Below, in pieces: positions 1-64,000 of a stretch of 64,000 bases of DNA (position 1 is the first letter of the stretch; every line of letters starts with the position of its first letter). The position numbers were made by a program, and so were the translations under genes. Source of the DNA: Anaerohalosphaeraceae bacterium (GTDB taxonomy: Bacteria > Planctomycetota > Phycisphaerae > Sedimentisphaerales > Anaerohalosphaeraceae); contig CAXXSL010000001.1 in assembly GCA_963675525.2 (NCBI GenBank), positions 274,755 through 338,754 on the forward strand, written 5' to 3'. The notes below the pieces were generated by a model that ran no database searches, was not told where the DNA came from, and saw only the letters and a list, made by a program, of their open reading frames with translations.

Positions 1-868
1 TTTTACCAGCGAGGGCAGGGTGGATTTCCGCGAACTGGTTAAACGGCTTGCCAGGGAATACCAGACACGGATCGAACTGCGACAGATCGGTTCGCGTGAT
101 GAAGCCCGCCTGATCAGTGATTTTGAAACCTGCGGTCAGCAGTGCTGCTGCAGCCGCTATCTGAAAATTCTCGAACCGGTCAATATGCGGATGGCCAAAT
201 TGCAAAAGGCGACCCTGGATCCGTCAAAGATCAGCGGTCATTGCGGCAGGCTCAAGTGCTGTTTACGCTATGAAGATGAAACGTATATGCAGTTGAAGGA
301 TAATCTGCCCAGAAAGAATGCGACCGTTCAAACCCCGAAGGGCCCGGGCAAAGCGGTTGATATGCACATTTTGACCCAGTTGGTTGTGGTACAGGACGAA
401 TTGGGAGACCGTAAGGCTTGGCCGGTGGATGAGATAAGTTTTCCGGGCAAGCCGGCGGTTGTCAAAAAGACCCCTGTGGAACCCGATCGTGCCGAGGATA
501 TCATCGACGGCGCGATGGGGGAGTTGGATGTCAGCCGGGTTGATTCCGGGATTGTCGCCGAACTTGAGGAAATGGCTCAAGCGGAACAAGCACAGGTCTC
601 GCCGTCGGAACCGGATTTGCAGAGCCCGGAAACCGGACCTAATAACAATGCTCCAAAGCAAACGGACGGACCGGGTCAAAAGGACGATCAGGAACCGTCG
701 CAAAATAAAAATCGACGCGGCGGAAGGAATCGACGGCGGCGCTCGAAGAATAAGAATCGAAACCCGAATAGTCCGCAAGGCGGAGGCAACCAGGAGAATA
801 GGCCAAAGTCATCAGGCGGCAATCAGACTAATAAGCCCAAACCATCGGGCGGGAATCAATCACAGTAG
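1..868 (+). CDS. ricT: PSP1-domain protein (RicT/YaaT family), 5'-truncated by window edge, with long disordered Arg/Asn-rich C-terminal tail
   Basis: Motifs RIELRQIGSRDEAR, CGQQCCC, KISGHCGRLKCCLRYE typical of the PSP1 C-terminal domain; frame open from window start. Confidence 0.85.
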   Translation, partial: FTSEGRVDFRELVKRLAREYQTRIELRQIGSRDEARLISDFETCGQQCCCSRYLKILEPVNMRMAKLQKATLDPSKISGHCGRLKCCLRYEDETYMQLKDNLPRKNATVQTPKGPGKAVDMHILTQLVVVQDELGDRKAWPVDEISFPGKPAVVKKTPVEPDRAEDIIDGAMGELDVSRVDSGIVAELEEMAQAEQAQVSPSEPDLQSPETGPNNNAPKQTDGPGQKDDQEPSQNKNRRGGRNRRRRSKNKNRNPNSPQGGGNQENRPKSSGGNQTNKPKPSGGNQSQ

Positions 869-886
869 CGCGGAGATAGGACATCT

Positions 887-2896
887 ATGCGAAAATTAGT
901 TGTAACATCGGCCTTGTACTATGCCAATGCGCCAATCCACATCGGGCACCTGGTCGAATCCGTTCAGACGGATATCTGGGTGCGTTTTCAAAAGCTTATG
1001 GGTAATGAATGCCATTATTTCTGCGCCGATGATACACATGGAACACCTGTTATGATCAGCGCTAAAAACGAAGGTGTCGAACCGGAAACGCTGATTGCGA
1101 GAATTCACGGGCAACATCTGAAGGATTTAAATGGTTTTCAGGTTGAGTTTGATAATTACTATACGACGCACTCGGAAGAAAACAGGCAACTGAGCGAAAT
1201 GATTTTTAAAGGGGTTTCCGAAGCCGGGGCGATTGTCCAGAAGGAAATCCAGCAGGCCTATGATGAGCAGGAAAAGATGTGGCTGCCGGACCGTTATATC
1301 AAGGGCACCTGCCCGCGATGCAAGGCACCGGACCAGTATGGCGATTCCTGTGACGCGTGCGGGGCGCACTATCAGCCGACGGAGATGATTGAACCGGTCA
1401 GCGCTGTTAGTGGCAATCCGCCGGTGTTGAAAAAGAGCACGCATTATTTCTTCCGGCTGAGTCATTATGAATCACAGCTTAAACAGCTTTTTGCTAAAGG
1501 GTATGTGCAGGACTCTGTAAAAAACAAGCTTGACGAATGGTTTGAAGCGGGGCTAAAGGATTGGGATATCTCACGGGATGGGCCATATTTTGGTTTTAAG
1601 ATTCCCGGCGAGGAGGATAAATATTTTTATGTTTGGCTGGATGCACCGATCGGGTATATGGCCTCCTGCAAAAACTGGTGTGATAAGAGTGGGAAGGATT
1701 TTGAGCAGGTTTGGAATAGCGGCGAGTATGAGATTTGTCATTTCATTGGCAAGGATATCATGTACTTTCATGCGTTGTTCTGGCCGGCGTTGTTGTTCGG
1801 TGCCAATCTGCGGACGCCGAATAAATTGTTTGTGCATGGATTTTTGACGGTCAATGGCAAGAAGATGAGTAAGAGCAAAGGCACGTTTGTGATGGCGAGA
1901 ACGTATCTGAATCACCTTGATCCCCAGTACCTGCGGTATTACTACGCCTCCAAGCTCAATGGCGATGTGAGTGATATCGAGTTGAACACTGAGGATTTTG
2001 TCAATCGCGTCAATTCCGACCTGGTGGGCAAACTGGCCAATCTGGCGAGTCGTTCCGGGCCGATGCTGACCAAAAAGCTGGACGGGATGCTTGGCTCACT
2101 GGATGAAAAGGGTAAGTTGCTGATCGACCAGTTGATCGCCGCAAAGGCCGAAGTGATCGATGCGTATGAAAGTCTCAATTACGCCGCGGCGATCCGTCGT
2201 ATTGCGGCACTGGCCGACATCTGTAATCGCTATGTCGAAGAGCAGCAGCCGTGGGGGACCATTAAGACGGATGTTGAAGGCACGCGGACGACGCTGACAA
2301 CCATCTTGAATGCTGTAAAGATTCTGGCAATCTATTTAAAGCCCGTACTGCCCGAGTTTGCTCAGAAGATCGAGCAATTCCTGGCGGTCGATGCGCTGAC
2401 GTTTGCCGATGTGGAAACGATTCTTGAAAACCGAAAGATCAATGACTTTGTTCGTTTGATCGAACGCATAGAAAAGGAAAAGGTAGAAGCGATGATCGAA
2501 GAAAGTAAACAGGATGCTCCGCAGGCGGATGTGGCTGAACCGGAAAATAAACTGGATGAGCCGCTGGCGGAAGAATGCACGATTGATGATTTCATGAAAG
2601 TGGACCTGCGGGTGGCCCGCATTGCCAGTGCCTCGGCTGTTGAAGGGGCCAATAAGCTTTTGCAGTTGGAACTGGATTTGGGTGAATTGAAGAAAAATGT
2701 GTTTGCCGGCATCTCCAAAGCTTACAAGCCGGAAGATTTGGTCGGGCGTTTGGTGGTTTGCGTGGCGAACTTGAAACCGCGTCAGATGAAGTTCGGCCTG
2801 TCGGAAGGCATGGTGTGTGCCGCCGGACCGGGCGGAGCGGAGGTCTTTTTACTCAGTCCCGACAGTGGTGCCAAGCCGGGACAGCGAATTCACTAA
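887..2896 (+). CDS. metG: Methionine--tRNA ligase with C-terminal tRNA-binding domain
   Basis: HIGH and KMSKS motifs, Zn knuckle CPRC...[17 protein letters not shown]-terminal OB domain ([10 protein letters not shown]...[15 protein letters not shown]). Confidence 0.98.
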
Positions 2897-2952
2897 GGTA
2901 ACGCCGGCATCTTGCCGGCAGTTTTGAAAAGAACTGTTTGGAATTTTCGATT

Positions 2953-3333
2953 GTGAAAAAGACGATAGAGGAAATAGCCAAAGAAGACGGTCGCTTTGAT
3001 ATGCGGGGCCTGAAGTTTGTTTTTGAGGGATTGGCGGCGACGATCGATAAATTCCGTCAACAGGAAGACCTTGAAGCCATGCCGCGTCATATCACGGGCC
3101 AGGAACTGTCCTGGGGGCTGGCCGAAGTTGCGCAAAAGCGCTGGGGGCGACTGGCGGCGATGGTGCTGGGGCAGTGGGGCATTCATTCAACGCGAGATAT
3201 GGGTGAGATCGTGTACCTGATGATCGACAACGGATGGATGAGTTCGCAGGATACGGACACGATTGAGGATTTCGAACATGTCTTTGATTTCACCGAAGTC
3301 TTCGAAAAGCAATACACGATCGAAATTCGATAG
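2953..3333 (+). CDS. Minf_1886 family (Verrucomicrobia/Planctomycetes-restricted) protein
   Basis: RHITGQEL...WG...WGIHSTRDMGEIVY...D.IEDF pattern; start uncertain (TTG 2938 or GTG 2953). Confidence 0.75.
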   Translation: MKKTIEEIAKEDGRFDMRGLKFVFEGLAATIDKFRQQEDLEAMPRHITGQELSWGLAEVAQKRWGRLAAMVLGQWGIHSTRDMGEIVYLMIDNGWMSSQDTDTIEDFEHVFDFTEVFEKQYTIEIR

Positions 3334-3338
3334 GCCTC

Positions 3339-4460
3339 TTACGCCAACACTCCGGCAATTAGTTTTTTATAATAGTCTTTCGCCTTTTCCATCTGTGCGA
3401 TTTCGATGTATTCATTGGGTTTATGACAAAGGCTTCCGCTGCCGGGGCCGAAGATGATGACGGGGGCGTTCAGTTTTTTGAAGTAGGGGCCGTCCGTGGT
3501 GAATCCGGCGGCACTTGTTTCGTTGATCCCGGTGGCCGCACAGACCGCTTTTACGAATGGGTCGTCGGCGTCTGTTTCCAAAGCGTCGGCGGCACGGATA
3601 ATTGAAATATCAGCTTTAAAGTCCGGGTCATTTCTATGCAATTCATCACAGATAGTCCGCAGGCTGGTGATAATGTCATCCCGGCTTTGGCCGGGCAGCG
3701 TGCGGATATCCAGTTCGACCGAGCAGTTGTCGGGAACAATATTGGTTCCCGTGCCGCCGGCGATGCGGTTAGTGCTCATCGAGCAGTTGCCGAGCAGCGC
3801 ATGGGGCGTGTGGGGAATTTTGTAGACTTTGAGCCGGTTCAGAAACGCATTCATTTTTTCAATCGCATTAATGCCCAGATGCGGCATGGAACCATGTGCG
3901 GTCTTGCCTTCGGTTTCGACCTTCAGCCACAGGATTCCCCGGTGTGCCCGTAATATTTCCAGACCGGTCGGCTCCGGGATCAGAATACCGATTGGATTGG
4001 CGATTTTATCGCGATATGTCTCAATAAACTGCTTAACGCCGCAACTGTCCGTTTCTTCGCCTGCGGTGGCGGTGAAAATAACTCGGCGGTTCAGTTCAAT
4101 GCCGGATTGGGCCATTTCGACGATGGCAGCGGCTGCCGCACAAATCCCCCCCTGCATATCACAGGAACCCCGGCCGTAAATGTTGCCGTCCATTTCAACC
4201 GCTTCAAACGGATCGCTGTTCCACTTGTCCGCCGAAGCCGGAACGACGTCACTATGCACACCTATTACCAGAGTCGGCGTTTCGGGGGTGTCGGGGCCGA
4301 TGGTCGCGACCAGATTGGCACGATTTTCATTCCAGCAGTCTAATTCCGCAGAAATACCATGATCGTGAAAATAATTCTCCAGAACCTGGGCCGTCTTAAG
4401 TTCCCCATTTTCACATGTCGGGGCCGTAGCAATCAGTTTTTTGAGCAGATTTTTCATCAT
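3339..4460 (-). CDS. M20 family metallopeptidase (ArgE/DapE-like deacylase)
   Basis: HSDVVP, GRGSCDMQGG, GEE, EPT, AHGSMP, GPG...HKPNE metal-binding motifs. Confidence 0.9.
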   Translation of the reverse strand: MMKNLLKKLIATAPTCENGELKTAQVLENYFHDHGISAELDCWNENRANLVATIGPDTPETPTLVIGVHSDVVPASADKWNSDPFEAVEMDGNIYGRGSCDMQGGICAAAAAIVEMAQSGIELNRRVIFTATAGEETDSCGVKQFIETYRDKIANPIGILIPEPTGLEILRAHRGILWLKVETEGKTAHGSMPHLGINAIEKMNAFLNRLKVYKIPHTPHALLGNCSMSTNRIAGGTGTNIVPDNCSVELDIRTLPGQSRDDIITSLRTICDELHRNDPDFKADISIIRAADALETDADDPFVKAVCAATGINETSAAGFTTDGPYFKKLNAPVIIFGPGSGSLCHKPNEYIEIAQMEKAKDYYKKLIAGVLA

Positions 4461-4630
4461 TGAATCCGGAATTCCCACATTAAAGAATGGATTTTACCGT
4501 GCTGAGTGTGCCATAACGAGCAAAAATAGCAAAAATGCAAAAAAATTTTGTTGCAGAACACTTTTTAAACAGGATAATAGTCTTTTCGTGCAGTTGCTGG
4601 GGGAATGTTAACAAGTTAAAAGGATATTGA

Positions 4631-5362
4631 ATGGGACCGGTTCTACATGGTTTGATAAAATTACAGCGTGTGGAAAATCGCCTCCGTGCGGTCAAGACAA
4701 AATTGACCCGAAGCCGACGGGGCGTCATCTTTCAGGAAAACCAACTCCGTACGCTGCAGAGCGGACTTGAAGCAAAGCTGGGAGAAATCAAACTGACCAA
4801 GATCCAGGTAGATCGCCTGGAACTGGAACTCAAGAGCCGGGATGAGCACATCGAAAAACTCCGCGGTCACTTAAATCTCGCACGTACCAACAAGGAATAT
4901 TCCGCGCTCCTGACCGAACTGAATACCGCCAAGGCCGATGATTCCAAGCTTGAAACGCAGGTGTTGGAACTGATGAAGAATATCGAGACCGACGAAGCGG
5001 CCTGTGCCGAACTCAAAAAGCAGATCGAAGAACAAAAGATCAAAATGGAAGAGATTCGTAGCGAGGCCGAGGCCAAAGCTTCGGCGTTCCAAAAAGAGAT
5101 CGACGATATGCAGGCCGAGTGGGATGCGGCAGCCAAGGAAGTCACCAATAAAAACGCATTAGCCATTTTCGAGCGGGTGGCGGAAACCTATGACGGCGAA
5201 GCCATGGCCGAAGTGGGAGGAGTGGAAGAGAATTCAAGCTCTTTCAGTTGCGGCGGGTGTTTTATGGGAATCCCTGCTGAAGTGGTGAACGTCCTCAGCA
5301 GTCACGACGAGATTGTTCGCTGCTCAAACTGTACGCGAATTTTGTATCTGAAAGAGGCATAA
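4631..5362 (+). CDS. Coiled-coil protein with C-terminal C4 zinc ribbon (DUF164/CT398-like)
   Basis: Long heptad coiled coil, NKEY motif, C-terminal CGGC...CSNCTRILY. Confidence 0.9.
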   Translation: MGPVLHGLIKLQRVENRLRAVKTKLTRSRRGVIFQENQLRTLQSGLEAKLGEIKLTKIQVDRLELELKSRDEHIEKLRGHLNLARTNKEYSALLTELNTAKADDSKLETQVLELMKNIETDEAACAELKKQIEEQKIKMEEIRSEAEAKASAFQKEIDDMQAEWDAAAKEVTNKNALAIFERVAETYDGEAMAEVGGVEENSSSFSCGGCFMGIPAEVVNVLSSHDEIVRCSNCTRILYLKEA

Positions 5363-5377
5363 AAACCGATTAACGAT

Positions 5378-5413
5378 AAAGCCGGCGAAACCCTAAGGGC
5401 GTCGGCTTTTTTT
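5378..5413 (+). terminator. Intrinsic terminator-like hairpin
   Basis: AAAGCCGGCG...CGTCGGCTTTTTTT stem followed by U-tract directly after the zinc-ribbon gene stop. Confidence 0.7.
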
Positions 5414-5429
5414 ATGGATTAAGGGCGAT

Positions 5430-6491
5430 ATGAGCAAACAGGTAATTATTCATACCGATGGCGGCAGCCGAGGCAACCCCGGCCCCGGGGGAGCGGGATT
5501 TACTCTGGAAGACGAAAAGGGCAATGCGCTGAAGTCCTGCGGGCTTTATCTGGGAAGAACCACGAATAATGTTGCCGAATACACCGCCATTAAAGAAGCA
5601 CTGAAAGCCGCCGGAGAGCTCGGCGCCGAATCCGTTAAGTTATTCAGCGACAGCGAATTGCTGGTGCGGCAGTTGAACGGTCAATACAAAGTCAAAAGCC
5701 CGAATCTCAAACCGTTTTACGCCGACTGCATGGAACTGTTGGGTGAGTTTAAGGCATGGCAGGTGATGCATGTGTACCGTGAGCAAAACTCCCGCGCCGA
5801 TGCACTGGCCAACGAGGCGATGGATAAAAAAGCGGACGTTCAGTATGGCCCCGCGGCGGCTGCAGAGCCCAAGGGAAAAAAGCTTCGGCTGGGAATTCTG
5901 CTCAGCGGCGGCGGACGGACGATGGTGAATATTCAGGACGAAATTAATGCGGGACGCCTGAATGCCGAGATCGTACTGGTCATTAGTTCCCGTTCGGAAG
6001 TCAAAGGCAACGAACGTGCCTGTAAAATAGGACTGGAGCCCGTTATCATTCGTAAGAAGGATTATCCTGAGCTTGCCGATTTCAGTAAGCGTATTGAAAA
6101 GGAACTGGATAAAGCTAACGTCGATCTGGTTGTTCAGGCCGGTTGGCTGTGTCTGTGGCATATCCCGGCCGATTATAAGAACCGCGTGATGAATATTCAC
6201 CCGGCACTGCTGCCCAGTTTCGGCGGGCAGGGCATGTGGGGCCATCATGTCCATGAGGCGGTACTGAAAGCCGGCTGCAAGGTTTCCGGCTGCACGGTAC
6301 ATTTCTGCACGAACGAATACGACGCCGGACCGATCATCGTCCAGCGGACCTGTGAAGTTAAGGATGATGACGATGCGGACACATTGGCATCACGCGTATT
6401 TCAGCAGGAATGCCTGGCCTACCCGGAGGCGATTCAGCTATTCGCCGAGGATCGTCTGCAGGTTTCCGGCGGCATTGTTAAACGCATTTAA
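5430..6491 (+). CDS. purN: Fusion: N-terminal RNase HI domain + C-terminal phosphoribosylglycinamide formyltransferase
   Basis: RNase H: TDGGSRGNPG, TNNVAEY, SDSELLVRQ, HVYREQNSRADALAN; linker PAAAAEPKGKK; PurN: LLSGGGRT, NIHPALLPSFGG, GCTVHF...YDAGPII. Confidence 0.92.
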   Translation: MSKQVIIHTDGGSRGNPGPGGAGFTLEDEKGNALKSCGLYLGRTTNNVAEYTAIKEALKAAGELGAESVKLFSDSELLVRQLNGQYKVKSPNLKPFYADCMELLGEFKAWQVMHVYREQNSRADALANEAMDKKADVQYGPAAAAEPKGKKLRLGILLSGGGRTMVNIQDEINAGRLNAEIVLVISSRSEVKGNERACKIGLEPVIIRKKDYPELADFSKRIEKELDKANVDLVVQAGWLCLWHIPADYKNRVMNIHPALLPSFGGQGMWGHHVHEAVLKAGCKVSGCTVHFCTNEYDAGPIIVQRTCEVKDDDDADTLASRVFQQECLAYPEAIQLFAEDRLQVSGGIVKRI

Positions 6492-6539
6492 CTGCCGGGA
6501 CAGCATGCAGGGGCCAATTGCACGGAGCTATAACAGCGT

Positions 6540-7934
6540 ATGTTTGGACAATCCATTCAGCATCGTTTATTAAAATTGAGCCGACCGGACCATATAGAGC
6601 ATCGCAGTGATCGTGCGTTATTGGTTTGGAAAGATATTCCGCACTGGATGGTGGTCGATGGGGAGATGAAGACATTTCTCTTTTTGTTCGAAGATACCCG
6701 GAATTTTTCTGAAATGATCCGCAAAAACCCCCATCTTCAGCCTCATCAAAAAGAACTGCTTGGCGTTGTTAAAGATCTGCATAAAAAAGGCGTTTTGACC
6801 AGTGTTGATGTCGCAGAGCTTAAGAATAAATCATTGAATTCGCTTTTGCCGATTGAAAACATCGCATGGAATCTTACCCACACATGCAATCTGCGGTGCC
6901 GGTATTGCTATTATGCCGACAGCCTGAATCATTCAAACGGCAGCGAGCTTTCGGCGGATGAAGTCATCAGCTTTCTTAAAATCGTCAAGCCGTTTATTTC
7001 CAAACGCGCAACCCTGACGGTATTGGGTGGTGAGCCGCTGTTGTATCCTGATAAGCTGATTGAAGTCTGCCGATTTGCACGCAAGATGCGAATGAATCCG
7101 CTGATCTCCACGAATGGGACGCTGATCGATGATGCCTTTGCCAAAGAAGCCAAGCGGATTGGGCTGGAGATTCAGGTTTCTCTTGACGGTCCCGATGCCG
7201 AAATGAATGACCCGTTACGGGGTGCGGGAACATTTGAGAAAATCCGAAAAGGCGTGGCGATTCTGAATAAGCATGATGTGCATACGATTCTCAGTATGGT
7301 GTGCTGTCGAAGTAATTTCGATTCGTTGAAAGATTTTCTGGATTTGGCAATTGAATGGGGCGTTGCCGAGGCCCGGTTTATCCCGCTTAAACAGATGGGC
7401 GGGGCCAAGTCCGAAGCGATGGAAATGGTTTCGCATTATGAAATTGTTACGAAGGCGTATCAACTGCTTAAAGCCTATCCAGCGTATCGGGATTTACTGG
7501 GGCGGGATTGCCTGTCGATTCTTGCCAATACCTGCCGGTATTCAGCCCGGCGGGATTCCTGCGGCACCGGTTTGCAGACGTTTTTGCTGGATGCCGACGG
7601 GGCGTTGTATCCGTGCCTGAATCTGAATCAACCGGCGTATGTGTTCGGTAACATCCGCGATAAATCGCTCGATTTTGCGAAAATTTGGAAAAAACACGAA
7701 TCCCTGGGTAACATTCGCACCTGCACAAGCGTCCATAATACAGAGAGGCCTTGCAGCAACTGTTTGGTGAAGTATTGGTGCCTGGGCGGATGCCGGGGCG
7801 AGACTGTGGTCAATACGGGGGATTTAAAAGCTCAAAGTATCCATTGCGATGACTTAAAAAAGACGATCCTTGAAATATTCTGGATTCTTGCGGAAAATCC
7901 CGATATGATAAAAGCATACGAGCAAATGGGCTAA
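6540..7934 (+). CDS. Radical SAM/SPASM domain protein with ~100 aa N-terminal extension (possible RRE/PqqD-like domain)
   Basis: CNLRCRYC (CxxxCxxC), GGEPLL, STNG, QVSLDG; SPASM Cys set CGTG..YPC..CSNCLVKYWCLGGC..C. Confidence 0.92.
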   Translation: MFGQSIQHRLLKLSRPDHIEHRSDRALLVWKDIPHWMVVDGEMKTFLFLFEDTRNFSEMIRKNPHLQPHQKELLGVVKDLHKKGVLTSVDVAELKNKSLNSLLPIENIAWNLTHTCNLRCRYCYYADSLNHSNGSELSADEVISFLKIVKPFISKRATLTVLGGEPLLYPDKLIEVCRFARKMRMNPLISTNGTLIDDAFAKEAKRIGLEIQVSLDGPDAEMNDPLRGAGTFEKIRKGVAILNKHDVHTILSMVCCRSNFDSLKDFLDLAIEWGVAEARFIPLKQMGGAKSEAMEMVSHYEIVTKAYQLLKAYPAYRDLLGRDCLSILANTCRYSARRDSCGTGLQTFLLDADGALYPCLNLNQPAYVFGNIRDKSLDFAKIWKKHESLGNIRTCTSVHNTERPCSNCLVKYWCLGGCRGETVVNTGDLKAQSIHCDDLKKTILEIFWILAENPDMIKAYEQMG

Positions 7935-7945
7935 AGGAGCGTACA

Positions 7946-8254
7946 ATGCAGGTATTTGGGCAAAGTTCGACAGTGCTGGCCGAGTCGAAACCTCCCTATG
8001 TTCATCTGGGATACATGTCCGCCTGTCCAAGCACGGGATTCGGAGTATTCGATTTTGAGTTATTTGGTCCCGGGGTAATTTTGTTTTTGGTGGGTTATCT
8101 GATCGCGATGAAGATCAATTACGGTTGGCTCATCGGCGGCATCGCGGGGTTGTTAAAGAAATTCGGGCTTCTCAAAATTCTGGCAGCGATTCTATCTATG
8201 CTGTTGCTTTTTGCGACCGTCTTTGTATGCTATTTCGCGTGGATGTTTGATTAA
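7946..8254 (+). CDS. Small membrane protein with N-terminal GQS/PYxHLGY motif (putative radical SAM substrate 1)
   Basis: RBS AAGGAG overlapping the rSAM stop; N-terminus MQVFGQSSTVLAESKPPYVHLGYMSAC; 2-3 hydrophobic segments. Confidence 0.75.
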   Translation: MQVFGQSSTVLAESKPPYVHLGYMSACPSTGFGVFDFELFGPGVILFLVGYLIAMKINYGWLIGGIAGLLKKFGLLKILAAILSMLLLFATVFVCYFAWMFD

Positions 8255-8302
8255 AGAAGACATGAATACAAGGACGCAAGTATACAAGGAAGGATAGCCG
8301 GC

Positions 8303-9073
8303 ATGGAAATCCTCGGACAAAGCACGAAAGCAACCACACAGCATCCTTATATGCATTTGGGATATCTGGCAGCAAGCAACCGGGATGTATTTATGATTCC
8401 TTTAATTCCCGGATTATTATTGCTTGTTTTTGGGAGCCTTCAATTATATTTTCGCAAGAAACGTTATTTCAAAGCAAGTATTGCTTCAATTATTGGGGGA
8501 CTTATATTCCTTACGATGGCGATTTCGTTTTTCTTTGATAAACCGAATATACCTTCAAGGATTCTAACCAGTATAAATTATCACGCTTTACACATATCAT
8601 TGTCAAGTTTCGCCAAAGAGAACGACAATAACCTGCCAGATTCAAAGCACTGGTGTGATTTGTTAATTTCCGGAACTTATGCAGAACCGAAATATTTCAC
8701 TCTTTCGGGTGTTAAAGAAGGTGAAAGTGCATATGCTTTGAATGAGAATGTCCTTAATCTGACATTGTCTGAAATTCCGGCGGATATGGTGCTTTTATTT
8801 GAAACCAATCTGGGGATTGAAGAGGAGCGGACAGGCAGTTTTCTTTCAAGAGATTACGTAAAGTCTTTGGGGATCGAAAAAGATCATAAGATATTCCAGA
8901 ATCGCTGGAACCAAGTTGGCGGTGCGGAGGATATTACGACTGAATATCACAAGGGAGAGGGGGCTTGTGTTTTGTTTGCCGGTGGACATTGCGAATTTGT
9001 AAAGACAGGAGATATTGCGACATTAAAATGGCATCCCGGAGAATCCGAGATGCCATTGGAAATATCTCAATAG
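8303..9073 (+). CDS. Membrane-anchored protein with N-terminal GQS/PYxHLGY motif and planctomycete-type C-terminal domain (putative substrate 2)
   Basis: N-terminus MEILGQSTKATTQHPYMHLGYLAAS; two TM segments; WCDLL, YALN, VLLFE, WNQVGG and H-X9-DG-like tail HKGEGACVLFAGGH. Confidence 0.8.
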   Translation: MEILGQSTKATTQHPYMHLGYLAASNRDVFMIPLIPGLLLLVFGSLQLYFRKKRYFKASIASIIGGLIFLTMAISFFFDKPNIPSRILTSINYHALHISLSSFAKENDNNLPDSKHWCDLLISGTYAEPKYFTLSGVKEGESAYALNENVLNLTLSEIPADMVLLFETNLGIEEERTGSFLSRDYVKSLGIEKDHKIFQNRWNQVGGAEDITTEYHKGEGACVLFAGGHCEFVKTGDIATLKWHPGESEMPLEISQ

Positions 9074-9117
9074 TGCAGGAAGTCAGAACACGCTAAAGCT
9101 TGAACTCTAACCCTGTT

Positions 9118-10191
9118 TTATTCTTTCCCATCCCAGAGGTAGAGCAGCCGCGGGGCGGCGAGTTTGTCCAGCAGTTCGCTTTCGATATTGATCGTTCCTT
9201 TTTTGCTCTGTGCTCCCATTATTGACCAGACAGAGAATTTTTGATTGTACTCAACAATCCGCGCATTGGATAGATGCGCCATTTCTTCTATTTTCGTGAC
9301 CGCGGCGTCAAAGTAGCCGACCTCGTCGATCAGGCCCTTATCCATGGCTTCGGGAGCGGTGAAAATGCTGCCGTCGGCCAGTTGACGCACCTCGTGTTCG
9401 GCCAGGTTTGGGCGGCCTTCATCGACCAGGTTCACAAACCGGTCATACGCCGGGGTGATGATCTTTTCGCTGAGATACGTCTTTTGTTCGTCTGTCGGTT
9501 CATGGAACATACTGGGCCAGTCTTTGCGTTTGCCGCTCTTGATCGTGACCGGATTGATGCCGAGCTTTTCTTCGAGCAGTTCCTTGACGACCATATAGTT
9601 CATGATGACGCCGATGGAGCCGGTGATAGTGGTCGGTTCGGCCATGATCTCATCGCAGGCGACCGCCGAGTAATAGCCGCCGGACGCGGCGACCGATTGC
9701 ATGAATCCAAGGACGGGCTTGTTCGTGGTTTCTTTAAACCGGCTGATACAGTAGTGGATCTGATCGCTGGCTGAAACCCCGCCGCCGGGACTGTTGATGC
9801 GGAGGATCAGGGCTTTTACATTGGTGTCATTTTCCGCACGTTCGACCTGCATGTTGACCCACTTGCTCATTTCGCCGTCAATGATGCCGACGAGGTTGAT
9901 GACCGCGATCTTCTGACGATGTGAACCATCCATCAGGATTCGTTCTTCCAGACCGTCATCGTGATAGCCGCCCCCGCTTCCGCCGGAGAGAACAGCACCC
10001 ATGGCGATGATACCAATAAACATAATGCCGTTGGCCAGAACCGACAGGGTGATCACAATGCCCCAGAATATCTTCCAGCCGGAGCCCTTTTTCTTTTTGG
10101 GGTATGGGTTATACATCGGGGCCGTGAAGTCCGGGATGTTTGTGGCCGGCGGGGTCTGGGGGGCATTAGGGTCCTGTGTAAAATCGTCCAT
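9118..10191 (-). CDS. sppA: Signal peptide peptidase SppA (S49 family)
   Basis: RINSPGG, AASGGYY, TGSIGVI, KSG.RKD, ADGSIF; N-terminal TM. Confidence 0.93.
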   Translation of the reverse strand: MDDFTQDPNAPQTPPATNIPDFTAPMYNPYPKKKKGSGWKIFWGIVITLSVLANGIMFIGIIAMGAVLSGGSGGGYHDDGLEERILMDGSHRQKIAVINLVGIIDGEMSKWVNMQVERAENDTNVKALILRINSPGGGVSASDQIHYCISRFKETTNKPVLGFMQSVAASGGYYSAVACDEIMAEPTTITGSIGVIMNYMVVKELLEEKLGINPVTIKSGKRKDWPSMFHEPTDEQKTYLSEKIITPAYDRFVNLVDEGRPNLAEHEVRQLADGSIFTAPEAMDKGLIDEVGYFDAAVTKIEEMAHLSNARIVEYNQKFSVWSIMGAQSKKGTINIESELLDKLAAPRLLYLWDGKE

Positions 10192-10235
10192 GGCATATCC
10201 TTTCTATAAGATGATAGCTTATTATTATCCGATTC

Positions 10236-10264
10236 ATTATAGACGCTTGGCATCGGGCTGTCAA
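10236..10264 (-). promoter_or_regulatory. Consensus sigma70 promoter for sppA
   Basis: Minus strand TTGACA-N17-TATAAT, exact consensus. Confidence 0.8.
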
Positions 10265-10271
10265 CCAAAGC

Positions 10272-10299
10272 TTGACAATTGAGCCGTTCTGTCCATAAT
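10272..10299 (+). promoter_or_regulatory. Sigma70-like promoter for the acyltransferase gene
   Basis: TTGACA-N16-CATAAT, back-to-back with the sppA promoter. Confidence 0.65.
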
Positions 10300-10343
10300 A
10301 AGGCTCGCTTTTGATCCATTTACATTATAGACGAGTTTTCTTG

Positions 10344-11306
10344 ATGGCAGTTACGAAAAAAGAAAAGAAAAAGAAGAAAAAACAGCGAAATATTGTCGCC
10401 GACTGGCTGGGTTATGCCGCCATGCGGGTGGGGTTGTTTATTTTGTACCTGTTTCCGGTGCGGTGGAACCTGCGGTTTGCGTGCTTTTTGGGTACGCAGA
10501 TGTGGAAACACTACGAACGCGGGCGGATTCGGGCGCTGGATAATCTGCGGGCCAGTTTTCCGGAAAAAGACCTGGCCTGGCTTGAGAAAACCGGCCTGCG
10601 CAGCTTTCAGCAGATCGTGATGCTGACGATCGATGTGTTTTTTACGCCCAAGCTGGTGGATAAACATAACTGGAGCCAATACATCAAGCCAATCAATATC
10701 GAACGTGCCAAATGGATGTCCAGGGAGAACAAGGGCCTGCTGATGCTGACGGGCCATTACGGAAACTTTGAGATCATGGGCTATATGCTGGGTTCATTCT
10801 TCTATAATGTTTACAGCATTGCCCGGCCGCTGGATAATCCGTTCATTAACGATTATCTGTATGGGATTCGTGAGCGAAAGGGCCAGAAGATCATTAATAA
10901 GAAAGGCGCCACCGAGGACATGACCCGGCTGGTCGAGGAAGGGGCGACGCTGTGCTTTATCGCCGACCAGGACGCCGGACGCAAGGGGGTGTTCGTGGAC
11001 TTCTTCGGACGCAAGGCCAGTTCGTACAAAAGTATCGGGCTGTTGGCCATCCAGTACAATCTGCCGATTGCGGTAGGCGGGTGCCGGCGGGTCGGCAATG
11101 ACTACAAGTTCGAGATTGAGGTCAGCCGGATTATCGAACCGGCCGAATGGGCCGACAAGGACAAGCCGCTGGACTGGGTGACACAGGAATACACGACCGC
11201 ACTGGAAGACTTCATTCGCAAAGACCCCAGCCAATACTGGTGGCTGCACCGCCGCTGGAAAACAAGACCCAAAGAAGAGAGGAAAAAGTCAGGCAATAGG
11301 CAGTAG
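10344..11306 (+). CDS. Lipid A biosynthesis acyltransferase (LpxL/HtrB family)
   Basis: GHYGNFE, RPLDNP, ADQD, VDFFG, PSQYWWLHRRWKT. Confidence 0.9.
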   Translation: MAVTKKEKKKKKKQRNIVADWLGYAAMRVGLFILYLFPVRWNLRFACFLGTQMWKHYERGRIRALDNLRASFPEKDLAWLEKTGLRSFQQIVMLTIDVFFTPKLVDKHNWSQYIKPINIERAKWMSRENKGLLMLTGHYGNFEIMGYMLGSFFYNVYSIARPLDNPFINDYLYGIRERKGQKIINKKGATEDMTRLVEEGATLCFIADQDAGRKGVFVDFFGRKASSYKSIGLLAIQYNLPIAVGGCRRVGNDYKFEIEVSRIIEPAEWADKDKPLDWVTQEYTTALEDFIRKDPSQYWWLHRRWKTRPKEERKKSGNRQ

Positions 11307-11375
11307 AAAAAGCGTATTTCTTTGTTTTTGTGGGTTTAATGCCGTTTTTCTTGGTTTTTATGGCGCAAACATAGT

Positions 11376-11451
11376 CCAAAAGTGCGCCAGCATGCGCCCA
11401 AACGGCGCCAAAGTGTGCCAAAAGTGCGCCAAAGTTTGCCAAAACGACACC
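11376..11451. repeat. Degenerate ~10-11 nt tandem repeat (CCAAAAGTGCG-like)
   Basis: About 7 imperfect units visible in intergenic DNA. Confidence 0.7.
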
Positions 11452-11707
11452 ATTTTTAACCGCTAATGCACGCGAATAACGCTAATTTTGAATTATGAAT
11501 TTTTAATGTTGAATTGTGGAATGCCTGCGGCATGACTTTTTAGCCAAGCGAGGCAGGGCGGACAGTCTGCGTCCCCTGCGCTGGCGCTTCGGGCTTCTGT
11601 TCGGCTCCTTCACTTAATTTTTAAATAGCATCTCAATTTTCCCGTCTTCGCCGAGGCTTCCTCCTTCGCCTCCGGCTACGGCGGGACAAGCCGACGCAAC
11701 AGGCGGT

Positions 11708-11735
11708 ATTATACCATAAGTTAGATAAATGTCAA
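11708..11735 (-). promoter_or_regulatory. Sigma70-like promoter firing into non-coding DNA (element copy A)
   Basis: Minus strand TTGACA-N16-TATAAT preceded by TGG; 29/31 nt identical to 59927-59957. Confidence 0.65.
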
Positions 11736-11847
11736 ATATATAATTTTAAATTGTATATTGTAAATTGTCCATTGTGGTGGGATTTTTTTCTTGTTTCATC
11801 ACGGGCAAGCATAGCTTGACCGTGTCACTCGAGGGGTTATCTGAGAA

Positions 11848-13166
11848 CTAATCTTTCGGCAGTTTAAACTCGTATTCATGGATTTCATTGTCAAATGAAA
11901 TGTTATCCGGTGGTTTAATGTCAAGTTTCTCGGTCTTTTTTTTGATTTGACTCCGCGATAAATCCTCGCCCTGACATTTTAATTTAAAACCATCCTCTGT
12001 TTTGATGATTAGAAAGGGTTTATTGCTGAACAGATCTTTCGGGCTGTTGAAGGGTATTGTTTTTGGGATTTTCTTTGTTTTTGGATATTGAATTAGAAGT
12101 CTTATTCCGGCTTCCAAAGCATTCAGTTTTGTGCGGATTTTTGTGTCGATGGAAAACACTGTTGTGCTGTATGATCCATAAATACTTGTAAATAAAAAAT
12201 CACAATTTTCGATATATTCGATGTCGACATCTTCAAATGCAGGAATTTGTCTGCCAGAAATATCGAATTTTTTATCAAGGACATCTATATACTCTATGAA
12301 GTATTGTTTGAATTGGTTGCGAAGTTCATCTCCAAGTTCACTACACTTTTGCACTGCCTGAGGGTAGGGCAGGTCAAGATAACTTTGACGTTTCAGCATG
12401 TAATCTCGGTAAAACTTCAGATTACGTATATAGAAATCTTCGCTTAATTTTTGAACAGGAATTCCCAAGTGTCGGTCCAATATGTGTCTTTATAGATGTA
12501 TTCCTTGGGGTGCGTGAGGATTCTTGTGGTGTATGCAATTTCGTGATCTATCGTATCTTTGTATGATATTTTTTGACGTTTCGATTCATTTCTGATAAAA
12601 GTTTTTGCCATATAGAGGTCTGTGACTTGGCAGTTGGTGTGACGATTTAGGTATTCACGGATATCATCATAGGTCATTGATCTGAGGCCCAGAGCAACTA
12701 AATGGTCAATTAAGACGCCTGAGTCTATGTGTGAAGCAAGTTGGAGGACTGGTTCGAATAAGGTGTTAATTCCTATATCCGGGTCTTTTCTTTCTTTATA
12801 CTTGCCATCTGCGAGAAGTAATAATGTCGTCTTTTTGGCTTTGCTTAAATAGGGGTTAACCGAGTAGATGCCATCTGCCAATGGATCAAACTGCCAGTCA
12901 CAATGTTCGATTTGTGCGGCTTTTTTTAGCAGGTCGATGACGGGCTGCTGGCGGATGAGGTATTGTTCTACCTGCGGAGTGATTTTGACATCTCCGGTTG
13001 TATAATCGGACAGGTCAAAACCGTTGGGTTCTTCGTAGAGGTCGAAGGCTTTCTGGTACCAGTAGGCGGCGTTGTCGGGGGTGAAGTTGTTTGGGTCGTA
13101 TTTGGCGAATGCGGAGAGTGATAGTATCAAAATAGCCAACACGCATAATTTTACCCTGTTTGGCAT
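11848..13166 (-). pseudogene. Secreted protein paralogous to 16667-17827, split by one frameshift near 12480
   Basis: ORF 12444-13166 (signal peptide, PDNAAYWYQK, HCDW) and ORF 11848-12480 (PKDLFSNKPF...GFKLKC...IHEYEFK) match the N- and C-halves of the paralog. Confidence 0.75.
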
Positions 13167-13200
13167 TGTTCTATTCCTTCTCTTGAACCCTTTCAGGGTT

Positions 13201-13228
13201 ATCGGGCGACTCACGTCGCCGCGCTTTT
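13201..13228. repeat. REP-like palindromic repeat
   Basis: ATCGGGCGACTCACGTCGCCGCGCTTTT identical to 20511-20538. Confidence 0.8.
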
Positions 13229-13349
13229 GTTTATCTTCATCCATGCCCACGGTTGGCGTGGGCATGGCACCCATTTACTTTGTACTCTATGGTATAAACG
13301 CCGGAAAGTCAAAGGTGTGGCGAAAAAATGGATTTTTGCGTTTTTTTGT

Positions 13350-13373
13350 GAACTTTTCGAGGGGGCCATGTTA
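13350..13373 (+). promoter_or_regulatory. Putative ECF-type autoregulatory promoter
   Basis: GAAC-N16-GTTA just upstream of the ECF sigma gene. Confidence 0.5.
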
Positions 13374-13396
13374 CTTTATGATGGTAAGACTCGAAG

Positions 13397-13906
13397 ATGA
13401 TGAAACGGGAAACCGTACAATCCGGCCGGATCGCGATGCTTGAAGCCCTGTATGCTGAGCATGGTCCACATATTCTGCGATATTTGAATCGTATCGTCGG
13501 GCCTAAGAGCTCTGAAGATGTGCTTCAGGATACGTTTGTGCAGGCTCTTTGTTATATTGAAAGACTTAGCGATGTGAACATTCCAAGGGCATGGCTGTTT
13601 CGTGTGGCTCGCAATCTGGCGATGAATGTCCTGCGGAAAAAGAAAATGGCCACCCATATCGACCTTGACGGCCTTGTTCACCCGGCTTCGCTTGAAGATC
13701 CCAGGTTGGCAACAATGCGGCGTGCGATTTACAAGCTGTCCGACAATCATCGCGAAACCATTATGCTGCGATGGTACGATCAGCTTAGCTATAAAGAGAT
13801 TTCTCAGGTTCAGGATATTTCAATCGGTACCGTCCGTTCGCGATTGCACAATTCACTGGGACAATTGCGAATGCAAATGGATATAGAACTGGCGGTCGAT
13901 CCATAA
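13397..13906 (+). CDS. ECF RNA polymerase sigma factor
   Basis: EDVLQDTF, AWLFRVARN (region 2); LSYKEIS...IGTVRSRLH (region 4). Confidence 0.93.
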   Translation: MMKRETVQSGRIAMLEALYAEHGPHILRYLNRIVGPKSSEDVLQDTFVQALCYIERLSDVNIPRAWLFRVARNLAMNVLRKKKMATHIDLDGLVHPASLEDPRLATMRRAIYKLSDNHRETIMLRWYDQLSYKEISQVQDISIGTVRSRLHNSLGQLRMQMDIELAVDP

Positions 13907-13924
13907 CAAAGAAAGGAACGTAAC

Positions 13925-14452
13925 ATGAACAGAGACCTTTTAGAACAATTACTGATGGATCAGGCATTGAACGAACTGTCGCCGGAATCGACAGCGCTGC
14001 TGGATGCATACCTGGGCGATCATCCGGAAATGCATTCTCTTGCCGATTCGATTCGCGAAACGGTTGCGATTGGCGAAAGGGCTGTTCATGCCGAACTGCC
14101 GACACGTTTACCTCCGCTGCCGAAAGAGAAGCTGTTTTCGCACAAACGAACGGCTCGGTGGTCGATGACGGCTCGATGGGGATCGGTCGCGGCCTCGTTG
14201 ATAATCGGATTTGGTCTCGGGATATCCGCAACGCTTTTGCAGAATAAGCCCTCACAAACAGATTCCGACACGATCGCTTACCATGTTCAATCGCAGCCGG
14301 TATCGGGTGGGCTCGAGACTGCCCGGGCATTCTGGTCGAGTCAAACATACATGGATCGCTATCAAAAGAACCGCAAGGACCGGACCCAAAGAAATGAAAA
14401 TACGGAATTACAAAAACAAATCCAACAATTCAAAAAGAGAGGTCTATTATGA
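13925..14452 (+). CDS. Putative membrane anti-sigma factor
   Basis: Follows ECF gene; ASD-like N-terminus (DQALNELSPE...AYL) and single TM (VAASLIIGFGLG). Confidence 0.75.
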   Translation: MNRDLLEQLLMDQALNELSPESTALLDAYLGDHPEMHSLADSIRETVAIGERAVHAELPTRLPPLPKEKLFSHKRTARWSMTARWGSVAASLIIGFGLGISATLLQNKPSQTDSDTIAYHVQSQPVSGGLETARAFWSSQTYMDRYQKNRKDRTQRNENTELQKQIQQFKKRGLL

Positions 14453-15840
14453 ATAAGAAATTTATCGTCATTTCCACAATCATAGCAGGCGTGTGCTTAT
14501 TTCTGGTCGGCTGCCATCCGAAAACCATTACCTGGTCACCGGATGGACAGTGGGCGGCATTTTGCAATGATTATGGATTGTACTTTACGGATGGGCAAGG
14601 TGAAATCTCTTCACGCATGGCCGAAAAGGCCTATCGAGCCGAGTGGTTTTCGGACGGCAAACGACTGGCGATCGAACAATTTGTCACGTTGACCAGTTGG
14701 CAGCAGGTACAAAACACGGTCTCTGAAGACTATCGCGATAAATTTATTCAGTGTGCAGAGGGTTTGTTGGCAGTCAAAAATAAGCGAGATTGGGATGAGA
14801 AGACGAACATGCTGGAACATATGAATTTTCTTGATGAGGATGAGCTGGATGCGGTTCAGTTATATATCCGGGATATGGCTTCGGGCGGTTTTCCGAAGGA
14901 CGTGATTGCGTCATGGGGAGACTCTATTGAATTTGACTACCATTTCCTGCGGATTGGAACGTGGGACGGTGCCACTTTTACGATGGGTGAGCCGTTATGG
15001 GGTTCGCCGGAGCGAATCTGGGATATGCGGATCTCCGCAAAGGGCCATGTTGTTGCTTTTACCTCGGCCTTCCCCGGCGACTTTGACGAGGGGACCAGTT
15101 CTTCGCTTTGGGCCGCTGATGTCGAAACGAAAGAAGTTGTGCTGTTGGACAAGAATTCGTCGCTGTATCCGGATTGGGATGCTGCGGGCACCCGTTTGTT
15201 TTATGTGCGTTCGATTGGCAAAGAAAGCAGCGATAACCCGCTTGGCACGCTGCTGAGCCGCCAGATTTGCGGCCAAGACGGCAACTTGTTAAGCGATTTG
15301 CCGGAACCGCAGTCATTAGCGGGTTTGGTGGCCGGTGAATTTACGAAGGTGCGGTGTTTGCCGGATGGGCGAATTGTGTTCTCTTCGATGGAGGTTACGC
15401 TGCCGGTTATCGGAAAGGATATTCCTGAGCAAAAGCAGTTGTTTGTACTGGACCTGCAGCGGCAGTCCACGATTACCCGCCTGATTCCCCGGAGCGAACA
15501 GAGCAAAACAGAAGGCTATAGTCTTGATCACTTCGAGATCAGCCCGGACCAAAAGCAGATTTCAATCCCGGATGATGAAGGGCGTGTGATGGTCCTGACC
15601 ATCGCAACGGGGGAGTTTGTTGTTTTGCAGGCACAGAAGGTCGGAGACATCCGGACGGTTCCGGTGTGGCGCTATCCTGATGAGTTATGCTATATCGATG
15701 AGTTGAAGGGCGGGCTTTTGGGCGACAAGACAAGAAAAGAAATTATGCTTCGGAAGGTTACCCCGGACGGCGAATGGAGCGACCCGCGCGCAATCAGCAA
15801 GGACTGGTCCAAAGAAGTTCGCCAGGTCGTATTGGATTAG
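14449..15840 (+). CDS. Lipoprotein with TolB/WD40-like beta-propeller repeats
   Basis: Lipobox LVGC; WSPDG, WFSDG, ISPDQ repeats; ATGA overlap with the upstream gene. Confidence 0.75.
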   Translation: MNKKFIVISTIIAGVCLFLVGCHPKTITWSPDGQWAAFCNDYGLYFTDGQGEISSRMAEKAYRAEWFSDGKRLAIEQFVTLTSWQQVQNTVSEDYRDKFIQCAEGLLAVKNKRDWDEKTNMLEHMNFLDEDELDAVQLYIRDMASGGFPKDVIASWGDSIEFDYHFLRIGTWDGATFTMGEPLWGSPERIWDMRISAKGHVVAFTSAFPGDFDEGTSSSLWAADVETKEVVLLDKNSSLYPDWDAAGTRLFYVRSIGKESSDNPLGTLLSRQICGQDGNLLSDLPEPQSLAGLVAGEFTKVRCLPDGRIVFSSMEVTLPVIGKDIPEQKQLFVLDLQRQSTITRLIPRSEQSKTEGYSLDHFEISPDQKQISIPDDEGRVMVLTIATGEFVVLQAQKVGDIRTVPVWRYPDELCYIDELKGGLLGDKTRKEIMLRKVTPDGEWSDPRAISKDWSKEVRQVVLD

Positions 15841-15880
15841 ATGTAAACACATGTTTACTGTTTATGAAAGGGAATTGAAA

Positions 15881-16276
15881 ATGCGTGGATTAAAAATTTG
15901 CCTTTGGATATCCGGGATCATGTGCCTGTTGGAGGCGGTGGGTGTATTCCTGCCTGTCTCGGCACTCGCACCTTTTTGCACGTTCATGGGAATTGAATCA
16001 CTTCCGGATTCGGCATTATTTTTCTATGGACTGCGGGTTATGTCGGTCATGGCTGCGGGAATAGGAGTATTTTTCATCATCCTTGCTCTTGGTCCTATGG
16101 ACTATGGAATCATGGTGCCTTTTTCCGGCGTTGGGGCGATTGTACTCGGTGTTATCTGCGGCATCGTGGGAATTTCAGTAAAAGTACCGGCACGATTGTA
16201 TCTGAGTGATTTTTTGAGTTGTATTGTAATGGGCGCCCTGATCCTTATGTTCTGGCGACAAAGCAGGCTCAGATAG
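15881..16276 (+). CDS. Four-TM membrane protein of unknown function
   Basis: Four hydrophobic segments; RBS AAAGGGA before ATG. Confidence 0.7.
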   Translation: MRGLKICLWISGIMCLLEAVGVFLPVSALAPFCTFMGIESLPDSALFFYGLRVMSVMAAGIGVFFIILALGPMDYGIMVPFSGVGAIVLGVICGIVGISVKVPARLYLSDFLSCIVMGALILMFWRQSRLR

Positions 16277-16350
16277 TATGCAAATGAGTAGCAGGTGCAG
16301 GCAGAACACCACCTGTCTTTGTTATATTCTTGAATGCATAAGGAGATATC

Positions 16351-16602
16351 ATGGGAAAGATCGAAAAGATGTTGTTCTGGTGTGCCGTCATGGGATTTGT
16401 CGTGATGTTCATCTGGATGGGCATGATAATATTTGCAGGCGAAGCGATATATTCATTCCATTCGGGACTTTGGCAAATGGATAGATTGATCTCAAAGGAA
16501 TTGTTTTTGTCGGCCAATTTCATCGGGATGGGCATGTGGAAAATGGCCGTGATTCTTTGCTTTGCCATTCCCTGGCTGGCGATGAAAATTGTTGGGAAAT
16601 AG
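16351..16602 (+). CDS. Small membrane protein (DUF6868-like)
   Basis: RBS AGGAG; pattern FWC...IY.FHS..W...GM..WK....IPW.A. Confidence 0.65.
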   Translation: MGKIEKMLFWCAVMGFVVMFIWMGMIIFAGEAIYSFHSGLWQMDRLISKELFLSANFIGMGMWKMAVILCFAIPWLAMKIVGK

Positions 16603-16629
16603 GGTTATGAAATGTTAAATAAAATGAGC

Positions 16630-16654
16630 GAGGCAGGTCGCAGCGACCTGCCTC
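16630..16654. terminator. Hairpin between convergent operons
   Basis: Perfect 11-bp stem GAGGCAGGTCG/CGACCTGCCTC. Confidence 0.6.
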
Positions 16655-16666
16655 CTGTGAGAATGC

Positions 16667-17827
16667 TTATTTTGCGATTTTAAACGTGTATTCGTTGATT
16701 TTACCTTCGATTTCGGCTTGGCGGCAGCGGAGGGTAAAGCCCGTATCGGTTTTTTCGTATTCAAACGGTTGTCCGCTGAAAAGGTCTTTGGGGAAAGCGG
16801 CGGGCAGTTCGTCCGGCAGGTTTCCTTTTTTAGCGTAGTAGCGATAGAGTTGAATGGCGGCTGACAGTGCGTTTTGGTGTGTTCTGCGGCGTATATCAAT
16901 ATCGCATACCTTTGTGGTTGCCGGAGCAAGAAGGACCGAGCCGAAAGCTTCCTTTTTGCCGGCTTCGTAATCCTTTTCGGGAACCTTCTCTAATTCCTGA
17001 AATGTTGTTATTGCCTGCTTATAAGGCTGGTCCAGGGCGGCGATATATTTATCAAAAAGTTGCTGATAGTACTCCGCAGAAGCCGCTAAGAATTCCTCAG
17101 AACCTTCGGTTAGCAAGGGCAGGTCCTTTTTCAGTTCTTCATTGGGGGCAACCTGTTCTTCTAAAAGCTTTTTTTTCTCCGGGGTCATTTGCATAATTGC
17201 ATCTGCATAATATCGTCTTTCATTCAACATTGCCGGCTTGAGATCGAGCTTGTTATATTCGGGACGTTCGAGTTCTCGCTGAAGTTCTGTTAACAGTTTC
17301 TCATCCGATCCCATGACGTTGAGAACATCACCAATGGCATCATAGGTTAAAGCTGTCATCGCAGTTCCAACGAGATACGAGATAAATGTGTCATTGCCGA
17401 CGTGCCCGGCCATTCGCAAAACGACCAGGCATTGATCCATGGCCTCCTGAGTTTGACCTTCCTGTTTTTTGAGCTGTGCATCCGCCAGCATGATGTATGT
17501 AAATTGCCGCATGGTTGCCAGGTAGGGTATCTTCAGTGCCAGGCCCTGGGAAAAGTCCAGTCCCCAGTCACAGTTCGGAATTTCCGACGCTGTTTGAAGA
17601 GCATCAATCAATAGCCGTTTTTCCCCCAGATACTGTTGAATCTCATCGCTGACTTTGATTTTCCCTTTCGCGGCATCACGAAGCTGATCTCCTAGCGGAG
17701 CTTCGGGCCGCGAAAAATTGACCATGCATTTATAATAGACCAAGGCGGCGTTATCCGGGGGATAGGCTTGGGCGGTGTTTGCTGCAAACAGACAGAGCAG
17801 GAGTATCAGTATGGCTGTCTTTTTCAT
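16667..17827 (-). CDS. Secreted alpha-helical protein of unknown function (DNAA...CDW family)
   Basis: Signal peptide MKKTAILILLLCLFAANTAQA; PPDNAALVYYK, NCDWG, PKDLFSGQPF. Confidence 0.8.
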   Translation of the reverse strand: MKKTAILILLLCLFAANTAQAYPPDNAALVYYKCMVNFSRPEAPLGDQLRDAAKGKIKVSDEIQQYLGEKRLLIDALQTASEIPNCDWGLDFSQGLALKIPYLATMRQFTYIMLADAQLKKQEGQTQEAMDQCLVVLRMAGHVGNDTFISYLVGTAMTALTYDAIGDVLNVMGSDEKLLTELQRELERPEYNKLDLKPAMLNERRYYADAIMQMTPEKKKLLEEQVAPNEELKKDLPLLTEGSEEFLAASAEYYQQLFDKYIAALDQPYKQAITTFQELEKVPEKDYEAGKKEAFGSVLLAPATTKVCDIDIRRRTHQNALSAAIQLYRYYAKKGNLPDELPAAFPKDLFSGQPFEYEKTDTGFTLRCRQAEIEGKINEYTFKIAK

Positions 17828-17847
17828 TATTTGTTTTCCTTTCAAGT

Positions 17848-18249
17848 TTATAGTTCTTTCAAAATATCCTCTAAGGTGACACTGTCGGCCCGCGGTTGCC
17901 GATGTATTTGAGCTTTTTCAAAATATTCATCGAGCGCCGTTTGTCCGCCATTATTGAAGACGGCGTTTAAATGAGCCAGCGTCAATGTTGGTTCAGTCGG
18001 AATTTGCTGGACAATTTTCGGTGGTTGAATTATCTCTGTATGATACAACAGGCTGATACCGATCAATAGAACGGCTGCTGAGGCAATAGCATAATAGAGA
18101 AAACCGTGTGTTTTGGTCGGCTTTTCAGCAACATCAGAAATGATGTTGCTGACATTTTGATTCATCCTCCGGAGGGAATCGCCGGAAGGCTCTATCGAAG
18201 CAAGCTGATTGAGTTTTTCTTCGATTTGTTGTTCTGTATATTTATTCAT
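17848..18249 (-). CDS. Putative membrane anti-sigma factor
   Basis: Overlaps ECF stop; single TM (YAIASAAVLLIGISLLY). Confidence 0.7.
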   Translation of the reverse strand: MNKYTEQQIEEKLNQLASIEPSGDSLRRMNQNVSNIISDVAEKPTKTHGFLYYAIASAAVLLIGISLLYHTEIIQPPKIVQQIPTEPTLTLAHLNAVFNNGGQTALDEYFEKAQIHRQPRADSVTLEDILKEL

Positions 18250-18766
18250 TGATCGCTTCCTTATAAAAAGATGCGTTTTGATCGTTCAAAATCTGACGGA
18301 TGCGCTGAATGCCTTTGGAGCAAAGCGCCCGCACATGAGACGTCTTTTTTTGCATGCGTTCGGCAATTTGCTCATAGTCCATCTGCTCGATATACCGAAG
18401 TATGAAACATTCGCGTGTTTGCCCGGAAAGCTGTTCGATGGCGCCGAGAATCATATCCATTTCCTCATTTTGAATCAGCCGGAGGGCGACATGCGGTATT
18501 CGATGGTCGGGTCGGCCTTCCGGTATCTCTGAAAAAGAGCGGTGCTGTCGCCGCCGATCAAAGGCCAGGTTAATCGCAATCCGGCAGGCATACGCTTGCA
18601 GATTTTTGATTTTTTCCAGTTGTTTAATTTCAAAGAGCCGGATAAACAGTTCCTGCATGAGTTCTACGGCGACTGTTTCATCCAGGGTCAGCCGGGTCAG
18701 CATCCCATGCAACCGGGGGCCGGACTGTTCCAGAAATTTTAATAGCTGAATCTGTTTTTTGTTCAA
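18242..18766 (-). CDS. ECF RNA polymerase sigma factor
   Basis: ELMQELFIRL, AYACRIAINLAFD, MDYEQIAERM...VRALCSKG; TTG start after GGAG. Confidence 0.88.
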   Translation of the reverse strand: MNKKQIQLLKFLEQSGPRLHGMLTRLTLDETVAVELMQELFIRLFEIKQLEKIKNLQAYACRIAINLAFDRRRQHRSFSEIPEGRPDHRIPHVALRLIQNEEMDMILGAIEQLSGQTRECFILRYIEQMDYEQIAERMQKKTSHVRALCSKGIQRIRQILNDQNASFYKEAINE

Positions 18767-18860
18767 TGTTTCTCCGTTTTTCAAACTATCCACTATTATA
18801 GACGGTTTGGGGGGCATTGCGCAACCCAAAAAATTGTCAAGAAAAGGATTTAAAGAAATC

Positions 18861-18889
18861 TTGACGCAGAACCCCGTTAGGCGTAGTAT
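18861..18889 (+). promoter_or_regulatory. Sigma70-like promoter for argH
   Basis: TTGACG-N17-TAGTAT; a divergent TTGCGC-N18-TATAAT on the minus strand (18795-18824) precedes the ECF gene. Confidence 0.5.
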
Positions 18890-19028
18890 TTTGATAAGTT
18901 TCCCCCTTAAAGGGGGATAAGTTCCCGCGAGTAAAAGTTTTACGTACTGAATACGGATTTGGCCGCGCAGGGACTTAAGTTTGATTGTGAAAACCCTGTT
19001 GTTAATGACTTTGTGCGAGGGACATAAA

Positions 19029-20420
19029 ATGGCTAAGCAGGAAAAGAGCTGGGAAAAGCGGCTTTCGGGTTCGGTGGATGAACTGGCGGTGGATTTTGTC
19101 GAATCGCTGTCGGTAGACAGGCGGTTGTATAAGTATGACATCGCCGGGTCGATCGCGCATGCGGAGATGTTGGCGGCTGTGAAAATCATCACGAAGACCG
19201 AAGCGGCTGACATCAAGAAGGCTCTGCTGGAAATCGGCGAGGAGATTACTGCGGGCAAATTTAAGTTCGATAAGTCGCAGGAAGACATCCACATGGCGAT
19301 CGAGGCGGCGCTGGTTGCCAAGATCGGCGAGGCGGGTCAGAAACTGCATACGGGGCGCAGCCGGAATGACCAGGTGGCGACGGATATCCGGTTGTGGATG
19401 CGGGATGAGATCGAGATCCTGCTGACACGGACGACTCAACTGCAAATCGCGTTCGTTCGGTTGGCCGATAAATACACCGATGACATCATGCCGACCTATA
19501 CGCATCTTCAGCGGGCTCAGCCGGCGACGATCGCGTCGTATCTGCTGAGCTTTGTGGAAATGCTGGCGCGGGACTGGAGCCGGCTCAAGGACTGCCGGGA
19601 CCGGCTGAATGTTTGCCCGCTGGGCAGCGGGGCGGTGGCGGGGTCAACCTTGTCGCTGGACCGGGACATGACTGCGAAGAACCTGGGCTTTAAGGATATT
19701 ACCTATAACAGCATCGACGCGGTGTCGGACCGGGATTTCTGCGCGGAGTTTATTTTCTGCTGTTCGCTGATCGCGTCGCACTTGTCCCGGCTGGCGGAGG
19801 ACTGGATACTCTATACAACCGCCGAGTTTTCGTTTATTCGGACGGATGATGCCTACTGTACCAGTTCGAGCATGATGCCGCAGAAGCGAAATCCGGATAT
19901 GCTGGAGTTGATTCGGGGCAAGACGGGGACGGTGTACGGGGCGCTGGTGGCGATGCTGACGATTTTGAAGGCGCAGCCGTCGACGTATAACCGGGACCTG
20001 CAGGAGGATAAGATTCACGTGTTCGGTGCCGCCGATACAACGGATGCGTGTCTGCAGATGACAGCCGCGATTGTCAGCCATACGGTGTTTAACACCAAAC
20101 GAATTGCCGACGGGCTGGATGAGGGTTTTCTGGATGCGACGGCACTGGCCGAGTACCTGGTTCGAAAGGGCGTTCCCTTCCGGCAGGCACACGGGATTGT
20201 CGGCGGATTGGTCGCGCTGTGCGAGACCGAAGGCAAAAAGAAGCTGGGCGAGTTGTCGATTGAGCAGTTCAAGGCCGCCTGTGATAAAATCGAGGAGGAC
20301 GTTTTCGGGATACTCGACCCGGCGGGAGTCTGCCGGTCGTACCAGACCAAAGGCGCCGCGGGGCCGGAGAATGCCAAGGCGCAGATTGCTTACTGGAAGG
20401 ATAAGCTCAAGACACAATAA
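19029..20420 (+). CDS. argH: Argininosuccinate lyase
   Basis: HTGRSRNDQVATD, YTHLQRAQP, SSMMPQKRNPD, YNRDLQEDK. Confidence 0.98.
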   Translation: MAKQEKSWEKRLSGSVDELAVDFVESLSVDRRLYKYDIAGSIAHAEMLAAVKIITKTEAADIKKALLEIGEEITAGKFKFDKSQEDIHMAIEAALVAKIGEAGQKLHTGRSRNDQVATDIRLWMRDEIEILLTRTTQLQIAFVRLADKYTDDIMPTYTHLQRAQPATIASYLLSFVEMLARDWSRLKDCRDRLNVCPLGSGAVAGSTLSLDRDMTAKNLGFKDITYNSIDAVSDRDFCAEFIFCCSLIASHLSRLAEDWILYTTAEFSFIRTDDAYCTSSSMMPQKRNPDMLELIRGKTGTVYGALVAMLTILKAQPSTYNRDLQEDKIHVFGAADTTDACLQMTAAIVSHTVFNTKRIADGLDEGFLDATALAEYLVRKGVPFRQAHGIVGGLVALCETEGKKKLGELSIEQFKAACDKIEEDVFGILDPAGVCRSYQTKGAAGPENAKAQIAYWKDKLKTQ

Positions 20421-20460
20421 ATTAAAAATCAAAGTGCAAAAAAAATGACAGGTCAAAAAT

Positions 20461-20538
20461 AAAAGCCGAGCGACGTGAGTCGCCGGATGGGATACCCTGT
20501 GGCTGGCGTAATCGGGCGACTCACGTCGCCGCGCTTTT
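20461..20538. repeat. Inverted pair of REP-like units
   Basis: GCGACGTGAGTCGCC and its reverse complement form a long hairpin; right arm identical to 13201-13228. Confidence 0.75.
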
Positions 20539-20561
20539 ATTACCTAATTTTGATATTTGAT

Positions 20562-21476
20562 ATGTCCAATGAAGATGACATAACATCCTGGTTTGCTGAA
20601 CAGAGCAATGCTGATACACAGCGATTCCCCATCGGCATTGGCGATGATATGGCGCAGGTGCGGGCGGGGGATGACGGGACGGTGCTCATCACGACGGATA
20701 TGCTGCTGGACGGGGTGCATTTTGATTTATCGACGTGCACGCTGGAAGAGGCGTGTTATAAGGCGATGGCGGCCAGTTTGAGTGATTGTGCGGCGATGGC
20801 GACGATTCCGGTGTGTGCGGTCGTGGCGGTTGCGTTGCCGGTAGAGTTCGGGATCGAAGAACTCAAACGTATTCACGCCGGCGTTACGGAGGCGGGCGAG
20901 CGGTTTGACTGCATGCTGATCGGAGGCGATATTACCAAGTGGAAAGAGAAGTGCGAAAGTTTTGCGATTAACGTCGCGATGCTGAGCAAGCCCAGCGGCC
21001 ATCATCCCCCAGTGCGGCGCAGTGGGGCGAAAGTCGGCGATTGTTTATGTGTGACCGGTTCACTGGGCGGCTCGATGCACGGCAAGCACCTGCATTTTAC
21101 ACCGCGGGTTGCTGAGGCGCTGGCCATCACGAAAGCGGCCCGGATCCATGCGATGATGGATATCACCGATGGGCTCAGTGCCGACCTGAACCGTATTTGC
21201 ACCCAAAGCCATGTCGGGGCGATCATTGAAATGGAGAAACTGCCCGTTTCCGATGCGGCCAAAAAAACGGACGATCCGTTTTATGCCGTGTTCAATGACG
21301 GAGAGGATTTTGAACTGCTGTTTACGCTTACGCCGGAGGAGTTTGAAAAGCTGCCCAGACTGGACGGCCTTCGGATCACGCAGATCGGTACGATTACGGA
21401 GACGATGAAAATGCAGTCACTCTGGCACAATGGGCGGATCGTCGATATTGAAGCCGGGGGATATGACCACCTTTAA
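20562..21476 (+). CDS. thiL: Thiamine-monophosphate kinase
   Basis: [47 protein letters not shown]. Confidence 0.95.
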
Positions 21477-21498
21477 AATGATTATTGATTAATGACTT

Positions 21499-21525
21499 GT
21501 CATGCCGGGCTTGACCCGGCATCCA
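21499..21525. repeat. GTCAT-type palindromic repeat
   Basis: GTCATGCCGGGCTTGACCCGGCATCCA hairpin. Confidence 0.65.
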
Positions 21526-21550
21526 GAGCATTTATAGAGTAGGTTTAGAC

Positions 21551-22018
21551 ATGAGCCAAAAAGATATTGAAATCATTACGAATAGTGCGGCCGAGACGGT
21601 GGGGCTGGGCGTGCAGATCGGGGTTTCGCTGAAGGGGGGCGAGGTGTTTGCGCTGATCGGCAATCTTGGGACCGGCAAGACGCATTTGATCAAGGGCATC
21701 TCGCTCGGGCTGGGGGCCCAGAACAGCGACCAGATCAGCAGTCCGACGTTTGTGCTGGTTAATGAATATTTCGGCCGGGCCGGATTGATCCACATCTATC
21801 ACATTGACGCCTATCGCATCGATTCGGTGGCCCAGTTCGAGGCGCTGGGGTTCGAGGAGTATTGCCGGCCCGACTCAGTGGTACTGGTCGAATGGGCCGA
21901 TAAAGTCCTCCCCGTGCTGGAGGGTTTTGAAACCATCCAATTGCATTTGGAGCATGTCAGCGAGAATCAGCGGAAAATCTGCATTCAAAATGCACCCACT
22001 TACCTTGCGATAAGTTAA
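21551..22018 (+). CDS. tsaE: tRNA threonylcarbamoyladenosine biosynthesis ATPase
   Basis: GNLGTGKT, SSPTFVLVNEY, HIDAYR, VEWAD. Confidence 0.96.
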   Translation: MSQKDIEIITNSAAETVGLGVQIGVSLKGGEVFALIGNLGTGKTHLIKGISLGLGAQNSDQISSPTFVLVNEYFGRAGLIHIYHIDAYRIDSVAQFEALGFEEYCRPDSVVLVEWADKVLPVLEGFETIQLHLEHVSENQRKICIQNAPTYLAIS

Positions 22019-22400
22019 AATTTGACATTCGGCTTTCGAACATCTTCATAACCTTTCTCTTAATCCTTCTTGTTGCAACATGGCCTGCCTGTTTATCGGG
22101 TGTTCTTCATATCTTTTCCCGCGGTAAAAATTTGCTTAATATTTAAGTTTTTTTACCCCATCGATTTGGCTTTGCCCCGTTTGTTTCTTATGTTTTTAGT
22201 GGAAAGTTAATTCTGATCTTTGACAAGCTAATATCGACCTGGCAACCTGATAAAGGATTATGAAATCGAAACTGATTTTAAAGATAGATTGCAGGTTCAA
22301 AATGATCGGCAGGACATATCATACGAGCGGCTCTCGAGCCGCAAAATAGACTGTAACATATGTCAGTGGATCGCGAAGGATCTGCAAGTGTTTAGTAGTG

Positions 22401-22427
22401 TAAAAGAAACGTAAACGAAACCGATAC
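22401..22427 (+). promoter_or_regulatory. Sigma28 (FliA/WhiG)-like promoter upstream of the major pilin
   Basis: TAAA-N15-ACCGATAC versus consensus TAAA-N15-GCCGATAA. Confidence 0.5.
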
Positions 22428-22465
22428 CTTAAACAGGCATGCAAAAATTTAGAAAGGGTAAGAAA

Positions 22466-22927
22466 ATGAGAAAGAACAAAGGTTTTACATTGGTGGAAAT
22501 TCTGATCGTTGTAGTCATCCTTGGTATTTTGGCCGCGATCGTCATTCCTCAGTTCAGTGACGCAAGCACGCAGTCCAAGGTCAGTAACATGCAGTCCAGT
22601 CTGCAGACCATGCGTTCGCAGATCTCACTGTACAAGATTCAGCACAATGATACGCCTCCTGCACTTGCAACATTTGAAGACCAGATGACACTCTTTACTG
22701 ATATTGCTGGCGGAACAAATGCTACAAGAGATGCGACTCACATCTATGGTCCTTACCTGCAGACTGTTCCCAACAATCCTTTCACCAACCTCAATACAGT
22801 AGTAGCTCCTGGTGCTGCTGCGGGTGCTGCCGGATGGGAATATGCAGTTGCTGCGGATCTTATAACCGCTACGATCAACGCTGCTGCTGATACCACTGCA
22901 GACAGTGCGGTACACATGGCTTACTAA
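22466..22927 (+). CDS. Major pilin/pseudopilin (type IV N-methylation motif, GspG/PilA-like)
   Basis: KG|FTLVEILIVVVILGILAAIVIP; GPYL..VP.NPF. Confidence 0.92.
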   Translation: MRKNKGFTLVEILIVVVILGILAAIVIPQFSDASTQSKVSNMQSSLQTMRSQISLYKIQHNDTPPALATFEDQMTLFTDIAGGTNATRDATHIYGPYLQTVPNNPFTNLNTVVAPGAAAGAAGWEYAVAADLITATINAAADTTADSAVHMAY

Positions 22928-22956
22928 TCAGCAAGCCAAACAAAGTTGCGATTGAC

Positions 22957-23000
22957 AGCCGGTTGGCTTCCGTTTTCCGGGGGGCCGGCCGGCTTTTTTT
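22957..23000 (+). terminator. Intrinsic terminator after the major pilin gene
   Basis: AGCCGGTTGGCTTCC...GGGGGCCGGCCGGCT followed by T-tract. Confidence 0.8.
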
Positions 23001-23076
23001 AGTGAATGAATCATGTGAATGAATAATAAATAATGCAAGAGAGTCAGCCCGGAGGGCTGTCGTTATAGCGAAAATT

Positions 23077-23145
23077 GTCATTCCCGCGAAAGCGGGAATC
23101 CAGGGGTTTAGCTTCACGCTGGATACCCGCCTGTGCGGGTATGAC
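23077..23145. repeat. Inverted pair of GTCATTCCCGCG-type palindromic repeats
   Basis: GTCATTCCCGCGAAAGCGGGAATCCA and TGGATACCCGCCTGTGCGGGTATGAC. Confidence 0.75.
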
Positions 23146-23226
23146 AGGGAGGGAAACAGGCAGGAGCCGGGACGGTTTTTAATAAGCAAATGATGTTTGT
23201 ATTGTAATAAGACAAGAGGCAATGCA

Positions 23227-23694
23227 ATGGAAAAGAGCGAGAAAAAAACAAAACTGACGCTTTGTGACTGGTGCGTGTTGATCGCGATCATCGGTCTGAT
23301 AGCGTCTGTTTCTCATCCGGCACTCTCCGGGGCCATGGAAGAGAAAAAACTTTCGGATATGGTGGATCGGCTTCAAATGATCCGTTCCCAGATACGGCTG
23401 TATCGGGTCGACCATGACGGCTTATATCCCGGGCAGAAAAATCGCGACGATTTGTCGGTAACGCCCGATGAGTTCGTGGCCGCCTTAGAACAGCAGCGAG
23501 TTGATAATACTGAACCCTATGTGCGGCAGTTCCCCGGCAATCCTTACGTGTCCGATCCTGTGGCCGGCGATGCGGTGACTTGTGTTAACGATCCCGCTGC
23601 CTTCCCCTTGGGAACCGAGGGCACCGGCTGGTGGTTTAACGCGGCGACGGGTGAGTTTTACGCCTGCGACTCCGAATTTCATACAAATTATTAA
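23227..23694 (+). CDS. Pilin-like paralog with degenerate processing motif
   Basis: LQMIRSQIRLY..DH, PY....PGNPY and GW similar to the major pilin; N-terminus KLTLCDWCVLIAIIGLIA lacks G-1, F1 and E5. Confidence 0.8.
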   Translation: MEKSEKKTKLTLCDWCVLIAIIGLIASVSHPALSGAMEEKKLSDMVDRLQMIRSQIRLYRVDHDGLYPGQKNRDDLSVTPDEFVAALEQQRVDNTEPYVRQFPGNPYVSDPVAGDAVTCVNDPAAFPLGTEGTGWWFNAATGEFYACDSEFHTNY

Positions 23695-23793
23695 ATTAGA
23701 CACTAAGGGTTTACCATAAAGAACATAAAGAACATGAAGTCTTTTAAATTAATTTCTCTTCATTTTCTTTATGTGCTTCAAGGTTAAAAATAG

Positions 23794-24213
23794 ATGTTGA
23801 GAAAACGACAACAATCCGGTTTTACGCTTTTAGAAGCGACGATGGCGATGGTGCTGTTGGCGATTGCGGCGGCGGGGATACTGCTGCCTTTTGCCAATGC
23901 TGCGTCCGTACAGGCCGAAGGGGCCAAACAGACGATGGCGGCTACCTTAGCATCGGAGCTGATGGAAAAGATATTGACAACGACTTACGCGGATATCATC
24001 ACAACCTATAACGGCTACAGCGAATCAGAGACAAGCTTGCTGGATGCGGCCGGGGTGGCACACAGCGGCTCGGCCTATTCGGGTTTCAGCCGGACCGTAA
24101 CATGCCAATCGGCGATGGTTGGGTCCGTAAATCTGGTTGTTGTCACGGTGACGGTATATTATGACGGCAGTAAGGTCACAAGTGTGACGACCTTGATCGG
24201 CGACCACCAATAA
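23794..24213 (+). CDS. Minor pilin (PilV/GspI-like)
   Basis: SG|FTLLEATMAMVLLAIAAAG. Confidence 0.85.
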   Translation: MLRKRQQSGFTLLEATMAMVLLAIAAAGILLPFANAASVQAEGAKQTMAATLASELMEKILTTTYADIITTYNGYSESETSLLDAAGVAHSGSAYSGFSRTVTCQSAMVGSVNLVVVTVTVYYDGSKVTSVTTLIGDHQ

Positions 24214-24244
24214 ATGTTAAATGTAGAATGGTGAGTGTAAAAGA

Positions 24245-24736
24245 ATGAAAAAACGACGACGACAATGTGCTGCGGGGTTTACGCTGGTGGAGTTGATGAT
24301 CGCTTTGCTGGTATCTTCTGTCATCTTGTCGGCTGTTGCTACGCTGGCTTATGCAACCGGATCTGCCAAGGAAGCAACCGATGAAATGGGGCGTGAGCAG
24401 TCTGTTCTGCGGCATGTCAATGTGCGTTTGACCGATTTGATCAAGCGTGCCGATGGAGTCGTATCCGCCTCTGACAGTGGATTTGAACTTTGGCACGATA
24501 TGAATTCTAATGGGGTTGTTGATGAGGGCGAATCGACACAGGTGACCCGTGACAGTGAGGGTGACATGATCATTATTAACGGGACCGAAACCTATACGCA
24601 ATGTGAGAATATAACATATCAGTATGACGATGTTGCTCCTAATACGCGATTTATAGCGATTTGGTTTGATTTGGATGAGAACGGCCAGACCCAGCGGCAT
24701 ACGATCAATGCGAAGCTGCGTGGTTCCGGCAATTAA
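24245..24736 (+). CDS. Minor pilin (PilW/GspJ-like)
   Basis: AG|FTLVELMIALLVSSVIL. Confidence 0.85.
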   Translation: MKKRRRQCAAGFTLVELMIALLVSSVILSAVATLAYATGSAKEATDEMGREQSVLRHVNVRLTDLIKRADGVVSASDSGFELWHDMNSNGVVDEGESTQVTRDSEGDMIIINGTETYTQCENITYQYDDVAPNTRFIAIWFDLDENGQTQRHTINAKLRGSGN

Positions 24737-24747
24737 AAAGTTCCAAC

Positions 24748-25212
24748 ATGAGACGAAAACGTACGACAATACGTTCACGCAAAGGCATGGCGATGCTGGT
24801 AGTCCTGTTCATCGTCATGGCCATCGCCATTATCTCATCGGGTTTCATTGCCCGCTCGGATGTGGCGCTGGCCTGTGGCCGGAATTTTTCCATTCGCAAT
24901 GAGGCGGACTATGCCGCATGGGGTGGTTTAGAGGTCGCATGGGCGCTGGTCCAGGACCCTAACTGTGTTCTTCCTTATAATAGCGGCGAACAGTCTGCCG
25001 ACTGGGGAGCCGAAACCAACAATCTGAAGTATGACTTAACAATCGATTCGCCTGTTGCCACAGCCGATCCCAATGTTGTTGTTCATTCGGTAATGTGTCA
25101 GGCTTACAAATCGGTTAACGGACAGCAGCGGGCCGCCAGCAGGTTGTATGGCGAATTGCTGTATGACAGTGGTTCCGACGTGAGGCGTTATATTTCGATT
25201 CGGCGGGAGTAA
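24748..25212 (+). CDS. Minor pilin (PilX/GspK-like)
   Basis: RKG|MAMLVVLFIV lacking E5, plus A.YAA.GGLE motif typical of the PilX N-terminus. Confidence 0.8.
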   Translation: MRRKRTTIRSRKGMAMLVVLFIVMAIAIISSGFIARSDVALACGRNFSIRNEADYAAWGGLEVAWALVQDPNCVLPYNSGEQSADWGAETNNLKYDLTIDSPVATADPNVVVHSVMCQAYKSVNGQQRAASRLYGELLYDSGSDVRRYISIRRE

Positions 25213-25572
25213 TGTCCGATAACTCAAATAAATTATGCTGACAGCAACAATAATAAATTGTTTTCACATGTCACATCCAAGCCGATGGCTGTATTGGTCC
25301 TACAGAGATTATACGGATTTTAGGGGTTGTGAAGGCTGCGATGCTTCGCCGTCGCCCTTATCAGCCTTTATATTGCAGTTTAGTGTGATTCTGTTGAATT
25401 TCACTTTTTCGTTATTTGTCAGCCCTGCTGTGACAGGGGGCGCATCTCCAGAAAATTCCCCGTCTTTCTAATTTCCATGATTTCGTCGATTAAGCCCGAG
25501 GTGGTTGATGACGACAATTGAATCGGGATTTGTGTCGAATCCCTGTGATAAGTATATGAAAAGAGATGAATT

Positions 25573-26109
25573 ATGACGATTTTAAAGAAAAAAGCGAAGC
25601 TTTCTGGTGGTTTTACCATGATCGAGATCATCATTGTGGTTGTCATCATTGGCATTGCCGCGATGATCGCGGTTCCCATGTTTTCCAGTGCGGCCGACAT
25701 GCAGGTGCGCGCTGCAGCCAATCGTATGGCTGCCGACCTGGATTATGCCAAGGGGATGGCGGTTACACATCAGAAAAACTACTCGGTGGTGTTTTATCCT
25801 AACAGCGAGTCGTATGACATCCGGGAAACTGCCACGAATACAATTATCGACAATCCCGTGCGTCCCGGCACACAGTATGTTGTTGATTTTCCATCGGATA
25901 GTAATTTCAGCCGGGTAAATATTGCCACCGCTGCGTTCAATACGGCCATGACCCAAACGATTACGTTTGATTATCTGGGCAGTCCTTACAGCGGTGCAGG
26001 AACTTCGACCCCTTTGAACAGCGGCGTTGTTACACTGCAGGCAGATGCATTTAACGTGACGGTAGATGTTGAACCCATGACGGGATATGTGACGATTTCA
26101 GGGCCCTAA
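25573..26109 (+). CDS. Minor pilin (FimT/GspH-like)
   Basis: GG|FTMIEIIIVVVIIGIAAMIAVP; ADLDYAKGMAV; ITFDYLGSP. Confidence 0.88.
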   Translation: MTILKKKAKLSGGFTMIEIIIVVVIIGIAAMIAVPMFSSAADMQVRAAANRMAADLDYAKGMAVTHQKNYSVVFYPNSESYDIRETATNTIIDNPVRPGTQYVVDFPSDSNFSRVNIATAAFNTAMTQTITFDYLGSPYSGAGTSTPLNSGVVTLQADAFNVTVDVEPMTGYVTISGP

Positions 26110-26152
26110 CCGGAATTTTAACGAGACAGAGATTTAGCAAGGTTCAAGTGAT

Positions 26153-27283
26153 ATGTTTGAGTTCTTGTTTAAACAAAGACCACAACCGATCGGATTGGAT
26201 GTCGGGCATTCGCTGATTAAGATGATACAGTTGAGCTGTTACAATCAGACCATTCGCGTGGAAGCGGCTGAGGAAGAAACAATCGACCGGAATCTGGAAC
26301 CGGGCTCAGAGTCGTGGCGCCGCCAGGTATCTGAGTCGTTGCAGAAGATGTATCGCGAGGGAGGATTTACGGGCAATGAGGTGATTACCTGTTTACCGAG
26401 TGATTTTGTTAAAATCAAGAGTCTTCGCCTGGATACGAGCGATCCCGAACAGATCGAGGAGATGATTCAGACGGAGGTGGCCCAGCGGTTCGGAATGGAT
26501 TCGCAGTGTGATGAAATTCGTTATATGGTTGCCGGAAACGTCTATCAGGGTGAAGAGATTAAAAATGAAGTGATCTTTTTCGGTATTGACCGTGAGCAGT
26601 TGGCAGCCCATATCCATTTGCTCGAAGAGGCGAATCTGATGCCGGTTTCGATTGATACGGTTCCCAATGCGTTGTTTCGCAGTTTTCAGGCAACGCTGCG
26701 TCGCCGCGAAGACCGCGAACTGGTCAGCGTTTTTGTGGATCTGGGATCGAAATACAGCACGGTGATTATCGGTAAAGGCCAGGGAATTGTTTTTGTCAAG
26801 CAGATTCCGATAGCAGGCGACCAGTTGAATGAGCAGGTGGCTTCAAGCCTTGGCATCAGTATGGAAGAGGCTGCTCAACTTCGCATTCGTCTGCATACGC
26901 CGGACGGCAGCGGGATTGACAAGGATACATCGCGTGCGATTATCGACGCCATGACCAGTTCGATTGAAGACCTTGCGCACGAAATATCGCTTTGCTTTAA
27001 GTATTACGCAGTGACCTTCCGCGGCCAGCGGCCTGCCGAAGCCGTGTTTGCCGGTGGTGAAGCCTATGAAGCGGTTTTGATGGATGCCATTCGCCGTCAC
27101 CTGGGAATGGATATCCGAATTGCCGAACCCTTACGCGGATATGATTTATCAAAGGCAAACTTTAACCGGCGGCGAAATCCCCAGATGTGCGAGTGGGCGG
27201 TGGCTGTTGGACTGGCACTCAAAGGAATGGAATTAGAGCAGGAAATGAACGAACAACCTGTCATAACGGCAAACGAGACATGA
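26153..27283 (+). CDS. pilM: Type IV pilus assembly protein PilM (actin-like)
   Basis: IGLDVGHSLIK, VDLGSKYS, FAGGEA, WAVAVGLALK. Confidence 0.88.
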   Translation: MFEFLFKQRPQPIGLDVGHSLIKMIQLSCYNQTIRVEAAEEETIDRNLEPGSESWRRQVSESLQKMYREGGFTGNEVITCLPSDFVKIKSLRLDTSDPEQIEEMIQTEVAQRFGMDSQCDEIRYMVAGNVYQGEEIKNEVIFFGIDREQLAAHIHLLEEANLMPVSIDTVPNALFRSFQATLRRREDRELVSVFVDLGSKYSTVIIGKGQGIVFVKQIPIAGDQLNEQVASSLGISMEEAAQLRIRLHTPDGSGIDKDTSRAIIDAMTSSIEDLAHEISLCFKYYAVTFRGQRPAEAVFAGGEAYEAVLMDAIRRHLGMDIRIAEPLRGYDLSKANFNRRRNPQMCEWAVAVGLALKGMELEQEMNEQPVITANET

Positions 27284-27942
27284 AAGAAATAGATTTTATC
27301 CCTGAATGGTACAAGGCGAACCGGAATCGCATGAAGCGATACCATCGCCAGTATATTCTGCTGGCGTCTCTGCTGGCGATCATGATGACCTGGAGCTTTG
27401 TCATCGGCGGGTACATCGAAAAGGTTCGTGCGGACGTCGAAGGTGTTCAGGCGGTCTTTGAAAAAGGAAAAGCGAAAGTTGATGAAGGCATCCAGCTTGA
27501 GGTTGAAATCGCCTGGCTGAACCGTCAGAAAAAGATTCTTGAGGCGGTGACGCCTCGTACGAATCTTTCGTATGTGATCGGGGAACTGTCTTACTTGATT
27601 CGGGATGACATTATTCTCAGTAAAGTGTTGCTGCGGAATGAAGCGATTCAAGTGTCGACATCGAAACAATCGACCGCAACGGGGTCGGTTGTGCAGATTG
27701 GCTCGACGGCAGGAATAAAAAAGGCCGGTTCGTTATCTCTTGAACCGATGCGGACGAAAGTGATTCTGACCGGGATCGCTGCCCGTCCGGCTGACGCGGC
27801 TATGCTGATTTCCCGGCTTGAACAGTCGGACTATTTTGAACAAGAGACATTGATGTATTCAAAACCGAAGAAGATTAATGAACATGATGTTACCGAATTC
27901 GAGATTCAATTTTTTGTCGCGGACTACAAGGTCCAAAATTAG
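27280..27942 (+). CDS. pilN: PilN-like inner-membrane alignment protein
   Basis: IDFIP N-terminal motif (INLLP-like), single TM, coiled coil; ATGA overlap with pilM. Confidence 0.78.
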   Translation: MKEIDFIPEWYKANRNRMKRYHRQYILLASLLAIMMTWSFVIGGYIEKVRADVEGVQAVFEKGKAKVDEGIQLEVEIAWLNRQKKILEAVTPRTNLSYVIGELSYLIRDDIILSKVLLRNEAIQVSTSKQSTATGSVVQIGSTAGIKKAGSLSLEPMRTKVILTGIAARPADAAMLISRLEQSDYFEQETLMYSKPKKINEHDVTEFEIQFFVADYKVQN

Positions 27943-27951
27943 GAATCAGCG

Positions 27952-28500
27952 ATGAAGCAGGTTGACAAACATCAAGCGATTATACTGGTACTCGCGGCCG
28001 TTGTTATGGTGGCTTTCGGAGTGTTCCGGTATATGCCGATTGTGAATAAAAAAATAGCGATGAAAGAGCAGATGGCCCAGCAGAGCCTGCCGATGGAACA
28101 GATTCAGGAATACAGCCAGCGGTTGCCGGAATTAAAGCTGCAGAAAAAAGCCCTGGAGGAAAATCAGCGGGAATATTTGACGAAAATCCCCGAAGGAAAA
28201 CAATTTGCACAATTGTGGCAGCATATTGCCGAGGCGATGAATGAATGCAGACTCGAAGATCAGATGGTACAGCCCGGAATCGAAGAAAAGTCTGCGGATG
28301 TGTGCTGTATTCCTTTGAAAATTGAGTGCCGGGGAACGCTGGAACAAATGTTTACGTTCCTGCAGAAGCTGGAGAAACTTGATCGGCTGGTCTGTTTCGA
28401 AGAGATCCAGTTGGAAAACAGCAGCGATTTCAGTGCCGTTATCAAGTTGAATGCAAAAGCGAAAGTCTATTATCAACCCGAAAAGGCGGATAACAGTTAA
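27952..28500 (+). CDS. pilO: PilO-like protein
   Basis: TM + coiled coil + G..EQMFTFLQKLEKLDRLV. Confidence 0.8.
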   Translation: MKQVDKHQAIILVLAAVVMVAFGVFRYMPIVNKKIAMKEQMAQQSLPMEQIQEYSQRLPELKLQKKALEENQREYLTKIPEGKQFAQLWQHIAEAMNECRLEDQMVQPGIEEKSADVCCIPLKIECRGTLEQMFTFLQKLEKLDRLVCFEEIQLENSSDFSAVIKLNAKAKVYYQPEKADNS

Positions 28501-28503
28501 GCG

Positions 28504-29130
28504 ATGAAGCGAAAAAAACAAAATAATCCGAAATCGGCTCCGGTTGCGGTCAGACTGCAAAATCTTAGCCGCAAAACCATTGCTGCGACAGTGCTGGTCA
28601 GCCTGATGGTCTTGCTTTGGGGACGGGTCCTGCTGAAAGGCAAAGGCAGTCCCGCCGAAGCCGTCGCTCAGGATGTCTCGCCATTACAGTCCCCAATAGC
28701 GAAGTCTGTGGCTTCTTCGGCCGGAATTGAGCCGGTTGTGCTCGACGTCCTCAATGGCCGCCATGATGCATTGACCTGCGATATGTTCAGTACGGCTAAC
28801 TGGAAAGCATTCAGTTTGACCAAACAAGAAAACGTGTCTTCCAATGCTCAGGTTTTATCGATCGAGGAGAATCTTGAAAAAAGGCACCAGTTAAATCTGG
28901 AGAAAATGGCCAAAACCCTGAAGCTGGAAGCAGTCATACACAATGCCGATGGGATACCTTATCAAGTTTTTGTCAATGATGCAATCTTGACCGTTGGGTC
29001 CGTACTGACGGTCAAAGAGGGACCTGACCAATATGAATTGTCGTTAAAGGAAATTAAAGAAAATGAGGCGTTGTTCGCGTGGAACAAATTCTCGATCACA
29101 TTGAAAATGACCGAAACGGTTGAAAAGTAG
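28504..29130 (+). CDS. Pilus/T2SS accessory protein (PilP/GspC-position hypothetical)
   Basis: Single TM; C-terminal LKLEAV...VFVND..L.VG beta domain; lies between pilO and secretin. Confidence 0.6.
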   Translation: MKRKKQNNPKSAPVAVRLQNLSRKTIAATVLVSLMVLLWGRVLLKGKGSPAEAVAQDVSPLQSPIAKSVASSAGIEPVVLDVLNGRHDALTCDMFSTANWKAFSLTKQENVSSNAQVLSIEENLEKRHQLNLEKMAKTLKLEAVIHNADGIPYQVFVNDAILTVGSVLTVKEGPDQYELSLKEIKENEALFAWNKFSITLKMTETVEK

Positions 29131-29145
29131 AAAGGATGGTGTCAA

Positions 29146-30864
29146 ATGGATGGTAACAGAAAGACAAATGTTGAACACAAGCGTTTTGTAGTGCTTGGAA
29201 CCTGGGCCGTGGTTTTGTCCATCGGTGCAATGGTGCTGATGGGGCAGGTTACAGTGGCCGGCGCCGAGCCGAGCGTGGCTGTGATTGCCGCCAGTACGAT
29301 GGCGGAAACCGAAGCAGCCGAAGCCGAGGTGCAGCAGTCCCTGAACGGCCAGTCGATCCAGACGATCAGCTTTAAGAAAGATATGCCGATCACGGATGCC
29401 CTGCGGATGCTGGCACAGATGTATCAGAAGAATATCGTACCTTCAGCGGCCGTGGACGGCATTGTAACCGTCACGAATCTGTACGATGTGACGTTCGAAG
29501 AAGCCATGCAGGCGATCCTCGGAACGCACAAGTATGAGGTCAAAGGCAACTTCATCAAGGTTTACACCAATGAAGAATTCATGCAGGACAAGAGCCGTTT
29601 TGAAAACGCGATAATTTCTCTGTATTACATCAATGCGGCTGAAGCACAGAAACTGACAGAGCCCTTGCTGAGCGAATTTGGACGACTGGGTGTTACCAGT
29701 CCTGCCGAATTGGACACCGAACCCGGTCAAGGCGGCGATACGCTGGCCATTCGGGATCGACTGGTTGTCAATGATTATCCTGAAAACATTCGCAGTATCC
29801 GTGAAACCCTTGAAGAAGTGGATATTCAACCTCCTCAGGTGTTGATCGAAGTAACATACCTGAAAGCTGTATTGGATGAAAAGACCGAATTTGGTATCGA
29901 CTGGCAGAATCTCAGTGCGGCACACGGTCTTTCGCTTGGACTCGGCGTATCTGGTGAATCTGTCAGTGGGTTTGCCAGCGGTGTTGGCGCTGGCGGCTTG
30001 ACTGTTGGTATCCTTGAAGATAATGTTGAAGTGCTGATCCGGGCATTGGACACAATTACGGATACCACAGTTTTAGCGAATCCCAAGATTATGGCGCTCA
30101 ATAAACAGGCCGGCAAAATCATTATTGGTGAACGAGACGGTTACCTGAGTTCACAGAGTGTTAGTGATGGTGGTACTTCCACACAGGAAGTTGCGTTTCT
30201 TGAAACAGGTACGGTGTTGGAATTTCGTCCCTTTATCTGTAAGGATGGGATGATTCGCATGGAACTGTATCCTAAACAGAGTGATGGTGATGTTGTTTCA
30301 ATTGGTGATTTTGTATTGCCTAATGAGACAACAACAGAAGTTATGACCAATGTTATGGTTAAAGACGGCAAGACCATTGTTCTGGGTGGTTTATTCCAGG
30401 AAGAAACCACGTTGGGTCATACACAGGTTCCACTGCTGGGTGATTTGCCTATCATTGGCGATTTGTTTAGAGGTGTTGACGATCAGTCGGTTCGTACCGA
30501 ACTGATCGTGCTGATCACGCCTCATATTATCAACGATCCTGAGGAAGCCGACGGCACCGAGCGAATGAATGATGTCATGCGTTTAGCTTATGATGCACGC
30601 AAGAACATCACCTGGATGAGCCGTGCACGCATTGAAGAAGATCGTTACGCCCAGGCCGTCAAGCTTTACACCGAAGGCCAGCCCGAAGCGGCACTGTCTT
30701 TGCTGAATTGTGAATACAGCGATATGGACCGCGGTTATCTTGATGAGCTGCGTCTGAAAGAACGTATTATTCGTGAAACGCAGCCGGATCAAGCCGACAA
30801 GATCGAGCAGATCATGCTGCGTGCGATTGAAAAAGAAGAATCCGGAAAGTGGATTCGAAGGTAA
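29146..30864 (+). CDS. Secretin (GspD/PilQ family)
   Basis: QVLIEV, LANPKIMALN..A.IIIG, VKDGKTIVLGGL, VPLLGDLPIIGDLF, ELIVLITPHII. Confidence 0.93.
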   Translation: MDGNRKTNVEHKRFVVLGTWAVVLSIGAMVLMGQVTVAGAEPSVAVIAASTMAETEAAEAEVQQSLNGQSIQTISFKKDMPITDALRMLAQMYQKNIVPSAAVDGIVTVTNLYDVTFEEAMQAILGTHKYEVKGNFIKVYTNEEFMQDKSRFENAIISLYYINAAEAQKLTEPLLSEFGRLGVTSPAELDTEPGQGGDTLAIRDRLVVNDYPENIRSIRETLEEVDIQPPQVLIEVTYLKAVLDEKTEFGIDWQNLSAAHGLSLGLGVSGESVSGFASGVGAGGLTVGILEDNVEVLIRALDTITDTTVLANPKIMALNKQAGKIIIGERDGYLSSQSVSDGGTSTQEVAFLETGTVLEFRPFICKDGMIRMELYPKQSDGDVVSIGDFVLPNETTTEVMTNVMVKDGKTIVLGGLFQEETTLGHTQVPLLGDLPIIGDLFRGVDDQSVRTELIVLITPHIINDPEEADGTERMNDVMRLAYDARKNITWMSRARIEEDRYAQAVKLYTEGQPEAALSLLNCEYSDMDRGYLDELRLKERIIRETQPDQADKIEQIMLRAIEKEESGKWIRR

Positions 30865-30880
30865 CTGTTATTGAGAACTC

Positions 30881-30919
30881 CCGGGTTTCGGCAGTGTGAT
30901 GGATGCTGCCGGAACCCGG
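30881..30919. other. Intergenic stem-loop after the secretin gene
   Basis: CCGGGTTTCGGCAG...CTGCCGGAACCCGG. Confidence 0.55.
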
Positions 30920-30955
30920 AAAACCCTAACCCAAGGAAGAAGACAGGGGTCGATC

Positions 30956-32155
30956 ATGAACACATTAAAAAAAACAGCAGTTGTTCTGCTTGTATCCGCA
31001 GTGGTATGGAGTTTTTCCGGTTGTGATGAATATGCAACCAAAAAACAGGAAATGGTGGCAGGCTGGGAACAATCCACGGCCACCGCAAAGATTCCGATGG
31101 TGGAAGATTTGATCGAACGAGGCGAGATTGAAGAAGCCAAGAAGACGCTCGAAAAGTGTCTGCAAAGCGATCCTCAATCGGCTCAACTGTATCTGCTGGC
31201 CGGCCGGATCCATTTCATCGAGGGCCGGACCGAAGAGGCTCGCAGTTATTTCGAAAAAGCCGTCGAACTGGATTCCGAATTGGCCGAAGGCTGGCATCAA
31301 CTGGGTTCATTAGCTGCGATGGAAAAGGATTATACCCTTGCCCTGCAGCATTACAGCAAAACGTTAGAACTGCAGCCCCTCAGGGCCGAATACCGTGCCA
31401 GTGTAGCCGATGTTCTCATCGAACTGGGACAGGCTGAACAGGCCAAAGAAACCCTCCAGGCCGGACTGCGTCAACAACCAAGAAATCTTGAATTGAAGTT
31501 GGCATTGGCCCGCCTGCATCATCAACTGGGCGATATTCAACAGGCGATTCAGACGTATGAACAGGCCCAGCTTATGCATGGAAATCATCCGCGTGTTCTT
31601 GAGCCCTGCGGTTATGCCTATGTGGCATTAAAGAAATGGGACAAGGCTGCGGAAAAATTCACTGTACTTTTGGAAAAATGCCAACCGGAAACCGTTCATT
31701 ATAATGTGGTGTTGCGATCGCTTGCCATGTGTTCATTTAACTCTGGAGACTACAGCAAGGCGCTGAATTGCTATGATGAGCTGTCGGTAGTGAATCGTGA
31801 AGACCCGGAAATATGGGTCGGTATGGCCCAGTCCGCATTGGGTTTGGATGATACCAAACGAGCGATTTTTTGTGCCGATAAAGCCCTTCGACTAAAGCCA
31901 GCCTGGCCCGAAGCCTATGCCGTTTTGGCTAGTGCGCAGTATATGCAGGGACAATACGAAAAATCACTGGATACGTTCCATGTGATCATCCATGACGATG
32001 AATTGTCAGGATTTGCGTGGTTTATGATCGGGCGATGCTATCGGCAGATGGGGCAAACCGCCGAGGCTCAATCAGCATTTGATCGGGCCGAACAATTGGA
32101 TCCGGACAGTGACCTGGTGACGGCATTCTTAAAGAAAACGGTACAATCTTTGTAA
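30956..32155 (+). CDS. TPR-repeat lipoprotein (possible pilotin-like role)
   Basis: Lipobox FSGC; many TPR repeats (A.ELDS/ELQP/QLDP). Confidence 0.85.
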   Translation: MNTLKKTAVVLLVSAVVWSFSGCDEYATKKQEMVAGWEQSTATAKIPMVEDLIERGEIEEAKKTLEKCLQSDPQSAQLYLLAGRIHFIEGRTEEARSYFEKAVELDSELAEGWHQLGSLAAMEKDYTLALQHYSKTLELQPLRAEYRASVADVLIELGQAEQAKETLQAGLRQQPRNLELKLALARLHHQLGDIQQAIQTYEQAQLMHGNHPRVLEPCGYAYVALKKWDKAAEKFTVLLEKCQPETVHYNVVLRSLAMCSFNSGDYSKALNCYDELSVVNREDPEIWVGMAQSALGLDDTKRAIFCADKALRLKPAWPEAYAVLASAQYMQGQYEKSLDTFHVIIHDDELSGFAWFMIGRCYRQMGQTAEAQSAFDRAEQLDPDSDLVTAFLKKTVQSL

Positions 32156-32173
32156 AGGAATGATGCGGCGGTT

Positions 32174-33598
32174 ATGAAGAAAGAAAGCTTGATCTGGATA
32201 ATTCTTGGCGGCAGTTGCATGGCGTGTCTGATCACTGCGCTGTTGGCGGGATTGGGCCTTTTTCCGAAGGGCTTATTGGTTGTTTCCGTCGGCACAGCGA
32301 TTGTCTGCGGCGGCCTGTGTGTGTTCTTCATTCGCGGGCATCTCAAGCAGCTTCATAAAATGTCCATGTCTCTTGACAGCCAGGTGCTGATTATTCCGGC
32401 GGACTTCAGGGAAACGGTGCTGGAAGAACTGACACTGGCGATCCGGAATTTTTTTGGGAAATCGCATGACCAGCTTGCATGTGTTCAGGAGGAAAACCAG
32501 AGTTTAAATTTGCAGATTCAGTTGATGCGCCGCCGCAAAAGCAATGTAGAGGAAATAATTCAAAGTATCCAGGATACGGTTTTGGTAACGGATGAAATGG
32601 ATCGTGTTGTGTTAGCCAATGAATCGGCGGAGCGGCTTTTCGGGTTTATCTTTGACGGGAGCAATCCCCGGAAAATCAGCGAAATCGTTGAAGAAACAGA
32701 GTTGCTTTCGGTCATCACGAAAATCCGCCAAAGCAAAACGTCACATGTTCGCCACGAACTGACATTTGAACGAAATGTCGGCCCGGTGACCTTTGATACG
32801 GTCCTGTCCTGTGTTGAGGATGAAACCGGGAAGGTTGTTCAGGTCGTTACCGTGCTGCATGATATTACTCGTGAGAAAGAAATTGCTCAAATGAAAAACG
32901 ATTTCGTCAGCCATGTATCGCATGAGTTAAAGACACCGCTGGCCTCGATCAATGCGTATGCGGAAATGCTGGTGGACGGCGAAGCACAGGACGAAGAAAC
33001 AATTCAGCAGTTTTGCTCGGTGATACAGAGTCAGGCGCAGCGACTGAGCCGATTGATCGAAGATATTCTTAATATTTCGCGGATTGAATCGGGATTGATA
33101 AAGGTTAATAAGGAAACACACAGCTTGGCGCTGGTGATTCGGGATGCAGTCGAGATGATCAAAAGCTATGCACAGGAAAAAAATATTGAGATCATTTCAC
33201 AGGCGCCGATCCTTTATGATCAGGTTTATGTGGATCGTGATATGATTTCTCAGGTGGTGATCAATCTGCTTAGCAATGCGGTCAAATACACGCCGGCCGG
33301 CGGTCAGATCACCGTTCAGTCTGATTTGGATGAAAGCGATGGACAGGTCAAGGTGACCATTACCGATACCGGTGTCGGCATTCCGCCTGAAGATGTGGAT
33401 CATGTGTTTGACAAGTTCTTCCGTGTTGAAGCGAACAATAAATACGCCAAAGGAACGGGCCTGGGTCTGAATCTGGTTAAGCAGATCGTGGAATCCGTCC
33501 ATGGCGGTGACGTCTTTGTGACCAGCACTGTCGGCCAGGGCAGCACCTTTGGATTTGTCCTTCCGCTGGCGGCGGAAAAGGTGACGCAAACAGCCTAA
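32174..33598 (+). CDS. Membrane PAS-domain sensor histidine kinase
   Basis: Two TMs, PAS (ANESAERLFG), VSHELKTPL, NLLSNAVKY, DTGVGI, GTGLGL. Confidence 0.95.
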   Translation: MKKESLIWIILGGSCMACLITALLAGLGLFPKGLLVVSVGTAIVCGGLCVFFIRGHLKQLHKMSMSLDSQVLIIPADFRETVLEELTLAIRNFFGKSHDQLACVQEENQSLNLQIQLMRRRKSNVEEIIQSIQDTVLVTDEMDRVVLANESAERLFGFIFDGSNPRKISEIVEETELLSVITKIRQSKTSHVRHELTFERNVGPVTFDTVLSCVEDETGKVVQVVTVLHDITREKEIAQMKNDFVSHVSHELKTPLASINAYAEMLVDGEAQDEETIQQFCSVIQSQAQRLSRLIEDILNISRIESGLIKVNKETHSLALVIRDAVEMIKSYAQEKNIEIISQAPILYDQVYVDRDMISQVVINLLSNAVKYTPAGGQITVQSDLDESDGQVKVTITDTGVGIPPEDVDHVFDKFFRVEANNKYAKGTGLGLNLVKQIVESVHGGDVFVTSTVGQGSTFGFVLPLAAEKVTQTA

Positions 33599-33644
33599 GG
33601 CCATGGAATTGTATTGATGTATCAGAAAAATGTTAAAGGAGAAA

Positions 33645-34031
33645 ATGATGTCAGATAAAAAAGCGTTGGTCGTGGACGATGAATTTCACATTGTTCAGGT
33701 TGTTTCAATTAAACTGAAAAATAACGGGTTCGATGTTGTCACGGCTGATAACGGTAGCCAGGCCTATGATCTGGCATGTGAAACGACGCCCGATATTATT
33801 GTGACGGACTATCAAATGCCCGTGATGAGCGGATTGGAATTGATCGAAAAACTTCGTCAGAATGATCAAACGGCGCATATCCCCGTAATCATGTTGACTG
33901 CGCGAGGATTCGCAATTGAAGATGATCAGCAGGAAAAGCTGCGTATTTCGGCCTGTTTGAGCAAACCCTTCAGCCCGAGAGAAGTTTTGCAGACAATCGA
34001 AGAGGTTTTGAATCAGAGTGCTGCCGTATAG
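33645..34031 (+). CDS. Single-domain response regulator
   Basis: VVDDE, IVTDYQMP, MLTA, KPF. Confidence 0.95.
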   Translation: MMSDKKALVVDDEFHIVQVVSIKLKNNGFDVVTADNGSQAYDLACETTPDIIVTDYQMPVMSGLELIEKLRQNDQTAHIPVIMLTARGFAIEDDQQEKLRISACLSKPFSPREVLQTIEEVLNQSAAV

Positions 34032-34066
34032 TCTCCGGGATTTTGTAGAGGGAAAAATAGAAAACC

Positions 34067-35644
34067 ATGGACAACATGACAACGCACATAATGACAGACT
34101 CTCAGATGCAGCAGTTTAATCAACTGGCTCATAAGGTAAACCGTCTCGGACTGAATCTGCTGGTTTTCGATGCGGGGTTCCAATGTGTACTCCGAATGCA
34201 GGCCGGTAAGTTTGAAAGTGATACTGGCCGGATTACCGAATGGCTTGCAGGAAATCCCGCTGATGATCGGGAATTCTATTGGCTCAAAGAACAGATTCTG
34301 GCCTGGCGGGTGCATTGCGAGGATGAGTCCTGCCTGACAGTGGTCGTCGATCCGGGCGATGTATCTGGAAATCAAACACAGAATGAGAGAAATTATCTAA
34401 GTTGTATTGTGGAAGATACACTCCAGCAGTTGTCTGATTCCAATAAGATTTTCCAGCAGACTGAGAAAATCAGTAACGAACTGTCTCAGGCGTATGAAGA
34501 GATTATTCTGCTGTACAACCTCAGCACGAATATGAAAGTCACACAGTCTAACGCCAATTACCTGCAAATGGCTTGCGATCAATTGACCCAATTGGTGCAG
34601 GTGGAGGGAATCGGCATTTTTATTAAGCGGAAAGCAGAAGGACAGAAAGAATTGTCGCTGATGGCAGGTTCCGGTTTTCTGACGGTTGATGCGGATTCAG
34701 CCGACATCCTCCAGATGCAGCTGATCGCAGAGATGGATCTGGGTCGGGAGGCGCTTCTGGACAGCCGGGTTGACGGTCCGTTCAAGTACACCTGGCCCGA
34801 GAGTGTGAATAATCTGATTGCGGTTCCACTGGGTGATGCGAATCGGATGGTTGGCTTTCTGGTAGCGACCAATGTCCTTAACAAGCCTGACTTTGATACG
34901 ACGGACATCAAATTGTTCAACTCCGTTGCCAATCAATGTATGGTCTTTATCGAAAATAATCATTTATTTGATGATTTGAAGGAATTATTTATCGGTTCCC
35001 TCAAGGCATTGACCAACAGTATTGATGCTAAAGACCAATACACACGCGGCCACTCTGAGCGGGTGGCGTTTATTTCTCGCTGGATCGCCGAACGTTTGGC
35101 GCAAAGTCAGCCCATCTCGGAAAAGCAGATTCATCATATTTATTTGGCGGGGTTGCTGCATGATATCGGTAAGATCGGTGTCAGCGAGTCCGTTCTGAGA
35201 AAGTCCGGCCGGCTGACCGATGAGGAGATGGGAACGATCCAGGCGCATCCGCGAATCGGTGCATCCATTCTTTCGGAAATCCGTCAGATGGATGAGATTG
35301 TACCGGGTGTGCTGGGACATCATGAACGCATGGACGGAAAGGGGTATCCCCAGGGATTGAAAGGGGAAGATATCCCGCTGGTCGCCAAAATCATCAGTCT
35401 GGCCGATTCGTTTGATGCCATGACGTCCAAACGTGTCTATCGTGACGCAATGAGCATTCAGCATGCGATTGAGGAGATCGAAAAGGGTATTGGGACCCAA
35501 TTTGACGAGGCGGTTGCCCGGGCCTTTTTGGGCAGTGATCTTGAGAAACTCTGGAGAATTATACAGGACGGATTTATTGAACGCTGGGATTACAGTAATT
35601 TTGAAGAGTACGGTGTTTCGGCTGTAGGAGCGTTGATCCGATGA
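34067..35644 (+). CDS. GAF + HD-GYP phosphodiesterase
   Basis: GAF-like region (LIAVPL...F...DIKLF); GHSERVA, LLHDIGKIG, HHERMDGKGYP, ADSFDAMT. Confidence 0.92.
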   Translation: MDNMTTHIMTDSQMQQFNQLAHKVNRLGLNLLVFDAGFQCVLRMQAGKFESDTGRITEWLAGNPADDREFYWLKEQILAWRVHCEDESCLTVVVDPGDVSGNQTQNERNYLSCIVEDTLQQLSDSNKIFQQTEKISNELSQAYEEIILLYNLSTNMKVTQSNANYLQMACDQLTQLVQVEGIGIFIKRKAEGQKELSLMAGSGFLTVDADSADILQMQLIAEMDLGREALLDSRVDGPFKYTWPESVNNLIAVPLGDANRMVGFLVATNVLNKPDFDTTDIKLFNSVANQCMVFIENNHLFDDLKELFIGSLKALTNSIDAKDQYTRGHSERVAFISRWIAERLAQSQPISEKQIHHIYLAGLLHDIGKIGVSESVLRKSGRLTDEEMGTIQAHPRIGASILSEIRQMDEIVPGVLGHHERMDGKGYPQGLKGEDIPLVAKIISLADSFDAMTSKRVYRDAMSIQHAIEEIEKGIGTQFDEAVARAFLGSDLEKLWRIIQDGFIERWDYSNFEEYGVSAVGALIR

Positions 35645-35976
35645 AGATAGAATCTCAAAAATACAATGATATTATGGTTCTGCAGTTGCACGGTGAATTT
35701 ACCAGCGAGTCGCTGAAATCCTTCGAAGAGCAGACCAGCAATGTGTTTGCTTCAAAAATCAGCGGAATCGTTCTGGATATGACCCGAGTCAGCATGATGG
35801 ACAGTCAGGCCTTGGAGCGTCTTCTTGACTTCAGCGAGCAATGCCGAGAACAGACCCGGCAGTTTAAGATCGCCGGGCTTGATGAGACATGCACCAAGAT
35901 ACTTGAAATAACGCGGCTGTTGACAAAGTTTGACACGTACGCCGAATTAACCGAAGCTGTAAAAAGTTTTGCATGA
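35641..35976 (+). CDS. STAS-domain protein (anti-sigma antagonist-like)
   Basis: LHGEF, VLDMTRVSMMDSQAL, KILEITRL. Confidence 0.88.
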   Translation: MKIESQKYNDIMVLQLHGEFTSESLKSFEEQTSNVFASKISGIVLDMTRVSMMDSQALERLLDFSEQCREQTRQFKIAGLDETCTKILEITRLLTKFDTYAELTEAVKSFA

Positions 35977-35994
35977 TATAAAGAGTTAAAGCCA

Positions 35995-37710
35995 ATGGCA
36001 GCAGCAACACAAATAAGATTGCCGCTGGGACAGCTTTTGCTGAGCCGCGGCGTGGTGACCCAGGAGCAGATTGATAAGGCGCTGGATCGGCAGCAGAACT
36101 CCGGCCATAGCAAACTGCTGGGGGAACTGCTGGTTGAGCTTGAATACTGCACGGAAAACCAGATATGTTCGGCGCTGGCCGAAGCCTATGGTGTTCCCTA
36201 TGCGGTTGTCTCGCCGAAACTCTGCGACCCCGCTGTGATTGAATTACTGCCGCGGGAATTCCTTGAAGAACATATCGTACTGCCGTTGTTTAAGGTCTAT
36301 GACACCCTGACCATTGCATTGAGCGAGCCATCGAATGTCTTTGTCATTGAGGAAATTCAGCGTTTGAGCGATTGCAAGGTCCAGGTGGTCTGTGCGACGG
36401 CCAAAGATATCAAGGCGACGCTGCAAACCTATCTTCCCGCCGCCAATGTATTTGTGATTGATGATATCATCGATGATGTCTCGCTTGAAGACTTCTCGAT
36501 GATCGAGAATATGCCCGAAGATATTTCCGATCTGGAGGAAGTTGCCGGGCAGTCCCCGGTGGTGAAACTGGTAAACTATTTAATCTACACCGCCGTTCAT
36601 GAAAACGCCAGTGATATTCACATTGAGCCGGATGAGAAAAAACTCCGGGTGCGTTACCGCGTCGACGGCCGTTTATATGAAAAGATTACACCGCCGCATC
36701 AGATGCATGCCGCAGTGGTTTCACGTATCAAGATCATGGCGGATTTGGATATTGCGCAGCGGCGTCTGCCGCAGGACGGCAGTATCCACGTGTTGGTCCA
36801 GTCCAAACCGGTGGATTTACGTGTTTCCGTGATGCCCGGAACATATGGCGAAAAAGTCGTGATTCGTGTCATTGATTTCCGGAAAATGCTGACCAATCTT
36901 GAGTCGCTTGGTTTTGGCTATGAGAATCTGCAGATATTCAAGAAGGTCATCAACCATCCGAACGGGATAGTATTGGTTACCGGGCCGACTGGCTCCGGTA
37001 AGAATACGACATTGTATGCCGCATTGTCTGAACTCAATAATGAACAGGTGAATATCTGTACAGTTGAAGATCCGGTCGAATGTAAAATTCACGGTGTTAA
37101 TCAGTTTGAGGTTCACGACTTGGCGGGATTCACCTTTGCCGGAGCGCTTCGGTCTCTGTTGCGGCAGGACCCGGATGTGATTATGGTGGGTGAAATTCGC
37201 GATCGGGATACGGCCAGCATCGCCGTTCAGGCGGCCTTGACGGGGCATCTTGTTTTGTCCACACTGCATACAAACGATTCTCCGGGTGCGGTCATCCGGC
37301 TGATTGATCTGGGCGTGGCGCCCTATCTGGTCAGTGCGTCGTTGATCGCGGTGCTGGCCCAGAGACTGGTACGAAAAATATGCCCGAATTGCAAAGACGA
37401 ATACACACCTTCATCCAGCATTCGGAAAACCGTGAAGGAGTGGGCGGGCCAGGATTTGACGTTTTACCATGGAATGGGCTGTAAGAAATGTCGAAATACA
37501 GGATATATGGGTCGAATTGCGATCCATGAAATGTTTGTCCCCGACGATAAGATACTAGATTTAATTACCGATGGGATTCCGCTGAAGGCATTACGCACCG
37601 CCGCGATCGAAAACGGTATGGTTCCGCTGCATTTGGACGGCATCGAAAAAATCAAAGCCGGAATCACCACGATTGATGAAGTGTTACGCGTCGCGAATGT
37701 TTCAGACTAA
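35995..37710 (+). CDS. GspE/PilB family assembly ATPase with MshEN-like N-terminus
   Basis: ASDIHIEP, GPTGSGKNTT, TVEDPVE, LRQDPDVIMVGEIRD, TGHLVLSTLHTN, two CxxC; N-terminal LGQLLLSRGVV...LDRQ / LGELLV. Confidence 0.95.
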   Translation: MAAATQIRLPLGQLLLSRGVVTQEQIDKALDRQQNSGHSKLLGELLVELEYCTENQICSALAEAYGVPYAVVSPKLCDPAVIELLPREFLEEHIVLPLFKVYDTLTIALSEPSNVFVIEEIQRLSDCKVQVVCATAKDIKATLQTYLPAANVFVIDDIIDDVSLEDFSMIENMPEDISDLEEVAGQSPVVKLVNYLIYTAVHENASDIHIEPDEKKLRVRYRVDGRLYEKITPPHQMHAAVVSRIKIMADLDIAQRRLPQDGSIHVLVQSKPVDLRVSVMPGTYGEKVVIRVIDFRKMLTNLESLGFGYENLQIFKKVINHPNGIVLVTGPTGSGKNTTLYAALSELNNEQVNICTVEDPVECKIHGVNQFEVHDLAGFTFAGALRSLLRQDPDVIMVGEIRDRDTASIAVQAALTGHLVLSTLHTNDSPGAVIRLIDLGVAPYLVSASLIAVLAQRLVRKICPNCKDEYTPSSSIRKTVKEWAGQDLTFYHGMGCKKCRNTGYMGRIAIHEMFVPDDKILDLITDGIPLKALRTAAIENGMVPLHLDGIEKIKAGITTIDEVLRVANVSD

Positions 37711-37726
37711 TTGAGAGCAGAGTTCA

Positions 37727-38911
37727 ATGGCGATACAGACGCTTGAAAAACCGAGAGTTGAAAGTGATCAGCAAAGCATGAACAATGCTTTAAATTCTTC
37801 ATCTGTGTTGCGCGGAACAACTCAGGCGAACTCCGGCGGGTCTGTCATCTCGAATGCCAGAGTTAAACAGGCCGAATTGATTCTGTTTACCACACAGTTA
37901 TCCGTTATGTTGGACAGCGGTGTTGTACTCAGTGACGCGATCGAAGCTATTGCCAAGCAAATGCGTCCCGGCGTTTTTCAGCAGGTCATCTTGGATATTG
38001 CCTATCGAATCTCGAATGGTGACAGCTTTTCATCGGCCCTGCAGTTTTATCCTCGCATCTTCAACAACATGTTTGTGAGCATGGTGAAAGCTTCTGAAGC
38101 TTCCGGAAAGATGTCTCATATGCTGGATGTGCTGAGCGGTTACCTGAATGCCGATGCCGATACACGAAAACAAGTCAAAAGTGCAATGATCTACCCGCTT
38201 ATAATGTTGCTGATGGCGGTTGCGGCTACAGGATCGCTGATGTTTTTCGTCTTGCCGCGGTTTACGAAAATATATGAGTCACGCGGTTCAGCGCTGCCCA
38301 AATTGACCCAAGTTCTCGTTGACTGCAGCAGTTTGGTCGGTAACCCCGTGTTTCTGGCTTTTGCCGCCACGGCCGGGATATTCGGATTCTGGGGTTTGTC
38401 GCTTTGGAAACGGACTGAAAACGGCAAAATCTCACTGGGGTGGATTAAAGTACATGTGCCGATTTTCGGAACGATGTTTGTTGATGCGGTAATGACGCGT
38501 AGCATGCGTATTCTGGCAACAATGGTCAACACCGGTGTCAGTTTGCTGGAGGCTCTGGAAGTCATGCGGATTTCCACCGATAATTATTTATTTCAGACGC
38601 TTTGGGAAAATGTGGACGCCAAAATTCGAGACGGCTATCAATTATCCGATGCGATTATGCTGTCGCCCTATAATAATTTGATCGCGCCGGGAATTATTCA
38701 GATGCTGCGAGCCGGAGAGAAATCAGGACAGATTGGCAGAGTGTGCGACAGAATATCAATTTTTCTTGAAAAGAAGCTTCAGAATTCAATCCGAACAGGT
38801 ACTGCATTGATCGAGCCGCTGATGATTACGCTGATGGGCGGAATTATCGGCACGATCGCGATTGCCTTGCTGTTACCAGTATTCCGAGTCTCCAGCGTCA
38901 TGGCACACTAA
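37727..38911 (+). CDS. GspF/PilC family platform protein
   Basis: FTTQLSVMLDSG, SAMIYP, FVLPRF, AGEKSG, LIEP, ALLLP. Confidence 0.95.
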   Translation: MAIQTLEKPRVESDQQSMNNALNSSSVLRGTTQANSGGSVISNARVKQAELILFTTQLSVMLDSGVVLSDAIEAIAKQMRPGVFQQVILDIAYRISNGDSFSSALQFYPRIFNNMFVSMVKASEASGKMSHMLDVLSGYLNADADTRKQVKSAMIYPLIMLLMAVAATGSLMFFVLPRFTKIYESRGSALPKLTQVLVDCSSLVGNPVFLAFAATAGIFGFWGLSLWKRTENGKISLGWIKVHVPIFGTMFVDAVMTRSMRILATMVNTGVSLLEALEVMRISTDNYLFQTLWENVDAKIRDGYQLSDAIMLSPYNNLIAPGIIQMLRAGEKSGQIGRVCDRISIFLEKKLQNSIRTGTALIEPLMITLMGGIIGTIAIALLLPVFRVSSVMAH

Positions 38912-39069
38912 AAAAGGTAATGCTGTGTCCACTATTATCTGTGGTCGCGGGTTTTTAGTTACCGGCTTATCACCACTACATGTTTAAAATCTTAAATAAG
39001 TCTGTACTTTCTCATTTCCCCCCCCATTTTAAAGGTGTTTTTTAATCCAAAATTAAGTGCAAAAAAAAT

Positions 39070-39097
39070 TTGCATTGGCCGGCCTTATCTGTATAAT
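39070..39097 (+). promoter_or_regulatory. Sigma70-like promoter for rpsO-pnp
   Basis: TTGCAT-N16-TATAAT. Confidence 0.55.
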
Positions 39098-39178
39098 GGC
39101 GATTTCGATAAAGTTGGTTAAAGAATGGTATGGGCAGTGAGCCCATGTGGAAATGCTGTGAAAGGAAGATGTTAAGGT

Positions 39179-39445
39179 ATGCTGACAAAAGAACTAAAAC
39201 AAAAGGTCATCACTGATTATAAGATGAATGACAATGATACAGGGTCGCCGGAAGTACAGATCGCGATCCTGACAACCCGTATCAATGAGTTGACTGAACA
39301 CCTGAAAACACACAAAAAGGATCATTCCTCACGAAGAGGGCTGCTTAAAATGGTTGGAAATCGTTCTTCTTTGCTGAAATATGTAAAGAATAAGGATATC
39401 AACCGTTACCGCGAGATTATTTCCAGGCTAGGTCTGCGTAAGTAG
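39179..39445 (+). CDS. rpsO: 30S ribosomal protein S15
   Basis: [34 protein letters not shown]. Confidence 0.98.
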
Positions 39446-39539
39446 CTTTATTTTCAATATGTTACACCCCCAACTGCAAGGGCTGGATATTTTCCGCAAT
39501 GAACGGTAGGGGATACTGATATTTAAATAGAAAAGAAAA

Positions 39540-41729
39540 GTGGACATGTTTAATATACAAAGAGTAGAAAAGACGATTTGCGGCAAGACGATCAGTCTTG
39601 AAACCGGCCGGATCGCACGACAGGCTCATGGTGCCGTGGTGGCACAAATGGGCGAAACGATGGTACTTGTAGCGGCTGTAACCGCACCGCCGCGATTCGA
39701 AGATATTGATTATTTCCCGTTGAGTGTCGATTACCGCGAGAAATACAGTGCCGCGGGCAAGTTCCCCGGCGGCTTCATGAAACGTGAAGGACGACCGACC
39801 ACCAAGGAAATTTTGACCGCCCGCATGATTGACCGTCCGATCCGGCCGCTGTTTCCGGATGGATATTTCAACGAAGTGCAGATCATGGCATCTGTCATCA
39901 GTGCGGACAAAGACAATGACCCCGATGTGCTGGCGATGATTGCCGCCAGTGCGGCGCTGTCGATCAGCAAGATACCGTTCCTCGGCCCGCTGGGTGCGGT
40001 TCGCCTGGCCCGCGTGGATGGGAAAAATATCATGTTCCCGACCTATGCGGAACGCGACAAGAGCGAACTGAATGTGATCCTCGGCGGCCGCAAAGACGCG
40101 ATCAATATGATCGAGGTTGATGCCAAAGAGGTTCCTGAAGACATTACAGCTAATGCGATCAAAGAGGCCCATGGTGTTATCGGGCAGGTTTGTGAGATGA
40201 TCGATGAACTGGTCGCCAAGTGCGACGTCCCGGAAAAAGAGATTCCGCTGAACGAGTTGGACCCGGCGTTGCTCAGTCAGCTTGAAAAAGAAACATTTGG
40301 CGGTTTATACGCCGCCTATCAGGTCAAGGTCAAAGCCGAACGCAATGACGCGATCGGTCAGATCGTTGACGCTGCGAAGGCCAAGTACACCGCCGTCGCG
40401 TCCGCAGTTGCCAAGAGTACGGCTTCGGATGACGAAGGTGAAGAACCCGCCTATGAGCCTGAACATGAAACGATTAGCTGCACGTCCACGCAATTGAAGC
40501 GGATGTTTGAGATCATTCAGAAGAAGGTCGTCAAAAAACTTCTACTGGAAGGTAAGCGTCCGGACGGCCGCGGTTTTGAAGATATTCGCCAGATCGATTG
40601 CCAGGTGGGAATCCTGCCGCGTTCGCATGGGTCGGCGTTGTTTACTCGCGGGGAGACGCAGGCGATGGTTTCCTGTACGCTGGGCACCGGCCGGGATGAG
40701 CAGATCGTTGACGGTCTGGCCGAGGAAAAGGGGCAAAGCTTTATGCTGCATTATAATTTCCCGCCGTATTCGGTCGGTGAAGCACGCATGATTCGCGGAC
40801 CCGGACGTCGTGAGATCGGTCACGGAGCACTGGCGGAAAAGGCCCTGGAGCAGATCAAGCCCGAGGCTGATGTGTTTCCCTATACGATCAAGATCGTTTC
40901 GGATATTACCGAATCGAACGGTTCCAGTTCGATGGCCTCCGCTTGCGGCGGCATGCTGGCGATGATGGATGCGGGTGTTCCGGTTAAGAATATGGTGGCC
41001 GGTATTTCCGTCGGGTTGATTTCCGAAGGTGACCGTTATGAACTGTTGACGGATATCATCGGCGACGAAGACCATTTCGGTGAAATGGATTTCAAGGTGA
41101 CCGGTTCAGAAAAAGGCATTACTGCCATTCAACTGGATATCAAGGCCGAAGGCCTGCCGCATCCGATCATGGTTGAAGCCTTGGAACGGGCACGCCAGGC
41201 GCGTCTGAAGATCATGGACATCATGCGGGCGACCATTGCGAAACCGCGTGAACAACTGAGCGAACATGCTCCGAAGATCGTTTCGATCAAGATCGATCCG
41301 GAATATATCGGCAAAGTTATTGGCCCATCCGGCAAGACCATTCGGGCGATCCAGGAACAGACCGGTTCGCTGATCGAAATTGAAGAAGACGGTACGGTTT
41401 GTATCAGTTGTGTTGGCGGAAACGGCCATTTGAAGGCTCGGGATATGATCGAGTCCATGACAACCCCGCCGCAGGTAGGGCGTGTTTATCCCAATGCCAA
41501 AGTTGTTTCGGTTAAGGAGTTCGGAGCCTTTGTCGAGATTTCTCCCGGCATCGAAGGCCTGTGCCATATCAGCGAACTCAGCAATGAATACATCAAAAAT
41601 GTTGATGATGTGTGTAAAGTTGGCGATATAATCGCCGTCAAGCTTATATTGATTGACGAGCAGGGACGGTTTAAATTGAGCCGGAAAGCCGCTTTAGCGG
41701 AGATAGAAGAGCAGGAAAAAAAGGCGTAA
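39540..41729 (+). CDS. pnp: Polyribonucleotide nucleotidyltransferase
   Basis: FPLSVDYRE, RPIRPLFP, RREIGHG, ESNGSSSMAS, GEMDFKV, KH and S1 domains; follows rpsO. Confidence 0.98.
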   Translation: MDMFNIQRVEKTICGKTISLETGRIARQAHGAVVAQMGETMVLVAAVTAPPRFEDIDYFPLSVDYREKYSAAGKFPGGFMKREGRPTTKEILTARMIDRPIRPLFPDGYFNEVQIMASVISADKDNDPDVLAMIAASAALSISKIPFLGPLGAVRLARVDGKNIMFPTYAERDKSELNVILGGRKDAINMIEVDAKEVPEDITANAIKEAHGVIGQVCEMIDELVAKCDVPEKEIPLNELDPALLSQLEKETFGGLYAAYQVKVKAERNDAIGQIVDAAKAKYTAVASAVAKSTASDDEGEEPAYEPEHETISCTSTQLKRMFEIIQKKVVKKLLLEGKRPDGRGFEDIRQIDCQVGILPRSHGSALFTRGETQAMVSCTLGTGRDEQIVDGLAEEKGQSFMLHYNFPPYSVGEARMIRGPGRREIGHGALAEKALEQIKPEADVFPYTIKIVSDITESNGSSSMASACGGMLAMMDAGVPVKNMVAGISVGLISEGDRYELLTDIIGDEDHFGEMDFKVTGSEKGITAIQLDIKAEGLPHPIMVEALERARQARLKIMDIMRATIAKPREQLSEHAPKIVSIKIDPEYIGKVIGPSGKTIRAIQEQTGSLIEIEEDGTVCISCVGGNGHLKARDMIESMTTPPQVGRVYPNAKVVSVKEFGAFVEISPGIEGLCHISELSNEYIKNVDDVCKVGDIIAVKLILIDEQGRFKLSRKAALAEIEEQEKKA

Positions 41730-41883
41730 CCACCAAACGTTCAACCGAAAGGTGAAGCCGGACGTTTTGGATTAAGTGGTTAATGACAGTTAAACGGTGA
41801 CGAAACAGTTGTTTCGTAGTAGCAGTAAAAGGGTTTTGAAGCCTGGATTAATCGTGAAAGGCTTTGAAAAAATGGAGGTAGTT

Positions 41884-42153
41884 ATGGCAATTGGGAAAGT
41901 GAAGTGGTTTGACCCAAATAAAGGATTTGGATTCATTGTTAACGATGAAGGGGTCGATGTTTTTGTCCATTATACAAGCATTGAAGGGCAGGGCTTTCGG
42001 TGTTTAAAAAGCGGACAAAAAGTGACGTATCAGGAAATTGGTTCTGGCAAAGGTCTGCAGGGAAAACAGGTTTGTCTGTTTTCTGTTATGGATGAATCAT
42101 GTGATGCGGCGGACAGGCAGGAACTGGAATCTTCGCAATTAGATGCAAATTAA
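41884..42153 (+). CDS. Cold-shock domain protein
   Basis: GKVKWFDPNKGFGFI, DVFVHYTSI. Confidence 0.92.
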   Translation: MAIGKVKWFDPNKGFGFIVNDEGVDVFVHYTSIEGQGFRCLKSGQKVTYQEIGSGKGLQGKQVCLFSVMDESCDAADRQELESSQLDAN

Positions 42154-42189
42154 AGACGCCGAAATATTTTTATTAATCACATCGCGAGG

Positions 42190-43545
42190 ATGAGAAAAGA
42201 AGCTGTCATCTTGATTGTGGATTCGGACGAATCTCTACTGGAAAAACTGGCTTCGGCTTTTCAAAACAGAGGCGCCGTGGTTCATGTCGCCAGCTCGTTT
42301 CTGCAGTCCCAAAAAAAAATTGAGACTGATTCCCTTGAATTGGTCATTTGCTCTACGCATCTCGAAAAAGGAAATGACGGCATTGCCGTTCTCGCGGCCG
42401 TTCGTGAAAAAAACCCATCCATTCCGGTTATATTGACCAGTGCTGTGGCTGACATTAATGCCTGCAAAGAAGCGATCAAGCTGGGGGCCTATGATTACCT
42501 CGTTAAGCCGCTGGATATGGATGAATTGATGCGTCTTGTCCAGCACGCATTACCGGCTGTCCCTGTCGCACAGCGGTTTGAGGACTTCTTGTTCCGCGGT
42601 ATTATCAGCCGAAGCTCGGTGATGCAGACGATGTACCGAAAACTGCGGCGGGTGGCGCCGACGGACCTGGCGGTTCTCATCGAGGGCGAATCCGGCACCG
42701 GCAAGGAACTGACCGCCAAAGCGATCCATGAGAATTCCAAACGCGCCGACAAGCCGTTTTACCCCATCAATTGTGCCGGCCTGACCGAAAGCCTCCTCGA
42801 AAGCGAACTGTTCGGTCATGTTAAGGGGGCTTTTACCGGCGCCATGTCCGACCGCAAGGGTCTGTTTCAGATGGCCGACAAAGGCACCCTGTTTCTGGAT
42901 GAGATCGGTGATATGCCCCTGAATATGCAGGCCAAGCTGCTGCGGGTTCTGGAAGACGGCCTGGTGCTGCCGGTCGGGGCAAGTTCGGCTGTTCGTGTGG
43001 ATGTCCGCGTCATCAGTGCGACCAATCATGATCTGGCAAAGCTGGTGGAGGAGAAAAAATTTCGTCAGGACCTCTATTTCCGCATCAAGGGGGTCAGTGT
43101 GACACTCCCCGCCCTGCGCAATCGGCCGCAGGATATCCCGGAACTGTTCGGTTATTTCCTGAAGGAAGCCTGTGAAGAAGTCAAATCCGATATTCATCTC
43201 ATTACCGAACCGGCAATGCGGGCTTTGATGAGTTATGCCTGGCCGGGCAATATCCGTCAACTGCGAAACGTCATACGAACGATGGTGGTGATGTGTGAGG
43301 GCGACACGCTTGATCTGAAAGATCTGCCGCCGGAGATCGCACGCATCAAACAGTTGACGGCCTCCATCCTGCCCGAAGGCGGGGTGGGTTTGGATAGCAT
43401 GTTGGGAAAACCGCTGGAAGCGGTTGAAAAGGAACACATCCGCCAAACGCTGGAAATGACCGACAACAACCGCGCCGAAGCCGCGAAAATCCTCCAAATT
43501 GGCGAACGAACCCTCTACCGCAAGATCAAAGAATATGGCTTGTAG
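42190..43545 (+). CDS. Sigma54-dependent NtrC-family activator with atypical receiver domain
   Basis: [38 protein letters not shown], Fis-type HTH. Confidence 0.95.
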
Positions 43546-43553
43546 TATCCATT

Positions 43554-43712
43554 TTACTGAAAGAGTTCTATAATCTCCGGGCCAGTTCCGCGGGGGGTCA
43601 ATTTACTCCGGTCGGGAATGTCCGTCCGTGCTCCTGTGTTCAGCAGCAATAGAATGACTTCTTTGTTCTCCTCATGGACGGCGACATGCAGGGAGGGGGC
43701 TGACCGTAATTG
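43554..43712 (-). pseudogene. Remnant 3' end of an ankyrin-repeat gene
   Basis: Minus strand reads LHVAVHEENKEVILLLLNTGARTDIPDRSKLTP...PEIIELFQ*, matching the C-terminus of 53078-56659. Confidence 0.8.
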
Positions 43713-43942
43713 GCGCTGGTGATTGGCTCTATCACAAATGGATACATTTGGAAAAACAGAGCATATAAACTATGTATATGACAAACTATTGCAAAAATCA
43801 AGGAAGAAACTGCTAGATTCCTGTGCTATTCTGTTGATGTTCGAAAGAACCTTAATGTTCTGTTTAGGGAATAAAATGATTCTCGGCGTACGTTATGCTG
43901 AGATATGGAGTATAAAATCAAAAAAAATTGAAAGGGTATGAT

Positions 43943-45379
43943 ATGGACAGTCTCAAACAGTTAAATCGTATCGTACTTGTAGTTCTTATGGTTTGTACAA
44001 TTGCATGTCAACAAGCGCAAGCCACGCCGGCGGCTAACTTGTTTCAGAAACCGCGTGTTATCGTCACAAGCGACGGAGAAATTGATGACCAGTGTTCCAT
44101 GATCCGGTTCCTGCTTTATGCCAATGAATGGGATATCGAAGGTATTATCACATCAAGTTCACAATATCACTGGCAGGGACACAAATGGGCCGGAGATGAC
44201 TGGATTGAACCCGATCTGGATGCGTATGCGCAGGTTTATCCAAATCTTTTGAAACATGATGCAGGGTATCCGACGCCGGAATATCTGCGGGAACGGACGC
44301 TCCTGGGGAACGTGAAGGCCGAAGGAGAGATGGAGGAAGTGACGGCGGGATCACAGCTTATCGTGAAGGTGCTGCTGGACAAGACGGACGAGCAGCCGAT
44401 ATGGCTGCAAGCGTGGGGCGGAACGAACACGATTGCGCGGGCGTTAAAGACGATCGAAGAGGAACACCCGGAGAGGATGGCGGAGGTGGCAAAGAAGATG
44501 CGGTTTTTTTTTATCTGGGAGCAGGATTCGACCTATCAGGATTACATCCGGCCGCACTGGGGCAAGTTTGAGATTCCGACGATCATTTCTGATCAATTTA
44601 TAGCGATCTTTTACCACTGGAAAAAGTATTTACCCCCAGAGCAACAGAAATACTTAGTCGGGGCGTGGATGAAACCAAACATTTTAGAGAACCACGGTCC
44701 CCTGTGTGCGTTATATAAAGCCCATGAGAACGGGGATTTCCGGTCCGAGGGCGACTCCCCTGCATTTATACATACCATCGAGACCGGATTGCGAAATATG
44801 GAGTCTCCTGGCTGGGGCGGTTGGGGTGGCCGCTACGTGAGAATTCGCGCAAACACCTGGCTCGATCCTGTTGCGGAGCCGGGCTATCAGTATCCCGAAG
44901 GGCGATGGTATACGAGATCGGCCTGGGGACGTGAACGCCTTCGTCAGGAAAAGCCGAATGACGAGGAACTTACAGCGTATCTCAAACCCATCTGGCGATG
45001 GATGGATGCCATGCAAAACGACTTTGCGTCACGGGCCGACTGGTGTGTGAAATCGTATGAGGAGGCAAATCATCCGCCGGTGGTTGTACTGGCCCATGCG
45101 GCGGACCTGAAAGTGGGGCCGGGGGCGACGGTGGAACTGAGTGTGCGGCCGACGAGCGATCCGGACGGAGATGATCTGGCGTATCGTTGGTGGCAATACG
45201 AAGAAGCGGACACCTACAAGGAAACCATTGAGATCCGGGACGCCGACAAGCAGGATGCCTCGTTCACAGTGCCCAACAATGCCGGCCAAGGAAAAACTAT
45301 CCATATTATCTGCGAGGTGACGGATACCGGTACACCGCCATTAACAAGGTATCAGCGAGTGGTTGTCGAGATTGAATAG
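43943..45379 (+). CDS. DUF1593 (Sde182 nucleoside-hydrolase-like) secreted protein 1
   Basis: RVIVTSDGEIDD, RFLLYANE, WGG, SEGDSPAF, WGGWGGRY, QNDFASRADW, NHPP; Ig-like C-terminus. Confidence 0.88.
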   Translation: MDSLKQLNRIVLVVLMVCTIACQQAQATPAANLFQKPRVIVTSDGEIDDQCSMIRFLLYANEWDIEGIITSSSQYHWQGHKWAGDDWIEPDLDAYAQVYPNLLKHDAGYPTPEYLRERTLLGNVKAEGEMEEVTAGSQLIVKVLLDKTDEQPIWLQAWGGTNTIARALKTIEEEHPERMAEVAKKMRFFFIWEQDSTYQDYIRPHWGKFEIPTIISDQFIAIFYHWKKYLPPEQQKYLVGAWMKPNILENHGPLCALYKAHENGDFRSEGDSPAFIHTIETGLRNMESPGWGGWGGRYVRIRANTWLDPVAEPGYQYPEGRWYTRSAWGRERLRQEKPNDEELTAYLKPIWRWMDAMQNDFASRADWCVKSYEEANHPPVVVLAHAADLKVGPGATVELSVRPTSDPDGDDLAYRWWQYEEADTYKETIEIRDADKQDASFTVPNNAGQGKTIHIICEVTDTGTPPLTRYQRVVVEIE

Positions 45380-45460
45380 CAATTTCTTTCTGTAGATCAA
45401 TATAAAATTCGTATTCGTTATTTCGCTTTCATGTTAAATTTTAAAATCTAAGGAAAACTC

Positions 45461-46831
45461 ATGAATCAGTACAAATCGGCATTACTTTTTCTTCTTATTT
45501 TGCTTTTTAGCACAAATCTAATCGCTCAGGAAGATGCTCCGGGCCGAATTCCCGAGTACCCTGTCCCCTATGAATACCCGACTGTTGACGGCATTAAAGA
45601 TGTTTTAAACCGTGTACGCGGCTATTATGAATCTACCAGCCCACAAAAAATTATCGATGCAGAAACAGGCGAAGAGATAACCGACTTTTCGAAATTGAAC
45701 AAGAATGCGCGGGTTTCACCCGGTTTCTCGAGCGAATGGTCCTACACCCATGGTGTTGTACTTTCAGCCTTCGCTTACATCGATGATGTGACCGGCGATA
45801 AAACATTTTTTGCCAACAATACCAGGTTTTATGATCTAGTAATCGAGACCTTGCCGTATTTCCAAAAAAATGCCAAGGCGTTTGGCAAACAATCGGATGG
45901 TTGGGGCAGAACCCCAAATTTTCACGCACTCGATGATTGCGGTTCTATCGGTGCTGCGATGATCAAAACGTATTTAAAAGACAAAAATGATGACTATCTC
46001 GAACTGATCAACATCACTGCAGATTACATTTCCAACAAACAGTTTCGCCTTGATGACGGTACCCTTGCCCGGCATCGCCCACAGTACCAATCCTTATGGG
46101 CAGACGATTTATACATGAGCGTGCCGTTTCTCGCGAACATGGGTGTACTCACCGGAGATAATAAATATTTCGATGATGCCGTTAAACAAATTTTACAAAT
46201 GGCTGACCGGCTCTATATCCCGGAAAAAGAACTATTTGACCACGGCTGGAATGTAACATCGGGTGATTATGATCCGCGCTTTTACTGGGGCCGTGCCAAC
46301 GGTTGGACGCTGATGGCGATGGCGGAACTGCTCGGCATATTGCCCGAAAATTACCCGGGCCGGGATAAAATTCTGCATTTATATCGTTCGATGATCCGCA
46401 GCCTGGCCGGCCTGCAAGACGGCACCGGTTTCTGGCACAATATGCTGGATAAAACCGATACCTATCTGGAAACATCCTGCACGGCCATGTTTACTTTTGC
46501 TGTTGCCAAAGGCATCAATGAAGGATGGATTAGCCATGTGTATGGTCCGGTGGCACTGACAGGCTGGAACGCCATCAAAACACGCGTGCTCGAAAATGGC
46601 GCTGTGGATGGCACCTGCGAAGGCACCACATTCGCGCATGACAATACGTATTACTACTATCGTGGCAAAAGCATTTATGCGACGCATGGCTATGGACCGG
46701 TGCTCTATGCCGGGGCAGAAATGATTCGCTTGCTGCAAAATGACAAAATCGATGTGCAAGCGGCCAGAATTAATTCCCGAAACAGCACCTTTCATTATCG
46801 TTTAAAAAGCGAGTGGCCTGAGAAAAAATAG
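45461..46831 (+). CDS. Glycoside hydrolase family 105/88 (unsaturated rhamnogalacturonyl hydrolase-like)
   Basis: Signal peptide; WSY..G, LDD.G, WADDLYM, WGRANGW, ETSCTAM. Confidence 0.9.
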   Translation: MNQYKSALLFLLILLFSTNLIAQEDAPGRIPEYPVPYEYPTVDGIKDVLNRVRGYYESTSPQKIIDAETGEEITDFSKLNKNARVSPGFSSEWSYTHGVVLSAFAYIDDVTGDKTFFANNTRFYDLVIETLPYFQKNAKAFGKQSDGWGRTPNFHALDDCGSIGAAMIKTYLKDKNDDYLELINITADYISNKQFRLDDGTLARHRPQYQSLWADDLYMSVPFLANMGVLTGDNKYFDDAVKQILQMADRLYIPEKELFDHGWNVTSGDYDPRFYWGRANGWTLMAMAELLGILPENYPGRDKILHLYRSMIRSLAGLQDGTGFWHNMLDKTDTYLETSCTAMFTFAVAKGINEGWISHVYGPVALTGWNAIKTRVLENGAVDGTCEGTTFAHDNTYYYYRGKSIYATHGYGPVLYAGAEMIRLLQNDKIDVQAARINSRNSTFHYRLKSEWPEKK

Positions 46832-46866
46832 CACGACTCTTTTAATTAAACAGGAGAAATGTTCCC

Positions 46867-48324
46867 ATGAGAAATTTAAGGATTTTGTCACATGTTATTG
46901 TGATTCTACTCTGCATGATTTTTACTGCCGGTTATACATTTGCCCAGAACACAAAGGTACAGGAGAAACCGCGTGTTATCGTCACAAGCGACGGCGAAAT
47001 CGACGACCAGTGTTCCATGATCCGGTTCCTGCTTTATGCCAATGAATGGGATATCGAAGGTATTATCACATCAAGTTCACAATATCACTGGCAGGGACAC
47101 AAATGGGCCGGAGATGACTGGATTGAACCCGATCTGGATGCGTATGCGCAGGTTTATCCAAATCTTTTGAAACATGATGCAGGGTATCCGACGCCGGAAT
47201 ATCTGCGGGAACGGACGCTCCTGGGGAACGTGAAGGCCGAAGGAGAGATGGAGGAAGTGACGGCGGGATCACAGCTTATCGTGAAGGTGCTGCTGGACAA
47301 GACGGACGAGCAGCCGATATGGCTGCAAGCGTGGGGCGGAACGAACACGATTGCGCGGGCGTTAAAGACGATCGAGGAGGAGCATCCGGAGAGGATAGCG
47401 CAAGTGGCAAAGAAGATCCGCTTCTTCTTTATCTGGGAGCAGGATTCGACCTATCAGGATTACATTCGGCCGCACTGGGGAAAATATAACATTCTGACGA
47501 TTATTTCTGATCAATTCGAGGCGATTGCGTATCGGTGGGATCAGATTCAGCCCAAGGAAATGCAGACGTATTTCGTCGGGGCATGGATGAAGGAAAATAT
47601 ATTAAATAACCACGGTCCGCTATGTTCGCTCTACAAGGCACATGAAAGCGGTGATAAGAAGGGGTTTGCGGAAGGTGATTTCCGGTCGGAGGGCGACTCC
47701 CCTGCATTCTTGCATACTATTGTGACGGGATTGCGCAGTACGGAGTCCCCCGACTGGGGCGGATGGGGCGGACGTTATGTGCGGGTACGGGAGAACACGT
47801 GGCTTGATCCGGTACCGGTGCCGGGGTATGTGTATCCGGAGGGACGATGGTATTCAAGCTCGGCGTGGGGGCGAAACAGCGTGCGAGAGGGGACGACGAC
47901 AACCGCCGAGCAGCGCCGGGACTATTTCAAGCCGATGTGGCGGTGGACGGATGTGCTGCAAAACGACTTTGCGTCACGGGCCGACTGGTGTGTGAAATCG
48001 TATGAGGAGGCCAATCATCCGCCGGTGGTTGAACTGGCCCATGCGGCGGACCTGAAAGTGGGGCCGGGGGCGACGGTGGAACTCAGTGCACAGGGCACGA
48101 GCGATCCGGACGGGAATGAGATGGCATATCGTTGGTGGCAATACGAAGAAGCGGACACCTACAAGGGAACCATTGAGATCCGGGATGCCGGCAAGCAGGA
48201 TGCCTCGTTTACAGTGCCTGCTGATGCTGGAAAGGGCGAGACCGTCCATATTGTCTGCGAGGTAACGGATACGGGCACGCCCCCATTAACGAGATATCAG
48301 CGGGTGGTTGTCGAGATTGAATAG
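46867..48324 (+). CDS. DUF1593 secreted protein 2
   Basis: Close paralog of 43943-45379 with the same motifs. Confidence 0.88.
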   Translation: MRNLRILSHVIVILLCMIFTAGYTFAQNTKVQEKPRVIVTSDGEIDDQCSMIRFLLYANEWDIEGIITSSSQYHWQGHKWAGDDWIEPDLDAYAQVYPNLLKHDAGYPTPEYLRERTLLGNVKAEGEMEEVTAGSQLIVKVLLDKTDEQPIWLQAWGGTNTIARALKTIEEEHPERIAQVAKKIRFFFIWEQDSTYQDYIRPHWGKYNILTIISDQFEAIAYRWDQIQPKEMQTYFVGAWMKENILNNHGPLCSLYKAHESGDKKGFAEGDFRSEGDSPAFLHTIVTGLRSTESPDWGGWGGRYVRVRENTWLDPVPVPGYVYPEGRWYSSSAWGRNSVREGTTTTAEQRRDYFKPMWRWTDVLQNDFASRADWCVKSYEEANHPPVVELAHAADLKVGPGATVELSAQGTSDPDGNEMAYRWWQYEEADTYKGTIEIRDAGKQDASFTVPADAGKGETVHIVCEVTDTGTPPLTRYQRVVVEIE

Positions 48325-48396
48325 CAATTAAAAACCTTGATTACTTTGAATCCTATTAAAAGAACATATTGGCACTCTATATGAAAGGCCTTTTTT

Positions 48397-49767
48397 ATGT
48401 ATAACTATTTTTGTAAAACAGTATTCCTGGTCATTTTCTGCTCTGCATCCAGTTTCGCTGAGAATCAGCTTGCATTCCCCGGCGCCGAAGGATACGGAAA
48501 ATATACGGTTGGAGGACGAGGCGGCCAGGTCTTCGAAGTAACGAACCTTCAAGATTCCGGCCAAGGCAGCCTTCGTGCTGCCGTTGAAGCATCAGGACCC
48601 AGGACGGTCGTTTTCAGGGTATCGGGTACGATCGATCTGAAGAGTAATTTGAGGATTTCCAATTCCCATATTACCATCGCCGGACAAACAGCGCCGGGAG
48701 ATGGTATTTGTATTAAAAGATACCCATTAATGATTAGCGCCGACGAGGTTATCATCCGGTATCTAAGAGTACGATTTGGCGATGAATCGGGTCGAGCTGA
48801 CGATGCCATATCAAGCAGGTATGTTAAGAACCTTATCCTGGACCACGTATCAGCGAGCTGGAGTGTTGACGAGACAATGTCGATTTACCATTGTGAGAAC
48901 ATCACTGTTCAGTGGTGTCTGATCTCGGAAAGCATGTTTAATTCCAAACACGGCAAAGGTTCGCATGGGTTTGGCGGCATTTGGGGCTCAAACAATAGCA
49001 GTTATCATCATAACCTGCTGGCCCATCACTCCAGCCGTAATCCCCGTTTTGCTTCGGGTTGTGGAAATACCGATTACAGAAATAACGTGCTGTACAACTG
49101 GGGGTATCGCAGTTGCTACGGGGCCGAAGCGAAACAGAAAGGAAATGAAAAATTTAATTTCTCAAATATCAATATGGTGGCCAATTATTATAAGCCGGGA
49201 CCTGCAACTGACCCCGGCAAAAAGGCCGAATTTGCGGATCCTTCATCCCGCGGTGACAACGACAAGGGCCAGTGGTATGTTGCCGATAACTTCATGGAGG
49301 GCAGCCCCTCGGTAACAGCCGACAACTGGAGTGGTGTACGCGGCAGCAGCTATATAAAACTTGATCAACCGTGGGATGCGATGCCCATTCACCAGCAAAC
49401 TGCGGGAGAAGCCTATGTTTTAGTTCTTGAAAATGCCGGCGCCACATTGCCTAAACGCGATGCGGTGGATGTACGCATTATTGACGAGGTCCGTAATGGC
49501 CATGCAACTTATGAAGGGTTAACATACAAAACAAAGAAGACGGTTGCCGATCAATCAAAAATTTGCGGTATTATTGATTCACAGAAAGACGTTGGCGGCT
49601 GGCCGGAATTGAAAAGCACACCCGCTCCCACCGATACCGACCATGACGGCATGCCGGATGAATGGGAAACCCAGAAGGGCCTTAATCCCAACGATGCGTC
49701 TGATGGGAACAAAGTGGCCGCCGACGGGTATACCATGCTGGAAAAATATCTAAACAGTATTGGATAG
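48397..49767 (+). CDS. Pectate lyase-like protein (PL1 family)
   Basis: AFPGAEGYG..TVGGRGG, IAGQTAPGDG, DHVSASWSVDE, HHNLLAHHSSRNPR, DTDHDGMPDEWE. Confidence 0.9.
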   Translation: MYNYFCKTVFLVIFCSASSFAENQLAFPGAEGYGKYTVGGRGGQVFEVTNLQDSGQGSLRAAVEASGPRTVVFRVSGTIDLKSNLRISNSHITIAGQTAPGDGICIKRYPLMISADEVIIRYLRVRFGDESGRADDAISSRYVKNLILDHVSASWSVDETMSIYHCENITVQWCLISESMFNSKHGKGSHGFGGIWGSNNSSYHHNLLAHHSSRNPRFASGCGNTDYRNNVLYNWGYRSCYGAEAKQKGNEKFNFSNINMVANYYKPGPATDPGKKAEFADPSSRGDNDKGQWYVADNFMEGSPSVTADNWSGVRGSSYIKLDQPWDAMPIHQQTAGEAYVLVLENAGATLPKRDAVDVRIIDEVRNGHATYEGLTYKTKKTVADQSKICGIIDSQKDVGGWPELKSTPAPTDTDHDGMPDEWETQKGLNPNDASDGNKVAADGYTMLEKYLNSIG

Positions 49768-49788
49768 TAATCTCCAAGGAGACGAACA

Positions 49789-51276
49789 ATGCGGATCATG
49801 AAATTTAAAATTCTCTTGATAGCAATCATCGCCGGCATCCTGCTTCAAAGCGCGTGCATCACCACCGCAGAATCCCCGCGCAAGCACATATCTATCAATG
49901 AAGACGGGATCTTCAATAAACATAGAGTCATTATCCTGACCGATATCGAAGCTGACCCGGACGACACACAATCTTTGATTCGTTTACTTTTGTATTCTAA
50001 TCAAATTGAAATAAAAGGATTAATTGCTACAACCTCTTGTTGGCATAAAACGAGAGTCGATCCTGAATCAATCAACAAAGTCATTAAAGCGTATGGCAAA
50101 GTACAACCTAACCTTATCAAGCATGAAGCTGGTTTTCCTGATACTGAATCGCTTTTAATGAAAGTTAAACAAGGCTTGGCAATATATGGAATGCAGGGAG
50201 TTGGCGGTGGGAAAGATTCACAAGGCTCGGACTGGATTATAAAAGTACTTGAAGAAAAAGATGAGCGTCCATTGTGGATACCTGTGTGGGGAGGTGTCAA
50301 TACCCTTGCCCAGGCACTCTATAAAATTGAACATACAAAAACAGAAACAGAGGCTAAAAAATTAATTGCAAAACTCAGGGTTTATACGATATCCGATCAG
50401 GACGACAGCGGTATATGGATTAGAAATAATTTTCCCGACTTGTTTTACATCGTTAGCCCCGGTGATCACTACGGTAGCGCAACATGGAGTGCAATTAATA
50501 GTGCTGTAGAAGGTATAAACAATGAAAAGATCAGCAATCATTGGCTGGCACAAAACATTCAACAAGGTCACGGTCCTCTCGGTGCGGCATATCCTGATGT
50601 AGCCTGGGGAGTAGAAGGGGATACACCGTCGTTTTTGTCATTAATACCGAACGGACTCAATGAAGCAGAGCATCCTGACTGGGGCGGTTGGGGTGGCCGT
50701 TATGAACTGTACATGCCGAATTTTGCTTCGGTTAAGAAAGGAGATTCGGATGTTCCACTTGCACCTGAGACAAGGGAAATCTGGACACATGCAACTGATC
50801 GTTATACCCCCTACATTGATAAAGAATATGGACGGGCGGTTGGAGAGGATGCTGTTTCTTTTACCGACAATAAAGTGACTTTGTGGCGTTGGCGAGACGA
50901 CTTTCAAAATGATTTTGCCGCCCGAATGGATTGGTGTACAAAATTATATCAGCAAGCCAATCATCCACCCGTTCCGGTATTAGGGCATTCCGAACAAATA
51001 ACGGTCAAATCAGGGGAGGGTTTTGGTTTGGATGCCGGCGGCAGCACCGATCCGGATGGCGACAGTCTCAGTTACCTGTGGTTTAACTATCCAGAGACTG
51101 GCTCATATAAAAAATTGATAAAAGTTGGTGGAGCGGAGAATGCGCATGGGGCGTGGGTGGTAGCTCCTGAGGTTGAGAAAAACGAAACGACTCATTTTAT
51201 TTTGAGGGTTACAGACAAAGGCGAGCCTCCATTGTCAAGATATAAAAGAGTAATCGTAAATATATTGCCAAAATAA
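49789..51276 (+). CDS. DUF1593 secreted protein 3 (divergent)
   Basis: RVIILTDIEADPDDTQSLIRLLLYSN, ISDQDD, EGDTPSF, WGGWGGRY, QNDFAARMDW. Confidence 0.88.
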   Translation: MRIMKFKILLIAIIAGILLQSACITTAESPRKHISINEDGIFNKHRVIILTDIEADPDDTQSLIRLLLYSNQIEIKGLIATTSCWHKTRVDPESINKVIKAYGKVQPNLIKHEAGFPDTESLLMKVKQGLAIYGMQGVGGGKDSQGSDWIIKVLEEKDERPLWIPVWGGVNTLAQALYKIEHTKTETEAKKLIAKLRVYTISDQDDSGIWIRNNFPDLFYIVSPGDHYGSATWSAINSAVEGINNEKISNHWLAQNIQQGHGPLGAAYPDVAWGVEGDTPSFLSLIPNGLNEAEHPDWGGWGGRYELYMPNFASVKKGDSDVPLAPETREIWTHATDRYTPYIDKEYGRAVGEDAVSFTDNKVTLWRWRDDFQNDFAARMDWCTKLYQQANHPPVPVLGHSEQITVKSGEGFGLDAGGSTDPDGDSLSYLWFNYPETGSYKKLIKVGGAENAHGAWVVAPEVEKNETTHFILRVTDKGEPPLSRYKRVIVNILPK

Positions 51277-51444
51277 GACAATACACTGCCGCCAACACCC
51301 AATAAAAACAAGGCGGGGCGATGTAGTAAAATGAAACGGATTAGCAATAAATTAACACACTAAAGCGTGATCGTCTTTACGTATATAATATATCATCCTT
51401 TACCGACAATACAGTAGCTCCGACAGCATCTTCGGTGTAATTGA

Positions 51445-52878
51445 TCAATGAATTAAAGATTCCCGTCGAACGCGTTCGAGCTTTTTGCTTAATTCCTCAA
51501 CAAGGTCTGCGTGTTCGGGGTTTTCAGAAATATTGATGTTCTCATGCGGATCGGTTTTATGGTCATACAGCATACGGGCACGCCGTTTACCGCCGTCATT
51601 GATCCATTCCGTATACAGATATCGGTCTGTCCTGACAGACTCCCCATCGAAGTATCTGCTGAACACGGCGTCCTTAATTTCAACGTCTGGGTCTTTCAGC
51701 GTCGGAAGAAGGCTTTTACCCTGCAGTTGTGCCGGCTTATCCAAATGTGCCAGGTCGCAAAGCGTCGGATAAACATCGATAAACTCCGCCAGTGAATCGG
51801 ACGTTTTATTTTTTGCAAGCCCGGGCGCCGAAATGATCAGAGGCGCCTGAAGCGAGGTGTTGAAATTGCAGTGCTTGGCCCAAAGAGTATGCTCGCCAAG
51901 GTTCCAGCCATGGTCTCCCAGCAGCACGATGGCTGTATTGTTCCTCAACCCAAGGGCTTCAAGTGAATCCAAAAGACGGCCGATCTGAGCATCGGCATAG
52001 GTCGTGCACGCATAATAACCCTGGATCAATTTCCGGGCCATGTCATCGGACAACGGACCCTCTTTCGGGATACCGTAATAACCCCTTAACTCGTCCCAAT
52101 TATGAAACGCCGCATTCGGGGCTCCCTTGGGGCGGAATGGATTGTCCGCCAGATCGATCGTTTCAAGCGGATGCATATCCCAGTACTTTTTGGGTGCGTT
52201 AAAAGGCAGGTGGGGTTTCACGACCCCGGCCGCAAGAAAAAATGGGTTATCCATTTTGCTGAGTCGCTTAAGATCGCTGATCGACTTGTCGATCATTTTG
52301 CCGTCCTTATAAACACTGTCCCCGGCATCGATGCATTCATAAGGAGGGCCTGCTTCATGCGTCTTGTTTAATTCAATATTCGTTTCAAGCTGGTAATCCC
52401 TCCAATTGCCTTCCGGCTGATAGTGCGGTTCGGACCAGCTTTGTACGCTGTCGTCATTATGATGAAAAACTTTTCCGTTCGCCAGGGTGTGGTAGCCGTT
52501 TTTTCGGAAGTGTTCGGGAAGTGTGATTGCGTTTGGCGCATCCGTCTCTGCCCGGGTATAGTACGTTTTAAACCGGTCCCTCGCGGGCCGTATCCCGGTA
52601 AACAAACTCGCCCGTGAAGCACCGCACACCGGAACCTGACAGTAAGCTCTTGAAAAAACAACACCTTGAGAAGCGATTTTGTCTATATTAGGACTGATCG
52701 CTCGCTTGTCACCGTAACAGTTCAACTGCGGCCGAAGGTCATCGACAATAATAAACAAAACATTCGGCCGTTTTTTGGGAACGTCAAGGGAACAGGATGT
52801 GAGGGATGCACCGGAAAGAAACAAAACACCCTTCCCCGCAGTCTTGATAAATGATCGTCGTGTAACCGGCTTACTCAT
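51445..52878 (-). CDS. Tat-exported formylglycine-dependent sulfatase (iduronate-2-sulfatase-like)
   Basis: TRRSFIK Tat motif; PNVLFIIVDDLRP, CGASRASLFTG, GKVFH, KPHLPF, DHG. Confidence 0.93.
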   Translation of the reverse strand: MSKPVTRRSFIKTAGKGVLFLSGASLTSCSLDVPKKRPNVLFIIVDDLRPQLNCYGDKRAISPNIDKIASQGVVFSRAYCQVPVCGASRASLFTGIRPARDRFKTYYTRAETDAPNAITLPEHFRKNGYHTLANGKVFHHNDDSVQSWSEPHYQPEGNWRDYQLETNIELNKTHEAGPPYECIDAGDSVYKDGKMIDKSISDLKRLSKMDNPFFLAAGVVKPHLPFNAPKKYWDMHPLETIDLADNPFRPKGAPNAAFHNWDELRGYYGIPKEGPLSDDMARKLIQGYYACTTYADAQIGRLLDSLEALGLRNNTAIVLLGDHGWNLGEHTLWAKHCNFNTSLQAPLIISAPGLAKNKTSDSLAEFIDVYPTLCDLAHLDKPAQLQGKSLLPTLKDPDVEIKDAVFSRYFDGESVRTDRYLYTEWINDGGKRRARMLYDHKTDPHENINISENPEHADLVEELSKKLERVRRESLIH

Positions 52879-53077
52879 TTTGTGTGTCTCCTACCAGAGA
52901 TTTCCCATCTGGCAATTGTATTTCATCGCTCAGCTATCCCGATACATCGGAACCGAACCTCTTTTTTGACAGACTATCAATTCTGCCTCAAAAACTCAAG
53001 ACTTCCGACTTTATTTTGAAAATATTTCAGCCGCAACAATACCCCAGGATCAAAGAATACGGCTTCTACTTACCATT

Positions 53078-56000
53078 TTACTGAAAGAGTTCCATAATCT
53101 CAGGTTTGTTCATCCTTTGTGCCAGTTCGATGGGCGTCAATTTATATCGGTTGGGAATATCTGTCCGTGCCCCGGCGGTTAGAAGTAATTGTATAATATC
53201 CTTATCTCTATCTCTGCCTCTGGTGCTTAAAGCGTGATGCAGCGGGGTTTGGCCGTTCTTGTCCTGTGCGTTACAATCGGCTTGATAATCCAACAGTACC
53301 CGAACACTATCCACATGGTCAATCCATGCAGCGGTAATTAACGGAGTCCGCTGCTTATTATCCCGAGCCTCTAAATCTGTCCCGAGGTCCAACAGTGTTC
53401 TGATGACATCAACGTGTCTCTCACGAATTGCAGAATGCAGAGGTGTTCGGTTATCAAAGGAATCGTTTGCCCTGTTTTCGATGTCGACTTCTTTGGAGGC
53501 CAGAAACCTGACAAGATCGGGTGAGCCTTTAATTGCAGCGTTATGCAGGGCATTGCGGCCATACTGATCCTGATCATTCAGATGAGTATTCTTTTCCGCC
53601 AGCAGACGGAATAGTTCATCATAATCAGAATTCCGGAAAATCGGGCCAAACATCATATCTAATGGCGTTTTTCCTTCGTTATTGCTACAATTGACATCTA
53701 TTCCATGGGCTATCATCATTTGAGCCAGCGGCAGCGAACACTTGGATGCTGCATAATGCAGAATTGTGTTACCCTCTTTGTCGGTGGCATTAAGATCCAG
53801 CCCCGCATCCAGCAGGAGTTGGACATTATCCCGCAGACCGTTTTTCATTTCCCCGCCGTAATTAAACAGGCAAAACAGCGGGGGTTGTCCTTTTGAGTTT
53901 TTCGCATTGACATCAATTCCATACTCGATCAAAATCTTCAGTGTTTCCGAGGTATATGATGCCGCTATAAGCGAAGATATGATGTCGCCTGCTTTTTGAT
54001 TAAGCACATCGATATCGGCCCCGTTTTCCATCAGGAAGATCATCGCGTCATCTTTCCCGGCTTCGGCAGCCTCCATCAGCGGTGTCGTATCCGGTTTTCC
54101 AACATCTATGTCGGCTCCGAGTTCCAGCAATAATTTGATATAATCAATTTTTCCGCTTGCAGCCACCGAATGAAGGAGGGTCCGGTCGTTATTATTTTTT
54201 GATGACAAATCCGCCCCCGCCTGAATCAGTATTTTGAGCAAGTCCGGATGGTCTGCAAGCACAGCCAGAAAGATCGTACTCCGGCCGCCCTCTATGTCTT
54301 TAAGGTTCAAGTCGGCACTTTTACTGATCAGATAGTCCAGTATCTCTCGGCTGCCATCGGCGACTGCATAGTGAATGGCTCCCCATCCGGCCTTTTCTCC
54401 GACGGTATGTGCCAATCCCCATACTCCGGCAACATTTGCAAAGTCGATATTTGAATCCAGGCGATTAATATCCGTTCCGTTTTTCAGGAGCAGGTCGATC
54501 ATGTCCTTGTTTTCCATCAATACCGCATAGTTCAGCGGCAGAATACCGGCATCATCGATGGTGTGTATGTCCTGACCGTCTTTGAGCATGGTTTGGACTT
54601 TCTCGGTATCCCCTCGAATGACCGCAAAATGAAAAGGATTGCCTGACATGGCTGTGTAAAAACTGGTTTTCCAGTTGTTTTCTTCTCGACTGATTTGAAT
54701 TTTGATGGCATTGGAGTCAGGTACGGCACTGTCTGTATTGAGATCTATATGACTACTCAGTTTTATCAGCATTTCTTTGAGTGTCGCCTCATCAATATTT
54801 CCGTCCGTGCTTACAATTTGAATGGTCTGATTGGAGGTTGTTCCCGGTTGTGCAAGAATTGGTTTGCGTGAGGGGGATATATCCGGATAGATATCCCTGA
54901 ATAACTGGATGACACGACGGCGGTTTTCGAGGCCTGCCAAATCCACGGCACGCCATCCTTCTTTATTGTAAATGGTGACATCGGCCTGATTGCTTAACAG
55001 AGATGTAACGACCGAATCATGTCCGAATTTGGCTGCATAATGCAAAGCGGTATTTCCCAGCGTATCCTGAGCATTGATCTTGCCTCCCAGCTTTAAAACC
55101 GTTTGGACCATCGTCGGATCGTTTCGTTTGGCCGCAATCATCAAAGCTGTTGCAGAATTGTCATAATCCTTGGTCATATTGATATCGGCCCCTTGCCCGA
55201 TCAGAGACTCTAAAATATCGTCCTGTGAATAGTAGGCGGCCTCCAGAACGGAGATGTTTTGCTTATATGTATAGAACAGGTCGATTTTTTCCTGGCTATC
55301 ATAGCGGGCACAATCCGTAATGGATTTGCCGTAGTAATTCCGGATGTCCAGATTCGCTCCGGCCTCGATGGCCAACCGCATCATTGCCGCTGTTCCCATC
55401 TCGGCTGCTCGGTGAAGGAATGTGTCTCCAGTATAATTCTGACAATCGAGATTCGCACTGTGCTCGATCAGCAGGCGTGTAAATCCAAGATGCTTGTCCA
55501 TGTTGTCGTAAGCCAGATAGTGCAGGCCCGTATTTCCAAACGCATCGACGGCATTCACATTGGCTCCGTGCTGGAGCAGCAGCGTGGCGATTTGGACCTC
55601 TTCTTTTTCCCCGACAGAACCGCTGTGATAACGTATAGCTAATGAAATCAAAGGGGTTTGATCATCTGCGTTTCGGGCTTCAATATTGGCTCCAGACGCC
55701 AGCATCATCTCTACATTCTCCACGCAGTCATTTAGGCATGCCATGTGCAGCGGGGTATTGCCGAGTTTATCCGCTGCATTGATATCTGTTTCCGGTAGTT
55801 CCAAAATCGATTTCAATATGTCCATATTTCTCAATGTCGTCCCGGCCAGATGATGCAGCAGCGTCATCCCATCTTTATCAACTCCCTGTGGGTCACCGCC
55901 TTTCTGCAGATATCGCTCAATTTCCTGTACCTGAACGTTGCTGAACATATCGATTCGTTTGATAAATACGGACCAGCCGGGTTCTTGATGACCGAAAGAT

Positions 56001-56659
56001 CGCTTTTCGTCCGTTTCCTGCAGATAGCGTCTGATCGCTGGGGTTAACTGATAGTGATCCGGGCTGAGCAAGGACCCACCGTAGCCTCGGTTGGTATAGA
56101 GATTCGCGCCGTTTTCGACCAGAAGTTTTACCATCTTCAGGTCGCCCAAAGTGGCGGCTGTTGCCAGAGCACTTTCTCCATCAGAGTTGCGCGCCTCAAT
56201 GGATACCTTTTCGGACAGGAGGTATTTGACCATTGTGATATCGTTGTTTTGTACGGCAATGTGCAGCGGCGTCTGCGCGTCGCCGCGGGTGATGACATGC
56301 CGATGCTGAAGATCGCCCCCATGGGCTGCCAACGTTTTAAGAATTTCGACATTTCCTTTCTGAACGGCTATAATTACCGGACAGCGACACAGCGGGTCAT
56401 TCACGTCCAGACTGGCTCCCTTTTCCAACAACAACTCCGTCATTTCGCGATTGCCGGCGGTGACAGCGTATAAGAGTGGGGTAAAGCCAACATCGTTTAC
56501 CGCATTCACATCGGCTCCCTGGGCGAGGCTTTCCTGTACGCCGGTTAAATTGTTCGATTGACAAGCGGAAAGCAGGCTGCTTGTTGGGGCATCCGTGTCA
56601 GCCCATACAAAAGTAATCGCAGAAAGGCTGCATAGCAGAATAAATGCATGCCGGTTCAT
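53078..56659 (-). CDS. Large secreted ankyrin-repeat protein
   Basis: Signal peptide; many G.TPLH.A...LL..GAD.N repeats across 1193 aa. Confidence 0.93.
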   Translation of the reverse strand: MNRHAFILLCSLSAITFVWADTDAPTSSLLSACQSNNLTGVQESLAQGADVNAVNDVGFTPLLYAVTAGNREMTELLLEKGASLDVNDPLCRCPVIIAVQKGNVEILKTLAAHGGDLQHRHVITRGDAQTPLHIAVQNNDITMVKYLLSEKVSIEARNSDGESALATAATLGDLKMVKLLVENGANLYTNRGYGGSLLSPDHYQLTPAIRRYLQETDEKRSFGHQEPGWSVFIKRIDMFSNVQVQEIERYLQKGGDPQGVDKDGMTLLHHLAGTTLRNMDILKSILELPETDINAADKLGNTPLHMACLNDCVENVEMMLASGANIEARNADDQTPLISLAIRYHSGSVGEKEEVQIATLLLQHGANVNAVDAFGNTGLHYLAYDNMDKHLGFTRLLIEHSANLDCQNYTGDTFLHRAAEMGTAAMMRLAIEAGANLDIRNYYGKSITDCARYDSQEKIDLFYTYKQNISVLEAAYYSQDDILESLIGQGADINMTKDYDNSATALMIAAKRNDPTMVQTVLKLGGKINAQDTLGNTALHYAAKFGHDSVVTSLLSNQADVTIYNKEGWRAVDLAGLENRRRVIQLFRDIYPDISPSRKPILAQPGTTSNQTIQIVSTDGNIDEATLKEMLIKLSSHIDLNTDSAVPDSNAIKIQISREENNWKTSFYTAMSGNPFHFAVIRGDTEKVQTMLKDGQDIHTIDDAGILPLNYAVLMENKDMIDLLLKNGTDINRLDSNIDFANVAGVWGLAHTVGEKAGWGAIHYAVADGSREILDYLISKSADLNLKDIEGGRSTIFLAVLADHPDLLKILIQAGADLSSKNNNDRTLLHSVAASGKIDYIKLLLELGADIDVGKPDTTPLMEAAEAGKDDAMIFLMENGADIDVLNQKAGDIISSLIAASYTSETLKILIEYGIDVNAKNSKGQPPLFCLFNYGGEMKNGLRDNVQLLLDAGLDLNATDKEGNTILHYAASKCSLPLAQMMIAHGIDVNCSNNEGKTPLDMMFGPIFRNSDYDELFRLLAEKNTHLNDQDQYGRNALHNAAIKGSPDLVRFLASKEVDIENRANDSFDNRTPLHSAIRERHVDVIRTLLDLGTDLEARDNKQRTPLITAAWIDHVDSVRVLLDYQADCNAQDKNGQTPLHHALSTRGRDRDKDIIQLLLTAGARTDIPNRYKLTPIELAQRMNKPEIMELFQ

Positions 56660-56690
56660 AATTTCGCTCCTAATTTTATTTAAATTCAGA

Positions 56691-57710
56691 TCACAAATCT
56701 CTGTCGACGGCCTGGGCGACGCGTTTTAGTTTGGTCATTAGTTCTGTCAGCATTTGCGGGGTGATGGATTGGGCGCCGTCGGAGGCGGCGTGTTCGGGGT
56801 CGGGGTGGCATTCGAGAATCAATCCATCGGCGCCGGCGGCGATGGCGGCCAGACACATTGAGGGCACCATGTACGCGTGCCCGGTTCCGTGCGAGGGGTC
56901 AATGACGATGGGCAGGTGCGTACGTTCCCTCAGCGCGGGGATGGTCGCCAGCGGCAGGGTGTTGCGGACGTACTTTTCGAAGGTGCGGATGCCGCGTTCG
57001 CAGAGAATGACGTTCGGATTGCCTGCGTTAATGATGTATTCGGCGGCCAGTAAAAATTCATCGAGATCGGCGCTCATGCCGCGTTTGAGCAGGACGGGCT
57101 TGTCGGTTTTGCCGACGGCTTCCAGCAGGGGATAATGCTGCATATTGCGGGCGCCGATTTGTAATACATCACTGTATTCGGCGACAGCGTTGACCTGTTC
57201 GAGGCCGATGACTTCGGTGACAATCGCAAGGCCGGTTTCGTCGCGGGCTTCGGCGAGAATTTTGAGGCCTTCGAGTCCGAGTCCCTGAAAACTGTAGGGG
57301 CTGGTGCGGGGCTTGAATGCGCCGCCGCGAAGACCGATGCATCCGGCTTCTTTAACCGCATGGGCAACATTTACTATCTGCTCGCGGCTTTCGACGGCAC
57401 AGGGGCCGGCGATGATGCCGACTTTGCTGCCCCCAATGGGAAAGCGGGCCGGGCCGATAGCAATTTGAGATTTGTCTTTTTTGACTTCCAGCGAGGCCAT
57501 TTTGTACGGTGCCAGGATCGGTACGACGGACTCGACCATCGGAGCATTTTCAATGGCGCCTTTGTCGACGGCCCGCTTGTCGCCGATACAGGCGATGACG
57601 GTCCGGTCGGTGCCATAGATCGGATGGTCCTTGAGGCCGTATTCACGTACCAGGTCGATGACATGCTGAATGTGTTCTTTGCCGGCGCCGGGCTTCATGA
57701 CAATGATCAT
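56691..57710 (-). CDS. aroF: 3-deoxy-7-phosphoheptulonate (DAHP) synthase, type I-beta
   Basis: N-terminal regulatory domain [50 protein letters not shown]. Confidence 0.96.
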
Positions 57711-57809
57711 GGTTTTATTTCCTTAACAGGATAATTTGATACATACAGATATAGTTTAGCGTTTCAAAAGATAACAGGTTTTCAGTAAAAAGTCCAGCGG
57801 CTTTCTGAT

Positions 57810-57837
57810 TTGACAATACGGGTTAAACTGCTAAAAT
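57810..57837 (+). promoter_or_regulatory. Sigma70-like promoter
   Basis: TTGACA-N16-TAAAAT with extended -10 TG. Confidence 0.6.
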
Positions 57838-57865
57838 AGTGGGAAAATGACGACAAGAGGCTGAC

Positions 57866-58519
57866 ATGAAATTACTGGTATTGGCCGATATTCACGGCTG
57901 TTTGGATTATATCGACTGTATTGACGCCGCGATCCGCGACTGCGATGGGGTGGTGATCGCCGGCGATATCACCGATTTCGGCGGAGGTCGTCAGACCCGG
58001 CAGATTCTGTCCGCGATGGAGCAATACCAAAAACCGATAGTTGCGGTTCCGGGCAATTGCGACCTGCGGGGGGTCGACGAAGTACTGAATCAGAACAATG
58101 CGGGCATTCATGGCGCCTGCATCGCATTAAACGGATTTCAATTCATCGGTGTCGGCGGGTCATTACCCTGTCCAGGAGCCACCCCCAACGAGGCCGGCGA
58201 AGAAACGTTTCGCCAGGTTCTCCAAAATGCCCTCGCCGATCTGGCGTCAAAAGATAATCTCGTGTTGGTGACCCATCAGCCTGCCTGGGGGATTGATCTG
58301 GACACAACCGGCAGCGGTCGGCATACCGGCAGTCAGGCGGTACGGGAGTTTATCGAGCAATACCAACCGGTCCTTGCCATTTCCGGCCACATGCACGAAG
58401 CTTGCGGCGTTGATCAACTTGGCTCGACGACGCTGGTCAATCCCGGACCGTTTCGGCAGGGGCGATACGGCGTCGTTGAAATTGCCGACAGGCAGGTTCA
58501 GGTACGGCTTTATCCGTAG
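57866..58519 (+). CDS. Calcineurin-like metallophosphoesterase
   Basis: DIHG, GDITD, GNCD, THQP, GHMHE, NPG. Confidence 0.92.
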
Positions 58520-58542
58520 CACACATTTTTCAAGGAGACAAA

Positions 58543-59355
58543 ATGTTTGAAAAATTTGAACAAATGAGCCCGGTCCTACAAGCCCTTTTGGCGACGTTAT
58601 TTACGTGGGGCGTTACCGCATTGGGGGCGGCCTGTGTGTTTCTGGCCAAAGACATCAGCCGGAAGGTGTTGGATTTTATGCTGGCGTTTGCCGGCGGTGT
58701 GATGATCGCGGCCAGTTTCTGGTCGCTGTTGGCGCCCGGTATTGAGATGGCCGAAAGTCAAGGCAAGATCGCCTGGATTCCCGCGGCGGTGGGGTTTTTG
58801 CTTGGCGGGGCGTTCATCCGTTTGATCGATGTGGTCCTGCCGCATCTGCATTTGGGATTTCCGATGGAGGAGGCCGAAGGTCCTCATACGAACTGGCGGC
58901 GGACGACGCTGCTGGTGCTGGCGATCACCCTGCACAATATTCCGGAAGGGTTGGCCGTGGGGGTTGCGTTCGGAGCCTTGAAATATGGATTGACCGAAAC
59001 CAGCTTTGCCGCGGCGTGTGCGTTGGCGATCGGTATCGGTATCCAGAACTTCCCGGAAGGGCTGGCGGTTTCGGTGCCGATTCGCCGGGGGGGTGTGAGC
59101 CGGTTGAAAAGTTTCTGGTATGGGCAGTTGTCCGGCATGGTTGAACCGGTGGCCGGGGTGATTGGGGCCGCGGCGGTGATAATGGTCGAACCGCTGCTGC
59201 CGTATGCGTTGAGTTTTGCGGCGGGGGCGATGATCTTTGTGGTTGTGGAAGAAGTCATCCCCGAATCCCAGCGGGAAGGCAATACGGATCTGGCCACCTA
59301 CGGCGTGATGATCGGGTTCACGATCATGATGATCCTCGATGTGGCTTTGGGGTGA
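58543..59355 (+). CDS. ZIP family metal transporter (GufA/ZupT-like)
   Basis: [33 protein letters not shown]. Confidence 0.94.
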
Positions 59356-60303
59356 TTGGGTTTGCCCCGGATCGAGGTCCGGGGTGACATTTTTTGGGTT
59401 CGATTGGGTTCGCGTGGCGCTATTAAAAAGAGGGGTGTTGCGTCCGTTGGGGGGTTTGGATTCAATATATTGCAATCCTGTCGTGGTGCTACTTGGGGCT
59501 TAAATTGGGTTCGTTTTTTTGGGGGTTGGCGGGGTTAAAAAAAGCGATTTTTTATTTTTCCAACACTAAATCGGCGATTCCGGGCTGGAAACGGCTTGCG
59601 CGAGTAGGGGGTACTTGGGGGCGAAATTGGGTTCGTATTGGGTTTGGTTTGGGTTCGATTTACAGGCAGAAGTCAGGAGATAGAAGATAGAAGTCAGAAT
59701 AAGATAATGACTTACAGTCATTTTGCTGCGGAGGAAATTGGGTTCGTTTTGTAAAAAAGGTTGCTCCAAGAACTCATGAACTCCAGAACATAAGAACCCA
59801 AGAATGTGGACTTCTTCCAGATGGCTTTTTAAATAGATCCTTCACTACGTTCAGGATGACCATTGTTGGGGGCCGGGCGAGATAGCGGGGCTCGCACTCT
59901 ATTTAATTGTGAATATTCAATTTTGTGTATTATACCAAAAGTTAGATAAATGTAAAACTTTTTATCCACAGATTTCGGGGATTTTCACGCGAAACAGGGT
60001 AGAGGGAATTGGCAATTGTCGAATGACGATGGACGATTGTCGATTGGTATTTTGAATTGAGGAAGCGGCGTTTGCCGCGGGTAAAAATATTGAAGGTTTA
60101 TCAATGTTGGCGGGCGTTGGGTTTGATAATAGAAAATAGGGAAGAAAAAGGTGTCTGACCCCTTAATTTATCCCATGGACTCAAGAAGATTGGGTTTGTT
60201 TGGGTTTGATATTTCCTTAATGTTTTTTCGAATTTTTACTGTAAGTCTATTTATGGAAAAAGGTTGTCGGTATTAAGGAAATATTAAGATTGGGTTTGTT
60301 TTG
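59356..60303. repeat. Dispersed ATTGGGTT(C/T)G low-complexity repeats plus short 7-8 nt periodic arrays
   Basis: More than ten TGGGTT(C/T)G copies (e.g. AAATTGGGTTCGT near 59502, 59625, 59736); periodic arrays near 59668, 59768, 60009. Confidence 0.75.
59929..59956 (-). promoter_or_regulatory. Sigma70-like promoter firing into non-coding DNA (element copy B)
   Basis: Minus strand TTTACA-N16-TATAAT; near-identical to 11708-11735. Confidence 0.6.
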
Positions 60304-60801
60304 CGAAAAAGGGTGTATCAAAAATGCTAACTTCCCCGTGAATTGACACTTTGGGCGCGATACGATATTCGCATGGCTTTCATCTTCGCTGAAGCTACGA
60401 CGGACAGGTGCGCCATGGCGTTTTTGTTGGCTGTTTTTTAGCCAGGCGAGGCGGGTTGCTCGCACTCTGATTCAATTGTTAAAAGATCCTATTCTAATTT
60501 TCAAAAAACTAAGCCCCCCGTATTAGGGGCGAACGTGCGTGTTTGGTGCGATTTTTGGTGATTTTCGAGGGGTCGAAAATGCGTAAGTGCTTATGAAAAA
60601 AGGGATAATATTTTTATTTTTTTGGTGGATAGCAAGATAGTACATGCAGAAAAAGTGTCATCTGGATGCGAAGCATCCAGAGTCTATAGTCCTGAGGATA
60701 CGGAAAGCTCGAAATCCCAAACACATTCCAAAATCGAAGGTTTTAGTGATTTAAACAAAAGAGAAAATTGTTCGGATTTACGTGATTTATGGAAGAAAGA
60801 G

Positions 60802-60829
60802 TCAATTTCCTTCTCCTTAAGGCCGATAA
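60802..60829 (+). promoter_or_regulatory. Sigma28-like promoter upstream of the surface-protein gene
   Basis: TCAA-N16-GCCGATAA (perfect -10 element). Confidence 0.4.
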
Positions 60830-61065
60830 TAACAATAATTAATGGGGCATTTATGTAATTTGGAAGAACAAGTCTGCTATTTAGACTTGTGGTTTCTTCT
60901 GTCGGGGTTAAACTGGTAAGGATGCGACTTTCTTAATAGCACACTGTTATTAATCCCATTTTTTGAAAGAAGAAAGGTTTCATGTAACACAACAGTAAAA
61001 ATCCGGTCTTTATTGTAGAAATTCGGATGCTTGTTGGAGTAAGAATATTTTTTATTGGAGGCAAC

Positions 61066-64000
61066 ATGTTGAAAAAACTCACCCTTCTCTTGGTCATTTA
61101 CAGTCTTACTCTTTGCGTCTATGCAAACTATTCGGGTGGAACCGGCGACCCCAATGACCCCTATTTGATATACAATCTGAATGACCTTATAGAATTTGGG
61201 CAGAGCCCCGGACACTGGGATATGAATTTCAAGCTCATGGCTGATATCGACATGGCTGAAGACACATATGAACAATTCAGCATGATCGGGCGTGACGTTT
61301 TATCTTACCCCCGAGACATTAAAGTCGACAGCAATGAGAAAAAAATGTACTGGGTTGATACAAACTATTACCGTATTTACCGCGCGAATACGGATGGCAG
61401 TCACATGGAGATTGTAATCGGTGAGAACGCGGCCAGACCGGTATCAATCGTTCTTGATGTTATAGGCCGGAAGATTTACTGGGGAAATGCGGATAAGATA
61501 CAACGTGCTAACTTCAATGGGAGTGATATTGAAACGATTACCAGCGTCGGAGTGAGCAAGCCATATGGCATTGCATGCGATACTACCCGAGGCCGAATTT
61601 ACTGGACAGAACCTTACGACGGTCAAATCAAACGGGTCAATGTTGATGGAACAGACCAAAACGTTATTCTTGCCGGGTTGACAGGTCCGAGGGGAATTAC
61701 TGTCGATGAGGAGAACGGTCAGGTTTATTTTACTGATGGAGATAGCATTTTAAAATGCAACCCGGATGGCGGCTCACTTCAGGTCGCGGCATCAAATATT
61801 CGTAGTGTCAAAGGAATCGCATTGGATGTGGCCGCGGGCAAGATCTATTGGACTCAATACCAAGGGGTGTATCAAGCGAACATGGATGGCAGTAACCCGA
61901 TTAAGCTTGAAGGGACTAATCTGCAGTACGAAGACGGCATCGGTCTGGAATTCCCGGGGCCCAGTGTATACTGGACATCATCCTCCTCTAAAAAAATTAA
62001 CAAGCTGGGCAGCGGCGTGAATAATTATTTAATAAAGAATTGGTTCGACGGCGTATTTGACGGTGATAACCATGCGATTTCTAATCTTGCTTTAGGTTTT
62101 GGCAAAATCAGCGGAGTTGGTTTTTTTTCCGATATTAACAATTATGGCGGTTGTGAGAATCTTGTATTGATTAATCCCGTCATCACCTCGCCAGAGTCAT
62201 ATGGTGTCGGCTCGCTTGTTGGTTTTTGTTCCGGTCGTTTAGCGAATTGTTCGATTGTTGGCGGTTTCGTGCAAGGGGACCGGATGGTCGGGGGACTGGC
62301 AGGAAGGAATTCCGGAACCATTGAAGAATGCCAAGTCTCTGCAACTGTTTATGGTAGTGAGAATGTCGGTGGACTTATTGGGGCAATCGACGGGTCGACT
62401 GGTGATGTTTTACGGTGTTTGTTTAGTTACAGGTTATGTCAGTGGAGACTTATGGGTCGGGGGCCTGTTAGGACAGAGTGGTGGAAACATACAGGACTGT
62501 TATTCTTCTATGCATGTCAATGGAAATGAAAGTGTTGGGGGATTTTGGGTACAAGCGGAGGGACTGTCAGGAACTGTTTTAGCCAAGGCCCAGTGACAGG
62601 AAACACAGACGTGGGCGGATTATTAGGAGAGAATTTAGGTGCTGTCGAAAGCAGTTTCTGGGATGTGGAATCTTCCGGTATTGCCGGCAGCAGCGGGGGC
62701 AAGGGCCTGACCTCGTCACAAATGAAGACATTTTCTATTTTCCAGAACGCCGGATGGGGTGATATATGGAGCATGTCAGACGATTTCGATACTCCGCGTT
62801 TGGCTTGGGAAGGAACGGGTTTTCCATCAATTCCTCCAGCCAATCCGATTTCATTGAATGGTAGCGGCAGCGAGACTGATCCTTATCAAATTTGGACCGC
62901 GGAAGAGTTTGCTCTTCTAAGTTGGTATCCATCCGTTCTTGATAAACACTTTGTATTGAAGTCGGATATTAATATGGATAGCGTGAAGCTCTATCCGATC
63001 GGCGACATGGGATCCTTTACCGGTGTTTTTGATGGGGCAGGTCATGTGATATCGAATGTGGCTATCAATCAGCCCGGTGATGATTGTGTCGGTTTGTTTG
63101 GCAGTATTGGTTTCCATCGTTTCAGCCAGGTCAGCTCCGATGGTGAAATAAGGAATCTGGGTTTGGAGCATGTTCATATTACAGGCGATTCATATGTCGG
63201 TGGTTTGGCAGGGATAAATTATGGAGGCATGATCCGTGCGTGTTATGTTAATGGTGTGGTGACAGGTCGTACTTCTGTTGGCGGCTTAGTGGGATGTAAT
63301 GTTGGCAGCGGGCTCTTAAGGGCCTGTTAATGATACGATTAGCGAAAGCTATGCCTCTGTCTTGGTTACTGGTGAAAGCAATGTTGGTGGATTAGCGGGA
63401 GATAACTACGGTACCATTAATTATTGTTATGCGAAAGGGCCGGTAGTCGGTGAAAGTAATGTTGGTGGGTTTGTAGGAACAATTTTCGAAGAAAATTTTA
63501 GATTTTTGTTCGGAATAGGTACTTTTGAGAGTTGTTTTTGGGATATGGAAACTTCCGGAATAGATGTTGGGATAGGCGCTGTACCCCCGCTGGCCCCAGA
63601 GCCTGCGGACGTAACAGGTAAGACAACGACCGAAATGAAAACAATGTCCACTTTTACTGAAGCATGCTGGGATTTTGAAGAAGTCTGGTTTATTCGTCAG
63701 GAAGGGGAGACATATCCTCAGTTAAGATGGGAAAATACTGCGCCGGTGGCGGATGCAGGGGTGGACCTGACGGTCTATGCTTGGGTTGATGGATACGCAA
63801 TGGTGCAGTTGGATGGTACAGGGTCGTCTGATGCTGATGGGGATGTGTTGGCGTATTTCTGGTATAATGATGCGAATGAGTTGATTGCTAAGGGAGCAGA
63901 GCCGGAGGTGGTGCTGGGTGTTGGGGAACATATCATCGAGTTAATCGTCAATGACGGCATTGAAGATTCGGAGCCGGATTCTTGTGTTGTTACCGTAGTT
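61066..64000 (+). pseudogene. Large secreted GLUG-motif protein with YWTD beta-propeller and PKD-like domain; three frameshifts; runs off the window end
   Basis: Signal peptide, GGTG.P.DPY, six YW(T)D-like repeats, VGGLxG repeats, CFWD.E.SG, PVADAG...DGTGSSDADG; protein continuity requires frame changes near 62420, 62545 and 63320. Confidence 0.8.

Follow-up and report, generated by a model that had tools for sequence, protein, structure and literature searches.

Genomic context of the cassette

The window, that is, the whole 64,000-nucleotide stretch of DNA analysed here, holds a cassette of three genes on the same strand. The first one (6540..7934, + strand) encodes a 464-aa protein, hereafter the enzyme, whose matches to Pfam Radical_SAM and SPASM are over the cut-off. 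It is followed after 11 nt by ORF2 (7946..8254, + strand; 102 aa) and, after another 48 nt, by ORF3 (8303..9073, + strand; 256 aa), and purine-rich sequences similar to ribosome-binding sites precede both ORFs. These coordinates bear out the three closely spaced, co-oriented genes described in the initial annotation, and the two N-termini (MQVFGQS... and MEILGQS...) read exactly as given there. ORF2 carries an N-terminal tag and two predicted membrane helices (about residues 39-57 and 78-96), without a head domain. It has no Pfam match, and its orthologues are present in genomes G002 and G005. ORF3 carries a tag, a helix hairpin with a basic loop, and a head of the H-X9-DG/DUF1559 type, predicted to be extracytoplasmic (8537..9070, + strand) and 37-46% identical to the untagged proteins P0130-P0135.

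Both flanking genes lie outside the system. On the left there is a fusion of RNase H and a PurN-type formyltransferase (5430..6491, + strand), and on the right an SppA-type S49 peptidase (9118..10191, - strand), found in the same place in cassette-free genomes. In two genomes of the genus that do not have the cassette, 75-144 nt separate the RNase H-PurN fusion gene from sppA. SppA was rejected as a dedicated protease because sppA also sits beside purN where there is no cassette. The slot is variable, being empty in two genomes of the genus and occupied by another gene in a third, and the distribution of the cassette is patchy (2/14 other genomes of the genus carry it).

An rSAM/SPASM family with an RRE-like domain

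At least 289 relatives of the enzyme were found at E<=1e-50, and among the best 25 of its 103 NCBIfam matches none reaches its own cut-off. By its sequence, the enzyme is the founding member here of an unnamed rSAM/SPASM family. The SAM-cluster motif CxxxCxxC (C116, C120 and C123; 6885..6908, + strand) is present in 48/48 members in alignment A1. The SPASM region (7533..7847, + strand) contains eight cysteines (C332, C341, C359, C405, C408, C414, C418 and C436), which align with cysteines of CteB and are enough for two auxiliary clusters. Six of them are kept in 48/48 members and C418 in 47/48; position C405 is Cys in 40/48 and His in 8/48. A tree was built with FastTree from 55 family members and 4 outgroups, fragments excluded, and its deep nodes are poorly supported. 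Viral contigs yielded three distant rSAMs (24-28% identity) and no member of the family.

The N-terminal RRE anticipated in the initial annotation is supported by the predicted structure. Residues of about 8-90 (6561..6809, + strand) model as an RRE-like (PqqD-type) domain of four strands followed by three helices (pLDDT 92.9). The fold was called on the predicted full-length model, which aligns with TigE (8VPO) from residue 4 (Z 26.8, rmsd 3.5 over 406 residues) and with CteB (5WGG) from residue 15 (Z 29.7), including their N-terminal domains. W30, W36 and D40 of this domain are invariant in 48/48 members, and Pfam PqqD gave no match in these 48. The features of an RRE-containing rSAM/SPASM peptide maturase are thereby found together: CxxxCxxC, at least seven SPASM cysteines, a modelled RRE-like fold and a co-encoded candidate substrate with leader and core.

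The N-terminal tag

In the window, the tag comprises residues 1-26 of ORF2 (7946..8023, + strand; Tyr18, His20, Tyr23; profile E 4e-9 in the genome scan) and residues 1-24 of ORF3 (8303..8374, + strand; Tyr16, His18, Tyr21; profile E 5e-9 in the same scan). Its consensus is M[KQR][IL][IVL]xx[SG]…[YF]xHx[GA]Yx[AS]A, about 25 residues long, always from residue 1 and with the His at 17-18. The GQS and PG that had been listed as common features are indeed in both window proteins, but they are local variants and not family constants. When the 4.12 Mb genome is translated in six frames, PY.HLGY turns up twice, both times in the cassette, whereas residue frequencies predict 0.04 matches. The tag profile run against 95,311 open frames of this genome recovered ORF2 and ORF3 at E about 5e-9; a third tag-like match (E 0.22) was rejected as an off-frame piece inside another gene. 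Moreover, His-Leu-Gly-Tyr is kept in three orthologous loci while its codons vary synonymously, and therefore conservation is at the protein level.

Searching 1.84 billion representatives gave 302 clusters (50% identity) at E<=0.001, and 148 of the 150 top matches begin at the first or second residue. Conservation was taken from top-scoring matches and is hence an overestimate: all 127 non-seed matches have the His and the Tyr (127/127), and in 125 of them the His is residue 17 or 18. Among 86 locus tags, the His is found in 85, Tyr at +3 in 86, [YF] at -2 in 85 and [GA] at +2 in 84 (specifically Gly in 65/86); the -2 aromatic is nearly as conserved as His and Tyr. Ala at +6 is present in 75/86 locus tags and 115/127 non-seed matches. 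As for exceptions, a paralogue at locus L106 has Tyr in place of the tag His, and one of the divergent G478 tags is without an aromatic residue at -2. Regarding the candidate residues proposed at the outset, Y-x-H or H-L-G-Y, the invariant His and Tyr(+3) favour H-x-x-Y over Y-x-H. Cysteine is rare (5/86 locus tags in the first 30 residues; 3/127 non-seed matches near the core), and YG occurs in the first 30 residues of 8/86 locus tags and in neither window tag. Thioether (sactipeptide/ranthipeptide) and splicease chemistry were rejected, as their substrate motifs are absent.

Linkage of enzyme and tag across genomes

A tag lies at most 1.8 kb from the enzyme gene in 74/91 family loci versus 0/68 loci of other rSAM/SPASM enzymes (1.0 Mb), the former count being partly circular because 58 of the 60 tags on which the profile was built come from these loci. 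All 100 locus tags are on the same strand as the enzyme gene, and when loci are merged at 70% identity a tag is present in 41/50 groups. In the phylum of the window's own genome the enzyme was found in 6/401 whole genomes, the tag in 4/401, and both, adjacent, in 3; in the phylum of G455, an Armatimonadia record, these figures are 9/251, 9/251 and 8. Altogether, 12/15 enzyme-bearing genomes among 652 whole genomes have adjacent tags. In G478, divergent tags beside the enzyme were recognised by eye. Furthermore, tag sub-types track the enzyme clades of the tree. A tag match without enzyme in G182 is antisense to a transporter gene and was rejected as chance.

On the other hand, the pairing is not universal, since two enzyme subclades have no adjacent tags. 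Three genomes with one enzyme family (G086, G160 and G178) show no tag at E<=0.3 anywhere; the G160 enzyme has lost CxxxCxxC and that of G178 is truncated where its contig stops. No adjacent tag was found either in the clade with archaeal-type neighbours (L122, L125, L130, L143 and probably L157) or beside the second enzyme copy in G686. Widespread occurrence of the motif without the enzyme, named beforehand as refuting, is not what was seen: tag-bearing genomes mostly carry the enzyme, in an adjacent position. This co-occurrence, together with the modelled RRE-like domain of the enzyme and the presence of the ORF3 head in untagged proteins, upholds the suggestion of a portable N-terminal tag tied to the enzyme family. 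Small tagged membrane proteins accompany the enzyme gene in several phyla of bacteria and in some archaea. No description of the pairing was found in the literature searched, largely outside the subscription journals. HLGY, HLAY, HVGY and HAGY, as well as 'DarE', are absent from one supplement file of PMC10288494.

Carrier proteins and their topology

In the carriers, the tag is followed by either a single membrane helix or a helix hairpin. The smallest carriers (62-74 aa) hold only the tag and one helix, and therefore nothing else to modify; 39/150 carriers are of 115 aa or shorter. The long tails fall mainly in one GspG-like cluster (85/94). PF08334 was matched at E<=0.01 in 9/41 carriers scanned, 4 of them at or over the cut-off, and DUF1559 in 1. 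Atlas features place carriers at 0.92 to GspG clusters, which is taken as a lead, and an Atlas search with ORF2 gave scores of 0.75 only. In the ORF3 model, residues 1-27 are disordered and helices span residues 31-50, 56-78 and 85-106; fold searches with it returned nothing at E<=0.001, only helix-hairpin matches at Z<8, and no pilin match above noise. Homologues of ORF3 named H-X9-DG or carrying PF13828 are devoid of the tag, and P0132, an untagged homologue of its head, scores over the TIGR04294 cut-off. The two window proteins had been described as otherwise unrelated. Their similarity does end early, the BLASTP alignment covering the first 30-32 residues only, but both follow the layout of tag plus two-helix hairpin. 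Carriers have more in common than the tag, most of them being predicted to have a helix hairpin and a GspG-like head.

Topology was judged from a hydropathy window and charge counts. Lys and Arg are more numerous after helix 1 than before it in 78/83 and 111/125 carriers, a bias that most likely puts the tag outside the membrane, N-out. A class III signal (basic leader, Gly, hydrophobic residue, Glu at +5) was seen in 1/86 carriers, and processing by prepilin peptidase was rejected, as the carriers are without a class III site.

Proposed mechanism and alternative explanations

The enzyme very probably acts on the tag. The predicted RRE domain probably binds the first seven or so tag residues, the N-terminal strand of M-K-I-I-A-Q-S type serving as leader and the Pro-rich stretch as a ruler. 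Modification would take place in the cytoplasm, ahead of membrane insertion. By analogy with the dynobactin enzyme, which forms an N-Csp3 His-Tyr link according to PMC10288494, the 5'-deoxyadenosyl radical would abstract hydrogen from the Tyr C-beta, and the resulting radical would add to the His ring. The product would be a His-Tyr (i, i+3) link closing a four-residue ring, with a loss of 2 Da; PMC11851443 gives three to five residues as the span of rSAM cross-links. This exact bond, from the His ring to the Tyr C-beta, has not quite an even chance of being the right one. The short N-tail would then cross the membrane, N-out, and the helix behind the tag would hold the tip on the outer face. 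There the tag would remain anchored, in many cases next to a pilin-like head, and give the envelope a rigid site for recognition or of metal/redox type; this role is a guess, towards which we lean slightly. The best explanation as a whole, in which the RRE grips the tag, the enzyme links His and Tyr, and the tip is displayed outside the membrane, could equally well hold or fail. Its widest form would be a new class of protein tailoring, in which a dedicated rSAM puts a His-Tyr link on a transferable tag of pilin-headed membrane proteins of bacteria and Asgard-type archaea, the cell envelope thereby gaining an inbuilt recognition or metal/redox site and the product being a membrane RiPP that is never released; this form is tentative and rather doubtful.

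It is quite possible, although not the favoured view, that the tag is modified in a way other than by the His-Tyr i,i+3 link. The options are a three-residue cyclophane from the -2 Tyr/Phe ring to the His C-beta, a link from His to the +2 Gly/Ala, a bicyclic product or, without cross-link, epimerisation, backbone scission or a one-carbon change as in HxsA, which gains +8 Da on its His motif (PMC13128918). The conserved [YF] at -2 (85/86, with Phe tolerated) and [GA] at +2 (84/86) would fit them, as would the triceptide enzyme ChlB, which shares the top place among the structural matches (Z 29.4). However, Tyr+3 is invariant (86/86), the usual +2 Gly (65/86) has no C-beta, the divergent G478 tag lacks the -2 aromatic, and the His-to-Tyr swap in L106 is as expected with His as ring acceptor. 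The tag could also be a docking or topogenic signal only, with the enzyme acting elsewhere on the carrier, modifying a small molecule or leaving the carrier untouched. Tag-less enzyme clades exist, and full-length similarity to cofactor enzymes (MftC, AhbD and NirJ models) equals that to peptide maturases, but this reading is very unlikely: beyond the tag the carriers share nothing modifiable, its invariant His and Tyr stand at a fixed distance from Met1, and the enzyme has a modelled RRE-like domain.

C-terminal sorting signals have a layout of motif, helix and basic cluster, which the tag, helix and basic cluster of the carriers resemble. The product could be a released small peptide, the helix being an export or anchoring follower, with the leader removed and a protease cutting after Tyr-x-[AS]-Ala. 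The conserved Ala at +6 and the common head-less carriers point in this direction, and so does a gene for a CPBP (Rce1-like) protease, which immediately precedes the enzyme gene in two subclades (BLAST groups of 6 and 4 loci; 4/4 tested over the Pfam cut-off). Nevertheless, release is unlikely, since the main clade, window included, shows no recurrent protease or transporter, the five CPBP and two exosortase genes of the own genome all lie away from the cassette, and the gathering of most long tails in one GspG-like cluster would be odd for a disposable follower. An envelope barrier against phages, similar to HXS, is less probable still. Patchy distribution and the variable slot would suit it, and HXS also has an rSAM-matured, exported His-motif protein (PMC13128918), but PADLOC gives the enzyme generic viperin-domain matches only and none for 4/4 carriers, no defence genes recur as neighbours, and HxS repeats are absent.

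These results define both an enzyme family without a name, of at least 289 members, and the motif that is probably its substrate (302 clusters). A His-Tyr i,i+3 link, if confirmed, would be a new type of macrocyclisation by an enzyme, with an N-terminal handle that is short and portable, which nature has already fused to different proteins and which could be useful for peptide engineering. RiPP logic would then also cover integral membrane proteins that are modified ahead of their insertion, and there would be a lead on the many membrane proteins with pilin heads in Planctomycetota and Armatimonadota.

Comparison with known systems

CteB (5WGG/5WHY), TigE (8VPO) and SuiB have the same three-part RRE-rSAM-SPASM architecture (406 residues aligned, N-terminal domain included) and are likewise encoded beside a leader-bearing substrate. 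However, identity to the enzyme is about 20%, its candidate substrate is the N-terminus of an integral membrane protein without conserved Cys, and the residues near the active site differ (Y124, L162, S190, S214, L360 and N361, as against F-F-T-S-H-Q in CteB). The enzyme is below the cut-off of sactipeptide and ranthipeptide models (StsB 145 of 625, PapB 114 of 340, SCIFF 81 of 425), whose donor Cys is not conserved in the tags. Spliceases of the PlpX type target a Tyr-Gly motif, which is mostly absent from the tags.

PqqA has a short spacing from leader to core, and the tag shares this and an invariant Tyr with the PQQ and mycofactocin precursors (PqqA, MftA). MftC is the second-best NCBIfam match of the enzyme, but both models are below cut-off (PqqE 95 of 381, MftC 121 of 265), none of their accessory pathway genes recurs near enzyme loci, and the tag Tyr lies within the chain, ahead of a membrane helix. 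The heads of the carriers resemble those of GspG pseudopilins and H-X9-DG (DUF1559, DUF4190) proteins, although an extra helix and the tag take the place of the class III signal. The PEP-CTERM signal, made of motif, helix and basic residues, is C-terminal, whereas the unit of the carriers is N-terminal; no exosortase recurs in enzyme loci, and the two of the own genome are unlinked to the cassette.

Triceptide synthases (ChlB, XncB, HaaB) also act on a short core with aromatic residues. ChlB matches the catalytic domains (Z 29.4) but aligns only from residue 98, without the N-terminal RRE. Three-residue stretches of triceptide type, [YF]-x-H and H-x-[GA], both occur in the tag, and sequence does not single out the reacting residues; triceptides span three residues, whereas the invariant pair of the tag spans four on a membrane-bound carrier. 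The dynobactin ring has three-residue His-x-Tyr spacing. Dynobactin is a released antibiotic, while the tag presents His-x-x-Tyr on a membrane protein. Its rSAM/SPASM enzyme DynA makes, according to PMC10288494, the N-Csp3 His-Tyr link proposed here, and the enzyme scores 106 bits with the DynA model NF041298 (cut-off 450).

Finally, in HXS (HxsA-D), as described in PMC13128918, rSAMs modify, in the cytoplasm, the His motif of a protein that then works outside the inner membrane. No Hxs model is among the best 25 of 103 NCBIfam matches of the enzyme. HXS relies on two rSAMs together with HxsD, on five HxS repeats and on a peptidoglycan-binding domain (PMC13128918), whereas the cassette has one RRE-fused enzyme and a single N-terminal H-x-x-Y tag on a helix hairpin.

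Tagged genes downstream of the radical SAM/SPASM enzyme

The radical SAM/SPASM gene (6540-7934; Pfam Radical_SAM/SPASM) is followed in the same orientation (+ strand) by ORF2 (7946-8254) and ORF3 (8303-9073), both carrying the motif at their N-terminus. The initial annotation described these two genes as beginning with a common motif, and this was confirmed: both N-termini read as it gave them, the BLASTP alignment of ORF2 with ORF3 is confined to the first 30 residues, and in the orthologous loci of two genomes (G002 and G005) the His-Leu-Gly-Tyr residues are kept, with codons changing synonymously. A motif search of the kind it suggested found PY.HLGY in the whole 4.12 Mb genome only at ORF2 and ORF3 (2 occurrences versus 0.04 expected). 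Its description of the motif held in part, as the His-x-x-Tyr core is family-wide whereas GQS and PG are only local variants.

The cassette occupies the purN-sppA slot. Genomes G007 and G011 have nothing in this slot, and in G001 it contains a sulfatase-like gene (identified by eye); the enzyme was found in 2 of the 14 other genomes of the genus. Upstream lie a coiled-coil zinc-ribbon gene (4631-5362) and a fusion of an RNase H domain with a PurN-type formyltransferase (5430-6491), the latter with full-length matches in 5/5 genus genomes searched. Further along, at 11848-18249, similar exported-looking proteins (12444-13274, 16667-17845 and a partial one at 11848-12480) share an N-terminal PxNAAxxY-like segment and are interspersed with two ECF sigma/anti-sigma-like pairs (both by eye).

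A profile of the tag (A2) matched 302 clusters among 1.84 billion representatives, and in 148 of the best 150 the match starts at residue 1 or 2. The first seven residues, M[KQR][IL][IVL]xx[SG], are hydrophobic and strand-like. Counting from the His, the 86 distinct locus tags conserve the His itself (85/86), Tyr at +3 (86/86), Tyr/Phe at -2 (85/86), Gly/Ala at +2 (84/86) and Ala at +6 (75/86); the His is at position 17 or 18 in 125/127 non-seed matches, which are top matches and overstate conservation. Tag sub-types track enzyme clades, and since kin share labels this shows co-inheritance only.

Linkage of tag and enzyme

In total, 159 loci were examined (152 from relative listings and 7 cut out of whole genomes), of which 91 qualify as family members at a threshold of at least 0.7 bits per column and 68 contain other radical SAM enzymes. 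One to three copies of the tag lie within about 1.8 kb of the enzyme in 74/91 family loci, versus 0/68 control loci, which bears out the co-occurrence expected by the initial annotation; the 74/91 is partly circular because 58 of the 60 tags used to build A2 came from the loci counted. All 100 locus tags of the family are on the enzyme's strand, and after merging at 70% identity the tag is present in 41/50 groups. In seven tag-less family loci the contig breaks off just downstream of the enzyme. Among the remaining ten, L010, L124 and L144 belong to clades often having an upstream tag and their contigs end there; the L010 genome has a tagged gene on a different contig.

The whole-genome test is less circular. 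In the own phylum (401 genomes) the enzyme was found in 6, the tag in 4 and both, adjacent, in 3; the fourth tag match was ruled out as a genuine tag, being antisense to a transporter gene. In the phylum of G455 (251 genomes) the figures were 9, 9 and 8. In G478, three divergent tags lie upstream of the enzyme. The G655 tag sits at the beginning of a contig, and that assembly yielded no enzyme. Overall, 12/15 enzyme-bearing genomes of both phyla have adjacent tags.

The pairing is not universal in the enzyme family. In G086, G160 and G178 (one family) the enzyme lies behind an ExbD-like gene (L170:7413-8837, L171:897-2330, L172:8453-9478) and no tag was found genome-wide; the G160 copy lacks CxxxCxxC, retains the N-terminal and SPASM parts and is possibly a dead scaffold. 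Nor was a tag found in the flanks of L122, L125, L130 and L143, which form a clade whose neighbouring genes are of archaeal type, in those of L157, a family member also among archaeal-type genes, or within the short contig of the second G686 copy. L125, L130, L143 and L157 possibly represent a separate peptide system. By eye, a YcaO-like gene is near the enzyme in L125 (7459-13126) and L130 (9845-13532), and an ABC transporter is beside it in two of the four clade loci, the pair occurring at L125 and L143 and also at L157.

The enzyme family

Of the 103 NCBIfam models that the window enzyme matched, the best 25 all gave scores below their cut-offs. Among 7995 candidates scored, 289 relatives have E<=1e-50, and named family records include Planctomycetes, Armatimonadota, Lentisphaerota, Tepidisphaerales, Myxococcales, Riflebacteria, Thermodesulfobacteriota and Thorarchaeota. 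Both the SAM motif and the cysteines at eight SPASM positions are conserved. The N-terminal domain, four strands and three helices in the predicted model (48 sequences, pLDDT 92.9), did not match the Pfam PqqD model. Alignment of the model with TigE from residue 4 on (406 residues, rmsd 3.5) and with CteB from residue 15 on supports a predicted leader-binding domain (RRE). At six active-site-proximal positions, as defined in PMC10288494, the enzyme has Y, L, S, S, L, N and CteB has F, F, T, S, H, Q.

Carriers and their topology

A membrane helix, mostly part of a hairpin, follows the tag in 83/86 locus carriers (the other three are fragments of 21-35 aa) and in 126/127 non-seed matches. Lys/Arg are commoner after than before helix 1 in 78/83 locus carriers (5 equal, 0 fewer) and 111/125 non-seed matches (9 equal, 5 fewer). 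Since basic loops are cytoplasmic under the positive-inside rule, this excess suggests that the hairpin loop is cytoplasmic and the tag outward-facing, and a lipobox-like Cys ending helix 2 in one clade agrees with this topology.

Direct evidence that tag and head (the C-terminal domain, predicted to be extracytoplasmic) are shuffled modules comes from ORF3, whose H-X9-DG-type head is 37-46% identical to proteins lacking the tag. The initial annotation considered the two membrane proteins otherwise unrelated; both have a helix hairpin after the tag, with a head in ORF3 only, and most carriers share the hairpin and a GspG-like tail. Indeed, 85/94 longer tails form one BLAST cluster, 74/94 have a GspG-like motif, and PF08334 matched 9/41 carriers scanned. 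Some carriers (62-74 aa) consist of tag and single helix, nothing more. Such minimal carriers in L008 (11089-11310, a Thorarchaeota record), L138, L141 and L121 have the divergent cores FFHGMY, FIHPGY, FIHADY and LIHFGY. In L114 (2338-2826) and L139 (3492-3923), tag and one helix precede TPR repeats, which, judging by charge bias, would be cytoplasmic and suit transmembrane signalling. One clade (L011, L012, L013, L016, L038, L187, L196, L199) combines a longer N-tail (about 60 aa) and an FLHAGY-type core with a linked CPBP protease and, behind helix 2, a lipobox-like Cys; it also has tagged genes apart from the enzyme in G457 and G460, two of them on other contigs in G460.

Proposed mechanism

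Most likely, the N-terminal strand of the tag would be held by the predicted RRE while the spacer positions His-x-x-Tyr in the active site. Since the chemistry requires SAM and reductant, modification would take place in the cytoplasm, before N-tail translocation. Thioether and splicease chemistries are disfavoured, the tag lacking Cys and Tyr-Gly, respectively. The proposed product is a cross-link from the His ring to the Tyr C-beta (-2 Da). It is preferred because this pair is the most invariant, a small residue lies between, one paralogue has Tyr for His, and the dynobactin enzyme offers a precedent, forming an N-Csp3 His-Tyr bond (PMC10288494). As the exact bond it is held tentatively, at nearly even chances; a different cross-link or change on this core is a plausible if rather doubtful alternative.

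A class III pilin signal is effectively absent (1/86 carriers). Two subclades have a CPBP protease gene next to the enzyme, whereas the window has none there. The modified tip being cut free seems unlikely; its remaining membrane-tethered is somewhat probable, and we can only guess at recognition, a metal/redox site or a phage barrier as its role.

Comparison with known systems

No description of the tag was found in the literature searched, which covered mostly non-subscription journals. The enzyme-tag pair is real, conserved and apparently undescribed, with putative chemistry and function. The system appears to work like an RRE-fused radical SAM/SPASM RiPP maturase, yet it falls within no named family by their criteria. 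HXS (PMC13128918) is the nearest case of a radical SAM-matured protein acting outside the inner membrane, although its parts differ from those of the tag system, and P450 biarylitide enzymes are reported to join His and Tyr as well (PMC12150307).
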